DNA of 64,000 bases from positions 325,850 to 389,849 of the forward strand of contig CAWEJO010000010.1 in the NCBI GenBank assembly GCA_963809375.1. The letters are read 5' to 3'. Every line of letters begins with the position of its first letter. Position 1 is the first letter of the stretch. Positions 1-64,000 of this stretch are shown here, piece by piece. The translations under genes and the position numbers were made by a program. The notes beneath the pieces were generated by a model. That model was not told the origin of the DNA. It ran no database searches and was given only the letters and a program-made list of their open reading frames with translations. This DNA is from an uncultured Chloroflexia bacterium. GTDB taxonomy: Bacteria; Chloroflexota; Limnocylindria; Limnocylindrales; CSP1-4.

Positions 1-231
1 GACTGCCGCGGGCGCGGCGCCCCCGCCGCCGCGCTGCGCCGCCTGCCAGTCGCCCGGCCGACGTCCCGGGTCGGCCCGCGGGCCGCGGGCGCGGCCCCCC
101 GCCGTGGGTCAGCCTGCCGGACTGCGCCGCGCGCAGGAGCCGCCCGCCGTCGCGTCTCCAGCCGGTGACGACTTTCGCCGCCGCGGGCGCGGCGCCCCAC
201 GTGCCGCGGGCGCGGCGCTCGCCTCCGTGGG
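1..231. repeat. Cluster of the GC-only 14-mer CCGCGGGCGCGGCG inside two ~123-bp direct half-repeats, 3' of the hydrolase gene
   Basis: Exact 14-mer at 6-19, 181-194 and 204-217 (13/14 at 83-95). CCGTGGGTCAG recurs at 102-112 and 225-235. GGGCGCGGCGCC is the reverse complement of the GGCGCCGCGCCC core of the 35-bp array at 1177-1526. Confidence 0.6.
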
Positions 232-1017
232 TCAGTGCTTCGGCGGCGGCGTGTTCGCGTGAATGAACGCGAGGACCCGTTGCCACGCGTCGGCCGAGGC
301 CTGCTGGTAGTCGTCGGCCTTCCGGTCGAAGAAGGAGTGGGGCGCACCCGGGTAGACGTGGATCGAGTTCGGGACCCCGGCGGCCGACAACGCCTCCTCG
401 AAGGTCTCGACCAATTCGGCGGTGATTCCCTGGTCGGCACCGCCGAAGATGCCGAGCACCGGGGCGCGCATCTGCCCGGTCGAATCCGCGGGTGCCGGGA
501 TGTCATTGCGGCCCTGTCCGACGGGCCAGCCGTAGAACCCGATCACGCCCGCGAGGTCGAGCTCGAGCGTCGAAGTCATGAAGGCCAGCCGGCCGCCGAA
601 GCAGAATCCGATCGTGAACACGGCTCGAACACGATCGCCGTCGAGCGCCCGCAGGCGTTCGGCTGCGGCCTGGACGTCCCAGCCGAGGTTCGAGAAGCGC
701 GTCTCGCCGATGTGGGTCATGTAGTCGAAGTCCGTCGGGCGCTCCCGGATGCCGATCCCCGCGGTTCGACCGAAGTAGTCGAGGGCCAGGGCGTCGATCC
801 CGGCTTCGGCGAACCGAAGCGCGAGCTCTTCGTAGTACGGGTGAAGGCCGCGCACGTCCGGCAGGACGATGATGCCGGCGCCGGCCGGCTTGGCGGCCCT
901 GGCCACAAGGGCCGCGAACCTGCCGCCATCGCCCGCCCGAATGACAAGCTCTTCGATGTCGACGGCGCCGCCCGCGATCGGGGGGATCGGCGGATGACTG
1001 TCGAGGTCGAAGCACAT
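232..1017 (-). CDS. Dienelactone hydrolase family protein
   Basis: Frame of ORF 232..1158, started at ATG 1017 because the upstream 47 codons are Arg/Pro-rich junk. Motifs IIVLPDVRGL, GFCFGG (nucleophile elbow) and YPGAPHSF. Confidence 0.85.
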   Translation of the reverse strand: MCFDLDSHPPIPPIAGGAVDIEELVIRAGDGGRFAALVARAAKPAGAGIIVLPDVRGLHPYYEELALRFAEAGIDALALDYFGRTAGIGIRERPTDFDYMTHIGETRFSNLGWDVQAAAERLRALDGDRVRAVFTIGFCFGGRLAFMTSTLELDLAGVIGFYGWPVGQGRNDIPAPADSTGQMRAPVLGIFGGADQGITAELVETFEEALSAAGVPNSIHVYPGAPHSFFDRKADDYQQASADAWQRVLAFIHANTPPPKH

Positions 1018-1176
1018 GGCGCGGAATCCTCCGGATGGGCGGCACGGGCGGCGCGGACGGCGCGGACGGGCGCATCGTGCCACACGCGGCGCCCGGGAGT
1101 CGCGAGCGGACGGTTGCCGCCGGGGCGCGGGGCGGGCGAGCCCGGCCCGAGGCGCCAACCTGCGCCCCCCGCGCCG

Positions 1177-1526
1177 CCGATCCCGCTCGGCGCTCCCTGT
1201 GGCGCCGCGCCCCGTTACCGCTCGGCGCTCGCTGTGGCGCTGCGCCCCGATCCCGCTCGGCGCTCCCTGTGGCGCCGCGCCCCGATCCCGCTCGGCGCTC
1301 CCTGTGGCGCCGCGCCCCGTTCCCGCTCGGCGCTCGCTGTGGCGCTGCGCCCCGATCCCGCTCGGCGCTCGCTGTGGCGCCGCGCCCCGATCCCGCTCGG
1401 CGCTCCCTGTGGCGCCGCGCCCCGTTCCCGCTCGGCGCTCGCTGTGGCGCTGCGCCCCGATCCCGCTCGGCGCTGCCTCTGGCGCCGCGCCCCGATCCCG
1501 CTCGGCGCTGCCTCTGGCGCCGCGCG
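1177..1526. repeat. Tandem array, 10 x 35 bp, no spacers (minisatellite/VNTR-like)
   Basis: Unit CCGATCCCGCTCGGCGCTCCCTGTGGCGCCGCGCC repeats with an exact 35-bp period and three unit variants. Each unit carries the inverted repeat CGGCGC-N8-GCGCCG. Confidence 0.95.
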
Positions 1527-1532
1527 GACCTC

Positions 1533-1725
1533 AATTCCCTCCACAAGGTGCACGCAGTGCACCTTGTCGCAGGTTCGGGGCCCGGTGACTGCCTGAACAG
1601 CCGCTTTCCCCGGTGGTCTCCCGTCCGGACCACGCTCGGGCCGGGGTCGCGACCGCCTGTCCCTGGGCCACCGGTCGCCCGTCATCGACCGTAAGGTGCA
1701 CGCAGTGCACTTCGAGGAGGAAAGG
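1533..1725 (+). repeat. Palindrome-bounded ~190-bp element, copy L
   Basis: Bounded by ACAAGGTGCAC-GCA-GTGCACCTTGT (1543-1567, 11-nt perfect arms) and AAGGTGCAC-GCA-GTGCACTT (1693-1712). Its flanks and ends resemble copy R at 2717-2895. Confidence 0.7.
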
Positions 1726-1812
1726 TGGGGCGAGCGCTCCCGGCCGGCCGCCTGGATCGAGCGCGATGCGAGCGATACGCCTGCGATAAGGGCCAGCCGC
1801 CAGCATGGCCGC

Positions 1813-2580
1813 ATGAACTGGCTTCGGGTCGGTCGCCAGCTCCGTGGCATCCGATTGCATCGGAACATGCGCCAGCAGGACGTCGCCATTCGAGCTGGCG
1901 TGTCGCGATGGGTCGTCGCTCGTGTCGAGCGTGGACGGGTCGACGACCTCTCGATAGCGGCCATCGAAGCCGTCGCACGAGCCCTCGAGGCCGACGTCGA
2001 CCTTGTGGTGCGCTGGCGCGGCGCTGACATCGACCGCGTCATGGGAGCGGGCCACGCCGCGCTCCACGAGGCGATTGCCCGCCTGCTCGACTCGCGCGGC
2101 TGGGCATTCGTGCCTGAGCTCTCGTTCTCCATCTGGGGCGAGCGCGGCGTGATCGACGTCGTGGCCTGGCATGGACGTTCAAGGACACTGCTCGTCATCG
2201 AGATCAAGACCGAGATCGTCGACGTGCAGCGACTCATCGGCACCGTCGACCGATACGGCCGCCTCGCGCCTGCCGTTGTCCGCGAGCGCGGCTGGGTCCC
2301 CGACCGGGTGGCCGTCTGGGTGGCCGTCGCAAGCTCGTCGGCGAACCGGCGGCGGCTCGCCGAGCATTCGACCGTCCTCCGCGCTGCATTCCCTGATGAC
2401 GGTCGAGTTGTTCGCCGTTGGCTCGGCCGGCCGGATGGGCCGCTCCGCGCGCTGTCGTTCGTTGCCGTCGACGCAGTTCGTCAGCGAACGGCCGCGCGGG
2501 GATCGCGCTTGCGCGTCAGGCGCCCGAACCGGCCGAACCATCACGGGTTGAGGGCGAGCTCCAACATCGCCCTGGGGTAG
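1813..2580 (+). CDS. Hypothetical protein: XRE-type HTH domain fused to a PD-(D/E)xK (restriction-endonuclease-fold) domain
   Basis: Frame of ORF 1696..2580, ATG 1813 (255 aa). HTH segment MRQQDVAIRAGVSRWVVARVERG. Nuclease-fold triad: E in VPELSF, D in GVIDVVAW, ExK in LLVIEIKTE. Confidence 0.75.
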   Translation: MNWLRVGRQLRGIRLHRNMRQQDVAIRAGVSRWVVARVERGRVDDLSIAAIEAVARALEADVDLVVRWRGADIDRVMGAGHAALHEAIARLLDSRGWAFVPELSFSIWGERGVIDVVAWHGRSRTLLVIEIKTEIVDVQRLIGTVDRYGRLAPAVVRERGWVPDRVAVWVAVASSSANRRRLAEHSTVLRAAFPDDGRVVRRWLGRPDGPLRALSFVAVDAVRQRTAARGSRLRVRRPNRPNHHGLRASSNIALG

Positions 2581-2603
2581 GGCCGCGCGATCACCCTGTC
2601 CCC

Positions 2604-2628
2604 GTGCATGGCCGAGCGACATGCAGTG
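2604..2628 (+). terminator. Hairpin just after the HTH-nuclease stop (split variant of the island palindrome)
   Basis: GTGCATGGC-N7-CATGCAGTG with TGCATG/CATGCA arms, 24 nt after the stop at 2578-2580. No U-tract. Confidence 0.25.
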
Positions 2629-2716
2629 ACGGCTGTTGGCGCCGAGCGGCCGGGATCGTCGTCGGCGCATCCGCAGCCGGCGCTTCGGCGCGAGAGACCC
2701 GGCGCTCCGCCCACGC

Positions 2717-2895
2717 AATCCTCCGCGAAGTGCATGGCATGCACCTTGCAGCGAATTCGTGGCCCGGACGGGCATGTCCAGGGTCGCCCGCCGCTGCCTC
2801 CCGAGCGCGCCTCGATCAGCGTCGCGGGCGAGCAGGGCGCCCTCCCGTCGCGATACCTCTCGCAAGGTGCACGGAGTGCACATAGCGGACGATTT
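2717..2895 (+). repeat. Palindrome-bounded ~190-bp element, copy R (diverged direct copy of 1533-1725)
   Basis: Bounded by AAGTGCAT-GGC-ATGCACCTT (2728-2747) and AAGGTGCAC-GGA-GTGCAC (2864-2881). The left flank AATCCTCCGCGAAG and the right-of-palindrome GCAGCGAATTCGTGGCCCGG match copy L. Confidence 0.65.
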
Positions 2896-2990
2896 CGGGC
2901 GGCGGCACCCATGCCCTTGCCGGCCGCGGCCATCGCGCGGCCCTCGCGTGCAGTGCCGCTGACCCGGACCCGGGTTCGAGGGCGCCACCG

Positions 2991-3267
2991 CGGCGGCGGC
3001 GCGCCCAATCGCGGCGGCGCGCCCAATCGCGGCGGCCGCACGCCCAATCGCTGCGGCCACGGCCTCTCGCCGCCGCGGCGGGCGCTGCCCCGCTGCTCCG
3101 CCGCGGCGACGCTCCCGCCGGTGACCGGGCCGCCCCGCTGCTCCGCCGCGCCATGGCCGCCGACGCTCCCGCCGGTGACCGGGCCGCCCCGCTGCTCCGC
3201 CGCGCCGCGGCGGCCGCAGCCGCCGCGCCGCGGCCACCGACGCTCCCGCCGGTGACCGGGCCGCCCG
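2991..3267. repeat. Composite tandem repeats (3 x 18/21 bp, then 2.5 x 43-bp core)
   Basis: GCGGCGGCGCGCCCAATC at 2993-3010, 3011-3028 and 3029-3049 (the last has +3 bp). GACGCTCCCGCCGGTGACCGGGCCGCCCCGCTGCTCCGCCGCG at 3108-3150 and 3162-3204, truncated at 3239-3266. Confidence 0.85.
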
Positions 3268-3283
3268 GCTACAATCCGGCCCG

Positions 3284-4561
3284 ATGGCCACGCCACTCGT
3301 CGTGATGAAGTTCGGCGGCTCGTCGGTCGGCAATGCCGATCGCATCCGGCGCGTCGCGCGGCGGATCGCCCGCGCCCGCGAGGAGGGTGTCGACCTGTGC
3401 GTCGTGGTGAGCGCGATGGGCGACACCACCGACGAGCTGCTCGCCCTGGCGGCGGCCGTCACGGAGGATCCCGACCTGCGCGAGCTCGACATGCTCCTCG
3501 CGACCGGCGAGCACCAGAGCGCGACCCTGATGTCCATGGCGCTGCATGCCCTCGGCGTGGGGGCGATCAGCCTCACCGGCGCCCAGGCCGGGATCCGGAC
3601 CGACGGGACCTACGGCAAGGCCCGGATCGCGGGGATCGACCCGATCCGGATCCACACCGAGATCGCGAGCGGCAAGGTCGTGATCGTGGCCGGCTTCCAG
3701 GGCCAGAGCGCCAAGGCGCTCGAGCTCGCCGAGACGACCACCCTCGGCCGGGGCGGCTCCGACACCACCGCAGTCGCGCTCGCGGCCGCGCTCCGCGCCG
3801 ACCGCTGCCAGATCTTCACGGACGTGAAGGGGATCTTCACCGCCGACCCGCGCCTGGTCGCGGACGCCCGCCAGCTGTCGGTGATCGGGTACGAGGAGAT
3901 GCTCGAGCTCGCCCACCAGGGCGCGCAGGTCATGCAGGTGCGCGCCGTCGAGCTCGGCTGGGTCAACGGCGTCGTCATCGAGGTCCTCAGCTCCTTCGAG
4001 GAAGCGCCGGGGACGCTGATCAAGGAGGACCCGCTCGTGGAGCAGCGCAACAAGGTCCGCGGGATCGCCCACGACCGGAACGTCGCCAAGGTCACCCTCG
4101 TCCAGGTGCCAGACCGGCCTGGCGTGGCGAGCGCCGTGTTCGGCGCGCTCGCCGACGCCGCCGTCGTCGTCGACATGATCGTCCAGAACGTCGGCCACGG
4201 CGGCGCGACGGACATGAGCTTCACGCTGCCGCGGGTCGACCTGGCGAAGGCCAAGCGGGTCCTCGAGCCGCTCGTCCGCGAGCTCGGCTTTCGCGAGATG
4301 ACGACCGACGCATCGATCGCCAAGGTGTCGATCGTCGGTGCCGGGCTCCACAACGCGCCCGGCTACGCCGCCCGCATGTTCGGGACGCTCGCCGAGAACG
4401 GCGTCAACATCGAGATGATCTCCACCTCGGAAGTCCGGATCACCTGCACGATCGCCGAGGACCAGCTCGAGCAGGCCGTCACGGCGCTCCACGCAACCTT
4501 CGAGCTGGCGAGCCCGGACCCCGTGGACGCGGCCGCCGCGCCGGGCCCCGGGGCGAGCTGA
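3284..4561 (+). CDS. lysC: Aspartate kinase
   Basis: 425-aa ORF. N-terminal VVMKFGGSSV, VVSAMGDTTDELL, and C-terminal ACT-type regulatory region. Confidence 0.95.
   Translation: MATPLVVMKFGGSSVGNADRIRRVARRIARAREEGVDLCVVVSAMGDTTDELLALAAAVTEDPDLRELDMLLATGEHQSATLMSMALHALGVGAISLTGAQAGIRTDGTYGKARIAGIDPIRIHTEIASGKVVIVAGFQGQSAKALELAETTTLGRGGSDTTAVALAAALRADRCQIFTDVKGIFTADPRLVADARQLSVIGYEEMLELAHQGAQVMQVRAVELGWVNGVVIEVLSSFEEAPGTLIKEDPLVEQRNKVRGIAHDRNVAKVTLVQVPDRPGVASAVFGALADAAVVVDMIVQNVGHGGATDMSFTLPRVDLAKAKRVLEPLVRELGFREMTTDASIAKVSIVGAGLHNAPGYAARMFGTLAENGVNIEMISTSEVRITCTIAEDQLEQAVTALHATFELASPDPVDAAAAPGPGAS
4037..4561 (+). CDS. lysC: Possible aspartokinase beta subunit from an in-frame internal start
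   Basis: AAGGAGGA (4022-4029) lies 7 nt before an in-frame GTG at 4037, at the start of the ACT region. Nested alpha/beta lysC subunits are known in high-GC Gram-positives. Confidence 0.45.
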   Translation: MEQRNKVRGIAHDRNVAKVTLVQVPDRPGVASAVFGALADAAVVVDMIVQNVGHGGATDMSFTLPRVDLAKAKRVLEPLVRELGFREMTTDASIAKVSIVGAGLHNAPGYAARMFGTLAENGVNIEMISTSEVRITCTIAEDQLEQAVTALHATFELASPDPVDAAAAPGPGAS

Positions 4562-4575
4562 GCGCCAGGCGGGCC

Positions 4576-5419
4576 GTGGCGGGCTTTCTCGCCCGGCAGG
4601 AGCGGTTCGGCAGGATTGCCTCGACCCAGGACGTGGTGCGGGCCTGGCTCGCCGCCGGCGTCCCCGAGGTCTGCCTCGCGGCAGCCGCCGAGCAGACCGC
4701 CGGCCGGGGCCGCCGTGGCCGGACATGGATCGCGCCGCCGGGCACGTCCGTCATGCTGTCGGTCGGCTTCCGGCCGACCTGGCTGGCGCCCGACCTCGCC
4801 TGGCGACTCGCCGCGGCCGTCAGCCTGGCCATGGCCGACGCGGCCGAGGACGCAGCCGGCCTGCGCGTCGGCGCGATCCGCCTCAAATGGCCGAACGACC
4901 TCGTGATCGAGACCGACGCTCAGGGAGCGCCGCTCGCGGGCGTGGGCGGCGGTCACGTCCGCAAGCTCGGCGGCGTCCTCGGCGAATCCGACGGCCTCGG
5001 GAAGCGCCGATCCACGGGTCGTGGTCGGGATCGGGATCAACGCGGACTGGGCCGCGGCCGACTTCCCAACCGATCTCGCGGCAGGCATGACGAGCCTCCG
5101 CGAGGCGGCCCGCGGCCGCCCGATCGACGGCGACGAGGTCCTCGACGGCTTCATCGACCGCCTTGAGGGGCGACTCGCCGCGCTGCGCGGGGGATACTTC
5201 GACATCGAGACCTGGGCCGCCCGCCAGGTCACGACCGGGCGCCGAGTGGTGGTCGAGGGCCACGCCGACGAGCCGGAGGAGCTCCTCGCCGTCGGCGTGG
5301 ACGCCGGCTCCGGGGCGCTCCTGGTTGCCGATCCGGCCGCGCCAGACGGGGAGCGGCCGATCCACGCGGGGGAGATCACGCGGATCCGGGTCGTCGACGC
5401 GACCCGGCCGCCCGTGTAA
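4576..5419 (+). CDS. birA: Biotin--[acetyl-CoA-carboxylase] ligase (short form without HTH); frame broken near 5002 in this assembly
   Basis: GTG 4576. GRGRRGRTW and KWPNDL..KLGGVLGE are in frame 1; VVVGIGINADW continues to the stop at 5419 in frame 2. Confidence 0.8.
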
Positions 5420-5435
5420 CGAATTCGAGGTCGCG

Positions 5436-6084
5436 GTGTTCAGGAGAGGTGAGGGAGCAGAGGCGGCCGGCACGGTTCGGCGGGTGGTCCCGCTCGATCC
5501 GGACCGGTCGCTGGTGCGGGCCGCGCAGGCGGATCCGGCCAGCTTCGACGCCCTCTACCGGAAGTACGTCGGACAGGTCTACAGCTTTGCCTATCACGAG
5601 CTCGCCGATCACCACGAGGCGGAGGACGTGACCGAACGGTCGTTCCTGCTCGCCCTCGACGCCCTCCCGCGCTTCCACGAGGAGGCGCCCGTCGAGGCCG
5701 GGCCGGAGGCGTCCACGTTCCGCGTGTGGCTCTTCCGGATCGCCCGCAACGCGATCTCGAACCAGCGCCGGGCCCAGCGCCGGCGGCCCACGGCTCCCCT
5801 CGAACGCCGTCGCGGCCATCGCCGCGGCCGACGACGTGGAGGCTCGGGCGATCGCCCGGGCCGATGCCCTCGAAGCGTGGGCCGCGGTCCGGCGGCTGCC
5901 CGACGACCGGCGCCGCGCCCTCGAGCTGCGGTTCGTCGAGGAGATGAGCACCGCGGAGATCGCCGGCGTGCTCGGCAAGTCCGAGGGCTCGGTTCGCGTC
6001 CTGCTCCACCGGGCCCTGCGGGCGGTTGCGAACGACCTCGGCGCTCGCGGCCACGGCCCGTCCGGCGAAGGCCGGCGGCCGTGA
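5436..6084 (+). CDS. ECF-type sigma-70 family sigma factor; frame broken near 5805
   Basis: Region 2 (FDALYRKY..WLFRIARNAISN) is in frame 3 and region 4 (RLPDDRRRALELRFVEEMSTAEIAGVLGKSEGSVRV) in frame 1. Start GTG 5436 or 5484 is uncertain. Confidence 0.8.
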
Positions 6085-6710
6085 ACGGCCACCTCGATCC
6101 CCTGGGGCGCATCGGGCGCCTCGACGCCGAAGCGCTCGCGACGGACCACTACCTCGAATCGCTGCTGGCCTCCGCGGTTCGGCGCGAGCCCGACGCCGAG
6201 CCCCCGGCGGAGGTCGATCCGGCCCTGGAGGCGGTTGCCATCGCCCTGCGCGACGGCGCCGTCCGGGTCCACCCGAGCTTCCGGTTCGAGGAGCGGCTGG
6301 CTCGCCGCCTCGCCGAGGCCGCTGCGGACCTTCGTCTCGTGCCGGCGGCGAGCGGCGAGACCGGGGCCCCGGTCATCGCCTTCCGGAGGGCCGGCGGCGC
6401 CGCGGCCGGTGTCGCCGCGGCCGGTGTCGCCGCGCCCGGTGTCGCCGCGGCCGACGTCGCCGCGGCCGGCGTCGCCGCGGCCGGCATCGCCGCGGAAGAC
6501 GTCGCCGAGGGAGCCGCGCGCGCGGCGCAGGGCTCTCCGCGCCCGATCGCCCGACCGCTCATCGTGGGTGGCGCGCTCACCTCGGCCGCGATCTCGATCG
6601 CGGGCGCCGCGTTCGTCGCGTGGCGGCTCGCCCGCTCGGGGGCAGCCGGCGCCGGCGCGCCCGGATCGGCCGCCGGATCGCTGCCCGGCCTGCTCCGGAG
6701 GCTCGACTGA
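6081..6710 (+). CDS. Putative anti-sigma factor / single-pass membrane protein
   Basis: GTG 6081 overlaps the sigma-factor stop (GTGA). C-terminal TM segment PLIVGGALTSAAISIAGAAFVAW. No recognisable anti-sigma motif; the call rests on position only. Confidence 0.45.
   Translation: MNGHLDPLGRIGRLDAEALATDHYLESLLASAVRREPDAEPPAEVDPALEAVAIALRDGAVRVHPSFRFEERLARRLAEAAADLRLVPAASGETGAPVIAFRRAGGAAAGVAAAGVAAPGVAAADVAAAGVAAAGIAAEDVAEGAARAAQGSPRPIARPLIVGGALTSAAISIAGAAFVAWRLARSGAAGAGAPGSAAGSLPGLLRRLD
6396..6500 (+). repeat. Coding 15-bp tandem repeat (7 units) giving (AAGVA)n
   Basis: GTCGCCGCGGCCGGT-like units repeat with an exact 15-bp period inside CDS 6081-6710. Confidence 0.85.
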
Positions 6711-7576
6711 TGCCCCTCAACCTGCCGTTCCGGCCGCGCCGGGAGACCTACCCGCCGGACATGTGGACGCAGTGCCCGGGCTGCAGCGAGATGCTCTTCA
6801 ACCGCCACCTCGAGAAGAACCTGCGGGTCTGCCCGTCGTGCGGCCACCACTTCCGGATCTCCGCCCGGGTGCGCCTCGACCAGCTGATGGATCCGGGCAC
6901 GTTCCGTGAGCGCGACGAGGGCCTGACCGCCGAGGACCGCCTCGGCTTCGTCGACTCGAAGCCGTACCCCGACCGGCTGGCCGCCGCGCAGCTCGCCACG
7001 GGACGCCGGGACGCGGCCGCCTGGGGCTTCGGCAGCCTCGGCGGCGTCCGCGTGGCCGTCTGCGCGCTCGACTTCGGGTTCATCGGCGGCTCGATGGGAG
7101 CCGTGGTCGGCGAGAAGGTGACCCGCGCCGCCGAAGGCGCCCTCGCCGAGCGGGTGCCGCTCCTGATCGTCTCGGCATCGGGCGGCGCGCGGATGCAGGA
7201 GGGCACGCTGGCGCTGATGCAGCTGGTCAAGACCGTGAGCGCCATCGAGCGGCTGCGGGCCGCCGGCATCCCCTTCGTCTCGCTCCTTGCCGATCCGACC
7301 ACCGGCGGCGTCTTCGCCTCGTTCTCCGTCCTCGGAGACGTCAACATCGCCGAACCGAACGCGCTGATCGGGTTCTCCGGCGCGCGGGTCTCGGCCGGGA
7401 CGATCGCCGAGGAGCTGCCGCCGGGCTTCCAGCGCGCGGAGTTCCTGTTCAGCCACGGCTTCGTCGATCGGATCGTGGCGCGCGCGGAGCTCCGCACCGA
7501 GCTGACCGCGCTGTTCACGCTGCTGGCTCCGCCCCCCGCCGGCGGCGACGCGCCGGGGAGCCCGAACCGTGGTTGA
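6710..7576 (+). CDS. accD: Acetyl-CoA carboxylase carboxyltransferase beta subunit
   Basis: N-terminal zinc ribbon CPGC..CPSCGHH, and FGFIGGSMG. ATG 6710 overlaps the upstream stop. Confidence 0.93.
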   Translation: MPLNLPFRPRRETYPPDMWTQCPGCSEMLFNRHLEKNLRVCPSCGHHFRISARVRLDQLMDPGTFRERDEGLTAEDRLGFVDSKPYPDRLAAAQLATGRRDAAAWGFGSLGGVRVAVCALDFGFIGGSMGAVVGEKVTRAAEGALAERVPLLIVSASGGARMQEGTLALMQLVKTVSAIERLRAAGIPFVSLLADPTTGGVFASFSVLGDVNIAEPNALIGFSGARVSAGTIAEELPPGFQRAEFLFSHGFVDRIVARAELRTELTALFTLLAPPPAGGDAPGSPNRG

Positions 7577-8723
7577 CCGGCTCCTCCGGCGTGACCACGC
7601 CCCGGCCAGCGCGCCGCCGTCGGACACGCCCGCTCCGCCCGGCGCGCCCGCTCCCGCTCCCGCGCCGGCCCCGGCGCCCGCCCCCGTCCCCGTCGGCCCC
7701 GGCGAGGTCGACGGCCGCATGCCGGCATCCGTCGCGGCGCCCGCCGACGGCGGGCCGGAGCGGGCGGCTGCCCGGGACGCCGTCTGGGCGCGGGTCCAGC
7801 TCGCCCGCAACCCGAAGCGCCCGCACACGCTCGAGCTCGTCGGCCACATCGCTGACACGTTCGTCGAGCTCCACGGCGACCGGCTCTTCGGGGACGACGG
7901 CTCGATCGTGGCCGGCCTCGGGCAGATCGGTGCCCAGCGGCTCGTGATCGTCGGCAACCAGAAGGGCGCCGACACCGACGAGAACATCCGGCGCAACTTC
8001 GGGATGTCGAAGCCGGAGGGCCTGCGCAAGGCGATCCGGTGCTTCCGCCTGGCGGAGCGGTTCGGGCTCCCGGTGGTCACCTTCGTCGACACGCCGGGGG
8101 CGTACCCGGGCGCCGAGGCCGAGGAGCGGGGCATCGCCGAGGCGATCGCGCAGTCGATCCTGGTCATGAGCAGCCTGCGCGTCCCGATCGTGACCGTGAT
8201 CACCGGCGAGGGCGGCTCCGGCGGGGCGCTCGCGATCGCGGCCGGCAACGTCGTGCTCGCCCTCGAGAACGCGGTCTACAGCGTCATCAGCCCCGAAGGC
8301 TGCGCGTCGATCCTGTGGCGCACGCCGGAGAAGGCCGCCGACGCCGCCCTCGCGATGAAGATGACGGCGGCCGACCAGGCCGAGCTCGGCGTCGTCGACC
8401 GGGTGATCGGCGAGCCCGGCGAGGGTGCCCATACCGATGTCCAGGAGACCGCGAAGCGGATCCGGGCGGCGCTCGTCACGGAGCTCGACCGGTTCGCCGG
8501 CGTGCTGCCCGAGGAGCTGGTCGCCCAGCGCTGGCGCCGCTACCGCGACTACGGCGCGTTCCTCGACGAGGGCCCGGGCGACGCCGTCCCGGCCGGCGAG
8601 CGTCCCGGCGGGATCGCCGATCGGCTCCGCAAGGCGTTCGACCAGGTCGGTGGCGCCCTCGGCGGCCGGACCCGGGATCCCCGCGAGGGCCGCGACGGCC
8701 CGCCCGCCCGCGAGGAGGTCTAG
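7569..8723 (+). CDS. accA: Acetyl-CoA carboxylase carboxyltransferase alpha subunit (with an Ala/Pro-rich N-terminal extension)
   Basis: Motifs RPHTLE, FVDTPGAYPG, ERGIAEAIA, GEGGSGGALA. Start is uncertain. Confidence 0.9.
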   Translation: MVDRLLRRDHAPASAPPSDTPAPPGAPAPAPAPAPAPAPVPVGPGEVDGRMPASVAAPADGGPERAAARDAVWARVQLARNPKRPHTLELVGHIADTFVELHGDRLFGDDGSIVAGLGQIGAQRLVIVGNQKGADTDENIRRNFGMSKPEGLRKAIRCFRLAERFGLPVVTFVDTPGAYPGAEAEERGIAEAIAQSILVMSSLRVPIVTVITGEGGSGGALAIAAGNVVLALENAVYSVISPEGCASILWRTPEKAADAALAMKMTAADQAELGVVDRVIGEPGEGAHTDVQETAKRIRAALVTELDRFAGVLPEELVAQRWRRYRDYGAFLDEGPGDAVPAGERPGGIADRLRKAFDQVGGALGGRTRDPREGRDGPPAREEV

Positions 8724-8726
8724 GCG

Positions 8727-9710
8727 TGGCTCACCCGCGAGGACGCCAGCCTGCCCGGGCGCGGACCCGCGGATCGCCTCGCCGATCACGCCACGATCGA
8801 TCGCCTGGCGACCGACCTGCTGCCGGCGCTCGTCGCCCAGCTCGGGGCAAGCGGTCTCGGTGAGCTCGAGGTCCGCGAGGGCCCGTGGCGCCTGCGGCTG
8901 CGCATGCCGGCCGAGGCCGCCGAGCGCGCCCGGGCGATCGCGGGGTCAGTGTCCGACGACCCCGGGCACGTCCAGCTGGCCCTGCCTGACCCCGCGGCGG
9001 CCCAGGCCGGCGCGGCGGCCTCCGACCCGACGGTCGCGAGCGCCGCCGGCGAAACGCCCCCCGGCGCCGGCGCGCCGGGCGAAGCGCCAGCCGCTGGGTC
9101 GAACGGGGCCGCCGCCGTCGCGACGGCCGGCGAGATCGGCGGGGCGGCGCCGCGGGTCGTGGCGACGTCCCCCGCGGTCGGCTTCTTCCGGCCGCGGCCC
9201 GCCCTGGTGGAGGGCGCGACGCTCAAGGCCGGCGCCGTGCTCGGATCGGTCGACGTCCTGGGCGTGGCCCAGGAGGTCACGGCGCCGGCCGCCGGGATCG
9301 TCGTGCGCTTCCTCGTCGAGCCGGGCGAGCCGGTCGAGTACGGCCAGGAGATCCTCGAGATCGGCCAGCCGCCGGCCGCGATCGCGCCGCCGGTTCGCCG
9401 CGCGCCCGACAAGCCGGCCCTGCCCGACGAGCCGCCCCTGCCAGGAGCCCGCCGCTCGGCCGACGACCTGGCCCTGCCGGGCGAACCGTCCCTGCCGGGC
9501 GAACCGTCCCTGCCGGGCGAACCCGGGGCGCAGGAAGCGCGGCCCTCGCCGCGTGGCGCCCCCGCCCCGGCCTCGCCGCCGAACCCCGGAGCCGACGGAG
9601 CGCCCGCGCCCGACCCCGGCGCCGGAGTGGCGCCGATGCCCGACCCGGCCGCGGCCACGCCGCCGGACCCCGGCGCCGGAGTGGCGCCCGCGCCCGAGGG
9701 CGGCGCCTGA
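8727..9710 (+). CDS. BCCP-like biotinyl-domain protein lacking the biotinylation lysine; no canonical start for its conserved N-terminus
   Basis: The frame is open from 8724. It carries the BCCP N-domain-like LGELEVREGPWRLRLR and a barrel segment SPAVGFF..VDVLGVAQEVTAPAAGIVV..GEPVEYGQEILEI, where LGVA replaces EAMK. The first in-frame ATG is only at 8904. Confidence 0.7.
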   Translation, partial: WLTREDASLPGRGPADRLADHATIDRLATDLLPALVAQLGASGLGELEVREGPWRLRLRMPAEAAERARAIAGSVSDDPGHVQLALPDPAAAQAGAAASDPTVASAAGETPPGAGAPGEAPAAGSNGAAAVATAGEIGGAAPRVVATSPAVGFFRPRPALVEGATLKAGAVLGSVDVLGVAQEVTAPAAGIVVRFLVEPGEPVEYGQEILEIGQPPAAIAPPVRRAPDKPALPDEPPLPGARRSADDLALPGEPSLPGEPSLPGEPGAQEARPSPRGAPAPASPPNPGADGAPAPDPGAGVAPMPDPAAATPPDPGAGVAPAPEGGA

Positions 9711-11074
9711 TGTTCGAGCGCGTCCTGATCGCGAACCGGGGCGAGGTGGCCCTGCGGATCCTGCGCGCCTGCCGGACGCTCGGCATCGGCGCGGTCGTCG
9801 CCTACAGCGAGGCCGACCGGGATTCGCTCGCCGCCCAGCTCGCCGACGAGGCGATCTGCATCGGCCCGGCCGACAGCCGGCGCAGCTACCTCTCTGCGTC
9901 GGCGATCATCTCGGCCGCGATCGTCACCGGCGCCGACGCGATCCACCCCGGCTACGGCTTCCTGTCCGAGGATGCCGGCTTCGCCGAGGCCGTGGCCGCC
10001 CACGGGCTCACGTTCATCGGGCCGTCGGCCGAGGTCCTCGAGCGGTTCGCCTCCAAGGAGCGGACGCGCCAGCTGCTCGGCAGCCACGGCCTGCCGACCG
10101 TCCCCGGTTCTGACGGGGTGCTGCGCGACGACGGCCACGCCCTCGCCGAGGCGGCCCGCATCGGGTATCCGGTCCTCATCAAGCCGGCGGCCGGCGGCGG
10201 CGGCAAGGGCATGCGGATGGTGCGCAACGCCCGCGAGCTGCAGACCGCCGTGCGGCTCTGCCGGGCGGAGGCGAAGGCCGCGTTCGGCGACGATTCCCTG
10301 TACCTCGAGAAGTGGCTCGAGGACAACCGCCACGTGGAGGTCCAGGTCGCCGTCGACCGGTATGGCCGCGGGATCCACCTCGGCGAGCGCGACTGCTCGG
10401 TCCAGCGCCGCCACCAGAAGCTGCTCGAGGAGGCGCCGACGCCGGCCCTCCCGCCCGAATCCCGGGCCGAGCTGGCCGACCGGGCCATCCGCGCCGTGGT
10501 GGCGGCCGGCTACGAGAACCTCGGGACCCTCGAGTTCCTGGTCGACCGCGACGGCCGGTTCTACTTCATCGAGATCAACTGCCGCATCCAGGTCGAGCAC
10601 CCCGTCACCGAGATGCTCACGGGGATCGATCTCGTCGAGACGCAGCTGCGGATCGCCGCCGGCGAGCCGCTCGGGATCGACCAGTCCGACGTCGCCACCC
10701 GGGGCCATGCGATCGAGTTCCGGATCAACGCCGAGGATCCCGCCCACGACTTCCGGCCGCAGGCCGGCCACGTCGAGCGCTACCACGCGCCGTCCGGACC
10801 ATGGGTGCGCATGGACTCCCACCTCTACGCCGGCTACGACATCCCGCCGTACTACGACTCGCTGCTCGGCAAGCTGATCGTCTGGGGCCCCGACCGCCGC
10901 GCCGCGATCGCTCGCGGCAAGGTCGCCCTCGACGAGCTGGTGGTCGACGGGGTCGTGACCAATCGCGCCTTCCACCGGGCCCTGCTCGACAACGCCGCGT
11001 TCGTGGACGGCCGGGTGACCACCAACATGATCGACCGCGTCGGGGCCGCCGCGGTCCTCGCCACGCACCGCTGA
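9710..11074 (+). CDS. accC: Acetyl-CoA carboxylase biotin carboxylase subunit
   Basis: 454-aa intact ORF. Motifs VLIANRGEVALRI, GGGGKGMR, EINCRIQVEHPVTE. Confidence 0.95.
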   Translation: MFERVLIANRGEVALRILRACRTLGIGAVVAYSEADRDSLAAQLADEAICIGPADSRRSYLSASAIISAAIVTGADAIHPGYGFLSEDAGFAEAVAAHGLTFIGPSAEVLERFASKERTRQLLGSHGLPTVPGSDGVLRDDGHALAEAARIGYPVLIKPAAGGGGKGMRMVRNARELQTAVRLCRAEAKAAFGDDSLYLEKWLEDNRHVEVQVAVDRYGRGIHLGERDCSVQRRHQKLLEEAPTPALPPESRAELADRAIRAVVAAGYENLGTLEFLVDRDGRFYFIEINCRIQVEHPVTEMLTGIDLVETQLRIAAGEPLGIDQSDVATRGHAIEFRINAEDPAHDFRPQAGHVERYHAPSGPWVRMDSHLYAGYDIPPYYDSLLGKLIVWGPDRRAAIARGKVALDELVVDGVVTNRAFHRALLDNAAFVDGRVTTNMIDRVGAAAVLATHR

Positions 11075-11192
11075 TGGTCGGGTCGACGAGGGCCGACGAC
11101 GCCGCCTTCCGACGGCCGAAGGCCGCCTTCCGTAGACTCGCACCGACGCCGTCCGCGCGTCGACCGCCCACCACCCCAGTCCGGAGCCTGCC

Positions 11193-11648
11193 GTGACCGA
11201 ACCGATCCACACCACGCGCGAGATCGAGGCCCTGATCCCGCACCGGTGGCCGTTCCTCCTCGTCGACCGCATCGACGAGTACGATCCGGAGGCGCACCGC
11301 ATCGTCGGGGTCAAGGCCTTCACCGCGACGGAGTGGTTCTTCCACGGCCACTTCCCCGGGATGCCCGTGGTGCCCGGCGTGCTCCAGATCGAGGCGCTGG
11401 CCCAGACGATGGCCGTCTACGTCGCAAAGCAGGAGGGCTTCGGAGACCGGATCGGGCTGTTCGCCGGGATCGACGGCGTCCGCTTCAAGCGGGTCGTCAA
11501 GCCGGGCGACGTGATGCGCCTCGAGGTCACGATGGAGAAGCTCGGCAAGCGGTTCGGGCGTGGCCTGGCGGTCGCCACCGTCGACGGCGAGGTCTGCTGC
11601 GAAGCGACCCTCTCCTTCATCATCCCCGACGCGTCCGTGCTTCGATGA
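11193..11648 (+). CDS. fabZ: 3-hydroxyacyl-ACP dehydratase
   Basis: Motifs LIPHRWPFLLVDR and FFHGHFPGMPVVPGVLQIEALAQ. Confidence 0.93.
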   Translation: MTEPIHTTREIEALIPHRWPFLLVDRIDEYDPEAHRIVGVKAFTATEWFFHGHFPGMPVVPGVLQIEALAQTMAVYVAKQEGFGDRIGLFAGIDGVRFKRVVKPGDVMRLEVTMEKLGKRFGRGLAVATVDGEVCCEATLSFIIPDASVLR

Positions 11649-12391
11649 CCCGGATCGCGGTCTTCTCCGACGTCCATGGCGTCGTCCAGGCGCTCGAGGC
11701 GGTTCGTGCCGCCGTCGCGTCGGCTGCGCCCGACGTCGTCGCGGTCGCCGGCGACTACGCCGTGAACGGCGCCGACCCGGCCGCCACGATCGACGGGCTG
11801 CGCGAGCTCGAGGCCGCGGGCGCGGTGCTCGTCCAGGGCAACACCGACATCGCGGTCGCCGACGGCGACTACGGCGCCGCCTATCCCTGGTTCGCCGACG
11901 GCGTCCCCGAGCCGTACCGCCAGGCCGCCGAATGGGCGCGCGATGCGATCGGCCCGGAGCGGGTCGACTGGCTCCGGCGTCTCCCCGCCGAGCGGCGGAT
12001 CCGCACCGACGACGGGACGCTCGTGCTCGTGACCCACGCCTCGCCCGGTTCCCAGACGGCGGGCTTCGACCAGAGCCTCGACGACAGCGTGATCCTCGAG
12101 CGCCTCGGCCGCACCGACGCACGGGTGATCTGCTGCGGGCACACCCACGTCCCCGAGGTCCGCGACTTCGGGTGGAAGGTCATCGTCAACGACGGGAGCG
12201 CCGGCAACGTCTTCGACGGCGACCCGACCGTCTCGTGGGCGCTCATCGACATCGTCGACGGCCTGGTCACGGCGGAGATCAAGCGGACGCCCTTCGATGC
12301 CCTCGCGGCCGCCGACGCGGTCGCCGCCCGCGGGCTCGCCGGCGACGTCTACCGGGCCGCGACCATTCGCACGGGCAAGCTCGTCCGATGA
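11645..12391 (+). CDS. Calcineurin-like metallophosphoesterase (YfcE/MJ0936-like)
   Basis: Motifs FSDVHG, AGDY, GNTD, CGHTHV. ATGA overlaps link it to fabZ upstream and fabF downstream. Confidence 0.8.
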   Translation: MTRIAVFSDVHGVVQALEAVRAAVASAAPDVVAVAGDYAVNGADPAATIDGLRELEAAGAVLVQGNTDIAVADGDYGAAYPWFADGVPEPYRQAAEWARDAIGPERVDWLRRLPAERRIRTDDGTLVLVTHASPGSQTAGFDQSLDDSVILERLGRTDARVICCGHTHVPEVRDFGWKVIVNDGSAGNVFDGDPTVSWALIDIVDGLVTAEIKRTPFDALAAADAVAARGLAGDVYRAATIRTGKLVR

Positions 12392-13657
12392 ACACCGACA
12401 CGCCGTCGGGCGCGCCGCGGGTCGTCGTGACCGGGATGGGCATGGTCACCAGCCTCGGCCCGGACGTGGCGACCACGTGGGACGGGCTGGTCAACGGCCG
12501 GTCCGGGATCCGGGCGATCAGCGCCTTCGACGCCTCGCAGCTCGACTCGCGGATCGCCGGCTCCATCCCGGACTTCGATCCGTCCGGCGTGCTCGACCGC
12601 AAGGAGCAGCGCCGCAACGACCGGTACACGCAGCTCGCGCTCGTGGCGGTGCGCCAGGCGCTCGACGAGGCCGGCCTGCCAGGCCGCCTCGAGGGCGAGC
12701 TCGCCGAGCGCACCGGGATCATCCTCGGCACCGGGCTCGGCGGCGGGCTCACGTTCGACGAGCAGGCTGCGCGTGGGGCTCGAGAAGGGCTTCGACCGGG
12801 TGAGCCCGTTCTTCGTGCCGATGACGATCCCGAACCTCGCCGCCGGCCAGGCCGCGATCATGTTCGGGCCGGTGGGTCCCAACTTCGCGATCGCGTCGGC
12901 CTGCGCCACCGGGGGCCACGCGATCGGCGAGGCCTGGGAGACGATCCGGCGGGGCGACGCCGACGTGATGATCGCGGGCTCGACGGAGGCCGCGGTCGGC
13001 GAGACGATGATGGCCGGGTTCGCCGCGATGCGGGCGCTCTCCACCCGGAACGACGACCCGCCGGCCGCCTCGCGGCCGTTCGACCGCGGGCGCGACGGGT
13101 TCGTCATCGGCGAGGGATCGGGCGCGCTGATCATCGAGCGGCTCGACCATGCCCTCGCCCGAGGCGCCGAGCCCCTCGCCGAGATCATCGGCTACGGCGC
13201 CTCGGCGGACGCGAGCCACATCACGCTCCCCGCGCCGGGCGGGGTCGGGGCCATTCGGGCGGTGCGCCGGGCGCTGGCCAAGGCCGGCCTCTCGGTCGAC
13301 GCGGTGGACCATGTCAACGCCCATGCGACGTCCACCCCCGAAGGCGATCGGACCGAGCTCGAGATGCTCCGCGGTCTGTTCGGCGATCGGGTCGGCGAGG
13401 TCAGCGTGACGGCGAACAAGAGCATGATCGGCCACACCCTCGGCGCCGCCGGCTCGATCGAGGCGGTCGTGACGGTGCTGTCGCTGCGCACGGGCCTGAT
13501 CCCGCCGACGGTCAACCTCGTCGAGCCGGACCCGCTGGCCGAGGGCCTGGACCTGACCCCGAATGCCGCCCACGAGCGAGCGATCCACATCGCGGTCAGC
13601 AACTCGTTCGGGTTCGGGGGCCAGAACAGCGCCCTCGTGATGGCGCGGTGGGGCTGA
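12388..13657 (+). CDS. fabF: 3-oxoacyl-ACP synthase II; frame broken near 12772
   Basis: The N-terminus VVVTGMGMVTSLG is in frame 1. SPFFVPMTIPN, ACATGGHAIG, NAHATSTP and GHTLGAAG are in frame 2. Confidence 0.9.
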
Positions 13658-14440
13658 TGAGCCAGGCCGACCCGGCAGCGGACACGGCCGCCCGGCCGGC
13701 TGCCCCGCCGGCCGCCCCCGACGATGGGACCGCGACGGCCGACGCTTCCGTGGGCGCCGACACGTCCGGCGACGCTTCCGCCGCGTCCGCCGCGGGGCAG
13801 CGGCCGAGCACTCCGCGCGGCGGCAGCGGCCGAGCACTCCGCCGCGTCCGCCGCGTCCGCGGCAGCGGCCGAGCACTCCGCCGCGGCGGCAGCGGCCGAC
13901 GCTTCCCTCCTCGCGCTCGTCGGGCGGCTGGCCGCCGCGCTCGCGGACAGCGACCTCACCGAGCTCGAGGTCGAGGCCGGCGAGACCGCGCTCCTGCTCC
14001 GCAAGCCCGGCCCCGCTCCGATCGTCATCGGCGTCACGGCGCCGGCGGCACCAGGTGTCACGGCCGCGCCCAACGCCACGGCCGCAGCCCCGGCCCCCGA
14101 CGGCGGACCGGCGGCTCCCGCCGCGGCCGGCGCATCGGCCAGGGCCGCGTCGGGCGCCCATTCGACCGCGGCGCCGGAGCGCCTGGCAGGGCACGCCGGC
14201 CGCCTCGTCGTCGCGGCGCCCCTCACCGGCGTCTGGTACGCGTCGGCGAGCCCCGGGTCGCCGCCCTTCGTGGCCGTCGGGAGCGAGATCGCCGTCGGCC
14301 ACGTGATCGGCCTGATCGAGGCGATGAAGCTGTTCAACGAGATCAAGTCGGATCGCGCCGGCCGCGTCGTGCGGGTCGTGCCTGAGAACGGGGCCCTCGT
14401 GCGGGCCAAGCAGCCGCTGATCGAGGTGGAGCCACTGTGA
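13657..14440 (+). CDS. accB: Biotin carboxyl carrier protein (canonical); frame broken within 13794-13826
   Basis: ATG 13657 is in frame 1 and the C-terminal two thirds are in frame 2. Canonical IGLIEAMKLFNEI motif. Confidence 0.85.
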
Positions 14441-15658
14441 GCCTGCCGCTGGTGCCCGTGTCCCGTGCCCGTCGCTACGCCCGGATCAGCGGCTGGGGCT
14501 CGTACGCCCCCGAGGCCGTCCTGACGAACGCCGACCTCGAACGGATGGTCGACACCTCGGACGAGTGGATCGTCTCCCGCACCGGGATCCGGGAGCGCCG
14601 CGTCGCCGCGGCCCACGAGACGACCGCCAGCATGGCCGCGGTCGCCGGGCGGCGGGCCGTGGCCGTCGCGGGGCTCGACCCCGACGAGATCGACATCATC
14701 CTCGTCGCGACGCTGACGCCCGACTACTGGATGCCGTCCACGGCCGCGCTCGTCAAGGAGGCGATCGGCAACACGCGGGCGGCCGCGATGGACGTGGCGG
14801 CCGCCTGCTCCGGGTTCGTCTACGGCTACGCCACGGCCCAGGCGTACGTCGAATCCGGGATGGCCCAGCACGTGCTGGTGATCGGGGCCGAGCTGCTCAC
14901 CCGCTTCCTCGACTACTCGGACCGCGCGACCTGCATCCTCTTCGGCGACGGCGCGGGGGCGGTGGTCGTCTCGGGCGGCGACGAGCCCGCCGGCCCCAAC
15001 GGCATCGAGCTGACGACCGAGCCGCAGGGCGCCTACATGATCTGGCTACCGTCCGGTGGCTCGAAAAGTCCCGTCCTCGGCGGAGACCGTGGCCCGGGGC
15101 GAGCACCACATCCGGATGGAGGGCAAGGAGACCTACCGGTTCGCGACCAGGACGCTCGCGTCGACCGCCCTCGCGGCGGTCAGCCGGGCCGGCCTCCGAC
15201 CCGACGAGATCGACCTGTTCATCCCGCACCAGGCCAACATCCGGATCATCGAGGCCGTGGCGAAGGGCCTGGACCTGCCGATGGACAAGATGTTCGTCAA
15301 CCTCGACCGCTATGGGAACACGTCCGCCGCGTCGGTGCCCCTCGCGCTCGCCGAGGCGGTCGACTCGGGCCGCATCCGGATCGGTGACCGCGTGGTCATC
15401 GTGGCGTTCGGCGCCGGGTTCACCTCGGGAGCGGTCGCCTTCGAATGGACCGCCGACCCGGCGAACGCATCGCGCGCCGCGTCGATCCGGCCCGAGGACA
15501 TCTCGGTCCGCCTGCCGGTCGCCTGGGATTCGGTCGATCCCATCCCCGCCCGGCTCGCCGCGGTCCTCGCCAGCCCCGGGCCGGTGGACGTGCCCCTCGA
15601 CGACGTCGTCCCGGGCGAGCCGGAGCGGGTCCTGGGCCACCATCGCATGGATGTGTAG
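14437..15658 (+). CDS. fabH: 3-oxoacyl-ACP synthase III; frame broken in the A4 run 15064-15067; ~70-aa C-terminal extension
   Basis: Motifs SDEWIVSRTGI and AACSGFVYG are in frame 1. HQANIRII, GNTSAASVP and FGAGFTSG are in frame 2. Confidence 0.9.
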
Positions 15659-15716
15659 GGCCGGCAGGGAAACGAACCCGGCCGCGGGCGCGGCGGGCGG
15701 GCGCGGCGGCCCTGCG

Positions 15717-15745
15717 TTGACGAATCACGCTGACAGCGTCACTAT
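15717..15745 (+). promoter_or_regulatory. Candidate leaderless promoter with an operator-like palindrome for the MntA/HepT pair
   Basis: TTGACG (15717-15722), a 17-nt spacer, then CACTAT (15740-45); the ATG is at 15752. The spacer holds the perfect palindrome ACGCTG-A-CAGCGT (15727-15739). Confidence 0.4.
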
Positions 15746-15751
15746 CTGCCC

Positions 15752-16627
15752 ATGAGCCGCCTTGTCGCGTCCCTCCACGGACTGCGCGCGCTCGTCGCCC
15801 AGTCGCAGCGTCCCGCCGGACTCCGCCCAGCCGAGACCGCCGCGATCCTGGAGATCAGCCACTCCAGCGCCGAGCGGGCGTTGGCCGTGCTCGAGGACGA
15901 CGGGTTCGTCGCCCGCCGCGGCCCGCGGTTCGTCCTGGAGGCAGACGCGCGCAGCGCCGCGGCCGTCCGATTCGCGCTCGCGACGCTCCTTCCGATCGAT
16001 GCGCTCGGGGTCATCGCCCGGGCCAACCCCGCCGTCGAATTCGCGGGGAGCGATGGCGAGGGGACCGTCCTCGTGGTCCGCCGTTTCGCGCAGGTGTCCG
16101 ACGAGGCGGCCCTCCTCCGCACCGTCGACGCACTCCGCGACCTGCGTCCCGGCCTCGCCGTCGTGCTCCTCGACAAGTCGAGCCTGCGTGAGCGCCTGCT
16201 CGACGACACGCGCCCGCGCGAACGCGCGCTCGGGATGCACGTACTGGCGGGCTCGGTCGACCGCTCGTTCCCGGACCGGACGCGCCACGGCGACGAGGGA
16301 GCCGCGCTCCTGCGGCGCCTTCACGACGGCGTCGCGATCCCCAGCGGGCGGCGCCTGCGTGCCCTCGCGCGCCGGCACGCCCTGCGCCGGGTCGTGGCCT
16401 TCGGCTCGGCCACGCGGGCCGACTTCCGGCCGGACTCGGACCTGGACCTCATGGTCGAGCCGGCGCCGGGTCGATCGTTCGGACTCCGCCAGCGGGTCGA
16501 TCTCCTCGCCGACGCCGAGACGCTGTTCGGGCGTGACGTCGACATCGTGGCCGCAGGGGACGTCCACCCCCCGCTCGCCGAGCGGATCGCCCGCGAGGGC
16601 GTGGTCCTGCATGGACCCGCGGCATAG
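15752..16627 (+). CDS. MntA-type nucleotidyltransferase antitoxin with a long N-terminal wHTH-containing extension
   Basis: C-terminal minimal-NTase motif AFGSATRADFRPDSDLDLMVE. N-terminal AETAAILEISHSSAERALAVLEDDGFV looks like a wHTH. 291 aa. Confidence 0.8.
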   Translation: MSRLVASLHGLRALVAQSQRPAGLRPAETAAILEISHSSAERALAVLEDDGFVARRGPRFVLEADARSAAAVRFALATLLPIDALGVIARANPAVEFAGSDGEGTVLVVRRFAQVSDEAALLRTVDALRDLRPGLAVVLLDKSSLRERLLDDTRPRERALGMHVLAGSVDRSFPDRTRHGDEGAALLRRLHDGVAIPSGRRLRALARRHALRRVVAFGSATRADFRPDSDLDLMVEPAPGRSFGLRQRVDLLADAETLFGRDVDIVAAGDVHPPLAERIAREGVVLHGPAA

Positions 16628-16943
16628 GCGCGCGCTCGAGGCGATCCTCGAGCACGCCGCGAGGATCGAGTCCTACCTCGCCACGGCCGGACCCGGCTGG
16701 GCGGGCAACGAGATGGCGGTGGACGCGATCGCGAAGCGCCTCGAGGAGGTGGGCGAGCAGGCGAAGCTCCTCTCGCCCGACGTCCTGCTGGCGATGCCTG
16801 ACGTCGACTGGCGCGGCCTCAAGGCCATGCGCGACTTCCTCGCCCACAGCTACCCGGCCGTGGTGGTCGGGATCATCTCGTCCACGCTCGACGACGACCT
16901 CCCCGTCCTCGTCGCGGCGGTTCGACGGTACCTCGCGTCGTGA
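16611..16943 (+). CDS. HepT-type HEPN (DUF86) toxin
   Basis: ATG 16611 overlaps the antitoxin by 17 nt. Rx4H motif in MRDFLAHSY. About 110 aa. Confidence 0.85.
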   Translation: MDPRHRRALEAILEHAARIESYLATAGPGWAGNEMAVDAIAKRLEEVGEQAKLLSPDVLLAMPDVDWRGLKAMRDFLAHSYPAVVVGIISSTLDDDLPVLVAAVRRYLAS

Positions 16944-17019
16944 TCGGCTCGACGGGCCGGCCGCCGGCTCTGCGCCTGCCACAAATCGGACCGTCGACCG
17001 AACCCTGTCACCTGAAAGG

Positions 17020-17778
17020 ATGACCCGCATGCTCGATCTCACCGGCAAGGTCGCCATCGTCACCGGCGGCTCGCGCGGCATCGGCCGGGCCGTCTCGCTC
17101 ATGCTGGGCCGCCAGGGTGCCGACGTCGCCTTCCTCGATCGCGCCGCCTGCCTGCTCGACGACCACACCCAGAAGGACGTCGAGGCGCTCGGCCGCCGCT
17201 CGGTCTGCATCGGCGGCGACGTCACCGACCCGGCCTCGTGCGCCGAGCTCGTCGAGGAGACTCTCAAGGAGTTCGGCCGGATCGACATCGTCGTCAACAA
17301 CGCCGGCATCACCCGCGACGACCTGGCCATGCGGATGTCGGACCAGGCCTGGGCCGACGTCATCAACGTCAACCTGACCGGGGCGTTCTACATGGCCCGG
17401 GCGGCCCTGCGCCCGATGCTCAAGCAGCGCTCGGGACGGATCATCAACATGTCGAGCGTGTCGGGCCAGATGGGCAACGCCGGCCAGGCGAACTACTCGG
17501 CCTCGAAGGCGGGCCTGATCGGCCTGACCAAGGCGCTCGCCCGCGAGGTCGCGTCACGGGGGATCACCGTGAACGCGGTCGCGCCCGGGTTCGTCGTCAC
17601 CGAGCTCACCGACGGCCTCCCCGCGAACGTCAAGGACGCGATCAAGGCGGCGACGCCGCTCGGCCGGTTCGCCACCCCCGACGAGATCGCCGCGGCCGTC
17701 ACCTTCCTCGCCTCGGACGAGGCCGGCTACATCACGGGCCAGGTCCTGGGCGTCGACGGCGGCCTGGCGATGATGTAG
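17020..17778 (+). CDS. fabG: 3-oxoacyl-ACP reductase
   Basis: SDR motifs TGGSRGIG, NNAG and YSASKAG. 252 aa. Confidence 0.92.
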   Translation: MTRMLDLTGKVAIVTGGSRGIGRAVSLMLGRQGADVAFLDRAACLLDDHTQKDVEALGRRSVCIGGDVTDPASCAELVEETLKEFGRIDIVVNNAGITRDDLAMRMSDQAWADVINVNLTGAFYMARAALRPMLKQRSGRIINMSSVSGQMGNAGQANYSASKAGLIGLTKALAREVASRGITVNAVAPGFVVTELTDGLPANVKDAIKAATPLGRFATPDEIAAAVTFLASDEAGYITGQVLGVDGGLAMM

Positions 17779-17805
17779 GATCGCAGCGGCGCTCGCGGAC
17801 TCGCT

Positions 17806-19184
17806 CTACGAGACTCCCACGACCGGGACCGTGCGACTGGCCTCGGGCGGAGCGTCCTTCGGGCCGGGCTGCTCGTCGCGGCGGCGGTCCGGGCGCCCGA
17901 GGCACTCGACGCGGAGACCCGCCGCACGGGCGGCGGCCGCTGGCACCACGCCGCGCGTGTCGAAGACGAGGTTCCCGCGCATCGCCGCAGCGACGCCGGC
18001 CCAGTCGAGATCGGCGTATTCCGCCCACTCGGTGGCGACGACGCTGCGTCGGCGGCGCGGAGCGCCTCGAGCGCAGACGAAGCGATCGTCAGGTCCGGAT
18101 CCGCGAGGCGTGCGCGCGCCTCCGCCCGCGGATCGTGGGCGACCACCAGGGCTCCGGCCTCGCGGAGGCGGGCGGCGAGGGCAAGCGCGGGCGATTGTCG
18201 CACGTCGTCCGTGTTGGCCTTGAACGCCAGGCCGAGCAGGCCGATCCGGCGCCCGACGAGCGCGCCCGGCCCACCGAGCAGCGCGTCGAGCCGGGCGACG
18301 ATCTCGCGCTGGTGGATCGCGTTGGAGCGATGGACGGCCGACAGCAGCGGCGCGTCAACCCCCAGCGCCGCCGTCTGCTGCGCGATTGCGACAGCCTGTT
18401 CGGGCAGGCACGAGCCGCCGAGCCCGGGTCCCGGGCGCATGAACGACGATCCGATGCGGGCGTCGAGGCCGATCCCCGCGATCACCTCGGCGACGTCCGC
18501 ACCGGTCGCGTCGGCGAGCCGGGCGAGCTCGTTCGCGAACTGGACCTTCATCCCGAGGAAGACATTCGAGCCGAGCTTGATGAGCGCCACGGACCGGGCG
18601 TCCGCCAGCATCGAGGGCGCCCCGAGCGGCGCATAGAGGTCGACGACGGCCTGCGCCGCGGCGGCGTCGCGCGGCGTGAGCCAGCCCGTGACGACCCGGT
18701 TCGGATGGTCGAAGTCCTCGAGCGCCTGGCCTTCGCGCATGAACTCGGGGTTGGTCACGATCGCGGCCCGCGACGTCACGCCGGCGGCGAGGGCGGCGAG
18801 GCGCCCGGGGCCATCGAGCGGCAGCGTCGAGCGGATGACGATCGTATGCTCGGCTCCGACCCGCGTCAGCAGCCGGGCCAGGGCGGCCTCCACGTGCACC
18901 GTCGAGAGGGGTCCGTCCGGCCCGGCCGGGGTGTTCACGCAGACGAACGTGTAGCGGGCCTCGGGTGGCGGATCGAGGTCCGTCGTGAAGCTCAGCCTGC
19001 CGTCGGCGCAGGTGGCCGCGATCGCCTCGTCCAGGCCGGGCTCGTAGACCGGCGCCCGGCCGCCGCGCAGGCTGCCGATCCGGCCGGCGTCGAGGTCGGC
19101 GACGGTGACGCGGTGGCCGAGCCGGGCGAACCCGACCGCTGTGACGAGGCCCGCGTGGCCGGCACCGACGACGAAGAGATGCAC
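17806..19184 (-). CDS. UDP-glucose/GDP-mannose dehydrogenase family protein; frame broken near 18042-18047
   Basis: GTG 19184 sits behind GGAGGA. Motifs VVGAGHAGL and GGSCLPEQ are in the first frame; the tail VVATEWAEYADLDW..FDTRG, ending at 17806, is in another frame. Confidence 0.85.
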
Positions 19185-19314
19185 CTGGCGCGATCCTCCG
19201 ATGGCCGCAGGATTCTGGAGCGAGATCGAACGGTAGCATGCACGACCGGCCCATCGGGGCGACCGCCTGCCGGCGAGGGCCGCCAGCCGCATCCCATCCA
19301 CTACACTCGCCGGC

Positions 19315-20727
19315 GTGCCGAACGAGGTTGTCCCCCAGCGCTGCGTGATCGTCCTGCCGTCGACGGGTGAGTTCGACTCGCGGACCTACCGCACCGCGCG
19401 GACGCTCCACGAGCGCGGCCACGAAGTCACCGTGCTGGCCCGCTGGAAGCCCGGCCTGGCACGCCGGGAGGTCCACCCGGCCGGGTATCCGATCATCCGC
19501 CTCGAGGCAACCGCCGTCGACGGCCTCCCACTGCCCGCGTTGACGCTGCCGATCCTTCGCGCATTGCGGCTCCCGGCCGGTCCGGTCTCGAACCAGGCCG
19601 CGGGAAGCCCGCCATCCGGCGGCGCCACAGCCGGTCGTGAACCCTCGTCCGCCCCGGACGACCCGACCGGCGACGACCGGGGGAACGGGGTCGACGATAC
19701 CGATCCGGGCTGGGCCCATCCCGCCGCCCGTGATCGAGGCCGGCTGCACGGCTACGTCCGGCGTGCCCGGATCTTCCTCATGATCCGCAGCCATCGCCGT
19801 CGCGCCCTGGCGGCCGCACCGCCGGCAGACCTCTACCACGGCATGGCCTACATGGGCATCCCTGTCGCGCTCGCCCTCGCGAGGCGGCACGGGGCACGGG
19901 TCGTCTACGACTCGCGCGACATCTACATGGTCGCGGCCAACCTCGCGCGCCTGCGCGGCCCGATCAAGGCCGTCCCCGCCCGGCTCGAGCGCGGCTGGGC
20001 CCGTGGCGCCGACCGGGTCATCACCGTCAACCAGCCGTATGCCACGGAGCTGGCTCGGCGCTTCGGGGTCAGGATGCCGGTCGTCGTCATGAACTGCTCG
20101 TACCGGTTCACGCCGCCCGACCCGCGGCCGCGCCGCTTCCACGAGCGACTGGGCCTGGAGCCACAGACGCGGGTGGTCCTCTACCAGGGAGGCTTCTCCG
20201 TGGGACGCGGCGTGGAGCAGCTCATGGAGGCGATCCGGCTCGTCCCTGGTGCGGTCCTGGTGGTGATGGGCTACGGCGCGCTCGAGGCCGACTTCCGGGC
20301 GCGTGCGCAGCTGCCGGAGAACACCGGCAGGGTCCACGTGCTGCCGGCCGTCCCGCCGACGGAGCTGCTGGACTGGGTTGCGTCCGCAGACGCGGTCGGC
20401 GTGCTCTTCCAGCACGACACGCTGAACAACTACCTCTCGACACCGAACAAGTTCCTCGAGGCGATGGCCGCCGGCGTCCCGACCGTCTGCTCCGACCACC
20501 CGGGGATGGGCCCGATCGCGCGCGAGACCGGCTGCGGCATCCCGGTCGATCCGGCCGATGTCCCGGCGATTGCCGCCGCGATCCGGGCGATCGTCGACGC
20601 GCCGCCGGCCGAACGATCCGCCATGCGCGCGCGCGCGCTGGCGGCGGCCCACGAGACGTACAGCTGGGAGTCGCAGGTCCAGGCCCTGCTCGAGGAGTAC
20701 ACCCGGCTGACCGGCCGCCGCTGGTGA
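19315..20727 (+). CDS. Glycosyltransferase family 4 (GT-B)
   Basis: C-terminal GT4 pattern PNKFLEAMAAGVP. Start is GTG 19315 or GTG 19345. Confidence 0.85.
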   Translation: MPNEVVPQRCVIVLPSTGEFDSRTYRTARTLHERGHEVTVLARWKPGLARREVHPAGYPIIRLEATAVDGLPLPALTLPILRALRLPAGPVSNQAAGSPPSGGATAGREPSSAPDDPTGDDRGNGVDDTDPGWAHPAARDRGRLHGYVRRARIFLMIRSHRRRALAAAPPADLYHGMAYMGIPVALALARRHGARVVYDSRDIYMVAANLARLRGPIKAVPARLERGWARGADRVITVNQPYATELARRFGVRMPVVVMNCSYRFTPPDPRPRRFHERLGLEPQTRVVLYQGGFSVGRGVEQLMEAIRLVPGAVLVVMGYGALEADFRARAQLPENTGRVHVLPAVPPTELLDWVASADAVGVLFQHDTLNNYLSTPNKFLEAMAAGVPTVCSDHPGMGPIARETGCGIPVDPADVPAIAAAIRAIVDAPPAERSAMRARALAAAHETYSWESQVQALLEEYTRLTGRRW

Positions 20728-20735
20728 GCCCGGCT

Positions 20736-20753
20736 CCGCCCGCGGTCGGGCGG
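20736..20753. terminator. Hairpin between convergent genes
   Basis: CCGCCCG-cggt-CGGGCGG: 7-bp stem, 4-nt loop, no U-tract. Confidence 0.3.
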
Positions 20754-20786
20754 TAGCCTGTCCGCGGCGCAATCGGCCGTGCGGGT

Positions 20787-21923
20787 TCAGCCCCCGGCTC
20801 GCTCCGCCGGCGCCCCCGCCTCCTCGAGCGTCCGGCTGATCGCCTCGGCCGCCCCGGCCGGGGCGAGATCGAGGCTGCTCGCGCGCTCGGCGGCGATCGC
20901 CGCCGTCTCGCCCGGAGGCGCCAGGCGGGCAAGCTCGGCGGCCGCCCGCCCAGGGTCGAGGCCGACGACGACCATTCGGCCGCCAGACTCGGCGACCGCC
21001 TCGATCCACTCGGTCCGGTCGCGCAGGACCAGGCACGGGGTCCGCAGCCAGGCCGCCTCGCGCTGGACGCCGCCCGAGTCGGTCAGCACCGCGGCCGCGT
21101 GCAGCTGGAGCGCGAGCGTCGTGCGGTATCCCTGGGGCGGGACGACCCGCACGTCCCCGCCGAGGCCGATGCCCGCGGCGTCGAGCGCGGCCGCCGTCCC
21201 GGGGTGGAGCGCGAGCACCACCGGACGGTCGGGCCGGGCAGCCGCCTGCATCAGGCGGGTCCAGGCGAGGAGGGCCTCCGGCTCGCGGTTCTCGGCCCGG
21301 TGGACGGTGGCGAAGAGGTAGCCCCCCGGGGTGAGCGGCAGGCCGAGCCGCTCGCCGATCGGGCCGAGAACGCCAGGGTCGCGCACGTCGGCGACGAGCC
21401 GCGCGGCGAGGTCCTGCATCAGGTCGCCGACCTCGACCACGCCGTCCCGGATCCCCTCGGCGGCAAGGTTCGCGACGGCGGCCGGGGTCGGCGCGAAGCA
21501 CCAGCGCGCGAGGTGATCGGTCACGACCCGGTTGATCTCCTCGGGCATCCGCCGGTCGAAGCTGCGCAGCCCGGCTTCGACGTGGGCGACGGGGATCCCG
21601 AGCTTCGCGCCCGCGAGCGCGCCCGCGAGCGTGGAGTTCGTGTCGCCGTAGACAAGCACGGCGTCGGGCCGCTCCCCGAGCAGGATCGGCTCCAGGCCGA
21701 GCAGCATGCCAGCCGCCTGGAGCGCGTGCGAGCCGCCGCCGACGCCCAGCGCGTGGTCGGGCCGCGGCAGGCCGAGCTCGCCGAAGAAGCTCCCCGCCAT
21801 CGCCTCGTCCCAGTGCTGGCCCGTGTCGACGAAGACCTCGTGGTGGCGGGCCCGCAGGGCGGGGATCAGGGCGGCGGCCTTGATCAGCTGCGGGCGGGTG
21901 CCGACGACGCTGACGACGCGCAC
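20787..21923 (-). CDS. UDP-N-acetylglucosamine 2-epimerase family (WecB/WbpI-like)
   Basis: 378-aa intact ORF. Motifs VGTRPQLIK, DTGQH, GDTNSTL, HVEAGLRS. Confidence 0.9.
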   Translation of the reverse strand: MRVVSVVGTRPQLIKAAALIPALRARHHEVFVDTGQHWDEAMAGSFFGELGLPRPDHALGVGGGSHALQAAGMLLGLEPILLGERPDAVLVYGDTNSTLAGALAGAKLGIPVAHVEAGLRSFDRRMPEEINRVVTDHLARWCFAPTPAAVANLAAEGIRDGVVEVGDLMQDLAARLVADVRDPGVLGPIGERLGLPLTPGGYLFATVHRAENREPEALLAWTRLMQAAARPDRPVVLALHPGTAAALDAAGIGLGGDVRVVPPQGYRTTLALQLHAAAVLTDSGGVQREAAWLRTPCLVLRDRTEWIEAVAESGGRMVVVGLDPGRAAAELARLAPPGETAAIAAERASSLDLAPAGAAEAISRTLEEAGAPAERAGG

Positions 21924-21950
21924 GGGCGATGGCTGCAGGCGGCGGCGCGC

Positions 21951-23386
21951 CTAGGCGCCGCGGACCCCGCGCGTGGCGGCCTGGACGCCCACGCCCATGT
22001 ACGCCACGCCCGCCGGGAGCGGCAGGGCCCGGAGGCTGTTGCGGCCGTCATAGACGGCCCGCAGCTCCGGGAACCACCCCGGATCGAGCCCGGCGAACGA
22101 GCGGTCGGCGGTCTGGGAGATGACGGCCCGGAACGGGCCCGACCTCGCCCCAGTGCCACGGGCGGGCACCGAGCCGCTCGACCTCCGCGTCGGAGAGCAG
22201 CGGGTCGTACGCGGCGACCTCGGCGCCGGCCGCGGCGAGCGCCGGGATGAGCCGCCGCGCGACCGAGTAGGCGAGCTCGTTGACGCCTTCGCGATAGGTC
22301 AGGCCGAGGACCAGCACCGGCGCGCCCGCCAGGCCGCCGGCCGGCGCCAGCGCCGCGTCGACCGCGGCGACCGCGCGGTCGACCTGGGCGTCGTTCACCC
22401 GGCGCGACGTCTCGATGACCGCCAGCCCGGGCGCGCGAGCCAGCAGGAGGTGCGGGTAGACCGGGATGCAGTGGCCGCCGACGCCGATCCCCGGCTGGTG
22501 GATGTGGGAGTAGGGCTGGCTGTTCGCCGCGGCGATGACCTCCTGCGACGTCGATGCCGTGCTGGTCGGCCGCCCGGGCGAACTCGTTGGCGAGCGCGAT
22601 GTTGACGTCGCGGTAGGTCGTGTCGGCGAGCTTGCTGAACTCGGCCGCCTCCGACGAGGACATGGCCACGACCTCGGCGTCGAGGACGCTGGCGTAGAAC
22701 CTCGCGGCCCGCTCGGTCGACGCCGGGCCGATCCCGCCGACGAGCTTCGGATAGGCGGCCAGGTTCTCCAGCACCGCACCCGAGAAGAGGCGCTCCGGCG
22801 AGAAGGCCACGAAGAAGTCGCGGTCGGCGACCAGGCCGCTCGCGGCCTCGAGGGCCGGCGCGAAGCGCCGGCGGGTGTCGCCGATCGGCAGGGTCGTCTC
22901 GAAGATGACCGTGCTCCCGGCGTGGACGCCGGGCGCGATCGACGCAACCGCCGGATCCATGTACCGGTAGTCGGGCCGGTGCTCCGCGTCGAGCATCACC
23001 GGCACGATGAGCACCACGACGTCAGCCGCGGCGGCGGCCTCCGCCGCGTCGAGGGTGGCCCGCAGCCGGCCCTGGGCGTGGACGCGGGCGACGAGGTCGG
23101 CCAGGCCGGGCTCCTCCTCGACGTGGGAGTGGCCGGCGTTGATGGCCGCGACCACGGCCGGGTTGATGTCGACCGCGATGACGTCCCAGCCGTGGGTGGC
23201 GAACTGGGTCGCCAGCGGCAGGCCCATCTTGCCGGCGCCGACCACGGCGACGGTGCCGGCGGTCCCCTCCTCCGCGGCCCAGGGGCGGGCCGGGCGAGCG
23301 GGCGCGTGCGCGCAGGGCGCTGCCGCGACGTGGATCGAGCCGCCGAGCATCGAGGCGCCGACCGAGGGGCGAGTGACGATGCTCAT
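21951..23386 (-). CDS. UDP-N-acetyl-hexosamine 6-dehydrogenase (WbpA/WecC-like); two frame breaks (about 22546 and 22140)
   Basis: VAVVGAGKMGLP in the first frame, PGIGVGGHCIPVYP in the second, and the tail AVISQTADRSF ending at 21951 in the third. The ATG overlaps the upstream stop. Confidence 0.85.
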
Positions 23387-24408
23387 GCCGTCGGCTGCTC
23401 CACGGCGGGGTCCGCGAGCTCGACCGGGCGCGCCTCGGCTGCCGACAGGAGCAGCGCGTTCGCGATCGTGACGGCCCACAGCCCGTCCTCGCCGTCCACG
23501 TACGGGCGCTCGCCGGATTCGACGGCCCGGACGAACGCGTCGAGCTGGGCCTTGAGCGGCTCGTGGGTCTGGACCGGGATCTCGGCGACATCGCCGGCGA
23601 ACGTCGGCGCATAGCCGGCGATCAGCTCCGGGTGGGCGAGGTCCGAGCGGGTGAACGTCAGGCGCTGGGTGAGGTAGTCGAGCTCGAACATCCCCTCCTC
23701 GCCGATCACGACGAGCTGGCGCCGCTTGGCGGGGGTCAGCCAGTTGACGTCGAGCATCCCCCGCGCCCCCGACGGGAAGTGGAGGAGGCCGAACAGCAGG
23801 TCCTCGTGCGACGCGTGCTTGCGCTGGGCGAGCTCCGCGAAGACGCGCGTCGGCCGCTCCGAGGCGACCCAGCTCAGCATGTCGGCATCGTGGGTGGCGA
23901 GGTCGACCGTGACGCCCACGTCGCGGATCCGGGCGGGGAACGGGCCGGCCCGCCGGCTCAGGATCGCGTAGATCGTGGCGAGCCAGCCCGCGCGCAGGAG
24001 CCGCCCGAGCTCGAGGACGGCCGGGTTGTAGCGCTCGACGTGGCCCACCTGGATCGGCACGCCGCGCTCGCGGCCGGCGCGCACGATCGAGAGCGCCTCC
24101 TCCGTGGTCGCGGCGAGGGGCTTCTCGACGAGGACCGGGATGCCCCGCGCGATCGCCGCGTGGGCGAGGTCGGGGTGCATCATCGTCGGCGCCGCGATCA
24201 CGAACGCGTCGACCTCCGCCTCGCGCACCATCGCCAGCGGGTCGGCATACCCGGCCGCGCCGGTCTGGGAGGTCGCGGCCGCGAGGGCGGCCGGATCGGG
24301 ATCGCCGACCGCGCCGAGCTCGGTCCCCGGGTGGGCGGCGATGACCCGCAGGTGATTGCGGCCCATCGACCCGACGCCGGCGAGGCCGATCCGGAGCCGC
24401 GCGCCCAT
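23383..24408 (-). CDS. Gfo/Idh/MocA family oxidoreductase (WbpB-like)
   Basis: Motifs IGLAGVGSMGRNH and VLVEKPLA. Start and stop overlap both neighbours. Confidence 0.85.
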   Translation of the reverse strand: MGARLRIGLAGVGSMGRNHLRVIAAHPGTELGAVGDPDPAALAAATSQTGAAGYADPLAMVREAEVDAFVIAAPTMMHPDLAHAAIARGIPVLVEKPLAATTEEALSIVRAGRERGVPIQVGHVERYNPAVLELGRLLRAGWLATIYAILSRRAGPFPARIRDVGVTVDLATHDADMLSWVASERPTRVFAELAQRKHASHEDLLFGLLHFPSGARGMLDVNWLTPAKRRQLVVIGEEGMFELDYLTQRLTFTRSDLAHPELIAGYAPTFAGDVAEIPVQTHEPLKAQLDAFVRAVESGERPYVDGEDGLWAVTIANALLLSAAEARPVELADPAVEQPTA

Positions 24409-25514
24409 CAGGCGCCCGCCCCTGCGGCCGCGGCCGGCGTGGCGACCTCGCGGACGGCGACGACGATCGTCGCCAGGTCGTCCTGGGACAGCCGGGGGTG
24501 GACCGGGATCGCGAGGACCTCGTCGGACAGGCGGTTGGTGACCGGCAGGTCGAGGTCTGCTGCGCCCGGCACGTAGCGCTGGAGGTAGGCCTGCTTGTGG
24601 ATCGGCACGGGGTAGTAGATCAGAGTGCCGACGCCGCGCGCCGTCAGCCCGTCGATGACGGCCTGGCGCTCGCCGGGGAAGCGCATGACGTACTGATGCC
24701 AGACGTGCTCGCGGCCCGCCGGGACGCTCGGCGTCAGGTAGCCCGCCAGGTGCTCGGTGAGGTAGGCGGCGTTGCGCCGCCGGGTCTCGGTCCGCTCGTC
24801 GAGGCGGGGCAGCTGGGCGAGGCCGATGGCGGCCACCAGGTCGGACGGCTTGTAGTTCGTCCCGAGCTCGTCGTGGTAGTAGCGGACCCGCATCCCGTGG
24901 TTGCGGAAGAGCCGGATCCGGTCGGCGACGTCGTCGTCGTCCGTGGTCGCGAATCCGCCCTCGCCGGTCATCAGGTTCTTGGTGGCATACAGGCTGAACA
25001 TGGCCGGGCCGAACTGGCCGGCGCGGCGGCCGTGATAGCGGGCGCCATGGGCCTGGGCCGCGTCCTCGATGATCAGCAGACCGTGGCGCCTGGCGATCTC
25101 CTCGAGCGGGCCCATGTCGGCCATCAGGCCGTACAGGTGGACCGGCATGATCGCCTTCGTCCGGGGCGTGATCGCGGCCTCGACCAGGTCGGGGTCGAGG
25201 TTGAAGTCGTCGGCCCGGATGTCGACGAAGACCGGCGTCGCGCCGGCCCGCAGGATGACGCTGACCGTGGCGTTGAAGCTGAAGGAGACGGTGATGACCT
25301 CGTCGCCGGGCCCGATGCCGAGGCCGTGCAGGACGGCTTCCTGGGCGACCGTCCCGTTCGACATCATGATCGCGTGCTTCACGCCGCAGTAGGCGGCCCA
25401 CGCCTCCTCGAAGGCGGCCGTCTTCCTGCCCATGGCGAGCATGCCGGAGCGGAGGACCTCGAGGACGGCCTCCTCCTCGGCGGGGCCGATGTCGGGCCTG
25501 GAGATCGGGATCAA
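24408..25514 (-). CDS. DegT/DnrJ/EryC1/StrS aminotransferase (WbpE-like)
   Basis: TTG 25514 sits behind GGAGG. The longer ORF-track N-terminus overlaps the acetyltransferase and was discarded. Motifs AIMMSNGT and FSLYATKNLMTGEGG. Confidence 0.88.
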   Translation of the reverse strand: MIPISRPDIGPAEEEAVLEVLRSGMLAMGRKTAAFEEAWAAYCGVKHAIMMSNGTVAQEAVLHGLGIGPGDEVITVSFSFNATVSVILRAGATPVFVDIRADDFNLDPDLVEAAITPRTKAIMPVHLYGLMADMGPLEEIARRHGLLIIEDAAQAHGARYHGRRAGQFGPAMFSLYATKNLMTGEGGFATTDDDDVADRIRLFRNHGMRVRYYHDELGTNYKPSDLVAAIGLAQLPRLDERTETRRRNAAYLTEHLAGYLTPSVPAGREHVWHQYVMRFPGERQAVIDGLTARGVGTLIYYPVPIHKQAYLQRYVPGAADLDLPVTNRLSDEVLAIPVHPRLSQDDLATIVVAVREVATPAAAAGAGA

Positions 25515-25527
25515 CGGGTGCCTCCGT

Positions 25528-26151
25528 TCAGCGGGCGACGCAACGGTCGCCCGTGATGTCGAACCGGGCGCCGCAGTGAGGGCAGGCGGCCTCCCCGGCG
25601 TGATCGGCTGGGATGCGGATGCCGGCGGCGTCGTGGAGTCGCCGGCCGCAGAAGCAGACCCACCCGAGGCGGCGGGCCGGGTTACCGGCGACGAGGGCGT
25701 GGTCGGGGACGTCACGGGTGACGACCGCGCCGGCGCCGACCGTCGCGAAGCGGCCGACGGTCGTGCCCGCCACCACGACCGAGCCGGCCCCGATCGCGGC
25801 GCCGCTCCGCAGCAGGATCGGGCTGACCTCCCAGTCGTCCGCCCGGGCGAGCTCGCCGGTCGCGGTGATCGCGCGTGGGAACCGGTCGTTGGTCAGGATC
25901 GCGTTCGGGCCGATGAAGACGCCGTCCTCCACGGTCACGCCGTGGTACACGAGGGCCGCGTTCTGGATCTTGACCCGGTTGCCGATCGGCACCCCGACGT
26001 CGATGAACGCGTCGCGACCGATGACGCACTCGGACCCGATGCGGGCCCCGGTCCGTACCTGCGCCCGCTGCCAGATGCTGGTGCCCGGTCCGACGCTGAC
26101 ATCGGGCTCGAGGTCGGCGGACGGATGGACGCGCGCGGCGGGATCGATCAC
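25528..26151 (-). CDS. Hexapeptide-repeat N-acetyltransferase (WbpD-like) with a Cys4 C-terminal tail
   Basis: Left-handed beta-helix repeats (IGSECVIG.., IGAGSVV..). Tail CFCG-N25-CPHCG. Confidence 0.85.
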   Translation of the reverse strand: MIDPAARVHPSADLEPDVSVGPGTSIWQRAQVRTGARIGSECVIGRDAFIDVGVPIGNRVKIQNAALVYHGVTVEDGVFIGPNAILTNDRFPRAITATGELARADDWEVSPILLRSGAAIGAGSVVVAGTTVGRFATVGAGAVVTRDVPDHALVAGNPARRLGWVCFCGRRLHDAAGIRIPADHAGEAACPHCGARFDITGDRCVAR

Positions 26152-26302
26152 GGGGTGAGGGCGCTCCTGGGGCGAGCTTCAGGCGACCGGCCGAAGCGCG
26201 GGACGAGCCGCGGCCGGGAGATCGAGTATACAGGCGAGATCCGGGCTCCTCGCCGGGCGAGCGGGCGCTCCCGGACGGCGCATCGCGGGAGTCGGCGGCC
26301 GG

Positions 26303-26782
26303 TCAGCGCCGGCTTCGGCGGAACGCCAGGCGGAGCAGGCCGGACACGAGCCCGGCCGCCACGCCGAAGGCCAGGCCCCCGCGCCAGTCGAGCAGGACGC
26401 GCGCCTCGCCGGTGATGTTCTGGGCGACGGCGATCCCGATGAACGTCCGGGGGCCGGTGGTCAGGTTCTGGGCGACCGCCGTCCGGACGAACGCCGTGTC
26501 GACGCTGACCGACTGCGCTCCCACGGCGCCGATCGAGCCGCGGCTGACGTGCGCCTCGCGCGCCACGACGCCGCCGACGCTCCCGTAGCTGCTGGTGACG
26601 GTGTCCGCGGCGACCCCGCCCACCGCGCCGAACCGGACGTTGACGTCGCGGGCGCGCACTCCTCCGATGACGCCGCGCGAAAAGACCAGCGAATCGACCT
26701 CGACGGCATTGACGGTGCCGGTCGACGGCTGGACGACGGGAGCGACCGCGACGGACGCATCGGTGACTGGACCTTCGGACAT
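26303..26782 (-). CDS. Hypothetical membrane-anchored protein with ~15-residue Gly/Val repeats
   Basis: ATG 26782. Repeats of the type FGAVGGVAADTVTS / YGSVGGVVAREAHV. C-terminal TM segment GGLAFGVAAGLVSGLL. Confidence 0.5.
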   Translation of the reverse strand: MSEGPVTDASVAVAPVVQPSTGTVNAVEVDSLVFSRGVIGGVRARDVNVRFGAVGGVAADTVTSSYGSVGGVVAREAHVSRGSIGAVGAQSVSVDTAFVRTAVAQNLTTGPRTFIGIAVAQNITGEARVLLDWRGGLAFGVAAGLVSGLLRLAFRRSRR

Positions 26783-26929
26783 TGGGGCTGCCTCTCTCGG
26801 AGCGCGGCGAATCGTGTCCGTCCAGCGTACCCGGAGTCCGCCGTCGTCGCGCGGGCATCGCGGTCCGGATCTCGGCACGGCGACCGCGGCCCGGCGGGTG
26901 GATGTCGCGGCGTGCCATCATCCGCCCTG

Positions 26930-27736
26930 ATGGCCCAGCCCCGCCCCCCGCGCTTCGACGCCTACATCTTCGACCTGGATGGCACCGTCTTCCTGGGCGA
27001 CGGGCTGCTCCCCGGCGCGGGCCAGGCGATCGCGCGGCTCCGCGCGGTGGGGCGCCGGACCGTCTTCCTCTCGAACAACCCGACCCACACGCCGGCGGAC
27101 TACGCGGCCAAGCTCACCCGGCTCGGCGTGCCGACGGTGGTTGGCGACGTCATCAACTCCTCGATCGTGATGGCCGACTTCCTGAGCGGCCTGCGCGAGC
27201 GCGAGGGCATCAACCGCCTGTTCGTGGTCGGCGAGCAGCCCCTCCTCGACGTCCTCGCGGCGGCTGGGTTCGAGCTCGTCGACGACGCCGCGTCCACCCA
27301 GGCCGTGATCGCGAGCTTCGACCGGACGTTCGCCTACCGCAAGCTCCAGGTCGCCTTCGACGCCATCCGGGCGGGCGCCCGGTTCTTCGCCACGAATGCC
27401 GACCGCTTCTGCCCGGTCCCGGGCGGCGGCGAGCCCGACGCGGCCGCGGTCATCGCGGCGATCGAGGCATGCACTTCGACGCGCTGCGAAGCGGTCGTCG
27501 GCAAGCCGTCCGCCCACATGAGCGCCGCGATCCTGCGCCTCATCGGCCTGCCCGCCGCGCGCTGCATCATCACCGGGGACCGGCTCGAGACCGACGTCGC
27601 GATGGGCCTCGAGGCTGGCATGGGGGCCGCCCTCGCGCTCACCGGGGCCACGCCGCGGGCAGCCCTCGACAGCAGCCCGATCCGCCCCGACTTCGTCGTC
27701 CGAGACCTGGGCGAGCTCCTGGAGCTGACCCTGTGA
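26930..27736 (+). CDS. HAD-IIA (NagD-like) sugar phosphatase
   Basis: Motifs YIFDLDGTV, FLSNNP, GKP, GDRLETD. Confidence 0.85.
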   Translation: MAQPRPPRFDAYIFDLDGTVFLGDGLLPGAGQAIARLRAVGRRTVFLSNNPTHTPADYAAKLTRLGVPTVVGDVINSSIVMADFLSGLREREGINRLFVVGEQPLLDVLAAAGFELVDDAASTQAVIASFDRTFAYRKLQVAFDAIRAGARFFATNADRFCPVPGGGEPDAAAVIAAIEACTSTRCEAVVGKPSAHMSAAILRLIGLPAARCIITGDRLETDVAMGLEAGMGAALALTGATPRAALDSSPIRPDFVVRDLGELLELTL

Positions 27737-29307
27737 CCGCGTCGCCGCGCCGCGGCCGGCTGCCGGTCCGCGGCCGGTCGCCAGGCCGCGGCCAGCTCAT
27801 CCTGGGGATCGACCAGGGCACCAGCGGCAGCAAGGCGATCGTCCTCGACGGGGACAGCACGATCCGGGGCGTCGGCTACCGCCCCGTCGCCCGGCTCCAC
27901 GCCCGGCCCGGCTGGGCCGAGCAGGATCCCCTGGCAATCGCGGCCGGCGTGCGCGAGGCGATCGGCGCGGCCCTGGTGGATGCCGGCTGCCGCGCGAGCG
28001 ACATCGTGGCGTGCGGGATCGCATCGCAGCGCAACACCGACTTCGTCTGGCAGGCGGGAACCGGCGAGCCGATCGCCAACGCCATCACCTGGCAGGACCT
28101 GCGGACGGACGACCTGCTCGCCGAGCTGCGGGCGCAGGACGCGCTCTGGTCGGAGAGCCTCCACCGGCTCGGACAGCGGCCGGGTCCGTACAGCGCCGCC
28201 GTCCACCTGGGCTGGCGGATGCGCAACGACCCGGCGGTGCGCGCCGCGGCCGCGGCCGGAACGCTCCGCATCGGGCTGTCGGCCGAATGGATCCTCGTCG
28301 CGCTGGGCGCCCCGCGCGAGCACGCCATGGACTTCTCGCTCGTCCAGTCGCAGAGCCTGTACGACATGCGCTCGGACGACTACTGGGAGCCCTATCTCGA
28401 CTGGCTGCAGGTGCCCCGGGCTGCCCTCGCCCAGCCGCGGCCGAGCCTCCACGACTACGGGACACTCCGGATCGAGGGGCCGGCAGGCGATGCGGCCGAC
28501 GTGCCCGTGCTCGCCATGCTCGCGGACCAGCAGGCAGCCCTCTTCGGCTACGACTGCCGGCGGCCGGGCGATGCCGAGTGCACGCACGGGACCGCGACCT
28601 ATGTCGACGTGTGCGTCGGCGACGTCGCGCCGTCGGCGGCCCGGATGCAGTCGTACTACGCGTGGGTGCTCCCGGGCGATGGGCCAGCCGCGCCGCTGCG
28701 CCGGACGTATTGCATCGAGGCCGACGCGACGGTCACCGGGGCCGTGATCGGCTGGCTGCGGGAGACCGCCCGCCTGCTCGACGACGAGCGCGACATCGGG
28801 CCCCTGGCCGGCTCGGTTGCCGATGCCGCGGGAATCGCGTTCGTGCCGGCGTTCACGGGCCTCAACGTGCCGTACCACGACAGCGCTGCGCGCGGGTCGA
28901 TCCTCGGCCTGACCCTGGGCGCCAGCCGCGCGCACATCGCCCGGGCGTTCCTCGACGCGATCGGCTTCCAGGTCCGGGCGATCCTGGACGAGGTGGTGGC
29001 CGAGACCGGCGTGGCGATCGGGCAGCTCAAGGTCGGCGGCGGGGTCAGCGCCAGCGACGTCGCCTGCCAGGTCCAGGCCGACTGGCTCGGGATCCCGGTC
29101 GCCCGACCCGCCTCGACGGACACCACGCCCCGGGCGGCGGCCCTGCTGGCAGGCATCGGAGCCGGGATCTGGGCGTCGCCGGAGGTCCTGCCGCCACTCC
29201 CCGGGACGACCACGATCTTCGAGCCGCGCCTCGACGCGGCGGCGCGCGACGACGGGTACTCCCGCTGGCAGCGAGCCGTGGCCGCGGTCCGCGGCTACCA
29301 CGGCTGA
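27733..29307 (+). CDS. FGGY-family carbohydrate kinase (glycerol-kinase-like)
   Basis: GTG 27733 (GTGA overlap). Motifs ILGIDQGTSGSK, GWAEQDP, VGGGVS. Confidence 0.85.
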   Translation: MTASPRRGRLPVRGRSPGRGQLILGIDQGTSGSKAIVLDGDSTIRGVGYRPVARLHARPGWAEQDPLAIAAGVREAIGAALVDAGCRASDIVACGIASQRNTDFVWQAGTGEPIANAITWQDLRTDDLLAELRAQDALWSESLHRLGQRPGPYSAAVHLGWRMRNDPAVRAAAAAGTLRIGLSAEWILVALGAPREHAMDFSLVQSQSLYDMRSDDYWEPYLDWLQVPRAALAQPRPSLHDYGTLRIEGPAGDAADVPVLAMLADQQAALFGYDCRRPGDAECTHGTATYVDVCVGDVAPSAARMQSYYAWVLPGDGPAAPLRRTYCIEADATVTGAVIGWLRETARLLDDERDIGPLAGSVADAAGIAFVPAFTGLNVPYHDSAARGSILGLTLGASRAHIARAFLDAIGFQVRAILDEVVAETGVAIGQLKVGGGVSASDVACQVQADWLGIPVARPASTDTTPRAAALLAGIGAGIWASPEVLPPLPGTTTIFEPRLDAAARDDGYSRWQRAVAAVRGYHG

Positions 29308-29317
29308 GGAGGAGGCG

Positions 29318-31390
29318 ATGCGCCTGGGGGTCTGCTACTACCCGGAGCACTGGCCCGAGGCGCGCTGGGCGATCGACGCGGCCATGATGCGCGACCTCGG
29401 CCTCGAGATCGTCCGGATCGCCGAGTTCGCCTGGGCGAAGCTCGAGCCGGCGCCCGGCCGGTTCGAGTTCGGCTGGCTGGATCGCGCGATCGACGTGCTG
29501 GCGAGCGCCGGCCTCGAGGTCGTCCTTGGCACGCCGACCGTCTGCCCGCCCGCCTGGATGATCCGGGCCGACCCGACGATCCTGCCCGTCGACGCGGAGG
29601 GGCGCCGGCGCAGGCTCGGCGGGCGGCGCCACTACTGCCCGAACAGCGCCGCCTACCGCGAGCACGCGCGCCGGATCGTGACCGCCCTGGCCGAGCGCTA
29701 CGGCCGCGACCCGCGGGTGATCGGCTGGCAGATCGACAACGAGCTCGGCGGCGGCGGCACGGGGCGGTGCTACTGCCCGTCGTGCGAGGTCGCGTTCCGC
29801 GACTGGCTGCGAGCCCGCTACGGGACCCTCGAACATCTCAACGAGGCGTGGGCCACCGTCTTCTGGTCGCAGACGTACACGGCGTGGGAGGAGATCGCGG
29901 CGCCGATCCTCCAGCTCAACCAGGCGAACCCGAGCCACGCCCTGGACTACCGGCGGTTCTCGTCGGATTCGATCGTGGCGTTCGAGCGGCTGCAGGTGGA
30001 GATCCTGCGCTCCGCCGCGGCGGGGCACTGGGTGACGACCAACCTGATGGGTCTCTTCGCCGACCTCGACCACCACGACCTGGCGGCGGACCTCGACTTC
30101 GCGACGTGGGACAGCTACCCGACCGGCAACCTCGAGCGCTGGGAAGGCGCGTGCTACGGCGACGAGCCGAGCCCGCCCGGCGGACGACCGTACGCCTACG
30201 ACGTCGGCGACCCGTACGTCACGGGCCTGGCGCACGAGCTCACCCGCGGTCTCCGCAACCGCCCGTTCTGGGTCATGGAGCAGCAGCCCGGCCCGATCAA
30301 CTGGGGCCGGTTCAACCCGGCACCGCGGGACGGGACCGTCCGCCTCTGGACGTGGCACGCGCTCGCCGCCGGGGCCGACACGTGCGTCTACTTCCGCTGG
30401 CGCGCCTGCCTGTTCGCCCAGGAGCAGTACCACGCCGGCCTGCTCCACCATGACGCGAGCCCCGCCCCCGGGTACCGGGAGGTCGGCCGGCTGGCCGGCG
30501 AGCGCGAGGCGATGGCTCGCGTCGTCGCGACGCCGGCGGTCCCGCGGGTCGCCCTGCTGTTCGACTACGACGACCTGTGGGCGATCGAGCTCCAGCCCCA
30601 CCGCCGGGACTTCTCGTACCTGCGCCTCGCGTTCGCGTGGTACCGCGGGCTGGCGCGCCTGGGCATCGCGGTGGACATCGTTCCGGTCCGGGCGGCACGG
30701 CGCCATGCGACGGGCCAGCGGCCGCTGGCCGACTACGCGATCGTCGTGGCGCCGACCCTGCACCTCGCCGATGCGGCCGAGGCGGCCGAGCTCGCCGACT
30801 GGGTCCGGGCGGGTGGCACGCTCCTGCTCGGCGTGCGCAGCGGGATGAAGACGACCTCGAACCGCGTCACCTCCGCGCCCCTGCCGGGCGACTTCCGCGA
30901 CCTGGTGGGCGCCACGGTGACCGACTGGCACGGGCTCCCGCCCGGCGTCGAGTACCCGCTGGCATGGCCAGTCGATGGGGCGGCGGCCGCCACCGGCGGC
31001 CCCGGGCTCGACGCGAGCGCGACGGTCTGGGCAGAGGCGCTGGCCCCGATCGACGGCGCCGGGGCTGCGGTCGCGGCCCGCTACGCCGACGGCCCGCTGG
31101 CGGGCGCCGTCGCGATCACGGACCGGCAGGTCGGCGCGGGCAGGGCCGTCTACGTCGGCGTCCACCCGACGGTGTCGCTGGCGATGGGGCTCCTCCGCGA
31201 CGCGGCCGTCTGGGCCGGCGTCGCCGGGCTCGCCATGGACGCGCCGGACGGGTTGCCCGACGGCCTCGTCGCGTACCGGCGCGGCGCCGAGATCGTCGCG
31301 CTCAACTTCACGGACGCGACCGTCGGGACGACCCTGGCCGGGTCGAGCGTGATCGTCGCGCCGCGGGACGTGGCGATCGTCCCGGGCTGA
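29318..31390 (+). CDS. GH42-family beta-galactosidase
   Basis: 690-aa intact ORF. Motifs GVCYYPEHW, WQIDNE and a CxxC zinc motif CYCPSC. Confidence 0.9.
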   Translation: MRLGVCYYPEHWPEARWAIDAAMMRDLGLEIVRIAEFAWAKLEPAPGRFEFGWLDRAIDVLASAGLEVVLGTPTVCPPAWMIRADPTILPVDAEGRRRRLGGRRHYCPNSAAYREHARRIVTALAERYGRDPRVIGWQIDNELGGGGTGRCYCPSCEVAFRDWLRARYGTLEHLNEAWATVFWSQTYTAWEEIAAPILQLNQANPSHALDYRRFSSDSIVAFERLQVEILRSAAAGHWVTTNLMGLFADLDHHDLAADLDFATWDSYPTGNLERWEGACYGDEPSPPGGRPYAYDVGDPYVTGLAHELTRGLRNRPFWVMEQQPGPINWGRFNPAPRDGTVRLWTWHALAAGADTCVYFRWRACLFAQEQYHAGLLHHDASPAPGYREVGRLAGEREAMARVVATPAVPRVALLFDYDDLWAIELQPHRRDFSYLRLAFAWYRGLARLGIAVDIVPVRAARRHATGQRPLADYAIVVAPTLHLADAAEAAELADWVRAGGTLLLGVRSGMKTTSNRVTSAPLPGDFRDLVGATVTDWHGLPPGVEYPLAWPVDGAAAATGGPGLDASATVWAEALAPIDGAGAAVAARYADGPLAGAVAITDRQVGAGRAVYVGVHPTVSLAMGLLRDAAVWAGVAGLAMDAPDGLPDGLVAYRRGAEIVALNFTDATVGTTLAGSSVIVAPRDVAIVPG

Positions 31391-31444
31391 CCGCCGCCCG
31401 CGCGGGCCCACCGCGCCGTCGCGCGCCCGGCTGGGCGACGCCGT

Positions 31445-32668
31445 ATGCTCCGGAGGATGCGTCGCGTCGCGTACGGTCTGCTCCTCGCGGCGGCTCTTGC
31501 CACCGGCATGCTGGCCGCCGTCCTCACGTCCACTCGGTCCGCCAGTCCGGTCGGCTCTGCCGGCAGCCCTGCGCCGGGCGCGACCGGCTCGCCCGGAAGC
31601 CCGGTCGGCGGTCTCACGGGGACGCCGAACCCGTCGGCGGGGGCCGCCAGTCCCTCCGCCGAGCCCAGCCCGACCCCGGTCCCGACGCCCGTCACGGCGA
31701 TCTCACCGCTCACCGGGCTGCCCGTGGCGCCCGCGCTTGCGAAGCGCCACCCGATCGCGGTCATGGTCGATGACCACTGGGACGCCCGGCCGCAGTCCGG
31801 CTTCAACCAGGCGGCGATCGTCTGGCACGCGCCGGCGGAAGGCGGCATCCCGCGCTACATGATGGTCTTCGAGGACGGCAGCCCCACAGCCGTCGGCCCC
31901 GTCCGCAGCTCCCGCCTCTACTTCCTGCAGTGGGCCGCCGAGTACCGAGCCGTCTACGCCCACGCCGGCGGGTCGCCCCAGGCGATGGCCGCCCTCAAGC
32001 GGTACGGGAGCGGCCAGCTCGTGTACAACGCCGAGGACTTCCGCTGGGAGCGCATCTACTTCTGGCGGATCCCCGAGCGCGCCTCCCCCCACAACCTGTA
32101 CACCGACTACAAGCATCTGCGCGCCCTCGGGAAGCGGCTCGGCGCCAAGGACACGCTGCGCAGCCCGATCTGGACGTTCGCCCCGGACGCCCCGCTCGAC
32201 GCCCGGCCGACCGGCGGGCGCATCGACGTGAGATATCAGGCGAACGCCATCACCTACCGCTACGACCGCAAGACCAACACCTACCTCCGGTACACCGGCG
32301 GCAAGCTCGAGGTCGACGCGGCCGACAAGCACCGGGTGGCGCCCAAGAACGTGGTGGTCATGGTGGTCCGGTTCGGGCCGCTGAACGACGGCCACCCGCA
32401 GAAGGGCCGCCTGGAGGCTGCGAACATCGGCAGCGGGCGGGTGTGGGTCTCGACGAACGGCGTCACCGTCCGGGGCACCTGGCGCAAGACGGGCGTGAAG
32501 GCCCCGACCCAGTTCTACGACGCGAAGGGCAACCCCATCGCGCTCACGGCGGGCCAGACGTTCATCCAGGTCGTCCCCAAGGCCTCGGACGTCAAGTTCA
32601 CGCCGGGCAAGCGGCCCGCGGCATCGCCGACGCCATCCCTCTCGCCGGTCGCGTCGCCGTCACCCTGA
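31445..32668 (+). CDS. DUF3048 (YerB-like) secreted/lipoprotein-type protein
   Basis: Signal/TM segment, Pro/Ser linker, then SPLTG..RHPIAVMVDDHWDARPQSG..EGGIPRYMMVF. Confidence 0.8.
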   Translation: MLRRMRRVAYGLLLAAALATGMLAAVLTSTRSASPVGSAGSPAPGATGSPGSPVGGLTGTPNPSAGAASPSAEPSPTPVPTPVTAISPLTGLPVAPALAKRHPIAVMVDDHWDARPQSGFNQAAIVWHAPAEGGIPRYMMVFEDGSPTAVGPVRSSRLYFLQWAAEYRAVYAHAGGSPQAMAALKRYGSGQLVYNAEDFRWERIYFWRIPERASPHNLYTDYKHLRALGKRLGAKDTLRSPIWTFAPDAPLDARPTGGRIDVRYQANAITYRYDRKTNTYLRYTGGKLEVDAADKHRVAPKNVVVMVVRFGPLNDGHPQKGRLEAANIGSGRVWVSTNGVTVRGTWRKTGVKAPTQFYDAKGNPIALTAGQTFIQVVPKASDVKFTPGKRPAASPTPSLSPVASPSP

Positions 32669-32714
32669 CGCAGTCCCGGCGGCCCGGCGGCGCCGGTGGG
32701 CCCGAGCCGGCGCT

Positions 32715-34031
32715 TCAGCCGCCGACGACCTCTGGCACTGCCGGGACGTCCACGGGCGCGAACACCGATGCGTAGACGGCGCGCGTGTCCGCCGCCACGT
32801 CGGCCCACGTCCTCCTCCCCGGCGCGGCGGCCGCGGACGCGGCCTGGGCGATCGCCCGGTGGACGCGCTCCTCGGCCCAGGCCGCCCGCAGGGCGATCGC
32901 CAGCCGGTCGGGATCGCGCGGCTCGACCAGGAGACCCGCGCTCCCCACCACGTCGGGGAGCGCGCCGATCGCGCTTGCGACCACCGGAGCGCCCGCGGCG
33001 AGGGCGTCCAGCGCCGCCAGCCCCGTCGCGTCGGCGAGCACCGGGAGGATGGCCGCCCGCGCCCCTGCGATCAGCAGGGCGACCCGGTCACGGGAGACGC
33101 CGGGGGCGTAGACCAGGCACTCGCCCAGGCCGGCCGCCGCGGCCTCGCGGGCCAGCGACGCACGATCGTCGGGCGTGGCGTTGACGAGCAGGATCTTCGG
33201 CGGCCAGGCGACTGCCTTCGCCAGGCGGGCCGGGCGGCCCGCGGCGGCCAGCCGGGCGAGCGCCTCGAGGAGCGTCCCGATGTCCTGGCGCGCGTCGAAG
33301 CGACCCGCATAGACGAAGTAGCGCTCGGGCAGGCCGAAGTGCTCGCGGTCCGCGGCGAGCGTCGCCCGGGCGGCGTCGCCGTCGGGCGTCCCCGGCGGAG
33401 GCAGCGGCGCGAAGTCGTCTGCCCCGGCCAGCGGCACGATCCGGATCCGCCCCGCCCGCAGGTGGAGCAGGCGCGTCGCGGCCCGGGCGATCGCCGGCGA
33501 GGCGACCATGACCGCCTCGGCGTCGCGCAGCAGCTGGGCTCGCAGGCGGTGGCCGAATCGCGACGCCGGCGTCCGCTGGTACTGCTCGGGAAGCTCCCAT
33601 GGCGCGAGGTCCAGGAGGGTGGCCACCACGGGCAGAGCGGGCCCGATCGGGACGGCCCCGCCGACGGCGTGGGCCAGGATGCCCGCGCCGCCGGACTTGC
33701 GGACGCCGCGTCGCGTTCCGAGCACGGCGCCGCGCATGAAGAACGAGTCCAGGGTGAGCGCGCTCGATCGGAACAGCCGCGTCGCGGGCAGCCAGCGGCG
33801 GCCCGCCAGCGCCAGGCCCTCGATGTCGGTCGTCGGATCGTCCATCCCCGCCTGGAGGAACGGGACGATCGATTCGCCCGCCAGCGGGGCGGCGGCGTAG
33901 GCGCGAAGAAGGCGGCGCAGGTACTCGGCCGTCACGGGCCCCCGATCCGGGTCCTGCAGGGGCCGGACGTCGAGAAGGACCCGGACTCCAGGTGGCGGGC
34001 CCGGCAGAGCCCTGCCCTCGCCGAGGATCAC
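32715..34031 (-). CDS. Glycosyltransferase (GT-B, GT1/GT4-like)
   Basis: 438-aa ORF. Its GTG overlaps the upstream stop. C-terminal GLAALDALAAGAPVV pattern. Confidence 0.78.
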   Translation of the reverse strand: MILGEGRALPGPPPGVRVLLDVRPLQDPDRGPVTAEYLRRLLRAYAAAPLAGESIVPFLQAGMDDPTTDIEGLALAGRRWLPATRLFRSSALTLDSFFMRGAVLGTRRGVRKSGGAGILAHAVGGAVPIGPALPVVATLLDLAPWELPEQYQRTPASRFGHRLRAQLLRDAEAVMVASPAIARAATRLLHLRAGRIRIVPLAGADDFAPLPPPGTPDGDAARATLAADREHFGLPERYFVYAGRFDARQDIGTLLEALARLAAAGRPARLAKAVAWPPKILLVNATPDDRASLAREAAAAGLGECLVYAPGVSRDRVALLIAGARAAILPVLADATGLAALDALAAGAPVVASAIGALPDVVGSAGLLVEPRDPDRLAIALRAAWAEERVHRAIAQAASAAAAPGRRTWADVAADTRAVYASVFAPVDVPAVPEVVGG

Positions 34032-35050
34032 GCGCCGGCCTCGCCGTCGGGCGACGCCCCGCCGTCCGCGTCGCCGGACGCCCCGGCGTTCGCGTCGCTG
34101 GGGCCGGCAAGCCCTGGTGAGTGGTCGAGGCGGGCGGGCACTGGGGATTCGTCCCGGCCGCCAGGCCCTGGCAATTCGTCCCGGCCGCCAGGCCCTGGCG
34201 CGTGCTCGTGGCCGGAGAGCCTTCGCGCTTCGACGGCCGCAGCCTGGTCGGCGCCGGGAGCGGCTCGCCTGGGCCCGCGTCCCCGGAGCTCCTCCCAGCG
34301 CAGGCGCACGACCACCGTGAGCGCCTCCGCGACGATCCGGCGGCTCATCTTCGACTGGCCGACGCGGCGATCGCGGAACGTGATCGGCACCTCACGGATC
34401 CTCGCCCCGGCACGATGCGCCCGGTACGTCATCTCGATCTGGAACACGTAGCCGCCGGCGTGGACCCCGGCGAAGTCGATCGCGGCGAGGCTCGTCGCGC
34501 GCCAGGCCTTGAACCCGCCGGTGAGGTCGTGCGGGGGCAGCCGGAGCACGATCCGGGCGAACGTGCTGCCGCCCCGCGAGATGATGCGGCGGCCGATGCC
34601 CCAGTCGACCGTTCCGCCGCCGGCCACGTAGCGCGACCCGATGACGAGGTCGGCCGCGCCGTCCTCGAGCGGCGCGAGGAGCGCCGGCAGCGATTCCGGG
34701 TCGTGCGACCAGTCGGCGTCGCTCTGGACCACTGCCCGGGCGCCAGCCGCGAGCGCGGCGCGGAACCCGTCGAGGTATGCCCGTCCGAGGCCGGTCTTGG
34801 CCTTCCGGTGGAGCACCCGAATGCGCGGATCCGCTGCGGCGAGCTCGTCGGCGATCGCTCCGGTCCCGTCAGGCGACGCGTCGTCCACGATCAGCAGGGT
34901 GGCGCCGGGGACGGCGGCGAGGATCGCGCCGCTGATCGGGCCGACGTTCTCGGCCTCGTTGTAGGTCGGCATGACGATCCACGCGCCGGTCGCGGCCGGG
35001 CGCGCAGCCGGCAGGTCCTCCGAGGGCGTGGGAGCGGGTGCGACGATCAT
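34028..35050 (-). CDS. Polyprenol-phosphate mannosyltransferase (GT2, Ppm1/DPM1-like) with a low-complexity C-terminal tail
   Basis: Motifs VMPTYNEAEN, IVDDASPDGT, QSDADWSH. The tail contains the duplicated PGPGGRDE. Confidence 0.88.
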   Translation of the reverse strand: MIVAPAPTPSEDLPAARPAATGAWIVMPTYNEAENVGPISGAILAAVPGATLLIVDDASPDGTGAIADELAAADPRIRVLHRKAKTGLGRAYLDGFRAALAAGARAVVQSDADWSHDPESLPALLAPLEDGAADLVIGSRYVAGGGTVDWGIGRRIISRGGSTFARIVLRLPPHDLTGGFKAWRATSLAAIDFAGVHAGGYVFQIEMTYRAHRAGARIREVPITFRDRRVGQSKMSRRIVAEALTVVVRLRWEELRGRGPRRAAPGADQAAAVEARRLSGHEHAPGPGGRDELPGPGGRDESPVPARLDHSPGLAGPSDANAGASGDADGGASPDGEAGA

Positions 35051-35178
35051 CGGTTGCTCCTACGTCAAGCCGCGGCGGCCAGGGGGTTCAGCCGGGCTGC
35101 CCGTCGGGCGCGTGGCACTCAACGGAGTGTAGACGAGCGGGGCTGCCCGATCGACGCACATGGCCCACCGGGCGGCGG

Positions 35179-38100
35179 TCAGGGCACGGCGAGGCTGAGC
35201 GACGAGGTGTTGCGACGGCCGCTCGCATCGCGTGCCGTGAGGACCACGGTCGCCGGTCCCGGCGCGCCGCTCGCCACCACGGCGGTGGCGCGCCACGCAC
35301 CGCCCGAGAGGCGCGTCACGGTCATCGCGACCGCGGACCGCCCGGCCTGGCGGAAGGTGGCCGTGGGGGCGCCCGCCAGCGCCTCTGCGGAGCGGAATGT
35401 CACGCTCAGCGTGGTGCCGGCCACCGGCCGTGCGGACGAGGCCGAGGCCGCGAACGCATCCGCGACGACGGCCCGGAGCAGCACGACCGTGCCGTAGCGG
35501 CCGACCACCGTCAGGGCGGCCGTGTAGCGACCGCGTGGCACGAAGCGCCCCGCCGCGTCGCGCCCGTCCCAGCGCCAGGCGACCGTCCCGGCCGGGCGGC
35601 CGCGGCTCCGCCACGCGGTCCGCACGACCGTGCCTGCCGCGTCCCGGACGACCAGCGTGGTCGACGCTGCGCGGGCCAGCCGGAACGACACCGTCGCGGT
35701 CGACGCGAGCGCGTCGCCGTCCTGCGGGAAGAAGAGCGCCGGGGACCAGCGGAGCCGCGCGGCCGTCCGATCGACGGCGACGGTGGTCGACCGGGACGTG
35801 CGGTTGCCGGCCGCATCGAGAAGCTCGACGCGGAGCGTGTAGCGCCCGTCGGCGACCGCCCCGCCCCGCGCGTTCCGGCCGTCCCAGGCGATGGCGCCAC
35901 TCGTGCCCGCCAGCTTCCAGGTCCTGACCGTGCTGGTGCCGTGGGTGACCCGCAGGCTGCCGGTCGACGGCTCGGACGCCTGCCAGGTGAGCGTGGCCCG
36001 CTCGAGGGCACCGTCTCCGTTCGGGCTGAAGGCCGGCACGTCGACCGAGCTGCTGACGGCCGGCGGCCGGGTGTCGACGGTCACGCCGAGGCTCGCCTCG
36101 ACCGCGTTCCCGGCATCGTCGCGGAACCGCAGGGTCAGCCTCCAGGCGCCGTCCGCGACGGGCGTGCCGTCCGACGCCTTGCCGTCCCAGGTCACGCTGG
36201 CCGCGGCGCCCGCACCCGTGATCGAGCGGGCCGCCGGCCCGCCGGCGGCTGGGGCAGCCTCGAGCGCCCAGTGCGTGGCGCCCGTCGCGGCGCCGCTGAC
36301 CGTGAGCGTGTCGAAGCGCCCGTCGCCGTTGGGTGAGATGCGCGAACCCGACACGGCGGCCGACGTCACGACCGGCGCGAGCGTGTCGACGATGACGCCC
36401 GCGGCCGCGACGAGGGCCGGCGCCGGCTGGGGCGACGGCCAGGTATAGGTCACGCCGCCGGCGACGCCCACGAGCTGGAACGCGTACGTGCCGTCCGGGA
36501 CGAGCGACGCCCGCCAGCTGGCCGTCCCAGTCGATGGCGTGCTCGCCGGCCGTGAGGTCGCCGCCGAGCGGCAGGCTGCCGAGCAGCGTTCCGTCGGGCG
36601 CCAGGATCCTGGCCTCGAGGCTGTCGAACGCGAGGCTGTTGTTCCCAGGTGACCGGCAGCGTGTCGCGCGAGGCGTCGCCGTTCGGCGAGAAGCTCCGGT
36701 TCGCCCTCGCGCCGGCGCCGGGCCCGATCGAGGCGGCCTCGGTGGCTCCTCCGAACGTGACGTTCCGGATCCCCGCGACCACCTGGGTGGCGTTCGGCGC
36801 GAGGGCGGCCGTCAGGTACGTCGAAGGTGCGCAGGCGGCCGCGACCCAGGCGTTGCGGAGCACCGTTCCGGTCGGGCTCCAGTCGACGAGCGGTCCGGTC
36901 ACCTCGTACCAGGTGCAGCCCGTCCGCGACCGTCGGTCCGGCGGTGATCGCGAACAGCGAGCCGGCGGCGGCGGTCGTCAGCACCGCAGCGACCGTCGAC
37001 GGCCGCGCCCGGACGTTCAGCAGGTCGGCCACGACGCGTCCGAAGCCAGTCCCGGCCGCGAGCGTCGGCGTCGCCGAGTACGTGCTCACGACATCGAAGG
37101 GACCGACGTTCGCCTTGCCATCCCTCGCCCGCACCCGGAACGCATACCCGTGGGCGTCGTCGCCCAGCCAGGTCGCGCTCGTGGCCGTCGTCCCGGCGAG
37201 CCAGGTCGACCAGGCCCCGCCGTCGACCGAGACCTGCACGTCGTACGAGGCGATCCCGGTGAAGTCGTCGATCGCGTTCCAGGCGACCCCGAACCCGGCA
37301 TCCTGCTCGGAGGGCGGGAGGACCGTGACGCCGGCCAAAGGCGGCGTCGTGTCGTTGATGAACTTGTCGATGAGCGCGCGGTCGAGCTCGGTGCGCGTCC
37401 CGTCGTACCCCAGGGCCCAGATTCCCACCCCCCGGATCCCGGCCCGGTTCACGAGGTCGTAGCGGGCCTTGAGCGTGGCGTGCGTCGTCGTAGTACACCT
37501 GGCGCCACGTCGTCACGCAGCCGTAGGTCGTCGTGCAGTTCTGCTTCCGGTAGGCGAACCAGGCGCTGTACTCGCGGGTGTCGAGGCGGCGTCCGTACTG
37601 CGCGGCGAGGGGCACGGCGCTCTCGTAGGTGACCGATGCGGATGGCCCGAACTTCGTGCCCGTCTGGGTGCGCGCGTTGCGGCTGCTGGACACGGTCGGC
37701 CAGGCGCGGCCGTAGTACGGGATGCCGAGGATGAGGCGGCTGGCGGGGACCCGCGCCCGATAGGCCGCGATCGTGTCCGCGAGGTCATACGCGGGCCCGG
37801 AGAGCGGGTCGATCGAGCCGGCATAGTTGGAGGACGCGATCCGGTAGTCGTATCCCATGATCAGGATCGCGTCGGCGGCCCCCGCGCCGACGGCGGCCTC
37901 CAGCGGGTAGTTGCCCGGCCGCCCGAGGGTGTCGAGGGTCAGGTGGTAGCCCGGCGCGATGCTGGAGAACTCCGCGCGGATGGCCTGGATGAGGGCGACG
38001 AAGTTGGCTTCCTGGCCGGCGACCAGTGGTTCGAAGTCGAGGTTGAGGCCGTCTGCGCCGCGATCGCGAACGGCGGCCACCGCCTGCCGTGCGAGGTTGG

Positions 38101-39244
38101 CCCGGGCCGCAGGACTCTTGAGCAATGTCGACTGGACGGTCTTCTGGCCCGTCGTCCAGGCGAAGACGCTGATCGTGAGGGTCACCCGGGTATGGGCGGC
38201 GTGAGCAGCCTGGATGACCTTGGTCATCGCCGAGCTCGTCCAGCCGGCCCAGCCCGTGGTGAGCTTGCCCGTGCTGTCGGTCCGCAGCAGGTTGCCGGCG
38301 CGGTCGGCGCCGACGGAGAAGTAGGCGACGTGCGAGAGCACCCGGTAGTCGAGGGTGGTCGTCGAGTTGCCGACCTCCCAGTACGGCAGGAACCCGTAGA
38401 CGTCGCGCCGCAGGCTCGTCGCGTTCGCTGTGACGTCGGGGCCCGTGGGCTGCGCGCTGCGGGCCGCGGCGGTCGCGTCCGTCGACGGGACGCCACCCGG
38501 CGCGTCGACCGGCCGGTCGGCGGGTGCGGCCGCGCCGGCCGGGTCCGTGCTTGGCGTGGTCGCAGGATCGGACGGTGCAGGCGACGCGGCCGGTGCCGGC
38601 GAGCCGGCGGGTGGCGCTGACGCGGCGGGCGGCGGCGGGGCGGCGCTCGTCGGCGGCGCCTCCGTCGGAGCGGCCGGCGCCGGCGCGGAGGGCAGCGGCT
38701 GCAGCGGCGACGTGTCGGGCATGGGCGGCGTCGTCGGGCGAGGAGCGGCAGCGCTCGCCGCCGCGTCCATCTCGGCGCCACTCAGGCGTCCCGCGGGCAG
38801 CGCCCGGGGCGCAGCGCCGCCGACGGACCAGTGGTCGCCCGCCCGTGGGACGAACGGGATCGTGACGCGTCCGCCCGGCACGAATGCGATCCGGTCCCTG
38901 GCATGCGCCTGGAGGTCGAGGTACATCTGGCTCGGTCCGCCCGGCGTGGCTTCGGCGGCCGGCAGCGTGGCAGGCGGCGCGGCCGGCGACACGGGCACCC
39001 CCGCGCCCGGCGTCGCGGGCACCGGCGCGACCGTTCCCGCCGTCGTGAATGCCGGCGCCGCGACCGGTGGGGCCGGCGCCGGGCGGGCCGCGGACGTGGT
39101 CGGCTCACGGGTCGCTGAAGGCACCGGACCCGCCGCGCTCGCACCTCCCGCGACGAGGTTCGCCGCGAGCGCCCCCGCCGCCAGGATCGCGGCGGCGAAC
39201 CCCGTGCGCTGGCGGCGCGGCAGGGCGGCGGGCGGATCGATCAT
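35179..39244 (-). CDS. Large secreted protein: GH18-like domain + SH3b-like domain + multiple FlgD-Ig-like modules; four frame breaks
   Basis: Signal peptide after ATG 39244. GH18-like segments GADGLNLDFEP and GVGIWALGYDG. Repeated FSPNGDG..WDG..DG.Y modules. Breaks at about 37480, 36915, 36644 and 36520. Confidence 0.8.
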
Positions 39245-39416
39245 CGTCACTGGGGAAGACCCTCGTCGGCGGCGGTGTGCTCTCTCTACCACGGGGCAGG
39301 CACAACCCCGCGCCAGGACGGCCTCTTCCGGAGGCCTGCTCACCCTAGACCACCCGGGCCCGAACGCGCAACCGCCAGAAGGTCCTCCCCGGCGATGCGC
39401 GGCGCCTTCCGCCCCG

Positions 39417-41726
39417 TCAGTGGATCGGGTAGGTCGCCTTCGAGATGTTGGTGCCGCCTCCGGCGTCGCGGGCGGAGATCCGAACGCCCAGGCTGCCGGT
39501 CCGGGCTCCCGCGAGCGTGACCGTCACCCGGTAGATGCCTGCCCGGACGTGCGTCATCGTGTACGTGACCGCATGCCGGCCGGGCTCGCTGAGCCGCAGC
39601 GTGGGCCGCGACGCGAGCGGCTCGGCGCTGATGACCGTGAACGTCACCCGCTGGTGACGGGCCGGCGTGGCGTCGGACGCGGTGACCCGGAACGCATCGA
39701 GGGTCACGCTCGAGCTGATCCGCGCCACCACGCTGCCGTCGGTGGCGCTCACGACGGACCGGTAGGTGCCGCGCGGCTCGTACGCGCCGTCGGCGTTCCT
39801 CCCGTCCCACCGGAACGTGTAGCTGCCGGCGGCGAGGGCCTCGCCGTCCTTGATTGTCAGGACCGCGCGGCCGGTGGCATCGACGACCTGCCAGCTGACG
39901 GTGGCCGGCCGGGACAGGGCGAACGGGAGCGTGACCGTGAGGCCGTACGTGTCCCGATCGGCCGGGAGGAAGACCGGCAGGCCGATCGCCACGGCCTTGA
40001 GGGCCGTGTAGACGCGCGTTGGCGCGCTCCCGGCCGGCCCGCGATTGCCGGCGGCGTCGGTCGGCGTCAGCTCGACCGCGTAGTCGCCGTCCGCCACGAC
40101 CTTCCCGGCGCCGGTCCTGCCATCCCACGTGAGGGTTCCGGGGCCGGCCTTCACCGCGAAGGCCGCATCCCGCACCGCGACGCCGGCACCGTCGCGGACG
40201 ACCATCCGGAGGCTGGCGGCCTCGCTGATGGTGTAGGCGATGCTGAGGGAGTCGGCCTGGCCGTCGGCATTGGGCGAGAACGTGGCGGGCGCGGCGGGCG
40301 CGCCGCCCGCGGCGTGGACGCTGGAGAGCTCCGGCGCCGTCGCATCGACCCGTGCCGTGCTCGCCGCGGACGCCGGGTTGTTGCCCCAGGCGTCGGCTGC
40401 GGTGAGCGCGACGTGGTACGTGCCATCGGGAACGACGTCGCCGCCGGAGCGGCCGTCCCAGCTCGTCAGGATCTCGGGGCCTGTCGCGTTCACGGACGCT
40501 ACCACCGCGCCTGCGGGGTCGGTCACGGTCATCTTCCAGCTCACCGGCTCGGTCGCCGCGGCGGAGACCGACGCGCGACTCCCGCTGATGATCGGCGAGA
40601 GGACCTTCGGCGTGATCGCGAACCGCAGGATCCGGGGCGGCGCGCTGTCGCGCGGTGCGAGGTCGGCCGCGAGCACCCAGCCCTGCGCCGCGCCGTCGAA
40701 CGTGTGGACCTCGAGGACGCGCTGCCCGTCGGCCGTGGCCGCCTCCGCGGAGACGCGAAGCCTGGTGCCCGCCGGCAGCGTCGCCGTCGGCAGGCCGGTC
40801 TCCGGGTCGCCCAGCAGGTCGCTGTCGGGCCACAGCGGCGCGCCGCCGGCATTCGTGGCCTCGGCCGCGCCTGGGATGACGAAGCCCGCGGGATTTCCGT
40901 CCGATGGCGCCGCGCCGGCGCCCGTGACGTCGTCCGACCGGAGGCCGGGAATGGCCACCATCGAGCGGTAGAAGCCGCTCGGCGGGCTGTCATGGTCGGG
41001 GTCGTAGAGCGCGGTGTAGCCCGGACTCCGCACGCTCGCGAAGGAGTGCACGGCGCCCCCCGCCGCGGGATGGTCGCGGAAGATCTGGTCGACGCTCTTG
41101 TGGGTGGTGAAGAGCTGGTCGACGTACCAGCCCGGGTCCATGTGGCCGTCGGCGATGACCGCCCGGGCGCCCGCCGCGATGAAGCCGGCCCCGTAGTTGT
41201 CGATCCGCTGGCGGGCCTGGGTGAGGGTCGGCGCCGCCTTGCCCGGCTCGGAGTTGCCCGACGCGTAGCAGAGGTGGCTGAGGATCACGACCGCGTTGGG
41301 CGCGAGCTTGATCTCCCGACCGACGTAGTACTCGCCGTAATACTTGGTGTTCGAATCGCCCGCCCCGGCGGTGGCGTTCGCCCCGAAGCCGTCCTGCGAC
41401 TGCGGGTAGGCGGTCGACCGGTACGGGCTCGGGAAGCCGTTGCCGTGGCCCATGTAGACGAGGATGTTGGCGCCTCGCGCGGCCGCCTTGATGGCGGACC
41501 AGGTCGCATTCGGGCTGTAGACCCGGATGACGTTGCTCGAGTACTTCCGCGCGACCGCGTAGACCTCGTTCATCCACGCCCGGTAGGTCGCCGTGGTGCC
41601 GTGGGTGGCTCCTACCACGAGGACGATCTTCGGGTTCGCCGGCACGGCGGCGGCGGCCGGCGCGGACACGCCGAAGGTCGCCAGGACGAGGAGCGCGGCG
41701 AGGAGGCCGGCAGCGGGGCGTCGCAC
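39417..41726 (-). CDS. Secreted protein: clan-CD-like (caspase/gingipain-type His-Cys) domain + FlgD-Ig-like modules
   Basis: GTG 41726 sits behind GGAGA (alternative GTG 41765). Signal peptide, ILVYMGHGNG and VILSHLCYASG, then repeated FSPNADG..WDGR..DG.Y modules. Confidence 0.7.
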   Translation of the reverse strand: MRRPAAGLLAALLVLATFGVSAPAAAAVPANPKIVLVVGATHGTTATYRAWMNEVYAVARKYSSNVIRVYSPNATWSAIKAAARGANILVYMGHGNGFPSPYRSTAYPQSQDGFGANATAGAGDSNTKYYGEYYVGREIKLAPNAVVILSHLCYASGNSEPGKAAPTLTQARQRIDNYGAGFIAAGARAVIADGHMDPGWYVDQLFTTHKSVDQIFRDHPAAGGAVHSFASVRSPGYTALYDPDHDSPPSGFYRSMVAIPGLRSDDVTGAGAAPSDGNPAGFVIPGAAEATNAGGAPLWPDSDLLGDPETGLPTATLPAGTRLRVSAEAATADGQRVLEVHTFDGAAQGWVLAADLAPRDSAPPRILRFAITPKVLSPIISGSRASVSAAATEPVSWKMTVTDPAGAVVASVNATGPEILTSWDGRSGGDVVPDGTYHVALTAADAWGNNPASAASTARVDATAPELSSVHAAGGAPAAPATFSPNADGQADSLSIAYTISEAASLRMVVRDGAGVAVRDAAFAVKAGPGTLTWDGRTGAGKVVADGDYAVELTPTDAAGNRGPAGSAPTRVYTALKAVAIGLPVFLPADRDTYGLTVTLPFALSRPATVSWQVVDATGRAVLTIKDGEALAAGSYTFRWDGRNADGAYEPRGTYRSVVSATDGSVVARISSSVTLDAFRVTASDATPARHQRVTFTVISAEPLASRPTLRLSEPGRHAVTYTMTHVRAGIYRVTVTLAGARTGSLGVRISARDAGGGTNISKATYPIH

Positions 41727-41890
41727 GATGCTTGATCTCCGCAGCGGATGCGAGTGGAGCCTCACCCTCGGTCCGATCGGCCGTGCGGCAAATAGAAAGG
41801 TCGTCCGGGGGTGGGCCGCCGATCCGCCCAGTCACTGGTGGCGTCCGGGTGGGTGGAGTGTAGTGAGGTGCGGTTTGGATGCCTAGCCCT

Positions 41891-41928
41891 GGTGCGCGCG
41901 CGCACCGCGAAATGCACGCCCCGGTGCG
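41891..41928 (-). promoter_or_regulatory. Mutually exclusive hairpins between the rmlC stop and the next gene
   Basis: A 16-nt perfect palindrome GGTGCGCGCGCGCACC (41891-41906) shares CGCACCG with a second stem, CGCACCG-N14-CGGTGCG (41901-41928). Confidence 0.3.
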
Positions 41929-41953
41929 GACGCAAACCGGCCCGGCGCCTGCG

Positions 41954-42541
41954 TCAGGCGCCGCGGATCCGTCCGACGAGCTCGGCGAGCGACGGATTGT
42001 CGCCGTCGCGGCCCGAGAGGATGGGCAGGCCGGCGGGTGATTGAGGCACCGCGGGCCAGGGGACGGCGGCCAGCGGGTCGTCCCACGCGAAGCCCAGCTC
42101 GTCGGTCCCGTCGTACTCGCCCGTGACGAGGTAGACCAGCCGGAGCGGCTCGAGAGCGAGGAAGCCGTGCGCGACTCCCGCCGGGATCTCGACGGTCGCA
42201 TCGGCGTCGACGGTGCGAACCTCGACGATCGGGCGGGGCGCGCGTTGCTCGAGCAGCGGCCGGATGTCGACGAGCGCGACGAAAGCCCGTCCCTCCTCCA
42301 CCACCCAGAAGTCGAGCTGACGTCGATGGAGGTGAAGGCCGCGCAGGACGCCAACGGCGGACGTGGAGAGGTTGGCCTGGACGAAGCGCGGGTCGGGCAT
42401 GCCGGCGCTCGACGCGTCCAGCCCGGGGAACCAGCTCGCCCGCCAGAGCTCCCGGAAGCTGCCCCGCACGTCCCCGTGTGGCGCGACGGCGCCCCAGCGG
42501 ACGCCCGGGATGCGCGACGGATCGCGGCGATCGTCGGTCAC
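41954..42541 (-). CDS. rmlC: dTDP-4-dehydrorhamnose 3,5-epimerase
   Basis: Motifs RGSFRE, GVLRGLHLH, IPAGVAHGF. GTG overlaps the rmlD stop. Confidence 0.9.
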   Translation of the reverse strand: MTDDRRDPSRIPGVRWGAVAPHGDVRGSFRELWRASWFPGLDASSAGMPDPRFVQANLSTSAVGVLRGLHLHRRQLDFWVVEEGRAFVALVDIRPLLEQRAPRPIVEVRTVDADATVEIPAGVAHGFLALEPLRLVYLVTGEYDGTDELGFAWDDPLAAVPWPAVPQSPAGLPILSGRDGDNPSLAELVGRIRGA

Positions 42542-43512
42542 GACGGGTTCCTCTCGTGGCGTTGCGTGGCGCTGCGGGCGCGGACCAGGCGCGGCACGTA
42601 GGCGGCGAACGCGCCCTCCCACGGGCGCAGGAATTCGCCCGATGGGAGCGGCGTTGGCGCGAGGACCGCCCAGGGGGGCGGCGAGGATGGCCGCACCCAG
42701 GACGCCAGCGGCACCTCGCGGACCTCGATCGGGATCCCGACGGCGGACAGGATCGCTCGCGCCCAGGCTGACCGCGAGACGTGGCCCGCATTCACCAGGT
42801 GATGGACGCCCGCGAAGCGACCCTCCCCGAGCAGCTCGGTGATCCCTTCGGCCAGGTCGACCGCATAGGTCGGCGACCCGACCTCGTCGCCGACCACCGA
42901 CAGTGGCTCGCCGGCCGCCCGCGCACGGTCCGCGGCGGCCAGGATCTTCGAGGGGAAGTCGTTCCCGGGCGGACCGTAGAGCCAGGCCGTGCGGACGATC
43001 GCGAGCTGCGGCCCGGCCAGGGCCGCGTCCGCGGAGCCCGTCGCCGGCGCGGCCAGGATCCCGCCGGCGCGCAGGAACGCCGCCTGGGCTGCGCTCTCGC
43101 CGGCAAGCTTGCTCGCGCCGTACGGGTTGCCGGGCGAGCTGCGATCGCTCGGGCGATAGCCGAGCCCGTCGGACCGGCGGCCGTCGAACACCTCGTTGGT
43201 GGAGACGAGCACGAGGTCGATCGACCGCTCCGCGCACGCCTGGGCGAGCTCGGCCGTCGCGAGCGCGTTGCGGCGCATCGCCCGCTCGGGCTCGCGGGCG
43301 CAGCCGTCCACGTCGGTCCAGGCGGCCGCGTGCACGACGACCTCCGGCGCCCCGCGCTCGAGGCAGCGCACGGCCGACCCGGGGTCGTCAAGGTCGTAGT
43401 CGGGACGGCTCCAGGCGAGCGGGCCGCGAGGCCCGACGAACGCGGCCTCGCCGAGGGCCGCGACGAGCGCCCGCCCGAGACGACCGCCCGCGCCGGTGAC
43501 GGCGACCCGCAC
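42538..43512 (-). CDS. rmlD: dTDP-4-dehydrorhamnose reductase
   Basis: Motifs VTGAGGRLG, HAAAWTDVD, YGASKLAGE. Confidence 0.9.
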   Translation of the reverse strand: MRVAVTGAGGRLGRALVAALGEAAFVGPRGPLAWSRPDYDLDDPGSAVRCLERGAPEVVVHAAAWTDVDGCAREPERAMRRNALATAELAQACAERSIDLVLVSTNEVFDGRRSDGLGYRPSDRSSPGNPYGASKLAGESAAQAAFLRAGGILAAPATGSADAALAGPQLAIVRTAWLYGPPGNDFPSKILAAADRARAAGEPLSVVGDEVGSPTYAVDLAEGITELLGEGRFAGVHHLVNAGHVSRSAWARAILSAVGIPIEVREVPLASWVRPSSPPPWAVLAPTPLPSGEFLRPWEGAFAAYVPRLVRARSATQRHERNPS

Positions 43513-43517
43513 CTCGC

Positions 43518-44657
43518 TCAGGCCCCGCCGGGCCGAGTCGCGCCCACACCCGGCTGATCCTCGGCGCCCGGTGCCTGGGCCGGCACGGACCCCGCCAGGC
43601 GGTCCGCGTACTGGCGCCGGTACCAGGCGTCCCAGTCGGCGCCCTTCACGGCGCGCCACCAGGCCTCGTTGGTGCGATACCAGTCGACCGTGCGCGCGAT
43701 GCCGTTCTCGAATGCGACCCGGTTCATCCAGCCGAGCGCCGCGAGCCGCTCGCCGGCCATCGCGTACCGGCGGTCGTGGCCGGGCCGGTCCGCGACGCTC
43801 CGCACGAGCGACCACGGCTTGTCGAGCCGCTCGAGGAGGAGCGTCACGATCTCCCGGTTGGTGACGTGGTGGCTGCCGGGGATGTTGTACGTCTCTCCTG
43901 CGCTACCGTTACGGAGCACGAAATCGATCGCACCGGCATGATCGGAGACGTAGATCCAGTCGCGAACCTGGAGGCCGTCACCGTACAGCGGCAGGGGCAG
44001 GTCGACGAGCGCGTTCGTCACGAAGAGGGGGATCAGCTTCTCTGGGTGATGATAGGGCCCGTACGTGTTGGAGCCGCGCGTCACGACGACGTCGACGCCG
44101 TACGTCACGAAGTAGCTCCGTGCCAGCAGCTCGCCGGCCGCCTTGGCGGCCGCATATGGCGAGCGTGGAGCGAGCGGGTCGCCCTCGCGCGAGAAGCCCT
44201 CGTCGACCGAGCCGTAGACCTCGTCGGTCGAGACCTGCAGGTAGCGCGGCGCGCTCGACCGGCCCCCGGCCACGCCGCGTGCCGATTCGCGCCGGACCGC
44301 CTCGAGGAGCACGTGGACGCCGTCCACGCCTGTCCGGAGGAACGCGCTCGGATCGTGGATCGATCGGTCGACGTGGGACTCGGCCGCGAAGTTGACGACG
44401 GCGTCCGCCTCGGCGACCAGCGCATCGACGGCCGCCGGGTCGGCGATGTCACCCCGCACGAACGTCAGCCTGGCAGCCTGCTCCGGGTCCTCGCGGGCGG
44501 GCGCGAGGTTCGCCTCGTTGCCGGCGTAGGTGAGCTTGTCGAGCACGGTGATCCGCGTGCCGTCGCGACGCGCGAGCACGTCGCGCACGTAGCAGCTGCC
44601 GATGAACCCGGCGCCGCCCGTGACGAGGATCCGCGACCCGGGTCCCGGCGCCGTCAC
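43518..44657 (-). CDS. rmlB: dTDP-glucose 4,6-dehydratase
   Basis: Motifs ILVTGGAGFIGS, STDEVYG, YAAAKAA. GTG overlaps the rmlA stop. Confidence 0.93.
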   Translation of the reverse strand: MTAPGPGSRILVTGGAGFIGSCYVRDVLARRDGTRITVLDKLTYAGNEANLAPAREDPEQAARLTFVRGDIADPAAVDALVAEADAVVNFAAESHVDRSIHDPSAFLRTGVDGVHVLLEAVRRESARGVAGGRSSAPRYLQVSTDEVYGSVDEGFSREGDPLAPRSPYAAAKAAGELLARSYFVTYGVDVVVTRGSNTYGPYHHPEKLIPLFVTNALVDLPLPLYGDGLQVRDWIYVSDHAGAIDFVLRNGSAGETYNIPGSHHVTNREIVTLLLERLDKPWSLVRSVADRPGHDRRYAMAGERLAALGWMNRVAFENGIARTVDWYRTNEAWWRAVKGADWDAWYRRQYADRLAGSVPAQAPGAEDQPGVGATRPGGA

Positions 44658-45418
44658 GAGGCGGGCCGCTGGGGCGGGGCCGGCAGGCTGCCCGCCTCGT
44701 CCGCGTCCGACGCGATCTGGGCCGCCCGCAGGAGGGACGCCACCGTCCCGGCGTCCGCCCAGTGGCCCTCGTAGCGCGGGGCATAGAGGCCGCCGTTGGG
44801 AATGTAGTGGTTGAGCACGTCGGTGATCTCGAACTCGCCGCGCCCCGACGGCGCCAGCCGCTCGATGACGTCGAAGGCGCCGGGCCGCAGGAAGTAGATC
44901 CCGATCGGGATCAGGTCGCTCTTGGGATGCGCAGGCTTCTCCTCGAAGCCGACGACGAGGCCAGCGGCATCGAGCTCGGCCACGCCGAAGCGCTCCGGGT
45001 CGGGGACGCGGTAGAGGAGGGTGCCCGCCCCCCACGGCCCGGCGGCGAACGTCTGCGCCACGGCCGCGAGGGCCGGCCCGCGCAGGATGTTGTCGCCGAG
45101 GACGCAGCAGAACGCGTCGCCGCCGACGAACTCGCGGGTCAGCCCGATGGCGTGCGCGATCCCGAGAGCTCCGCGCTGGTAGCGGTACGTGAGCCGGAGC
45201 CCGAAGTGCGATCCGTCACCGAGCAGCTCGACGACGTCACCGACGCTCTTGCCGCCCACGATCACCATGACGTCGGTGATCCCCATCCCGGCGAGGGTCT
45301 CGAGCGGGTAGTAGATCATCGGCCGGTCGTAGATCGGCAGCAGGTGCTTGTTGGTGACGATCGTGAGCGGGAACAGCCGCGTCGCCGTCCCGCCGGCGAG
45401 GACGATGCCTTTCATCAC
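44654..45418 (-). CDS. rmlA: Glucose-1-phosphate thymidylyltransferase (short form)
   Basis: Motifs GIVLAGGTATRLFPLT and NKHLLPIYDRPMIYYPL. Confidence 0.9.
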   Translation of the reverse strand: MMKGIVLAGGTATRLFPLTIVTNKHLLPIYDRPMIYYPLETLAGMGITDVMVIVGGKSVGDVVELLGDGSHFGLRLTYRYQRGALGIAHAIGLTREFVGGDAFCCVLGDNILRGPALAAVAQTFAAGPWGAGTLLYRVPDPERFGVAELDAAGLVVGFEEKPAHPKSDLIPIGIYFLRPGAFDVIERLAPSGRGEFEITDVLNHYIPNGGLYAPRYEGHWADAGTVASLLRAAQIASDADEAGSLPAPPQRPAS

Positions 45419-45515
45419 GGCCGCAGCGTAGCAGCCCGGGCAGCCGGCCGGCGGGAAGTCCGACCGGACAGCCGGGGACGAGGGTTCTCGCGGAGCCGCA
45501 CGACCCGGCGCCGCC

Positions 45516-46553
45516 TCACGGCGTGGGCGCGCTCGAACTGCGCGCCCGGCTGCTTGGCCGCGGGGTCGGCGACGGCGAAGCCTTCGGCGATGGCTTCGGC
45601 GAGGCCGTGGGCGACGGCGGCGGCGTCTCGGGCGGGCTCGAGGCGGGGGCGCTCGGGGAGGCGCTCGGCTCCGGCGACGGCAGCGGGATGCCGCCCTCGT
45701 AGTCGGTGATCACCAGGACGACCTCCAGGCGATCGAGGTCGGTCGCCGGCTCCAGGTTGGCGGTCTGGACGACCGCGTTGGGGTCCCGGGCGACGTCGAC
45801 CACCCGGCCCAGCACCAGGCCCTTCGGATAGGGCGACCGGATCCCGTCGCCGAGCACGATGCCGGCCGTGATCACCTCGTCGCCGATCGAGATGCGCTGG
45901 GCGGCATCGATCTTGTCCATGATCAGGGCGCCGAGGGGGTCGCCGACCACCTCGCCCGTCGCCCGGCTGTCGACGACCTCGCCGATCACCACCGAGTCCG
46001 GGTCGGTGATCAGGGTCAGCCGCGCCGAGTGCGGACCCAGCGCGGTGATCCGCCCGGCGAGCGAACCGCCATCGGCGACCGCGACGTCCCCCTCGGCCAG
46101 GCCGTCCTGGCTCCCCTTGTCGATCGTCACGACCCGGTGGGTGCCCACCACGTCGCGGGCGATGACCCGGGCGGCGATCGTCGAGAACTTGAACGTGTCG
46201 CGGATCTGCAGCAGGCCCGACAGCTGCTCGTTCTCGGGACCGAGCGCGCCGAGGCGCTGGTTCTCAACCCTGAGCCGCTGGTTCTCCGCGGACAGCTCGG
46301 CGTTCTCGGAGCGGAGGTGGTCGATCTCGGCGATCGCGCCGCCGATCGAGCGGATCTGGCGCCCGATCCCGTTGACCGCGTCGAGCGCGGGCGCGAGGGC
46401 GAACTGGAGCCCGTTCTGGAGTCCCCTGATGGGCGCCGTGCTGCTGACGGCCATCAGGATGACGCTGATCAGCAGGAGGATGGCGAAGGCGATGACGCGG
46501 CGGCGGAACACGCGCGGGGCGCGGTGCCCGTAGCCTACGAGGCGGCCGGACAT
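45516..46553 (-). CDS. mreC: Rod shape-determining protein MreC (Pro/Ser-rich tail)
   Basis: N-terminal TM segment, coiled coil ENAELSAENQRLRVENQRL, and a beta-barrel region with YPKGLVLGRV. Confidence 0.9.
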   Translation of the reverse strand: MSGRLVGYGHRAPRVFRRRVIAFAILLLISVILMAVSSTAPIRGLQNGLQFALAPALDAVNGIGRQIRSIGGAIAEIDHLRSENAELSAENQRLRVENQRLGALGPENEQLSGLLQIRDTFKFSTIAARVIARDVVGTHRVVTIDKGSQDGLAEGDVAVADGGSLAGRITALGPHSARLTLITDPDSVVIGEVVDSRATGEVVGDPLGALIMDKIDAAQRISIGDEVITAGIVLGDGIRSPYPKGLVLGRVVDVARDPNAVVQTANLEPATDLDRLEVVLVITDYEGGIPLPSPEPSASPSAPASSPPETPPPSPTASPKPSPKASPSPTPRPSSRARSSSAPTP

Positions 46554-46578
46554 GGCGGTTCAGCCCTCCGGAACGGCC

Positions 46579-47631
46579 CTACCGGGGTGGTCGGGCATAC
46601 GTGTCGGCGACGAGGACACGGCTCATGCGGTCGAGCTCCTCGAGCACGACGCCAGTGCCCCGGGCGACGCAGGTGAGCGGGTCGTCGGCGACATGGACAG
46701 GCATCTGGGTGGCTTCGGCGATCCGGCGGTCGAGGCCAAGGAGGAGCGCGCCGCCGCCGGCGACGACGATCCCCTGGTCCATGATGTCGGCGACGAGCTC
46801 GGGTGGCGTCTCCTCGATCGTGTCCTTGATCGTGTCGACGATCTGGGCCACCGACGGCTCGATGGCCTCGCGGATCTGGTCGGCGCCGACCTCGACGCTG
46901 CGCGGCAGGCCGGTGAGCAGGTCGCGGCCGCGGAGCAGGATGCGCTGGGCGTCCCAGTCGCCCGGGTAAGCCGACGCGATGGCGATCTTGATGTCCTCGG
47001 CGGTCCGCTCGCCGAGGAGCAGGTTGTACTCGCGACGGGCGAAGTTGACGATGTCGACGTCCATCTCGTCGCCGCCGACCCGGATGCTCCGCGAGACGAC
47101 GATGCCGCCGAGGCTGATGACGGCAACCTCGGTCGTGCCACCGCCGATGTCGACGATGAGGCTCCCGGTCGGCTCGCTCACCGGGAGGCCCGCCCCGATC
47201 GCCGCGGCCATCGGCTCCTCGATGAGGCGCGCCCAGCGGGCGCCGGCGTTGAGGGCGGCGTCGCGCACGGCCCGCTTCTCGACCTCGGTGACCCCGGAAG
47301 GGATGCCGAGCACCATCCGGGGCCGCGGGATGAGCCCGATCCGGTCGTGCACGCGGTGCACGAAGTACTTGATCATCTGCTCGGTGACGTCGAAGTCGCT
47401 GATGACGCCGTCGCGCAGGGGTCGGATCGCGATGATGTTGGCCGGCGTGCGGCCGACCATCCGCTTGGCTTCGGCGCCGATGGCGAGGACCTTCTTCGTC
47501 TTCGCGTCGATCGCGACCACGCTCGGCTCGCTGATGACGATCCCGCGGTCGCGAACGTGCACGAGCGTGTTCGCCGTGCCGAGGTCGATCCCGATGTCGC
47601 GGGAGAAGAGGCCCAGGAGCGCGTCGAGCAT
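46579..47631 (-). CDS. mreB: Rod shape-determining protein MreB
   Basis: Motifs IGIDLGTANT, DIGGGTTEVA, GIVVAGGGALL. Confidence 0.95.
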   Translation of the reverse strand: MLDALLGLFSRDIGIDLGTANTLVHVRDRGIVISEPSVVAIDAKTKKVLAIGAEAKRMVGRTPANIIAIRPLRDGVISDFDVTEQMIKYFVHRVHDRIGLIPRPRMVLGIPSGVTEVEKRAVRDAALNAGARWARLIEEPMAAAIGAGLPVSEPTGSLIVDIGGGTTEVAVISLGGIVVSRSIRVGGDEMDVDIVNFARREYNLLLGERTAEDIKIAIASAYPGDWDAQRILLRGRDLLTGLPRSVEVGADQIREAIEPSVAQIVDTIKDTIEETPPELVADIMDQGIVVAGGGALLLGLDRRIAEATQMPVHVADDPLTCVARGTGVVLEELDRMSRVLVADTYARPPR

Positions 47632-47873
47632 GATTGAGGCGAGTTCCTCGCAGGGTGGTGACCGGGGGTGTGGGCGCGACGTGGCCCGACCGGCAGTGGA
47701 GCCGTGCGTTGGCCGCGAGTATACCGCCCGAGCTTCGCGGCCGGTCGCGACGCGGACGACAGGTGGCCGCCGAACGACGGCTGGCGATCGTGGGCCGGCG
47801 CCCGCGGCAACGCTGCGACCGCATCACCCCAGCCGCTCCGTGGGCCGGGCCGCAGGCCGGAGCTCGACCGCGG

Positions 47874-48749
47874 CTACCCGGCGTCGTCGTGGGCCCGGCC
47901 GCGGGCTGGACCGGGTGCTCGCAGGCCTGCCGGCCGGTCGAACGCCACGCCCCGATCGCGCAGCGACACGAACGCCGCGTGGCCGATCACGATGTGATCG
48001 AGCAGGTCGATGTCGAGCAGCCGGCCGGCGGCGAGGGCCTCGGCCGTGAGGTGCAAGTCGTCGGGACTCGGCGTCGGATCGCCGGATGGATGGTTGTGGA
48101 CCAGGATCACCCCCGCCGCGCTCACCCGGACCGCGTCCCGGAACAGCTCGCCGACCCGTACCAGCGATGAGCTCACGTTGCCCTGGTAGACGGTCACGAC
48201 CTTGAGGACGCTGTTCCTCGCGTTCAGCAGGACGCAGCGCAGCTCCTCGCGCTCGAGCTGGCCCATCGCGACCATCAGCCGGTCAGCTACGTCCCGGGGA
48301 GCGCGCACCGTCCAGCGGCCGTCGGGCCAGGCGGCGGCGGCCCGCCTGCCGAGCTCGAACGCCGCAGCCAGCTGGGCGGCCTTGGCCGCGCCGATCCCCG
48401 CCTGCGTGCGAAGCTCCATCTCGCCCGCGTGCGAGAGACCAGCCAACCCGTCGTTGCGGGCAAGGGCGTCCTCGGCGAGGGCGAGCGCGCTCGCGCCACG
48501 CGAGCCGGACCCCCAGACGAGGGCGATCAGCTCCGCAGCCGACAGCCCCGCCGAGCCGCGGAGCGCCAGGCGCTCGCGCGGGCGCTCGTCGGCCGGCAGC
48601 TCGCGGATGCGCCGCGGCAGTCGATCGACGGCCCGATCGACGGTCCGGTCGCCCGCCGAAGGCGCCGCGGGGCCGGCCACCGGCAGGCGGCCGACCGCCC
48701 CCTGGCCGCGCCGCGGTCCGGATGCGCGTGGGGTGCCGAGCTCGACCAC
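47874..48749 (-). CDS. radC: RadC-family JAB-domain protein
   Basis: Motifs ERPRERL and the JAMM-like VILVHNHPSGDPTPSPDD. Start is uncertain. Confidence 0.85.
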   Translation of the reverse strand: MVELGTPRASGPRRGQGAVGRLPVAGPAAPSAGDRTVDRAVDRLPRRIRELPADERPRERLALRGSAGLSAAELIALVWGSGSRGASALALAEDALARNDGLAGLSHAGEMELRTQAGIGAAKAAQLAAAFELGRRAAAAWPDGRWTVRAPRDVADRLMVAMGQLEREELRCVLLNARNSVLKVVTVYQGNVSSSLVRVGELFRDAVRVSAAGVILVHNHPSGDPTPSPDDLHLTAEALAAGRLLDIDLLDHIVIGHAAFVSLRDRGVAFDRPAGLRAPGPARGRAHDDAG

Positions 48750-48961
48750 GGGTCCCTCCGGGATGCGCGACGGTTGGATGGATTCCCGGGCCCGATCGAC
48801 GGAGCCCGCCGATTTCCTCCGCCCTTCGAACCCGGGAACAGCACGAAGGCTAGCGGGGGGCGCTCACCGGCCGATCACCCGCTCCTTCACGCCGGCTTCG
48901 CGGGTGGACTGCCCCGTGCGGCCAGGTCGCGCCCGGGAGGGCCGGAAGTGGCGCGCCCGAC

Positions 48962-49846
48962 CTACCCGCCGTACTGCTGGCCGAGGGCGAGGAAGAGGAG
49001 GATCGGGATCGCGTTGTAGGTGGCGTGCAGCGCGATCGGCGCGACGATCGTCCGCCGCCGGAGCAGGACCCAGCCCAGCAGCAGCCCGACCGGGATCCGG
49101 ATCGCGAAGGCGATCACGACCATCTTGAGCGCCGTGCCGAGGTCCGAGCCGGTGATCCCGAGGACGTGGATCAGGGCGAAGAACAGGGCGCCCCGGACGA
49201 TCGCGCCGCTGCGCGTCATCCCGCGGGCCCAGGCGGTCGTCGCGAATCCGCGGAAGAACGTCTCCTCCCAGAGCGGCGCGATGAAGGCCGCCGCGAGCAG
49301 GTTCAGGGTGACCCCGACCGGTTCGCGCGTCATCGGGATCACCCCCTCGCCGGTCACCCCCAGCACCAGCGTCAGGATGACCGCGATGATCACCGCGGCC
49401 CCGAAGGCCGGGATCGCCAGGGCCATGCCCCAGCCGACGTCCTCGATGATCGACCCCTCGCCGGCGGCCGGCCGGCGGAATCCCATCGCGCGCCATGTCA
49501 GGGCGCCCGGCCCGACGACCAGCAGCCTGACGAGGCCGACGGCGAGCAGGCCGTTGATGGCGACCGCGGTCAGGACCGTCGCCTGCTCGTCGGGGACCAG
49601 GCCCACGATCAGGAACGCGCCGCCGACGAGGAACGTGGCGCAGACGCTCAGCAGGGCGAGCGCCGCGAAGACCAGGAACGGTGACGGCCCGCCGAAGGGA
49701 GCGCCGTTCGCGGCGCGCTGGAGGCCCTGGGCGGCCGCACCGGCGGTCAGCCCGAGCCCAAGGACCCCCACGCCGCCGACGATGGAGATGCCCGCAACGG
49801 GACCCGGCGATCCGGCCGCCGCGAACCCGAGGACGAGGATCGCCAC
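48962..49846 (-). CDS. CPBP (CAAX/Abi) intramembrane protease; N-terminus probably incomplete
   Basis: Motifs WEETFFRG, FFALIHV, LHATYN. GTG 49846 lies in the middle of a TM helix, and the frame is open upstream to about 49990 with no start codon. Confidence 0.75.
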   Translation of the reverse strand: MAILVLGFAAAGSPGPVAGISIVGGVGVLGLGLTAGAAAQGLQRAANGAPFGGPSPFLVFAALALLSVCATFLVGGAFLIVGLVPDEQATVLTAVAINGLLAVGLVRLLVVGPGALTWRAMGFRRPAAGEGSIIEDVGWGMALAIPAFGAAVIIAVILTLVLGVTGEGVIPMTREPVGVTLNLLAAAFIAPLWEETFFRGFATTAWARGMTRSGAIVRGALFFALIHVLGITGSDLGTALKMVVIAFAIRIPVGLLLGWVLLRRRTIVAPIALHATYNAIPILLFLALGQQYGG

Positions 49847-49971
49847 AGCCAGGGCGACCAGGACCCAGCCGACGGCATACAGGCCCGGGGCCGCGCGACC
49901 CTCCAGCTCGAACGTCCCAGGACGACGGCGCGGCGCCTCGGCAGGGTCAGGGGCGGGAAGCTCCGGCGGGT

Positions 49972-50592
49972 TCAGGGCCCGGCAGGCGGCCGGGCGGCAC
50001 CGGCCGCCGCCCGCATCGCCTTCGCGCCGCCTGCGGCCACGGCCGGCCGCACCGCGATGGGCGTGCCGTCGTCGGCGATCGGCGCCGGGACCGTGCCGAT
50101 CGCTGCGATCGGTCGCTCGAAGTCACGCCCGCACCAGGCGCAGAGCGACCACTCGAGCCCGACGAGCTTGTTGCAGTTGGGGCAGACCCGCTTGAGGCGG
50201 GTGCGGCAGGTCGGGCAGATGATCCAGTCCTCGTGGACCTTGCGGCTGCACGTCGCACAGTGCTCGACCGCCTCGATCTCCGCCAGCAGCGCCTCCTCGG
50301 CGAGGCCGCGCTCGTATGCCTCGCCGATCCGCTCCTGGGGCCGGATGATCTTGTAGACGAGGACCCCGAAGATGAAGAAGACCGGGGTGAACGCGATGAT
50401 GAACGCCGCCGAGAGGTACGGCGCGACCGGGTTGGCCGTGCGCAGCTGCGTGTCGCGGAACGCCCAGAAGGCCGTCACCATCCAGATGATGACGATGTAG
50501 ACCGCGATTGCCCTGAGGCCGAGCTGGACGGCCGGGCTGCCGAAGAACCCGGCGATCGCGTCCTGGACTTGCTTGAAGATGTCGGCGTTCAT
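49972..50592 (-). CDS. Membrane protein with a double zinc-ribbon domain
   Basis: Two TM helices, then CATC..CPTC..CPNC..CAWC. Confidence 0.65.
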   Translation of the reverse strand: MNADIFKQVQDAIAGFFGSPAVQLGLRAIAVYIVIIWMVTAFWAFRDTQLRTANPVAPYLSAAFIIAFTPVFFIFGVLVYKIIRPQERIGEAYERGLAEEALLAEIEAVEHCATCSRKVHEDWIICPTCRTRLKRVCPNCNKLVGLEWSLCAWCGRDFERPIAAIGTVPAPIADDGTPIAVRPAVAAGGAKAMRAAAGAARPPAGP

Positions 50593-50601
50593 ACGGCCCC
50601 G

Positions 50602-52020
50602 TCACCCATCCACAGGTTCCTTCGCGGCGCGGCCGGCACAAGCCGCCGTCGGATTGTCGGAGTGTACCAGCGCCGCCAGCGCGCACCGCACGCCATCCGA
50701 CGTCCGGCCGCCGGCCGGCGTGACGCGAACAGGCTGACAGGACCGGCGTGGCAGCTGCGGGGCGGTCACGCGGCCGGCCCGGGCGGCGAATTCGAGCGGG
50801 CCGAGACGGCCCAGGGGCGGCTTCGCCCCGGATCCGGGTGCGCCACCCGGGGCGGCCAGCCCGGGCAGGGGTCGCCGGCGACGCGTGAGCTCGGCTGTCA
50901 GCAGGGTCGAGCGCCACGCGGCCGTGACGCCCGCGAACAGCAGCGCCACCCCCCAGGCGCCGACCAGCAGCAGGGTCGTCACCAGCACCTGTTCCGGCTC
51001 GCGTCCATCGACGAGGGTCACCCGGGCGCGCTCCCACGCCAGGCCAGCCATGAGGAGGCCGAAGGCCAGGACGATGGCGCTCCCGACGAGGCCGAGGATC
51101 AAGGTCAGGAGCGTGGTGAGCGGCGCTCTCGCCACGTCGAGGAGCGCCTCGCCGATGGCGCGCGGCGCGCCACTCGCGGAGAGCACGACCCGCCGGGCCG
51201 CGAAGCCGCCCACGACCTCGCACGTGAGCCAGGTGACGAAGAGAACGACGCTCTCTGCTGGAGCTCCGAGGAGCACCCGGACCGGCAGCGGCAGGCTCAG
51301 GTCGATGGGCAGGAGGAGCTCCTGGTAGGCGACCCCGACGTAGTGCGGGACGCTGGCGCCCAGGACCAGCAGGACGGGCGCGAGGAGCGCGAGGCGGACG
51401 ACCGCCACCCGCAGGACCGTGCGGCGGGTCGGCCCGTCGACGACCGCGCCGGCCGGGAGCAGGCCGGATCCCGGATCATCGGGGTCGCCCGCGACCGTGG
51501 CCCGGTACAGGCCCGTCTCGGCCGCCGCGCCGACCAGCGTCCCGACGACCACGGCGACGACGAGGGCAGCGATCGAGGTGACTGCGATCGCGACGAGGCG
51601 AGGGGTCGGACCCGAGGCCGTCACCGAGGTCGGCCCCACGATGTTCGCGATCCCGACGAACGTCGGCAGCGCCACGATCGGAGCCAGCATCACGAGCATG
51701 CCACCGCGGGCGAGGAACGCGACGAGCGCGTAGACCCAGAGGGCGGGCCTCCCTCCGGCGAGCGCGGTGGCGGCGCCCATCGCACGCGCCCACCCGGTGC
51801 CCGGCCCGGACATCGGATGGCCCCCGATCGGCGTGCCGTCCAGCTCCTCCAGGATCGCGGCGGGAGCGCCGTCGGGCAGGCTGAGGCTGCCGGGCACGGC
51901 GGGAGCGGCAGGTGCGGCACGGGAGCCAGAAACGGCACGGACGGAAGGCGCGGGACCGCCGCCGGACGAGCCGCCCTGCGACATCTCGGGTGCCCCGCCC
52001 CCCGTCGGGCCTGCTGCCAC
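50602..52020 (-). CDS. Polytopic membrane protein, function unknown
   Basis: Multiple hydrophobic helices, co-directional and tightly spaced with its neighbours. Start is uncertain. Confidence 0.5.
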   Translation of the reverse strand: MAAGPTGGGAPEMSQGGSSGGGPAPSVRAVSGSRAAPAAPAVPGSLSLPDGAPAAILEELDGTPIGGHPMSGPGTGWARAMGAATALAGGRPALWVYALVAFLARGGMLVMLAPIVALPTFVGIANIVGPTSVTASGPTPRLVAIAVTSIAALVVAVVVGTLVGAAAETGLYRATVAGDPDDPGSGLLPAGAVVDGPTRRTVLRVAVVRLALLAPVLLVLGASVPHYVGVAYQELLLPIDLSLPLPVRVLLGAPAESVVLFVTWLTCEVVGGFAARRVVLSASGAPRAIGEALLDVARAPLTTLLTLILGLVGSAIVLAFGLLMAGLAWERARVTLVDGREPEQVLVTTLLLVGAWGVALLFAGVTAAWRSTLLTAELTRRRRPLPGLAAPGGAPGSGAKPPLGRLGPLEFAARAGRVTAPQLPRRSCQPVRVTPAGGRTSDGVRCALAALVHSDNPTAACAGRAAKEPVDG

Positions 52021-52075
52021 CGTGGTCAGCCCCGCGGCAGGCGCGCCGGCGACCGGCGCGCGGCCCGGCCGCCGC

Positions 52076-55000
52076 TCATGGCGATGGGCTCGCCGCCGGC
52101 GGTGGGGCGATCGTCGGGACCGGGCTCGGGCTGGGCACCGGGGCGATGCTCGGCGCGGGGGTCGCGGTGAGGATCGACAGCTGGCGGAGCGCGTCCTGGA
52201 CCTTCTGGATCTCCACGCCGTAGGTTGCGAAGTCGCCGTCGCGGAGCGCCCGCTGAGCGGCTTCGTAGTGATCGTTGGCGTATTGCACGAGGCCCGTGAC
52301 GTCCGCCGGGAGGCCTGGGCCGCTCGTCGGGCGCGGCGTGGCTGTCGGCCCGGGCGACCCGCCGGGCGACGGCGACGGCTCCGGGGTCGTGCCGCCCGTT
52401 CCGGCGAGGAGCGCCGTCAGGGCCTCCTTGAGGCTGTCGGCCCAGACCACCTTGGTCGGGCTCGCGAGGACGACCTTGGTGAACTCGGGGATCGCCGAGC
52501 CGGTCGACTGCAGGTAGATCGGCTCGAGGTAGATGATCGAGTTCTGGACCGGGACCACGATCAGGTTGCCCCGCACCACCTTGCTGCCCGACTGGTTCCA
52601 CAGCGTGATCTGGGCGCTGATCTGCGGATCCTGGTCGATCCTCGCCTCGATCTGGGCCGGTCCGAAGACAGAGGACGTGTCCGGGAAGTCGTACACGACG
52701 ACCTTGCCACGATCGACGCCGTCGTTTCTCGCCGCGATCCAGGCGATCATGTTCGGCCGCGCCGCCGGAACCATCGGCTGGAGCAGCAGGAACTCCGGGG
52801 CCGTGTCGCCCGGGAGGCGGACGTACACGTAGTAGGCCTGGAGCGGCAGCTGGCCGGTGGACGGATCCGCCGTCTGGGTCTGCTGGGGCAGCTTCCAGAC
52901 GTCGTTGCCCTGGTAGAACACGACCGGGTCGGTCACGTGGTAGCGGGCGTACACGATGGTCTCGACGTTGAAGAGCTGCTCCGGCACGCGCAGATGCGGC
53001 GCGAGGTCGGCCGGCAGGCTGTCGAGCGGCCGGAACATGGTCGGGAAGACACCACTCCAGGCGCGGATCAGGGGGTCCGTCGGGTCCGAGATGTAGAAGG
53101 TCATCGTGCCGTCGTAGGCGTCCATGACGACCTTGACGCTGTTCCGGACGTAGTTGAAGGAGCGGTCGGCGAGGCCGCCCCCACCCGGCAGCACCGACGG
53201 GTCGAACTGCTGGGCATTCGGGAAGCGATCCGACGTCGTGTACGCGTCCTGGATGTAGACGAGGCGCCCGGCGTCGGTCAGGACCACGTACGGGTCGCCG
53301 TCGTAGGCCAGGAACGGTGCGACGAGGTTGAGGCGCTCCCGGAGGCTCCGGTTCATGAGCAGCTGGCTGTCAGACGTGACCTGGTCCGAGATGAGCAGGT
53401 TCAGGTCGCGGAAGCGGGCCGCGAACAGCAGCCGGGTCAGGATCGAGTCGAGCTTGATCCCGGTCGTCCCGGCCCAGCGCGTCTCGGTCTGCTGGCCGCC
53501 GGTGGCTGCGCCCGACGAATCCGTGTTCCCGATCGGGTAGTCGAACTCGGCCTGCTTGGCGCCGGTGATGACCCAGTCGTTTGGCCGTTCGCCGAAGTAG
53601 ATGCGCGGCTCGCTCACCGCCGGTGCGCCGCTGTTCGAGACCGGCGGGAGGTCCTTGATGAACAGGGCGGGCAGGCCCTGGGCCCCGACCTCGTTGACGG
53701 GAACCATCGCGAGCCCGAAGCCGTGGGTGAAGACGATCCGCTGGTTGACCCAGCTGCCGCCCTGCGGGTTGAGCTCCGGGGCCAGCTCGCGGGCGGACAG
53801 CATGACCTGGCGCGTCTCGCCCCCGACCGTGTAGCGGTCCGTGTCGACGTCGACGAACTGGTAGTACTGGCGCACCGTCTGGATCTGCTCGAGCGCCGTC
53901 TTGAGCGGGCGGGGGTCCCACAGCCGGGCGTTCCCGAACGTCGAGGCATCCTTGTCGACCGCCGCTGCCGTGAGGGGTGCCGACCCGTCGTACGGCTGGC
54001 TCGTCCAGCCGTTGAGGTTGTAGGCGAGCCGGGTCATGGCGATGTTGTTGGCGATGTAGGGCTGCTCCTGGGCCTGCTGGTTCGGATCCACCGTGAGGCG
54101 CTGGATCACCTCCGGGTAGAGGCCTCCGAGCAGCACCGAGAGCCCGAGCCAGACCACGACCCCGACGCCGGCCGGCCACAGCCAGCGGGTGAACGCGGCG
54201 AACACGACGAGGACGCCGACGACCGCCGCGACGATCGTGAGGGCGTCGAACGCGAAGAACCGCGCCGCCTGGTCGGTGTAGCTGACGCCCTCCACGAACC
54301 CGTGCGTGCTGTAGACGAGGGCCAGCTTGTCGAGCTGGTAGCCCGCGGCGATGGTCAGCAGGAACGCGCCGCCCAGGAGCGCAAGGTGCACGCGGACCGG
54401 CACCGGGAAGCCCCCGCCCCGCAGGGCCGCGACGAGGTAGCGGGCCGACGTGAGCAGGAGGGCAACGAGCAGGAGCCCGCTCAACAGGCCGCGGGCGAGG
54501 CGCAGGAACCCGAGGTCGAAGAGGTAGAACGAGATGTCGCGCCCGAACACGGGATCGGTGACCGGGTTGCCCGTCGGCGCGAACGGGACGCGATTCTGCC
54601 AGAGAACCACGGTCTCCCAGCCGCCGGACAGCGTGCCGGCGACGCCGAGCGCCGCGAGGATCGCGATCACGACGAGCACGCCCCCGGCCACCGGGGTGAG
54701 GTCGGGGAAGTCCTCGAAGCTGATCGCCGGGCCGACCGGTCGGGCCGACCGGCCAGTGGCGTCGGGGCCGCCGGGGCCGCCCGTCCCGAACGGCGGCCGG
54801 CGCATGCCGAAGGCCTCGCGGGCGGCGATCGTGTCGGCGCCCCCTCGCGCCATCTCCGCTGCCCGGCTCGCCCAGGCTCTGAACCGGTCGCCGCCCGTCC
54901 CCGGCGGCGGGGCCAGGCGGCCCGCGATCCAGAGGTTGAGGCCGAAGAACACGAGAGCCACGACGAGGCCGAGCAGGAACAGCCCGACCTGGCCTCCGAG

Positions 55001-55144
55001 GCGAGTCCAGAAGACAGGGTCGAACCCGACGCTCTTGAACCAGATGGCGTCGGTCACGAGGTCCACGCCGGACCCGACGAGGAGGACCGCCGCGAGCAGG
55101 ATGATGCCCACGCTGACGAGCAGGACCTGCGGGCCCGCCGCCAC
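52076..55144 (-). CDS. UPF0182-family large membrane protein
   Basis: 1022-aa intact ORF. N-terminal TM bundle with DAIWFKSVGF, a large extracytoplasmic body and an Ala/Pro tail, as in actinobacterial UPF0182 proteins. It may extend to 55572 (see findings). Confidence 0.85.
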   Translation of the reverse strand: MAAGPQVLLVSVGIILLAAVLLVGSGVDLVTDAIWFKSVGFDPVFWTRLGGQVGLFLLGLVVALVFFGLNLWIAGRLAPPPGTGGDRFRAWASRAAEMARGGADTIAAREAFGMRRPPFGTGGPGGPDATGRSARPVGPAISFEDFPDLTPVAGGVLVVIAILAALGVAGTLSGGWETVVLWQNRVPFAPTGNPVTDPVFGRDISFYLFDLGFLRLARGLLSGLLLVALLLTSARYLVAALRGGGFPVPVRVHLALLGGAFLLTIAAGYQLDKLALVYSTHGFVEGVSYTDQAARFFAFDALTIVAAVVGVLVVFAAFTRWLWPAGVGVVVWLGLSVLLGGLYPEVIQRLTVDPNQQAQEQPYIANNIAMTRLAYNLNGWTSQPYDGSAPLTAAAVDKDASTFGNARLWDPRPLKTALEQIQTVRQYYQFVDVDTDRYTVGGETRQVMLSARELAPELNPQGGSWVNQRIVFTHGFGLAMVPVNEVGAQGLPALFIKDLPPVSNSGAPAVSEPRIYFGERPNDWVITGAKQAEFDYPIGNTDSSGAATGGQQTETRWAGTTGIKLDSILTRLLFAARFRDLNLLISDQVTSDSQLLMNRSLRERLNLVAPFLAYDGDPYVVLTDAGRLVYIQDAYTTSDRFPNAQQFDPSVLPGGGGLADRSFNYVRNSVKVVMDAYDGTMTFYISDPTDPLIRAWSGVFPTMFRPLDSLPADLAPHLRVPEQLFNVETIVYARYHVTDPVVFYQGNDVWKLPQQTQTADPSTGQLPLQAYYVYVRLPGDTAPEFLLLQPMVPAARPNMIAWIAARNDGVDRGKVVVYDFPDTSSVFGPAQIEARIDQDPQISAQITLWNQSGSKVVRGNLIVVPVQNSIIYLEPIYLQSTGSAIPEFTKVVLASPTKVVWADSLKEALTALLAGTGGTTPEPSPSPGGSPGPTATPRPTSGPGLPADVTGLVQYANDHYEAAQRALRDGDFATYGVEIQKVQDALRQLSILTATPAPSIAPVPSPSPVPTIAPPPAASPSP

Positions 55145-55654
55145 GATGCGGCGCCACCGCGAGCGAGGCTCGCCGTCGCGGGGCCCACCCGGGCCACCCG
55201 GGCCGCCCGAGCTCCCACGCCGGCGGCGCGGCGGTCGCCGCCCACCGCCGCGACCGGCCGTGCTGCGATCGGCGGACGGCGGGCGGATCGGCGTCGGCTC
55301 GTCGGCGACGTCCGGGCCCGCTGGCTCCGGCTCGGCGTGCGACGGCGATCCGTCGCCCTCGCCCTCGCCCTCGCCGTCGCCCTCGCTCAGTGCCGGCTCG
55401 TCGGGATGGGCGGCCGAGTCGTCGTCGGCCGCGGCGGGCTCGGGCGCATGGCCGGGCTCGCCGTCAGGCTCACCTGGCGGCTCGGCAGGCGGCTCGGCAG
55501 GATTTTCTCCCGTTCCATGCGTCGCTGGCGCTCCGCCAGCTCGCGCATGAACTCGTCGAACATGTCTCGCATCGAGCCGAGTGTACTCCCGCGGGCCTCG
55601 CGGCCCACCGCGACCACGACGGGCTCGCAGCGGCCATCGCCGGCCAGGCGCCGG

Positions 55655-56107
55655 TCAGGGGCGGTGAACGGCCTCGACGGCCCGCCGGAAGGCCGACAGG
55701 GCGACGTCCGCCAGCGCGTTCCCGGTCATCGTCGCGGCGCGCGCGGGCTCCCAGCGCAACGCCAGCTGGACCACGAGCGGCGCCGTCCACGGCCGGCCCT
55801 CGTCCTCCGCCGGGATCGGCAGGCGGATGCGGAGCTGGAGCCGGTCGTCCTCCTCGAGCACGAACCCGGAGAGACCGCCCGAGAGGCGCGGGCCGAGGCG
55901 CGCGAGGGGCGGCTCGGGCGGCGGTCCGGCCGCGGGTGCCATCGCGCGGCAGCTCACGATCCCGCCCGCGTCGGCCACCCACAAGACGGCCAGCCACCAG
56001 CCCTCGATCACGGTCGGACGGTCCATGCCGGCACGCAGGCGCTGGTCGCCGAGCACGACCTCCTGCTCCCGGAGGAACGAGGGACCGGGCGGCGGGATCC
56101 GCGCCAT
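55655..56107 (-). CDS. Hypothetical protein (150 aa)
   Basis: ATG 56107 lies 6 nt after the upstream stop. Composition looks coding, but I recognise no motif. Confidence 0.45.
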   Translation of the reverse strand: MARIPPPGPSFLREQEVVLGDQRLRAGMDRPTVIEGWWLAVLWVADAGGIVSCRAMAPAAGPPPEPPLARLGPRLSGGLSGFVLEEDDRLQLRIRLPIPAEDEGRPWTAPLVVQLALRWEPARAATMTGNALADVALSAFRRAVEAVHRP

Positions 56108-56112
56108 GCCGG

Positions 56113-56574
56113 CTATGCGGATGCTGGCGGGTCGGGTTCCTCGGGCCGCGGATGGCCCGGCGGCAGCGCGTCGGCCTCCGCCCGGCGGAGCGCGGCCTCG
56201 GCCTCGAGGGCGCCGACCTCCGCCTCGAGCTTGGAGCGCTCCGCATCGATCTCGAGGCGCAGCATCTCGCGGCGGACCGCGTCGCCGGGCGGGGCGATCG
56301 CGGGAAGCTGATCGGGGGAGGGGCGCTCGGTGTCGACGCCGCCCATCAGGAGCGACCCGAACGAGGGTGCCTGGGCGCTCAGCGGCCGCCGCGCGATGGC
56401 GAGGGCGTCGACCTCGGTCACGCCGGGGATCGAGCGCGCCTCGGCAGCGTGGAGGATGGCCCCGCAGGCCACGCAGGTCGCCGCCGCCGCGTCGACGAGA
56501 TCGGCCGAGCACCAAGGGCAGCGGGCCGGCTGGGCGTGGTCCGGGGCGGGGGTCGTGGAGGGTTCGTCCGCCAT
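56113..56574 (-). CDS. Zinc-ribbon / coiled-coil protein
   Basis: ATG 56574. CPWC-N13-CVAC, followed by EMLRLEIDAERSKLEAEVGALEAEAALRRAE. Confidence 0.55.
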   Translation of the reverse strand: MADEPSTTPAPDHAQPARCPWCSADLVDAAAATCVACGAILHAAEARSIPGVTEVDALAIARRPLSAQAPSFGSLLMGGVDTERPSPDQLPAIAPPGDAVRREMLRLEIDAERSKLEAEVGALEAEAALRRAEADALPPGHPRPEEPDPPASA

Positions 56575-56692
56575 GGCGCGGATCCTAGCGGAGCCGTCGA
56601 CGTCGGTGCACCCGCCGGAAGTCATCCCCCTCCCGCCTCGGCGCGGCGCGGTCGCGCCGCCGGCGCGGTCGACACCGCGCGGGTTGCGAGGG

Positions 56693-58246
56693 CTACTCCC
56701 ATTCGATGGTGGCCGGCGGCTTGCTGCTGATGTCGTAGACGACCCGGTTGACGCCCGGCACCTCGTTGACGATCCGGGACGAGATCTTCCCCAGGACGTC
56801 ATAGGGCAGCTTCGCCCAGTCCGCGGTCATGCCGTCCTCGGAGGTCACGGCGCGGATCGCGACAACGTTCGCGTACGTGCGCCCGTCGCCCATCACGCCG
56901 ACCGACCGGACCGGGGTCAGGATCGCGAACGACTGCCACAGCGCCCGGTACAGCCCGGCTGCCTTGATCTCGTCGATCACGATCCAGTCGGCCTCGCGCA
57001 GCGTGTCGAGCCGGTCCGCGGTCACCTCGCCGATGATCCGGATCGCGAGGCCGGGACCCGGGAACGGCTGGCGGAAGACCATCGCCTCGGGCAGGCCAAG
57101 CTCGAGGCCGACGAGACGGACCTCGTCCTTGAAGAGGTAGCGCAGCGGCTCGACCAGCTTGAACCGGAGGTCGGCGGGCAGACCGCCGACGTTGTGGTGC
57201 GTCTTGATCTTCTGCGCGGCCTTGGTCTCGGGAGCGGTCGATTCGATGACGTCGGGGTAGAGCGTGCCCTGGGTCAGGAAGTCGATCCGGCCGAGCTTGG
57301 CGGCCTCCTCCTCGAAGACGCGGATGAACTCGTCGCCGATGATCCGCCGCTTGTGCTCGGGGTCGGCGACGCCGGCCAGGCGGGCCAGGAACCGCTGGCG
57401 CGCGTCGACCATCACGAGCTGCATCCCGAGGTTCTGCTCGAAGGTGACGCGCAGCAGCTCGGATTCCTTCTTGCGCATCAGGCCGTGGTCGACGTAGATG
57501 CAGGTCAGGCGATCGCCGACGGCCCGGTGGACGAGCGCCGCGGCCACGGCCGAGTCCACGCCGCCGGACAGGGCGCAGATGACCTTGCCATTCCCGCCGG
57601 TCGCCTTCGCGTGCGCGTCGACACGGGCGCGGATCTCGTTGATCGTCGACTCGACGAAGTTGGCCGGGGTCCAGGTCTGGCGGACGCCCGCGATCTGCGA
57701 CGAGGAAGTTGCGCAGCACGTCGCGACCCCGGGGCGTGTGGACGACCTCGGGGTGGAACTGGATGCCGTACAGGTTGCGGCCGACGTCGACGAGCCCCGC
57801 GTAGGGCGTCGACGCGGTCTGGGCGGTCGAATGGAACCCCTCCGGCAGGCGCGTGATCGAGTCGCCGTGGCTCATCCAGACGGGCTGATCGCGGTCGAGG
57901 CCGGCGAAGAGCCCGCCGTCCTCGGTGATCTGGACGGTGGCCGGCCCGTACTCGCGGCGCGCCGCCGGCAGCACGTCGCCGCCGAGCTCGCGGGCCATCA
58001 GCTGGGCGCCGTAGCAGATCCCGAGGACCGGGATGCTGCCGCGCCAGATCGCCGGATCCGGGCGCGGGGCGCGGCATCGTCGTAGACCGAGTTGGGGCTC
58101 CCCGACAGGATGATCGCGCGAGGGCGGCGCCGGACGATCTCCGCCCAGGGCGTGTCGTGGGGCAGCAGCTCCGAGTACACGTGCAGCTCGCGGACGCGGC
58201 GCGCGATCAGCTGGGCGAACTGGCTGCCGAAGTCGAGGACGATCAC
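56693..58246 (-). CDS. guaA: GMP synthase (glutamine-hydrolysing); two frame breaks (about 58061 and 57695)
   Basis: GATase segment (VLDFGSQF; GICYGAQLM; FHPEV) and ATP-PPase segment (SGGVDSAV .. KPPATIEWE) lie in three frames. Start is GTG 58246, or upstream as far as 58504. Confidence 0.88.
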
Positions 58247-58576
58247 GGTGTCCGGCTCGGCCGCGCTGGCCTCCCCGCGGGGAACGGCGCCGCCGGGGCG
58301 TTCGTGGCCCGGGCGCGCGGCCGGCGGCGCGTTCAGGGCCGTCTCGAGGTAGGCCTCGACCTCGGCGTCGTCGGGAGCGAGGATCCGGTGCCCTGCGTTG
58401 GCCGGCTCACCGTGGACCGTCTTGCCGCGGTCCCGGGCGGGTCGCCCATCGCCCCCGCGCGGCGCTGCCACTCCGTCCGCAGCCTGCTCCTCCGGATCGC
58501 TCAACCGCCGCCTCCCTCGCTCGCCGCGTTTGGGGAAGTGTACCGGCCGGGCGGTCAGCGCCGGCGGACCCGACGG

Positions 58577-59149
58577 CTACTTGTGCGTCGCCTCCCAGTC
58601 GCCGCGCGCCTCGCCGCAGTTGGTCGCGTAGGTGCCGCTCATGCGGCTGCCTGCGATCGGTGCCGTATACGAGACCTCGACCTGCCCGGATACTGCGCCG
58701 AAGGCGATCTTGTCTCCGGAGAGGGTCCCGGTGATCGTCCCGCCGGTCAGGCATGGCGTGCCGTCGATCTTGATCGTGCCCGCCATCGTCTTCCCCTTGC
58801 GCGCCCAGGTGATCTGGAAGGTGCCGGCCGATGTGTCGGGGGTGGAGTTCTGCCACGTGCCGACCCAGGTGCCGTTGAGATCGGTCGGCGCCTCCGAGGG
58901 CCCGATCGTCGGCGTCGGCTGGGCGGTCGGCGTCGGAGCCGAGGTCGCCGGCGCCACCGCAACGGTCGCCGCGGCGGTCGGCGCCGGGGTCGGCTGGGCG
59001 GGCGACGCGCTCGGCGCCGCCGAGGCGACCAGTGCCGCCGGCGTCGGCGATCCGACTGCCGCTGGGGTAGCCGGACCCGGCGTCGCCGCCGTCGTGCAGC
59101 CTCCCGCGATCAACGCGATTCCCACGAGCGCCACCCGCAGCCTGCCCAT
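58577..59149 (-). CDS. Lipoprotein, function unknown
   Basis: ATG 59149 sits behind GGAGGGG. Lipobox LIAGGC, Pro/Ala linker, small C-terminal domain. Confidence 0.65.
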   Translation of the reverse strand: MGRLRVALVGIALIAGGCTTAATPGPATPAAVGSPTPAALVASAAPSASPAQPTPAPTAAATVAVAPATSAPTPTAQPTPTIGPSEAPTDLNGTWVGTWQNSTPDTSAGTFQITWARKGKTMAGTIKIDGTPCLTGGTITGTLSGDKIAFGAVSGQVEVSYTAPIAGSRMSGTYATNCGEARGDWEATHK

Positions 59150-59507
59150 CGGAAGCCCCTCCAGCACTGCGCCGTCCACGGCGGCGAGACCGCGGATTCT
59201 TCTCCTCCCGCTCGCCTGCGCAAGGACTCGTTCCGTGAAGGATTCGCTATGCGAACGCCCGGGCTCGCGGGACGGTCAAGACCCGGCCCGGGCGACCGAT
59301 ACCTCGGACGCCCGACACGCGATCGTGGGGTCGACAACGCGACTGCCGGTCCGAGCCAGTCGGGCGGGCCGGACGGCCGGGGCGCGGCCCCGAGCGCCTG
59401 ATCGCCCGGTGTTCGTCCCGCCGGGCGCGCCTCCGCCCGCCCGCCCGCCCGCACGGACCGCCAGCACCGGAACCGCCCGAGGAGCCAATCGAGATGAGCC
59501 GCCTGAG

Positions 59508-61737
59508 ATGAGCCCCCTGCTCGCATTCGTCGCCGCCCTTGCCGTGGCCGCCGGCTGCACGCTCGGGGCGGTCCGGGCGCTCGGTGCCCGGGGGGTCACG
59601 TTCCAGGTTGCCATGCTCATGGTCGCGGTCGGCTCCGCGTGGGCCACCGCCGGATTCGCGATCGGGACCCAGGGCCTGACCTTCCTCACGGCGATCGTCG
59701 CCGGGTGCGCTGGAGCCGTGACGGGCTGCGCTCTCTGGCTCGCCGCGCGCCGGATCGTCGGGCCGGTCCGCGAGACGGCCGCCGCCCTTCGGGTGCTGGC
59801 CGGGGGAGGCGCTCCCGGCCCCGTCGCGCCGGGCGGCTGGCAGGAAGTCGGTGAGATGCGTGCCTCGCTGGCCGCGCTGGTCGCGCTCCTCGCCGCCTAC
59901 CGCGCCGTCATGCAGCGGATCGGGACCGGCGACCTCACGGTCGAGGTCGTGCGCGGCCTCGCCCGACGACGAGGTCGCCCAGTCGCTCACGGCGATGGTC
60001 AACGGGCTGCGCTCGAAGATCGACGCCATGGCGACGACGGCCCACGACCTGGGCTCCGAGTTCGGCCGGGTCAGCGAGGCTTCGGAGATCGCGTCGCGGT
60101 CGATCGAGCAGGTCACCTCGCGGCTGGTGGCCGTCACCAACGACACTGCGGAGGAGGTGGGACACCTCTTCGTGATGAGCGACGCCATTGATCGCGTCGC
60201 GCAGGCGATCGATGAGGTGAGCCGCGGCGCAGCCGAGCAGGGCTCGGCGGTGACGGAGGCCGCCGCGGTCACCGACCGGATCACCGGCCAGATCGGCCGG
60301 GTCGCCGAGAGCGCCGAGGCGGGCGCCGCCGCGACGACCGAGGCGGTCGCGACCGCCCGCAGCGGGGCGGCGACCATCGAGGCGAACCTGCAGCGCATGG
60401 AGAGCATCCGCAACTCGACCCGTCGGGTCCAGGAGAAGGTCGACCTGATGGGCGAGCGATCCGGCCAGATCGGCTCGATCCTCGAGACGATCGAAGGCAT
60501 CGCAGACCAGACCAACCTCCTCGCCCTCAATGCGGCAATCGAGGCTGCCCGGGCTGGCGAGCACGGCAAGGGGTTCGCGGTGGTGGCCGAGGAGGTACGC
60601 AAGCTCGCCGAGCAGTCCGCCCTCGCGACCAAGGAGATCGCCGGCCTGATCCACGCCATCCGGCAGACGGTGGCCGAGGCCGTCCTCGCCATCGAGGCCG
60701 AGGCCCGCGAGGTGGAGACCGGGGCCGCCCACAGCCACGAGGCCGCCGCGGCGCTCGCCGGCATCGTCGCGACGGTCGACGCCATCCGGGGCCGCATGAC
60801 GGAGATCTCGGCCGCCACCCAGGAGATCAGCGGCGCGACCTCGACGCTCGCGGCGACGATGTCCACTGTCTCCAGCGTCGTCGAGGAGAACACGATCGCG
60901 ACGCGGGAGATCGGGGCGAAGGCCGGCGAGGTGCGCGATGCCGTCGCTGCCTACGTCGAGCTGAGCGACAAGGCGACCGCCTCGCTCTCGGAGGTCAACG
61001 CGGCAGCCCGCGAGACGTTCGAGCAGGAGGCCGGCGTCAGCGCCTCGATCGACCGCATGGGCGTGCTCGCCACGGCGCTCGAGCAGCAGGTCATCCGGCT
61101 CACCACGGCGAAGGTGAGCGGCAAGGTCAGCCGGGGAAACGCCCTCCTCGGCCGGCTCGACTTCGTCCGGCAGAAGCACGGCGCCGCGGCCCTCGCGCGG
61201 GTCCTCCAGCGAGTCGATCCCGAGCAGCGCCGCATCCTCGGCGGTCAGATCGAGCCCGACGGGGCCTACCCGCCGGAGCTGCTCGGCGCCCTGACCGACG
61301 CGATCAAGCAGGAGCTCGGCGGGGGCCGCGACGACATCCTGCGCGAGATGACCCGCTTCCGGGCCAGGTTCGACATCCAGCCCGGGGCTCCGCTCGCGCG
61401 CCACTTCCGGGCCGGCGATCCCGGGTTCATCGTCCGGCGGATGGACCTCTGCCTGCGCCACAACTGGGGCGACGGCGTGATCGTACAGAACACCGAGGTC
61501 GGGGCGGACCACATCCGCATGCAGGTCGACATGGGCCGCAAGCAGCCTCGCGAGCGCTGCACGTACAACCACGTCGGCTGGATGGAAGGCGTGATGGACG
61601 CGGCCGGCGGCGTGCCGCACATCCGCAAGACGGCGTGCATGCACGACGGGGCGCCGTTCTGCGAGTACGACATCACCTGGGAGATTGCCGACCGCGGCGC
61701 CGCCGGCGCGTCCGCCCGAGCCGGCCGGGCGGCCTGA
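59508..61737 (+). CDS. Methyl-accepting chemotaxis protein with a C-terminal V4R-like sensor domain; frame broken near 59955
   Basis: TM helices plus a HAMP-like region in frame 3. MCP signalling core [37 protein letters not shown] in frame 1. C-terminal ..[19 protein letters not shown]. Confidence 0.85.
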
Positions 61738-62045
61738 CAAAGGGCTCGACCAGGCGGACAGGATCGGCGTCCCGCGCAGCCATCCTCCACTGAGGTCCGG
61801 GACGCGCTGAACTCGCACGTCGGCGGGGCGTGCGGCAGCCTCGCCGACGCAGCGGTGACCCCGCGCACCACCTGCCCGCCAGGCGCCATCGCGACCGGCA
61901 GAGCTGCGGCGTATGCTCTGCGGCCCGGCGGTCTGGCCCGCGTGGATTGATTTTTCGGTCCATTCGGCCCTTGTCGTGGACTGTCGGCTATCCTAGGCGC
62001 GGGCCGGTAGCGTGACCGGCGAGAGGTGAGGAAAAGGGGACTCCG

Positions 62046-62858
62046 ATGACCGCATCCAGGTCATTCGGCCGTGCGCGCCTGCGCTCGGCCGCGCTGGCGC
62101 TCGGGATGAGCGCCGTCGTGATCGGTGGGCTTGCCACGCTGGGCGTCAGCCCCGTTGCTGCCGCCGACACGGTCGAGGCAACCAACGTCAAGGTCTCGTC
62201 CGCCACGGTCTACCCGATCGTCGACGGCTACCGCGACAGCGTGTCGGCGACGGGCCTCCGGGCCGAGCCGATCTCCGTCGCGATCACCGTCCGGAACGCC
62301 AAGGGCAAGGCCGTCCGGGCCGCCACCGTCGCGCTCGGCTCGGGTGCATACGCCTGGACGTGGAACGGCAGGAGCGCCGCCAACAAGGTCGTGCCGGCGG
62401 GCAAGTACACAATCACCCAGAGCCTCCGGGATTCGGCCGGCACCACCAAGGTGGTGAAGTCGACCGTCACGGTGTCGCTCAAGCGCCTCGTCCGGAAGAC
62501 GTTCTCGCAGACCAAGACCCTCGCGCAGCGGGCGTGGACCGGGTTCGACGGCGCCGCCACGGGCTGGACGTTCAGCCTGCCGGCAGGCGCCCAGTACCGA
62601 ACGGTGACCGCAAAGGTGTACGGGCGGGGCACCTCGGCGGCGTTCGCGGTCCGCCTTCGCGCCTGCACTGGCGGCGACTGGAACCTCGACTGCTACGACG
62701 GCATCAAGGAGCTCGCGCCGACCCTCGCGTGGTACGCGTCAGCCGTTCCCGGTGCGACGCACGTCAGCCCGTCGCGCCAGGTCCGGGTCGTGGCCGTGGT
62801 CTTCGAAGGCGCCATCCAGAAGGTCAGCATCACGCTGGGCTACTCAGTCCTCCAGTGA
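62046..62858 (+). CDS. Secreted protein with one FlgD-Ig-like module
   Basis: Signal peptide ..VSPVAAAD. Module YPIVDGYRDSV..WTWNGRSAANKVVPAGKYT. Confidence 0.65.
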   Translation: MTASRSFGRARLRSAALALGMSAVVIGGLATLGVSPVAAADTVEATNVKVSSATVYPIVDGYRDSVSATGLRAEPISVAITVRNAKGKAVRAATVALGSGAYAWTWNGRSAANKVVPAGKYTITQSLRDSAGTTKVVKSTVTVSLKRLVRKTFSQTKTLAQRAWTGFDGAATGWTFSLPAGAQYRTVTAKVYGRGTSAAFAVRLRACTGGDWNLDCYDGIKELAPTLAWYASAVPGATHVSPSRQVRVVAVVFEGAIQKVSITLGYSVLQ

Positions 62859-63242
62859 CGGCGCCGGCGAGGCCGGTGGAGCGTCCGGCCCACCGCCCGC
62901 CGGCTCAAGTCGGAAGGCAGGACCGGCGCCGAGGCTCTCGGCCGGGGTGCCGTACTTGAGAATGAGCGACACGACGGCCCGGGATTTGGCCGGGCCGTCG
63001 AGCTCGTGCGCCACGCAGGTCAGCGTCACGTCGCGGAGCAGGACCGAGCAGGAAGGCTCGGCTCGAAGGTTGGCAGCCCAGTTCGCCTCGGTGTCGCCGG
63101 CCGCCACCAGCAGCGAGCCGTCCGGATCCTCGGCGAACCCGATGACCGCGAGCGCCGGCTGGCCGCTCACCCGGCCGCGCGTCGTCAGGGCGAGCGCCTT
63201 GCCCCAGGCGACGAGATCCGCCCCGTACGGGTCGCGGATCAC
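62844..63242 (-). CDS. Nitroreductase-family deazaflavin (F420)-dependent oxidoreductase-like (DDN/PNPOx fold)
   Basis: GTG 63242 overlaps the upstream stop. Motifs LTTRGRVSGQP and GDTEANWAANLRAEPS. Confidence 0.7.
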   Translation of the reverse strand: MIRDPYGADLVAWGKALALTTRGRVSGQPALAVIGFAEDPDGSLLVAAGDTEANWAANLRAEPSCSVLLRDVTLTCVAHELDGPAKSRAVVSLILKYGTPAESLGAGPAFRLEPAGGGPDAPPASPAPSLED

Positions 63243-64000
63243 CGCCCGCGGATCTGCCAGGACTTGCCCTCGGTGGCGACCGACGGCGCGTAGACGATCT
63301 CGACCTGCTGCATCTCGCGAAGCGTGCGCGCCCCGAGCGCGGCCATCGATTGGCGCAGGGCGCCCACCAGGTTCTCGGTTCCGTCGGTGACGTTCGACGG
63401 CCCGAAGAGGATCCTGGCCATCGGGCCGATGGTGCCGACCGTGATCCGGGTCCCGCGCGGCAGCACCGGCGACGGCGTCGCCATGCCCCAGTTCGTGCCA
63501 CGGCCGGGCGCCTCGTCGGCTCGCGCGAGCGGCGAGCCGAGCATCACGACATCGGCGCCCGCCGCGATCGCCTTGGCGATGTCGCCGCCCCGCTTCATCC
63601 CGCCGTCGGCGACGACCGGGACCCGCCGGCCGGTCTCCGCGAGATAGGCGTCGCGAGCGGCGGCGACGTCCGCGATCGCGGTGACCTGGGGAACCCCGAT
63701 CCCGAGCACCTCGCGCGTCGTGCAGGCGGCGCCCGGCCCGACCCCCACGAAGACGGCCGCGGCTCCCTGCTCCATCAGCAGGTAGGCTGCCTCGGCACTG
63801 GTGGTGTTGCCGACGGCGACCGGGATCGGCATGAGCCGGGTGAACTCGGCAAGGCTGAGCGGCTCGTAGTCGGTCGCGATGTGGCGCGCGCTGCTGACCT
63901 GGCTCTGGACGAGGAAGGCGTCGGCGCCGTGCTCGGCGCACGACGGCCCGTAGCGCCTCGCCACGCCGGGCGTCGCCGAGAGCACCGCCCGCGAGCCCGC
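63239..64000 (-). CDS. IMP dehydrogenase family protein (GuaB3-like), 5' end outside the window
   Basis: TIM-barrel motifs [34 protein letters not shown] and GRGTNWGMA. The ORF runs off the window edge. Confidence 0.8.

Follow-up and report, generated by a model that had tools for sequence, protein, structure and literature searches.

Why does a single gene for a putative nuclease lie among four copies of a palindrome, and are those copies read by the product of the gene itself? We addressed this question in a window of 64,000 nucleotides from a Chloroflexota genome (the whole stretch of DNA analyzed), in which the gene (positions 1813 to 2580, plus strand) occupies an island of ~2.2 kb (1086 to 3262). 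To the left of the island is a dienelactone-hydrolase (DLH) gene (232 to 1017, minus strand; Pfam DLH E = 4.7e-39), and to the right is lysC, encoding aspartate kinase (3284 to 4561, plus strand; Pfam AA_kinase and ACT; product 100% identical to P0121). A TACAAT box 8 nt upstream of the lysC ATG is conserved in the relatives L032 and L034, and the gene order to the right of the island (lysC, birA-like, sigma factor, acetyl-CoA carboxylase) is also found in relatives. In L032, L033, and L034, whose LysC proteins are 87 to 91% identical, the DLH ortholog directly adjoins lysC, and the spacer between the two start codons (~256 bp in L032, 138 bp in L033, and ~620 bp in L034) contains neither the nuclease gene nor the palindromes. 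Similarity to L032 ends after GCGCATCGTGCCACAC (window positions 1070 to 1085) and restarts at CTACAATCCGGCCCG (3269 to 3283). This junction without the gene in three relatives indicates that the ~2.2 kb is a lineage-specific island, and the island named in the original prediction is supported by these three empty sites.

The remainder of the island is largely repetitive. A tandem array of a 35-bp unit (1169 to 1525; 10.2 copies, TRF score of 600, 92% matches) abuts the left of the two palindrome-bearing units described below, and arrays of 18/21-bp and 54-bp units (2989 to 3250) lie between the right unit and lysC. Many spacers, both in the window and in relatives, are filled with G+C-rich arrays of a similar kind, so the array at 1169 to 1525 is probably not specific to this system. 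A hidden partner gene was considered and rejected, as six alternative open reading frames (ORFs) in the island yielded no family match (0 Pfam matches), and a type II toxin-antitoxin module was likewise rejected because the gene is single, no other ORF has family support, and the homologs are solitary. We found no paralog of the gene elsewhere in the window by tblastn. A search of the whole window against Rfam returned nothing at the gathering threshold, with matches in the region from 1000 to 3400 at chance level only (E ≥ 1).

The coding sequence is real, given that more than 782 homologs share the same start position. Its 255-amino-acid product had been proposed to fuse an XRE-type helix-turn-helix (HTH) to a PD-(D/E)xK nuclease fold with the residues E, D, and ExK, an architecture borne out by Pfam, conservation, AlphaFold2, and Foldseek. 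Residues 6 to 67 matched Pfam HTH_31 (37.9 bits against a cutoff of 27; E = 2e-9) and HTH_3 (29.4 bits against a cutoff of 23), and the Foldseek matches of residues 1 to 65 were C proteins, HipB, and HigA. The AlphaFold2 model had a pLDDT of 89.9 overall and of 94 to 98 over residues 81 to 220, the predicted core, which runs in the order helix, three strands, helix, strand (restriction-endonuclease-like alpha/beta). For the C-terminal part, the top Foldseek match was the R2 endonuclease domain (E = 1e-4), with EndoMS (3.5e-3), XisH (4e-3), and AF1548 (4.3e-3) also matched, all at modest TM-scores of 0.25 to 0.32. Across 55 homologs, D115, E130, and K132 never vary, and conservation of E102 reaches at least 90%; at the level of sequence, the predicted catalytic signature E...D...(D/E)xK of the domain is intact. 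No significant match to the C-terminal domain was found in Pfam, NCBIfam, PADLOC, or PHROGs, and the only sequence families that touch it, PF06319 (16.9 bits versus a cutoff of 22) and PF06250 (14.2 versus 32.5), did so below their cutoffs. The HTH-PD-(D/E)xK family comprises ~975 clusters at 50% identity, nearly all with the same ~250-amino-acid architecture and with no curated description. We found no solved structure or curated model for its nuclease domain and nothing relevant in the literature on an XRE/PD-(D/E)xK fusion or a GTGCAC operator.

The four palindromes that the original prediction placed around this gene are all present. Palindrome 1 (1545 to 1565) reads AAGGTGCAC-GCA-GTGCACCTT, its perfect arms reach 11 nt (1543 to 1567), and as a local hairpin it has a z score of -4.8. 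Palindrome 2 (1693 to 1713; AAGGTGCAC-GCA-GTGCACTTC) is centered ~110 bp upstream of the start codon and overlaps TAAGGT, a -10-like hexamer upstream of the gene; palindrome 3 (2727 to 2747; GAAGTGCAT-GGC-ATGCACCTT) lies ~150 bp past the stop codon; and palindrome 4 (2864 to 2884; AAGGTGCAC-GGA-GTGCACATA) lies ~400 bp upstream of lysC. Three of them contain exact GTGCAC-N3-GTGCAC (1548 to 1562, 1696 to 1710, and 2867 to 2881), and GTGCAT-GGC-ATGCAC at 2730 to 2744 is a variant copy. When up to two mismatches were allowed, the 64-kb window contained 12 matches compared with 3.5 expected, a count that 0 shuffles reached. Each copy is a 9+3+9 dyad, with GTGC and GCAC cores about one helical turn apart, and the arms keep sequence beyond the dyad as well, with TCCTCC on the outer side. 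The four copies share an oriented motif of ~26 to 35 nt, TCCNCNAN-GTGCAY-N3-RTGCAC-CTT, which is exclusive to these sites: the 26-nt oriented pattern TCCNCNANGTGCAYNNNRTGCACCTT occurs at exactly four positions in 64 kb (0.01 expected), at 1540 to 1565 (plus), 1693 to 1718 (minus), 2722 to 2747 (plus), and 2864 to 2889 (minus), all within 1.4 kb. At up to three mismatches, the sole extra match in the window is palindrome 1 read in reverse, and a profile of the four arms recovered all four (E of ~1e-11), with no other credible match in the window. At 47347, an exact palindrome match has no arm flanks and probably reflects chance. Neither a sigma-70 consensus promoter nor a U-tract was found. We rejected a Shine-Dalgarno role for the outer GGAGGA boxes, for which the only well-spaced start (GTG at 1725) opens an out-of-frame, arginine-rich, unsupported ORF. 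We also rejected a restriction-modification reading, there being no methyltransferase gene and no avoidance or depletion of GTGCAC in the window (15 observed versus 12 to 20 expected).

The four motif copies form two inverted pairs, one on each side of the gene, with arms of 31 to 36 nt that are 77 to 78% complementary. The left unit (E1; 1533 to 1725) consists of two inverted ~31-nt arms (1535 to 1565 and 1693 to 1723; 31 nt, 77% complementary; profile E = 1.5e-11 and 6e-12) around a nonconserved interior of ~127 bp. The right unit (E2; 2714 to 2897) has two inverted 36-nt arms (2714 to 2749 and 2862 to 2897; 78% complementary; profile E = 9e-12 and 4e-12) around an interior of ~112 bp, and the inverted paired sites are 137 to 148 bp apart. 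Demonstrable likeness between E1 and E2 is confined to their ~35-nt ends and, for the two left ends, to a further ~20 nt inward, so the proposal that they are two direct copies of one ~190-bp element can be upheld for the ends alone. Conservation of the ends next to diverged interiors implies that the ends are under constraint. The proposed framing of the gene by an imperfect inverted repeat was confirmed (1693 to 1732 with 2708 to 2747; 40 nt, 78% complementary), and the proposed split palindrome after the stop codon (2604 to 2628) proved weak as a hairpin (z = +0.96). Target-site duplications, which the original prediction had suggested looking for, are present at neither the unit nor the island borders; the sequences at the unit borders (CCTCAA / E1 / AGGTGG and CACGCA / E2 / TCGGGC), whose placement is uncertain by a few bases, contain no direct repeat of 4 nt or longer.

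Searches beyond the window connected the motif to close relatives of the gene. The 26-nt pattern gave four isolated matches in 185,579 reference genomes (the source genome not among them), two of them coincidental (L003 lies in apparent coding sequence, and L005 is a tandem repeat of GTGCACCTT) and two in Bacteroidota assemblies. In ~200 kb of homolog and synteny loci, the exact 9-mer AAGGTGCAC occurs only in L007, twice, beside the homolog; the arm profile also matches L007 (E = 7.6e-4), 121 bp past the stop codon of the homolog. Three close homologs (L007, L011, and L037) have a related site 110 to 150 bp beyond the stop codon, in each case as a single site between convergent genes, and there its pairing partner lies within the 3' end of the gene. 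In a four-way alignment this site is the positional equivalent of palindrome 3, with the invariant block ATC..C.C.A.G.GC.......GCAC and dyad positions G.GC-N7-GCAC. The L011 and L037 sites taken alone are not significant (E ≥ 5); the orthologous spacers of these two loci keep the same block, and CCCGCAAGGTGC is the longest identical run amid diverged spacer DNA. The protein of the window, its closest homologs P0001 and P0002 (76% and 75% identical), and the L007, L011, and L037 proteins have in common a recognition helix that starts with V-S-R-W. The majority clade, with a V-P-R-A helix, has no such site, and L001 has an SRW helix (SRWMIGR variant) yet lacks the site. Orthologs that keep the gene without the palindromes, named in the original prediction as evidence against it, make up most of the family (up to 62% identity) but not the nearest clade. 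On these sequence comparisons, the motif does not resemble a family of dispersed repeats and is linked to this clade of the HTH-nuclease gene.

The genomic setting of the homologs differs between clades. In L001, L007, L011, and L037, the SRW-clade gene is at another location, in a thiolase/acyl-CoA dehydrogenase context, and the majority-clade gene is in yet another. Gene neighbors are retained even among homologs with only 54 to 62% identity to the query, and this indicates vertical inheritance over a long time. A metagenome protein scan returned no locus above 62% identity and the palindrome in none. No homolog was found on plasmids, phages, or viral contigs in the collections searched, and no methyltransferase gene accompanies the solitary homologs at their loci. 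Inspected viral matches to AAGGTGCAC-N3-GTGCAC, where there were at least two, were mostly collagen-like triplet repeats, and a few were ordinary terminators in DNA of ~50% G+C. Nothing in the Rfam, Pfam, NCBIfam, PADLOC, PHROGs, plasmid, phage, and viral searches contradicts the original statement that a layout of this kind is not known from any described family. These results also bear on whether the adjacency of sites and gene is incidental, with the sites belonging to another factor (e.g., a global regulator encoded elsewhere) or being functionless remnants of an inverted duplication. Palindromes 1 and 4 face the promoters of DLH and lysC, respectively, and the G+C-rich spacers of this lineage are full of repeats, as such an origin would have it. 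The crowding of four copies into 1.4 kb with none elsewhere in 64 kb argues against it, however, as do the related site beside a homolog in an unrelated genomic context and the constraint implied by conserved ends and diverged interiors, and we consider it very improbable.

Pairing between arms was assessed in both the window and the homologs. As a whole unit, E2 folds with a z score of -5.1 and a well-defined ensemble, and E1 is marginal (z = -1.95); the interiors alone (z = -1.8 for E2 and +1.3 for E1) have no more structure than shuffles. The halves of each unit are 70 to 72% alike, yet since the interiors fold no better than shuffles, we rejected a whole-unit palindrome, and the signal thus comes from the arms. 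Covariation of the arms between E1 and E2 is weak, with 8 compensated columns against 21 that are paired in one unit only. Family-wide, a 3' inverted repeat is enriched, in which the stretch at the L-S-F-L-x-D codons recurs in inverted form 0 to 250 nt past the stop codon. The sequences of this 3' inverted repeat vary by locus (z = 7.1 in L026, 4.5 in L024, 3.7 in L007, and 3.2 in L037), and the coding segment tops the ranking of complementarity to downstream DNA in 6 of 23 loci (0.57 expected). In the homologs, the distal arm covaries with the coding segment, which argues for base pairing over protein recognition. In 6 loci, compared with ~0.4 by our own base-composition estimate, exact TGNCAGGA is found past the gene on its sense strand. 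In L007, the 3' region folds into a rod that the same arm sequences close (z = -3.5). The coding sequence in the window has no long-range partner (rank 32 of 46); it carries a local hairpin at the S-F-V codons (2441 to 2508, plus strand; minimum free energy of -38.7 kcal/mol, z = -2.6), the position at which homologs bear the proximal arm of the long-range repeat.

One interpretation of these data is that the arms are strands of long stem-loops, either in 5' or 3' untranslated RNA or as extruded DNA hairpins, that act independently of binding by the HTH-nuclease as terminators lacking a U-tract, transcript stabilizers, or processing sites. The fold of E2, the L007 rod, the recurrence of the coding/downstream repeat with its excess of top-ranked loci, and the downstream copies of TGNCAGGA all point in this direction. 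It is less easily reconciled with the marginal E1 fold, the shuffle-like interiors, and the weak covariation, and the near-perfect local dyads within the arms are not required by long-range pairing; moreover, the coding sequence of the window has no distant partner, and there is neither an Rfam match nor a U-tract. We regard such stem-loops as possible but unlikely. The structured-RNA reading in the original prediction accordingly gains from the family-wide 3' repeat and loses from the weak covariation between the two units of the window.

With the motif and its arrangement, the protein fold, the conserved catalytic residues, the insertion, and the motif-clade linkage established, the explanation that we favor, tentatively and at somewhat short of an even chance, is that the palindromes are a gene-linked cis element recognized by the gene's own product. 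The four copies would belong to the HTH-nuclease gene and not to the genome at large, and gene and sites would have arrived together in the ~2.2-kb insertion between the hydrolase gene and lysC. Their dyad geometry appears to be of the kind read by a dimeric HTH protein, and the adjacent gene is predicted to encode an XRE-type HTH. The protein would dock on the palindromes through this domain and might thereby repress or tune its own expression; the sites may also position the nuclease domain, possibly for cleavage, and the paired inverted sites could be bridged by oligomers or extrude as hairpins. Evidence for recognition by the gene's own product includes the exclusivity of the motif, its linkage to near homologs, the shared V-S-R-W helix, the HTH type, the site geometry, and the lack of a competing feature, with no family match for another island ORF and nothing in Rfam. 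In both sequence and structure, the closest counterparts of the N-terminal domain are restriction-modification controller (C) proteins and the HipB and HigA antitoxins. C proteins, HipB, and HigA act as dimers on palindromic operators at their own genes. Evidence against includes the downstream position of the site in L007, L011, and L037, an unexpected place for an autoregulatory operator; the 31- to 36-nt arm pairing and the conserved flank outside the dyad, which a simple operator does not need; the SRW helix of L001 without a site; and the missing sigma-70 consensus promoter. The originally proposed operators thus fare well in that a related site travels with homologs that share the recognition helix and less well in that it lies downstream and not at the promoter. 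Among the operator, MITE/IS-like, and structured-RNA readings, the evidence favors none cleanly.

The MITE/IS-like reading was weakened by the lack of target-site duplications, by the lack of other copies in the window and in related loci, and by the long-term synteny. In a broader form, it holds that the island is a present or former small mobile cassette whose units are MITE/IS-like ends or recombination sites that the HTH-nuclease recognizes and cuts, much as a RAYT gene accompanies REPs or as a free-standing homing endonuclease acts, but with a PD-(D/E)xK fold. The 31- to 36-nt arms resemble terminal inverted repeats, two directly oriented units bracket the gene, three relatives have empty sites, and the spacer upstream of lysC is variable among relatives; in addition, the SRW-clade and majority-clade genes are each at different genomic places, and the nuclease domain finds its best structural counterpart in the site-specific endonuclease of R2 retrotransposons. 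Nevertheless, neither unit nor island borders carry a duplication, no further copies occur in the 64 kb or in related loci, plasmid, phage, and viral homologs are lacking, synteny persists among homologs of 54 to 62% identity, and the two units differ far too much to stem from a recent event. To our knowledge, no transposon has a PD-(D/E)xK protein as its only enzyme; TnsA of Tn7 requires TnsB. We therefore judge mobility of this kind improbable. We give a similarly small chance, and see as very unlikely, a self-contained nuclease cassette in which the HTH-PD-(D/E)xK enzyme, acting sequence-specifically, would recognize and cut hairpin-forming palindromic ends that flank its own gene or, in relatives, overlap it, for mobility, programmed rearrangement, or processing, with the family-wide 3' inverted repeat as a conserved substrate.

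The linkage described here is the first of the large HTH-PD-(D/E)xK family to a specific cis-acting DNA element, and a conserved inverted repeat overlapping the 3' end of the coding sequence is also shown for the family. Together, element and repeat provide concrete substrates for probing the role of the protein, for which an autoregulated nuclease, a structure-specific processing enzyme, and a selfish element are candidates. Should the protein do no more than repress its own gene, it would be a conventional XRE regulator, unusual in its fused domain; cleavage of the flanking hairpins would make the locus a new type of mobile or self-processing element.

Among known systems, C proteins and their C-box operators (C.AhdI, C.Esp1396I, and C.BclI) provide the best match to the XRE HTH (residues 1 to 65), and they too bind as dimers to dyad-symmetric operators beside their own gene, often as two adjacent dimers. 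Unlike in C-protein systems, the HTH here is fused to a nuclease fold, the neighbors are a hydrolase gene and lysC instead of a methyltransferase or separate endonuclease gene, and the gene is flanked on either side by sites in inverted pairs ~140 bp apart, with the site located downstream in the homologs. MmcB-like and YhcG-type nucleases (PF06319 and PF06250) match below the cutoffs, and neither has an XRE fusion. MITEs and composite transposons resemble the locus in the size of the units (180 to 190 bp), their 31- to 36-nt terminal inverted repeats, the direct orientation of two units around a passenger gene, and the empty site in relatives, but here target-site duplications and a cognate transposase are lacking, no dispersed copies occur in the rest of the window or in related loci, and the unit interiors are unrelated. 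The 3' repeat of the homologs recalls integron attC sites, imperfect inverted repeats with conserved arms and a variable center that adjoin or overlap the end of an ORF on its 3' side. Unlike attC sites, the arms in the window lack RYYYAAC/GTTRRRY cores; there is no integrase gene or cassette array, and in the homologs the proximal arm always falls on the same conserved codons of a single protein family. In the REP/RAYT system ("REPtron"), a single gene is likewise bracketed by hairpin-capable inverted palindromic repeats. RAYTs, however, are HUH/Y1 (IS200/IS605 TnpA-like) enzymes and not HTH-PD-(D/E)xK proteins, and REPs number tens to hundreds of copies per genome, whereas here no copy lies away from the gene in the available sequence. 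Free-standing homing endonucleases share the presence or absence of a nuclease gene at a conserved locus (empty in L032, L033, and L034), and the restriction-like endonuclease domain of R2 is the top structural match of the C-terminal part; unlike them, the homologs here are stably syntenic, without phage or intron context. The homing endonuclease I-TevI doubles as an autorepressor, with an operator that resembles its cleavage site. By analogy, a nuclease cassette of the kind considered above would be functionally comparable to RAYT/REP systems or homing endonucleases, built on a different catalytic fold.

The island, which lies between a minus-strand dienelactone hydrolase gene and plus-strand lysC, contains a single supported coding sequence, the ORF at 1813-2580 encoding a 255-aa HTH-nuclease protein. 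Six alternative ORFs in the island had no Pfam match, in line with the original prediction of one convincing gene, and more than 782 homologues start at the same position as its product. Pfam HTH_31 and HTH_3 match residues 6-67 above threshold, and this segment is nearest, by sequence and structure, to restriction-modification controller proteins and the HipB and HigA antitoxins. The C-terminal part belongs to no curated family: Pfam matches to MmcB-like and YhcG were below the cut-offs, and no significant match was found for this domain in NCBIfam, PADLOC, or PHROGs. An AlphaFold2 model of the protein (55 input sequences) had a pLDDT of 89.9, and Foldseek matched its C-terminal domain to PD-(D/E)xK nucleases (R2 retrotransposon endonuclease domain, EndoMS/NucS, XisH, and AF1548). 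D115, E130, and K132 do not vary among the homologues, and E102 is almost as constant. Together with the Pfam matches, these results bear out the proposed fusion of an XRE-type HTH to a nuclease-fold core with E, D, and ExK residues. At an E value of 1e-10 or better, the nuclease-domain family comprises ~975 clusters (50% identity), nearly all members being ~250 aa long with the nuclease domain at residues 70-220. Plasmid, phage, and viral-contig searches returned no homologue.

The palindromes around the gene also match their earlier description, with exact GTGCAC-N3-GTGCAC dyads at 1548, 1696, and 2867 and a GTGCAT-GGC-ATGCAC variant at 2730. With up to two mismatches, the exact dyad has 12 matches in the window versus 3.5 expected, a count that no shuffled sequence reached. 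All four palindromes share an oriented 26-nt pattern, TCCNCNANGTGCAYNNNRTGCACCTT, which alternates between the strands from left to right, the first copy being on plus. At up to three mismatches this pattern has no further match in the window except palindrome 1 read in reverse (0.01 expected in 64 kb), and a profile built from the four arms recovered them at an E value of ~1e-11 with no other credible match in the window. Within the 64 kb, the motif is confined to the flanks of the HTH-nuclease gene. A fifth exact dyad (47347-47361), which lacks the arm flanks and lies in an apparent minus-strand coding sequence, is probably due to chance. Across 185,579 reference genomes, the 26-nt pattern gave four isolated matches; the two inspected were coincidental, and the remaining two are in Bacteroidota assemblies.

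The arms form inverted pairs on either side of the gene (left unit, 1533-1725; right unit, 2714-2897), detected by a repeat finder as 31 nt with 77% complementarity and 36 nt with 78%. The same program found a 40-nt imperfect inverted repeat bracketing the gene, as had been proposed. Similarity between the two ~185-bp units is limited to their ends and to ~20 nt inward of both left ends; the idea that they are diverged copies of one ~190-bp element is borne out for the ends alone. Each complete unit folds into a rod (left, z = -1.95; right, z = -5.1), and because folding the interior by itself gives nothing beyond shuffled sequence, the rods stem from the arms.

The window LysC is 100% identical to a public protein, and its relatives with source names are labelled Chloroflexi/Chloroflexota bacterium and Candidatus Limnocylindrales bacterium. 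In all three relatives read (L032, L033, and L034; LysC 91%, 87%, and 88% identical), the minus-strand hydrolase gene directly adjoins lysC across a spacer of ~256, 138, and ~620 bp, respectively, with neither the HTH-nuclease gene nor palindromes. These empty sites support the idea of an island, and since similarity to L032 stops at 1085 and restarts at 3269, ~2.2 kb is lineage specific. The spacer 5' of lysC is variable in further close relatives too, which makes it a possible insertion hot spot. On the contig of one (P0122), a pyridine-nucleotide oxidoreductase gene replaces the hydrolase gene upstream of lysC; in another entry (P0125), one gene call has an N-terminal extension of 160 residues that may be PIN/VapC toxin-like. 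A TACAAT box lies 8 nt 5' of the lysC start in the window (3270-3286), L032 (~5966-5983), and L034 (~3181-3197), and its conservation suggests a leaderless or near-leaderless transcript. Inside the coding sequence of the L034 hydrolase homologue, an 18-nt unit is repeated in tandem and in frame about four times (~2095-2190), which may explain the missing Pfam hit of this homologue.

That the island is a mobile cassette would fit the insertion and the resemblance of the arms to terminal repeats, but target duplications are absent, no other copy was found in the 64 kb or in related loci, and the homologues are syntenic over the long term, making this reading quite improbable. The island also includes G+C-rich tandem arrays (1169-1525 and 2989-3250), one of which, a 35-bp unit in 10.2 copies, abuts the left unit. 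Such arrays, with units of 15-105 bp, often fill intergenic spacers in this window (also 6389-6526, 9404-9697, and 13777-13899) and in related genomes (L001, 4487-4860).

Most of the family has a V-P-R-A recognition helix and occupies a conserved slot between IMP-dehydrogenase-like and NUDIX genes. The wider neighbourhood (L002, L035, and L036, ~5000) reads IMP-dehydrogenase-like, HTH-nuclease, NUDIX, c-di-AMP receptor (CdAMP_rec), GGDEF protein, and thymidylate kinase, and these nucleotide-metabolism and signalling surroundings might hint at function. A smaller clade, with a recognition helix starting V-S-R-W, contains the window protein, its closest homologues (P0001 and P0002, 76% and 75% identical), and those encoded at L007, L011, L037, and L001; in these four loci the gene lies between thiolase and acyl-CoA dehydrogenase genes, unlike the majority context. 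GTGCAY-N3-RTGCAC occurs in none of the homologue or synteny loci fetched. At L007, however, the arm profile matched 121 bp past the stop codon (AAGGTGCAC-GCC-ACGCACGTT, E = 7.6e-4), and the exact 9-mer AAGGTGCAC/GTGCACCTT is found, among these loci, only there, twice. L011 and L037 retain the orthologous block, in which CCCGCAAGGTGC is the longest identical run of an otherwise diverged spacer, and a four-way alignment places the block in register with window palindrome 3 (invariant ATC..C.C.A.G.GC.......GCAC). Because neither the L011 nor the L037 site is individually significant with the arm profile, the motif-clade linkage consists of one significant match plus orthology. The gene stands without such a site at the V-P-R-A majority loci and at L001; L007, L011, and L037 have a related one.

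These data favour the palindromes being a cis element of the HTH-nuclease gene, whose product's HTH would recognise the flanking sites. We tentatively rank such putative protein recognition first, at somewhat less than an even chance, because the dyad geometry fits, with cores one helical turn apart, the HTH is of the operator-binding type, and the site tracks the recognition-helix clade. Its main weakness is position: the homologue sites lie downstream and pair with coding sequence.

The block downstream of the gene in L007, L011, and L037 reverse-complements the coding segment at the conserved L-S-F-L-x-D codons (L007, 4531-4560 with 4747-4776; L037, 2146-2180 with 2356-2392), so that a long stem would enclose the stop codon together with the C-terminal tail and ~120 nt of spacer. 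Many family members share this layout, among them more distant homologues in which the sequences are very dissimilar (L026, z = 7.1; L024, z = 4.5; L018, z = 2.4; and likewise L020); the distal arm lies 0-250 nt past the stop codon, and arm sequences vary by locus. When 45-nt coding windows were compared with 330 nt downstream, the L-S-F-L-x-D window ranked top for complementarity in 6 of 23 loci versus 0.57 expected (p ~2e-5, our binomial estimate). An exact copy of TGNCAGGA, the complement of TTCCTGNCA at the F-L-S codons, lies 3' of the gene in 6 loci versus ~0.4 estimated from base composition. This 3' complementarity speaks for the arms acting as nucleic-acid structure, which we regard as rather unlikely, if less so than a cassette. 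The window coding segment has no long-range downstream partner (rank 32 of 46) and forms only a local hairpin at these codons (z = -2.6). A further hairpin, starting with CACCCTGTC 10-20 nt past the stop codon in both the window (2591-2634) and L007 (4637-4680), includes in the window the "split palindrome" GTGCATG-N9-CATGCA and is no more stable than shuffles (z = +0.96). The outer TCCTCC/GGAGGA of the window arms resemble TTCCTG/CAGGAA of the homologues' 3' repeat arms. We infer a plausible history in which the window's free-standing pairs may go back to a 3' repeat of the ancestor that was duplicated in inverted orientation and also copied upstream of the gene. The three readings are compatible: they would be joined if a structure-specific PD-(D/E)xK nuclease acted on a hairpin or cruciform to which a sequence-specific HTH had brought it.

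Compared with known systems, the locus lacks the defining features of a restriction-modification unit with a controller protein, REP/RAYT, an integron cassette, a toxin-antitoxin pair, and any Rfam family. With MITE/IS elements it shares inverted repeats but not target-site duplications, and no dispersed copies were found in the 64 kb or in related loci. The protein itself belongs to both the XRE HTH family and the PD-(D/E)xK superfamily, and we file the locus as an XRE-type DNA-binding protein with putative cognate palindromes, a nuclease fusion, and an unusual repeat architecture.

Follow-up and report, generated by a model that had tools for sequence, protein, structure and literature searches.

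What does a biotin carboxyl carrier protein (BCCP) do when the lysine that carries biotin is missing? The question is raised by a soil Chloroflexota genome in which a lysine-less BCCP twin gene is situated between accA and accC of acetyl-CoA carboxylase (ACC). We analysed a 64,000-nucleotide stretch of this genome, referred to here as the window. In plants and green algae, the BADC proteins are non-biotinylated, BCCP-like ACCase subunits that have been proposed to act as inhibitors or as an assembly 'glue' (PMC11926652). A first-pass annotation made from the letters of the window had likened the twin to these proteins, and as a description the analogy is apt: the twin is a non-biotinylatable BCCP paralog, a true BCCP is present alongside it, and ACC genes are linked to it. 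The twin may have a regulatory or structural role in ACC. Here we ask whether the lysine is truly absent, whether the gene is functional, how old it is and what the protein may do.

Results

The twin has BCCP architecture

The twin has the full BCCP layout: a helix and a beta-hairpin at the N-terminus are joined by a disordered linker to a biotinyl-type barrel (Table 1). Its N-domain and its barrel both align with the profile of the local accB (hhalign probability 94.8, E 5e-8), which bears out the BCCP-like N-domain of the first-pass annotation by pairing it with the N-domain of accB. The barrel reported there is likewise seen in the AlphaFold model, where it is the most confidently predicted part and matches 5gua, 1bdo, 2ejf_C and 4hr7 in Foldseek with target-normalised TM values of 0.79-0.90 and rmsd values of 1.4-1.8 Å. 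Residues 62-140 are disordered in the same model. The thumb is absent: a gap of 5-6 residues faces TPSPDAKAF or SPaPGS both in hhalign and in hmmsearch against the PDB. The efp-linked relatives in other classes, described below, retain an insertion at this position. The C-terminal tail is missing or short in most relatives (alignment), and the LPGEPS repeats noted earlier in the tail of the window's protein are encoded by 2.9 perfect copies of an 18-bp unit at 9472-9523, which give LPGEPS three times.

Curated profiles, against which a check had been suggested, score the twin below their cut-offs. Pfam Biotin_lipoyl (PF00364) gives 21.4 bits on residues 161-213, slightly below its cut-off of 22.1, and TIGR00531 (BCCP) gives 37.6 bits, far below its cut-off of 115.2. 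Overall, the twin is a genuine, selected member of the BCCP/AccB family.

Table 1. Features of the acc region, in window positions
Feature	Position	Strand	Basis and remarks
birA (biotin protein ligase)	4576..5398	+	Pfam BPL_LplA_LipB; frameshifted near 5000-5037, two tblastn pieces in different frames
accD (carboxyltransferase beta)	6710..7576	+	tblastn with relatives; zinc-ribbon and Carboxyl_trans domains (PF17848, PF01039); putative start
accA (carboxyltransferase alpha)	7569..8723	+	Pfam ACCA, E 5.6e-112
Shine-Dalgarno GAGGAGG	8712..8718	+	7 nt 5' of GTG 8726
Lysine-less BCCP twin	8726..9710	+	GTG 8726 start (frame 2); stop TGA 9708-9710
Probable one-base insertion	8734..8738	+	CCC run 8734-8736; DNA alignment with relatives
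BCCP-type N-terminal domain	8766..8903	+	helix residues 15-43 and beta-hairpin 47-60 (LGELEVREGPWRLRLR); AlphaFold pLDDT 80-88
Disordered linker	8904..9140	+	pLDDT 40-57; Arg/Gly/His-rich in the window's family, length variable (alignment)
Biotinyl-type beta-barrel without thumb insertion	9141..9368	+	residues 140-215, pLDDT 97
Gly180 (GGC), hairpin tip, biotinyl lysine site of BCCPs	9261..9263	+	within SVDVLGV
Pro/Ala-rich disordered C-terminal tail	9369..9707	+	pLDDT 50-62; unusually long here
accC (biotin carboxylase)	9710..11074	+	Pfam CPSase_L_D2, Biotin_carb_N, Biotin_carb_C
Canonical accB, between fabF and fabH	13724..14440	+	Pfam 43.7 bits, TIGR00531 95.8 bits; putative start

An invariant glycine occupies the biotinylation site

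The replacement of the biotinyl lysine was the central claim of the first-pass annotation, and five independent comparisons place Gly180 at the site. It lies opposite the biotinyl lysine of the window's own accB in BLASTP and opposite the biotinyl lysine in MAFFT alignments with 30 and with 120 homologues, being invariant in 120/120 close homologues. Profile-profile comparison by hhalign pairs it with the biotinyl lysine of the local accB family, and an hmmsearch of the family profile against the PDB pairs it with K122 of E. coli AccB (4hr7_B, E 1.6e-12). Finally, in the AlphaFold model of the twin, L179-G180 forms the tip of beta-hairpin 172-186. No lysine came to align with the site after proper alignment, in the alignments or in the fold model. 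Because the hairpin-tip lysine is replaced by an invariant glycine, the twin should be unable to carry biotin at the canonical site.

A D[VML]LG motif is present in 77 of 80 genome loci, and a simple motif pattern detects Gly in 110 of the best 149 50%-identity cluster representatives with sequence on file; 12 representatives that did not match the pattern were inspected, and all had Gly and none Lys. Across the twin family, no conserved Lys was found anywhere in the barrel. K168, the sole Lys in the barrel of the window's protein, was considered as an alternative modified residue and rejected, as at least 90% of homologues have Arg there. The lysine of an IKSLG motif in one subfamily was also rejected as a modified site, being Gln in most members.

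The working carrier of this organism is a separate EAMK accB between fabF and fabH. It keeps IEAMKLFNEI, as had been stated, with K202 at 14327-14329, and EAMKL is found at this position in 65/66 relatives. The start at 13657 assigned to this gene earlier is in a different frame from 13724-14440, which makes the start of accB tentative.

The start codon is probably hidden by an assembly error

The frame that encodes the twin is open for 328 codons (8724-9710, forward strand), and it contains no ATG, GTG or TTG upstream of ATG 8904. The first-pass annotation had made the same observation and had placed GTG 8726 out of frame; this codon is the start used in relatives, nearly all of which have a GTG one codon past the accA stop that opens the sequence M-x-H/D-H-D. 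From GTG 8726, translation would enter the conserved frame 0, which is open from 8724, only with one base removed near 8734-8738. In a DNA alignment of the window with five relatives, the GAGGAGGTC block at the Shine-Dalgarno sequence is invariant, and deletion of one base at the CCC run yields MAHREDASLPGRGPADRLADH..., in agreement with the N-termini of the relatives. The indel suspected earlier is thus probable, although its site is about 8734-8738 and not 8726-8730.

Judged from these alignments, the missing start codon most likely reflects a one-base assembly error. This explanation is supported by other frameshifts nearby and by the completeness of the genome, which is 60%. Over the window's first 16 kb, at least four further genes, among them birA, a sigma factor, fabF and fabH, are frameshifted relative to their relatives (tblastn). 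Several relatives that likewise come from long-contig metagenome assemblies have similar read-throughs. As assembled, GTG 8726 does not share a frame with the conserved ORF, which could also mean that the frameshift is real and the twin a decaying pseudogene, dead in the window's genome. We consider this highly improbable: the downstream frame is wholly open with each conserved motif intact, and the frameshifts and read-throughs described above point to assembly indels. On the intact frame, together with family-wide conservation and the dN/dS value given below, we reject the pseudogene.

The conserved C-terminus of accA, ...PPAREEV*, contains the Shine-Dalgarno sequence of the twin, and the ...AREEV* end is found again in relatives. 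At the other end the TGATG junction with accC, recognised in the first-pass annotation, is present in the sequence: the twin's TGA at 9708-9710 overlaps the accC ATG at 9710-9712. The start and stop of the twin thus appear to be arranged for translational coupling to accA and accC. An accA-twin fusion suggested by ORF calls in seven loci was ruled out, because translation stops after ...AREEV.

The twin is conserved across the sampled Limnocylindria

The gene order accD-accA-twin-accC-fabZ-phosphoesterase-fabF-accB-fabH was recovered in 80/80 Limnocylindria loci in a survey for twins beside accA and accC, as the first-pass annotation had proposed. The twin profile was matched in 46/46 sampled Limnocylindria genomes, including four streamlined genomes of 1.1-1.4 Mb, and in all nine of these genomes that were inspected the twin lies between accA and accC. 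Across 28 genomes, the N-domain of the twin has a mean pairwise identity of 81% and its barrel one of 70%; the corresponding values for the essential accB in these genomes are 81% and 82%. The median dN/dS of the twin is 0.24 (2206 pairs).

The twin belongs to a lysine-less clade that spans most of Chloroflexota

Orthologous lysine-less proteins, mostly efp-linked, were found in at least 13 further Chloroflexota families. Outside Limnocylindria the gene order is M24 peptidase-efp-twin, followed by xseA in one locus that was checked, and no acc genes were detected around efp-linked twins within 10-kb loci. A fabF-linked, K-bearing copy is present in 11/11 other Chloroflexota genomes checked. 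In the tree, the twin groups with the efp-linked lysine-less proteins, apart from the fabF-linked accB. All 25 lysine-less rows form one clade with support of 96/92, or 83/89 once the hairpin columns are left out. Support for the fabF-linked K clade is 99/98, and one change of state is enough to explain the loss of the lysine. Judged from this tree, the twin is the Limnocylindria member of a single old clade that lacks the lysine and spans most of Chloroflexota. The clade nests among Chloroflexota BCCPs, which suggests, in a tree built without plant sequences, an origin independent of BADC. The lysine-less lineages differ in the residue at the biotinyl-lysine position (Gly, Asn, Ala, Arg, Gln, Met or Ser), a variety that fits loss of function at this position and not a new shared chemistry.

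The order efp-accB(-accC) is a common bacterial arrangement for a true accB, and some Chloroflexota (L113, L116) retain a K-bearing copy after efp. At the efp locus of the window's genome no BCCP-like gene was found, efp being followed directly by xseA. This suggests relocation, and the twin appears to have moved from the efp neighbourhood into the acc operon in Limnocylindria. Recent local duplication of the neighbouring accB was also considered as a source of the twin, and is ruled out by the tree and by the efp-linked orthologues. Going beyond the first-pass annotation, the twin is not a local oddity but a member of an old family whose genes normally follow efp.

Discussion

We lean towards the view that the twin is a biotin-independent ACC subunit, which would dock on biotin carboxylase or co-oligomerise with AccB through its hairpin. 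This view draws on architecture, synteny and precedent. As a non-catalytic subunit, the twin could use its strongly conserved N-terminal helix and beta-hairpin to dock on AccC. Its hairpin and that of AccB might co-assemble into a small hairpin barrel, as the one that tetramerises biotin carboxylase in Chloroflexus aurantiacus BC1, and its 'blind' barrel could fill carrier-binding sites. Overall, the twin would organise the holoenzyme or determine its number of biotin arms, as has been proposed for plant BADC. The link to ACC is supported by the 80/80 accD-accA-twin-accC loci, by the Shine-Dalgarno sequence inside the end of accA and by the TGATG overlap with accC. Several observations count against it: the neighbour of the gene in most Chloroflexota is efp (and xseA where checked), the Limnocylindria proteins have a deletion of the thumb that is normal in ACC BCCPs, lineages differ in what they have at the Lys position, and the hairpin-barrel precedent is a fused BC-BCCP, not a free BCCP.

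Known systems resemble the twin in different respects. Like BADC1-3 of the Arabidopsis plastid heteromeric ACCase, it is BCCP-like, lacks the AMKL motif, occurs beside a true BCCP and is tied to a heteromeric ACC, in its case by operon position. Unlike BADC, it is a bacterial protein, is encoded in an operon and has retained the N-terminal hairpin domain of BCCP. E. coli AccB shares with it the three-part architecture and the barrel fold (TM about 0.8, rmsd 1.8 Å to 1bdo/4hr7), and an efp neighbourhood is common to AccB and the twin orthologues outside Limnocylindria; in the twin, however, Gly takes the place of K122 and Leu that of M121, and the Limnocylindria members have a deletion of the thumb. 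Actinobacterial acyl-CoA carboxylases have epsilon subunits that are unrelated to BCCP in sequence and fold. They nevertheless resemble the role proposed for the twin in being small non-catalytic proteins thought of as assembling or activating a biotin-dependent carboxylase, and PMC11926652 cites them as 'glue' subunits. Biotin carboxylase is tetramerised in C. aurantiacus BC1 by an eight-stranded barrel built from four BCCP N-terminal hairpins, and this barrel increases the activity of the enzyme even when the BCCP core is absent (PMC11077971). BC1 is like the twin in having a hairpin before a linker and barrel, and the hairpin region is the best-conserved part of the twin, but BC1 joins BC and BCCP in one fused protein and has a functional Lys553, whereas the twin is a free, lysine-less protein.

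Other roles have to be weighed against this reading. If the twin rivalled holo-AccB for AccC or the carboxyltransferase, it would be a stoichiometric brake on ACC flux and not an assembly factor. An architecture complete but for the lysine, an operon shared with accA and accC, and the inhibitor model put forward in the plant papers all speak for such a decoy. We find it rather doubtful, because a constitutive brake arranged for coupling within the operon of its own target enzyme would be an odd design, because the twin is kept in 1.1-Mb streamlined genomes, and because the BADC NMR paper argues that structural data favour assembly over inhibition (PMC11926652). The M24 peptidase-efp-twin order outside Limnocylindria, with no acc gene detected in the 10-kb loci, could instead point to a biotin-independent job outside ACC that was inherited with the efp neighbourhood and might involve EF-P, the M24 peptidase or exonuclease VII, the acc-operon position being a secondary accident. 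This is unlikely, as the efp linkage is most simply ancestry, given the common efp-accB order and the K-bearing copies after efp, and in the sole lineage with an apparent move the twin went precisely to the site between accA and accC, where all 80 loci retain it.

The twin might also be a dedicated regulator of acc/fab expression acting through its BCCP N-terminal domain, in the manner of E. coli AccB, which James and Cronan in 2004 reportedly found to autoregulate accBC through that domain. The N-domain is indeed the most conserved part (81% identity), and the linker is Arg-rich in the window's family. We think this very unlikely: shorter versions in other Limnocylindria families lack the Arg-rich linker, the barrel is likewise strongly constrained, and no nucleic-acid-binding fold is predicted in the AlphaFold model or by Foldseek. 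It is barely credible that the twin is still a cofactor carrier, with another residue modified or another prosthetic group attached. An intact barrel fold (pLDDT 97) and a Lys three residues upstream (IKSLG) in one subfamily (26/120 members) would allow for this, but the barrel has no conserved Lys across the family and the residue at the hairpin tip changes from lineage to lineage.

Returning to the twin as a non-catalytic ACC subunit, a bolder form of the idea can be put forward only tentatively. The Chloroflexota ACC may be a five-component enzyme in which the twin is an obligatory architectural subunit, its hairpin and the AccB hairpins building the BC-tetramerising beta-barrel and so fixing the number of biotin arms per holoenzyme. 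The twin would then be an independently evolved counterpart of BADC, older than the split of the Chloroflexota classes.

Our literature search, of incomplete coverage, found no bacterial lysine-less BCCP and returned only papers on plant BADC and C. aurantiacus BC1; in the literature found, the only non-biotinylated BCCP paralogs are the BADC subunits of plant ACCase. The conserved bacterial family described here has a BADC-like defect and occurs in many families of the phylum. In one class its genes lie inside the acc operon, and cultured Ktedonobacteria have members of it too. The lysine-less proteins of Thermogemmatispora and Dictyobacter carry the public name 'acetyl-CoA carboxylase biotin carboxyl carrier protein' despite an Asn at the biotinylation site, and the wrong gene may be taken as accB in metabolic reconstructions of such phyla. 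Whether BADC acts as a brake or as glue is still disputed, and the twin family, which is encoded in an operon and can be separated genetically, is a simple system in which to study the role of a 'blind' carrier in a heteromeric carboxylase.

Glycine in place of the biotinyl lysine

The BCCP-like protein encoded between accA and accC (hereafter the twin) was matched only weakly by general family models. Pfam Biotin_lipoyl scored 21.4 bits over residues 161–213, slightly below its cut-off of 22.1, and NCBIfam TIGR00531 (BCCP) gave 37.6 bits, well under its cut-off of 115.2. In a BLASTP alignment, SVDVLGV of the twin lies opposite LIEAMKL of the window's canonical accB product, which places a glycine, Gly180, at the biotinyl-lysine position. 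This residue is invariant in MAFFT alignments with 30 and with 120 homologues. Profile–profile comparison of the twin family with its accB counterpart from these genomes aligned both the N-domain and the barrel (probability 94.8, E 5e-8), and a profile search of PDB sequences paired the glycine with K122 of E. coli AccB (4hr7_B, E 1.6e-12), with the thumb gapped in the twin. The AlphaFold model, built on a 121-sequence alignment, puts L179-G180 at the tip of a hairpin. All of these comparisons bear out the proposal of the first-pass annotation that the EAMK lysine has been replaced. No lysine aligns with the biotinyl position, and K168, the sole barrel lysine of the window's twin, gives way to Arg in 90% or more of the homologues. 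In a Limnocylindria subfamily of 137–150 aa (P0122–P0241), 26 of 120 members have a lysine three residues upstream of the glycine (IKSLG); since the remaining members have Gln or Asn, this lysine is not conserved.

The biotinyl-type barrel that had been read from the sequence is modelled with the highest confidence of any segment, and the top Foldseek matches are BCCP biotinyl domains, including P. horikoshii 5gua and 2ejf_C and E. coli 1bdo and 4hr7 (target-normalised TM 0.79–0.90, rmsd 1.4–1.8 Å).

Coordinates of features in the window (nt) and in the twin protein (residues)
Feature	Position	Remark
birA	4576–5398	two frames vs relatives
Sigma-factor gene	5403–6039	two frames vs relatives
AccA C-terminus	8700–8723	...PPAREEV*
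Shine-Dalgarno	8712–8718	GAGGAGG, 7 nt 5' of GTG 8726
Twin frame	8724–9710 (+)	328 open codons; TGA 9708–9710
CCC run	8734–8736	putative indel site
Gly180 codon	9261–9263	GGC
LPGEPS repeat	9472–9523	perfect, 18 bp x 2.9
Metallophosphoesterase gene	11645–12391	calcineurin-like; between fabZ and fabF
fabF	12418–13657	two frames vs relatives
accB	13724–14440 (+)	EAMK-type carrier
fabH	14437–15658	two frames vs relatives; break at AAAA run near 15063–15066
Helix	residues 15–43	pLDDT 80–88
Beta-hairpin	residues 47–60	pLDDT 80–88
Disordered linker	residues 62–140	pLDDT 40–57
Barrel	residues 140–215	pLDDT 97
Tip hairpin	residues 172–186	tip L179-G180
Disordered tail	residues 216–328	pLDDT 50–62

Reading frame and start of the twin gene

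From its opening at 8724, the twin frame contains no ATG, GTG or TTG upstream of ATG 8904. In nearly all relatives the gene starts with a GTG one codon past the accA stop, giving N-termini such as M-A-H-H-D or M-T-H-D-D. Translation from GTG 8726 of the window gives M-A-H-P before it loses the frame; dropping one base at the CCC run yields MAHREDASLPGRGPADRLADHATIDRL..., in agreement with the family N-terminus, as expected from the earlier suspicion that an indel hides the start. Four other genes in the first 16 kb of the window (birA, a sigma factor gene, fabF, fabH) are likewise broken across frames relative to relatives, and the completeness score of the genome is only 60%. Splits and score together point to an assembly prone to indels, not to genes in decay, and such an assembly would be the simplest account of the absent start. 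Two further features noted at first pass are real: the TGATG overlap with accC and the LPGEPS repeats, present three times in the tail.

The AccA tail is shared by the relatives examined. The twin's Shine-Dalgarno lies within its codons, so part of the tail may be constrained by the translation signal of the twin. In the window accD and accA lie in different frames and share 8 nt; in one relative (L027, 5094–7022) they form one 642-aa ORF, a fused carboxyltransferase. The canonical accB had been placed at 13657–14440. Its identity as an EAMK-type carrier stands, but ATG 13657, which overlaps the fabF stop (TGATG), is off the frame of 13724–14440. Its start is uncertain, and the Ala-rich N-terminal extension may hold a further indel.

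Conservation within Limnocylindria

The host genome belongs to the Chloroflexota class Limnocylindria. A pattern scan with one genome per species found a twin relative in 362 genomes, and the order accD-accA-twin-accC-fabZ-metallophosphoesterase-fabF-accB-fabH held in 80/80 loci retrieved. The metallophosphoesterase was found by tblastn in every one of these loci with DNA reaching there, which makes it a fixed member of the fab/acc cluster. D[VML]LG was present in the twin at 77/80 loci and EAMKL in the fabF-linked accB at 65/66. In a 400-genome Chloroflexota sample, the twin profile matched all 46 Limnocylindria genomes, four of them streamlined (1.1–1.4 Mb). In nine genomes inspected from other Limnocylindria families, the twin is shorter (137–170 aa), again lies between accA and accC, and keeps the glycine (HVDVLGV, VEMLGV, IQTLG and others). 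A library of 1.84 billion cluster representatives contained 161 that match the profile at E <= 1e-30; glycine was found by motif pattern in 110 of the 149 best representatives with sequence on file, and by eye in all 12 motif-negative ones read. Pairwise identity across 28 genomes was 81% (N-domain) and 70% (barrel) for the twin, compared with 81% and 82% for the essential accB.

An older lysine-less family in Chloroflexota

In other Chloroflexota families, too, the top matches are mostly lysine-less, with G, N, A, R, Q, M or S in the K122 column by lineage (13 further GTDB families); four other families have Lys in the best match. Outside Limnocylindria, the gene follows an M24 peptidase-efp pair in all but one locus with a visible flanking gene, and xseA lies directly downstream in the one locus checked (Pfam). 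In the window's own genome xseA directly follows efp, with no BCCP-like gene between them. A few lineages (L113, L116) keep a K-bearing copy after efp. The lysine-less Ktedonobacteria include cultured Thermogemmatispora and Dictyobacter; there Asn replaces Lys in 116/120 homologues, and public records name such proteins (P0391, P0414, P0451, P0464) 'acetyl-CoA carboxylase biotin carboxyl carrier protein'. In these genomes the carrier role probably falls to a fabF-linked BCCP, as in the one genome of Ktedonobacteria that was checked (G111, L124). Directly behind fabF, the place that the window's accB also takes, 11/11 genomes examined have a second BCCP, one that bears the lysine. One 391-aa open frame (G086 contig 25, 24350–25075) holds two consecutive BCCP-like matches with EAMKM and may represent a carrier domain that is duplicated or arranged in tandem.

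In a maximum-likelihood tree, all 25 lysine-less rows, efp-linked and Limnocylindria, group together (support 96/92), a clade that persists without the hairpin columns (83/89). Another group (99/98) takes in every fabF-linked K copy, the accB of Limnocylindria among them, and efp-linked K copies adjoin the E. coli root (99/89). The loss of lysine is explained by a single change of state on the BCCP tree. The lysine-less family is far older than Limnocylindria; in the most economical history, an efp-linked BCCP lost its lysine once, was retained, and relocated between accA and accC in Limnocylindria.

Proposed role of the twin

Literature searches gave plant BADC work and a C. aurantiacus paper but no bacterial lysine-less BCCP; coverage was incomplete and absence is unproven. 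BADC proteins are BCCP-like, are not biotinylated, and have been described as inhibitors displacing BCCP or as glue assembling BC-BCCP and the holoenzyme (PMC11926652). By analogy the twin may be BADC-like in behaviour; its family probably arose independently.

A dead gene might be read into the startless frame of the window, but the assembly evidence speaks for indels, and the median dN/dS of the twin is 0.24 over the two domains. One rival, a pure decoy, would resemble the inhibitor description of BADC, and another, a function retained from its place beside efp, would match the position of the gene outside Limnocylindria; the twin itself sits among acc genes. With low probability it could instead regulate expression or, least likely, carry another cofactor on a barrel whose hairpin tip holds glycine. 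We place at slightly better than even the reading that the twin is a structural or stoichiometric subunit. This reading is favoured by the N-terminal helix and hairpin, the best-conserved part of the twin, by the BADC precedent, and by the fused biotin carboxylase-BCCP BC1 of C. aurantiacus, in which an eight-stranded barrel from four such hairpins tetramerises biotin carboxylase and boosts its activity, also when the BCCP core is missing (PMC11077971). As such a subunit, the twin would dock on AccC and mix with AccB via its hairpin.

The twin is a selected, non-biotinylatable member of the BCCP family that coexists with a true carrier. In Limnocylindria its gene order and signals are those of a gene set up for translational coupling with accA as well as with accC, and we infer that the twin acts on ACC without biotin.
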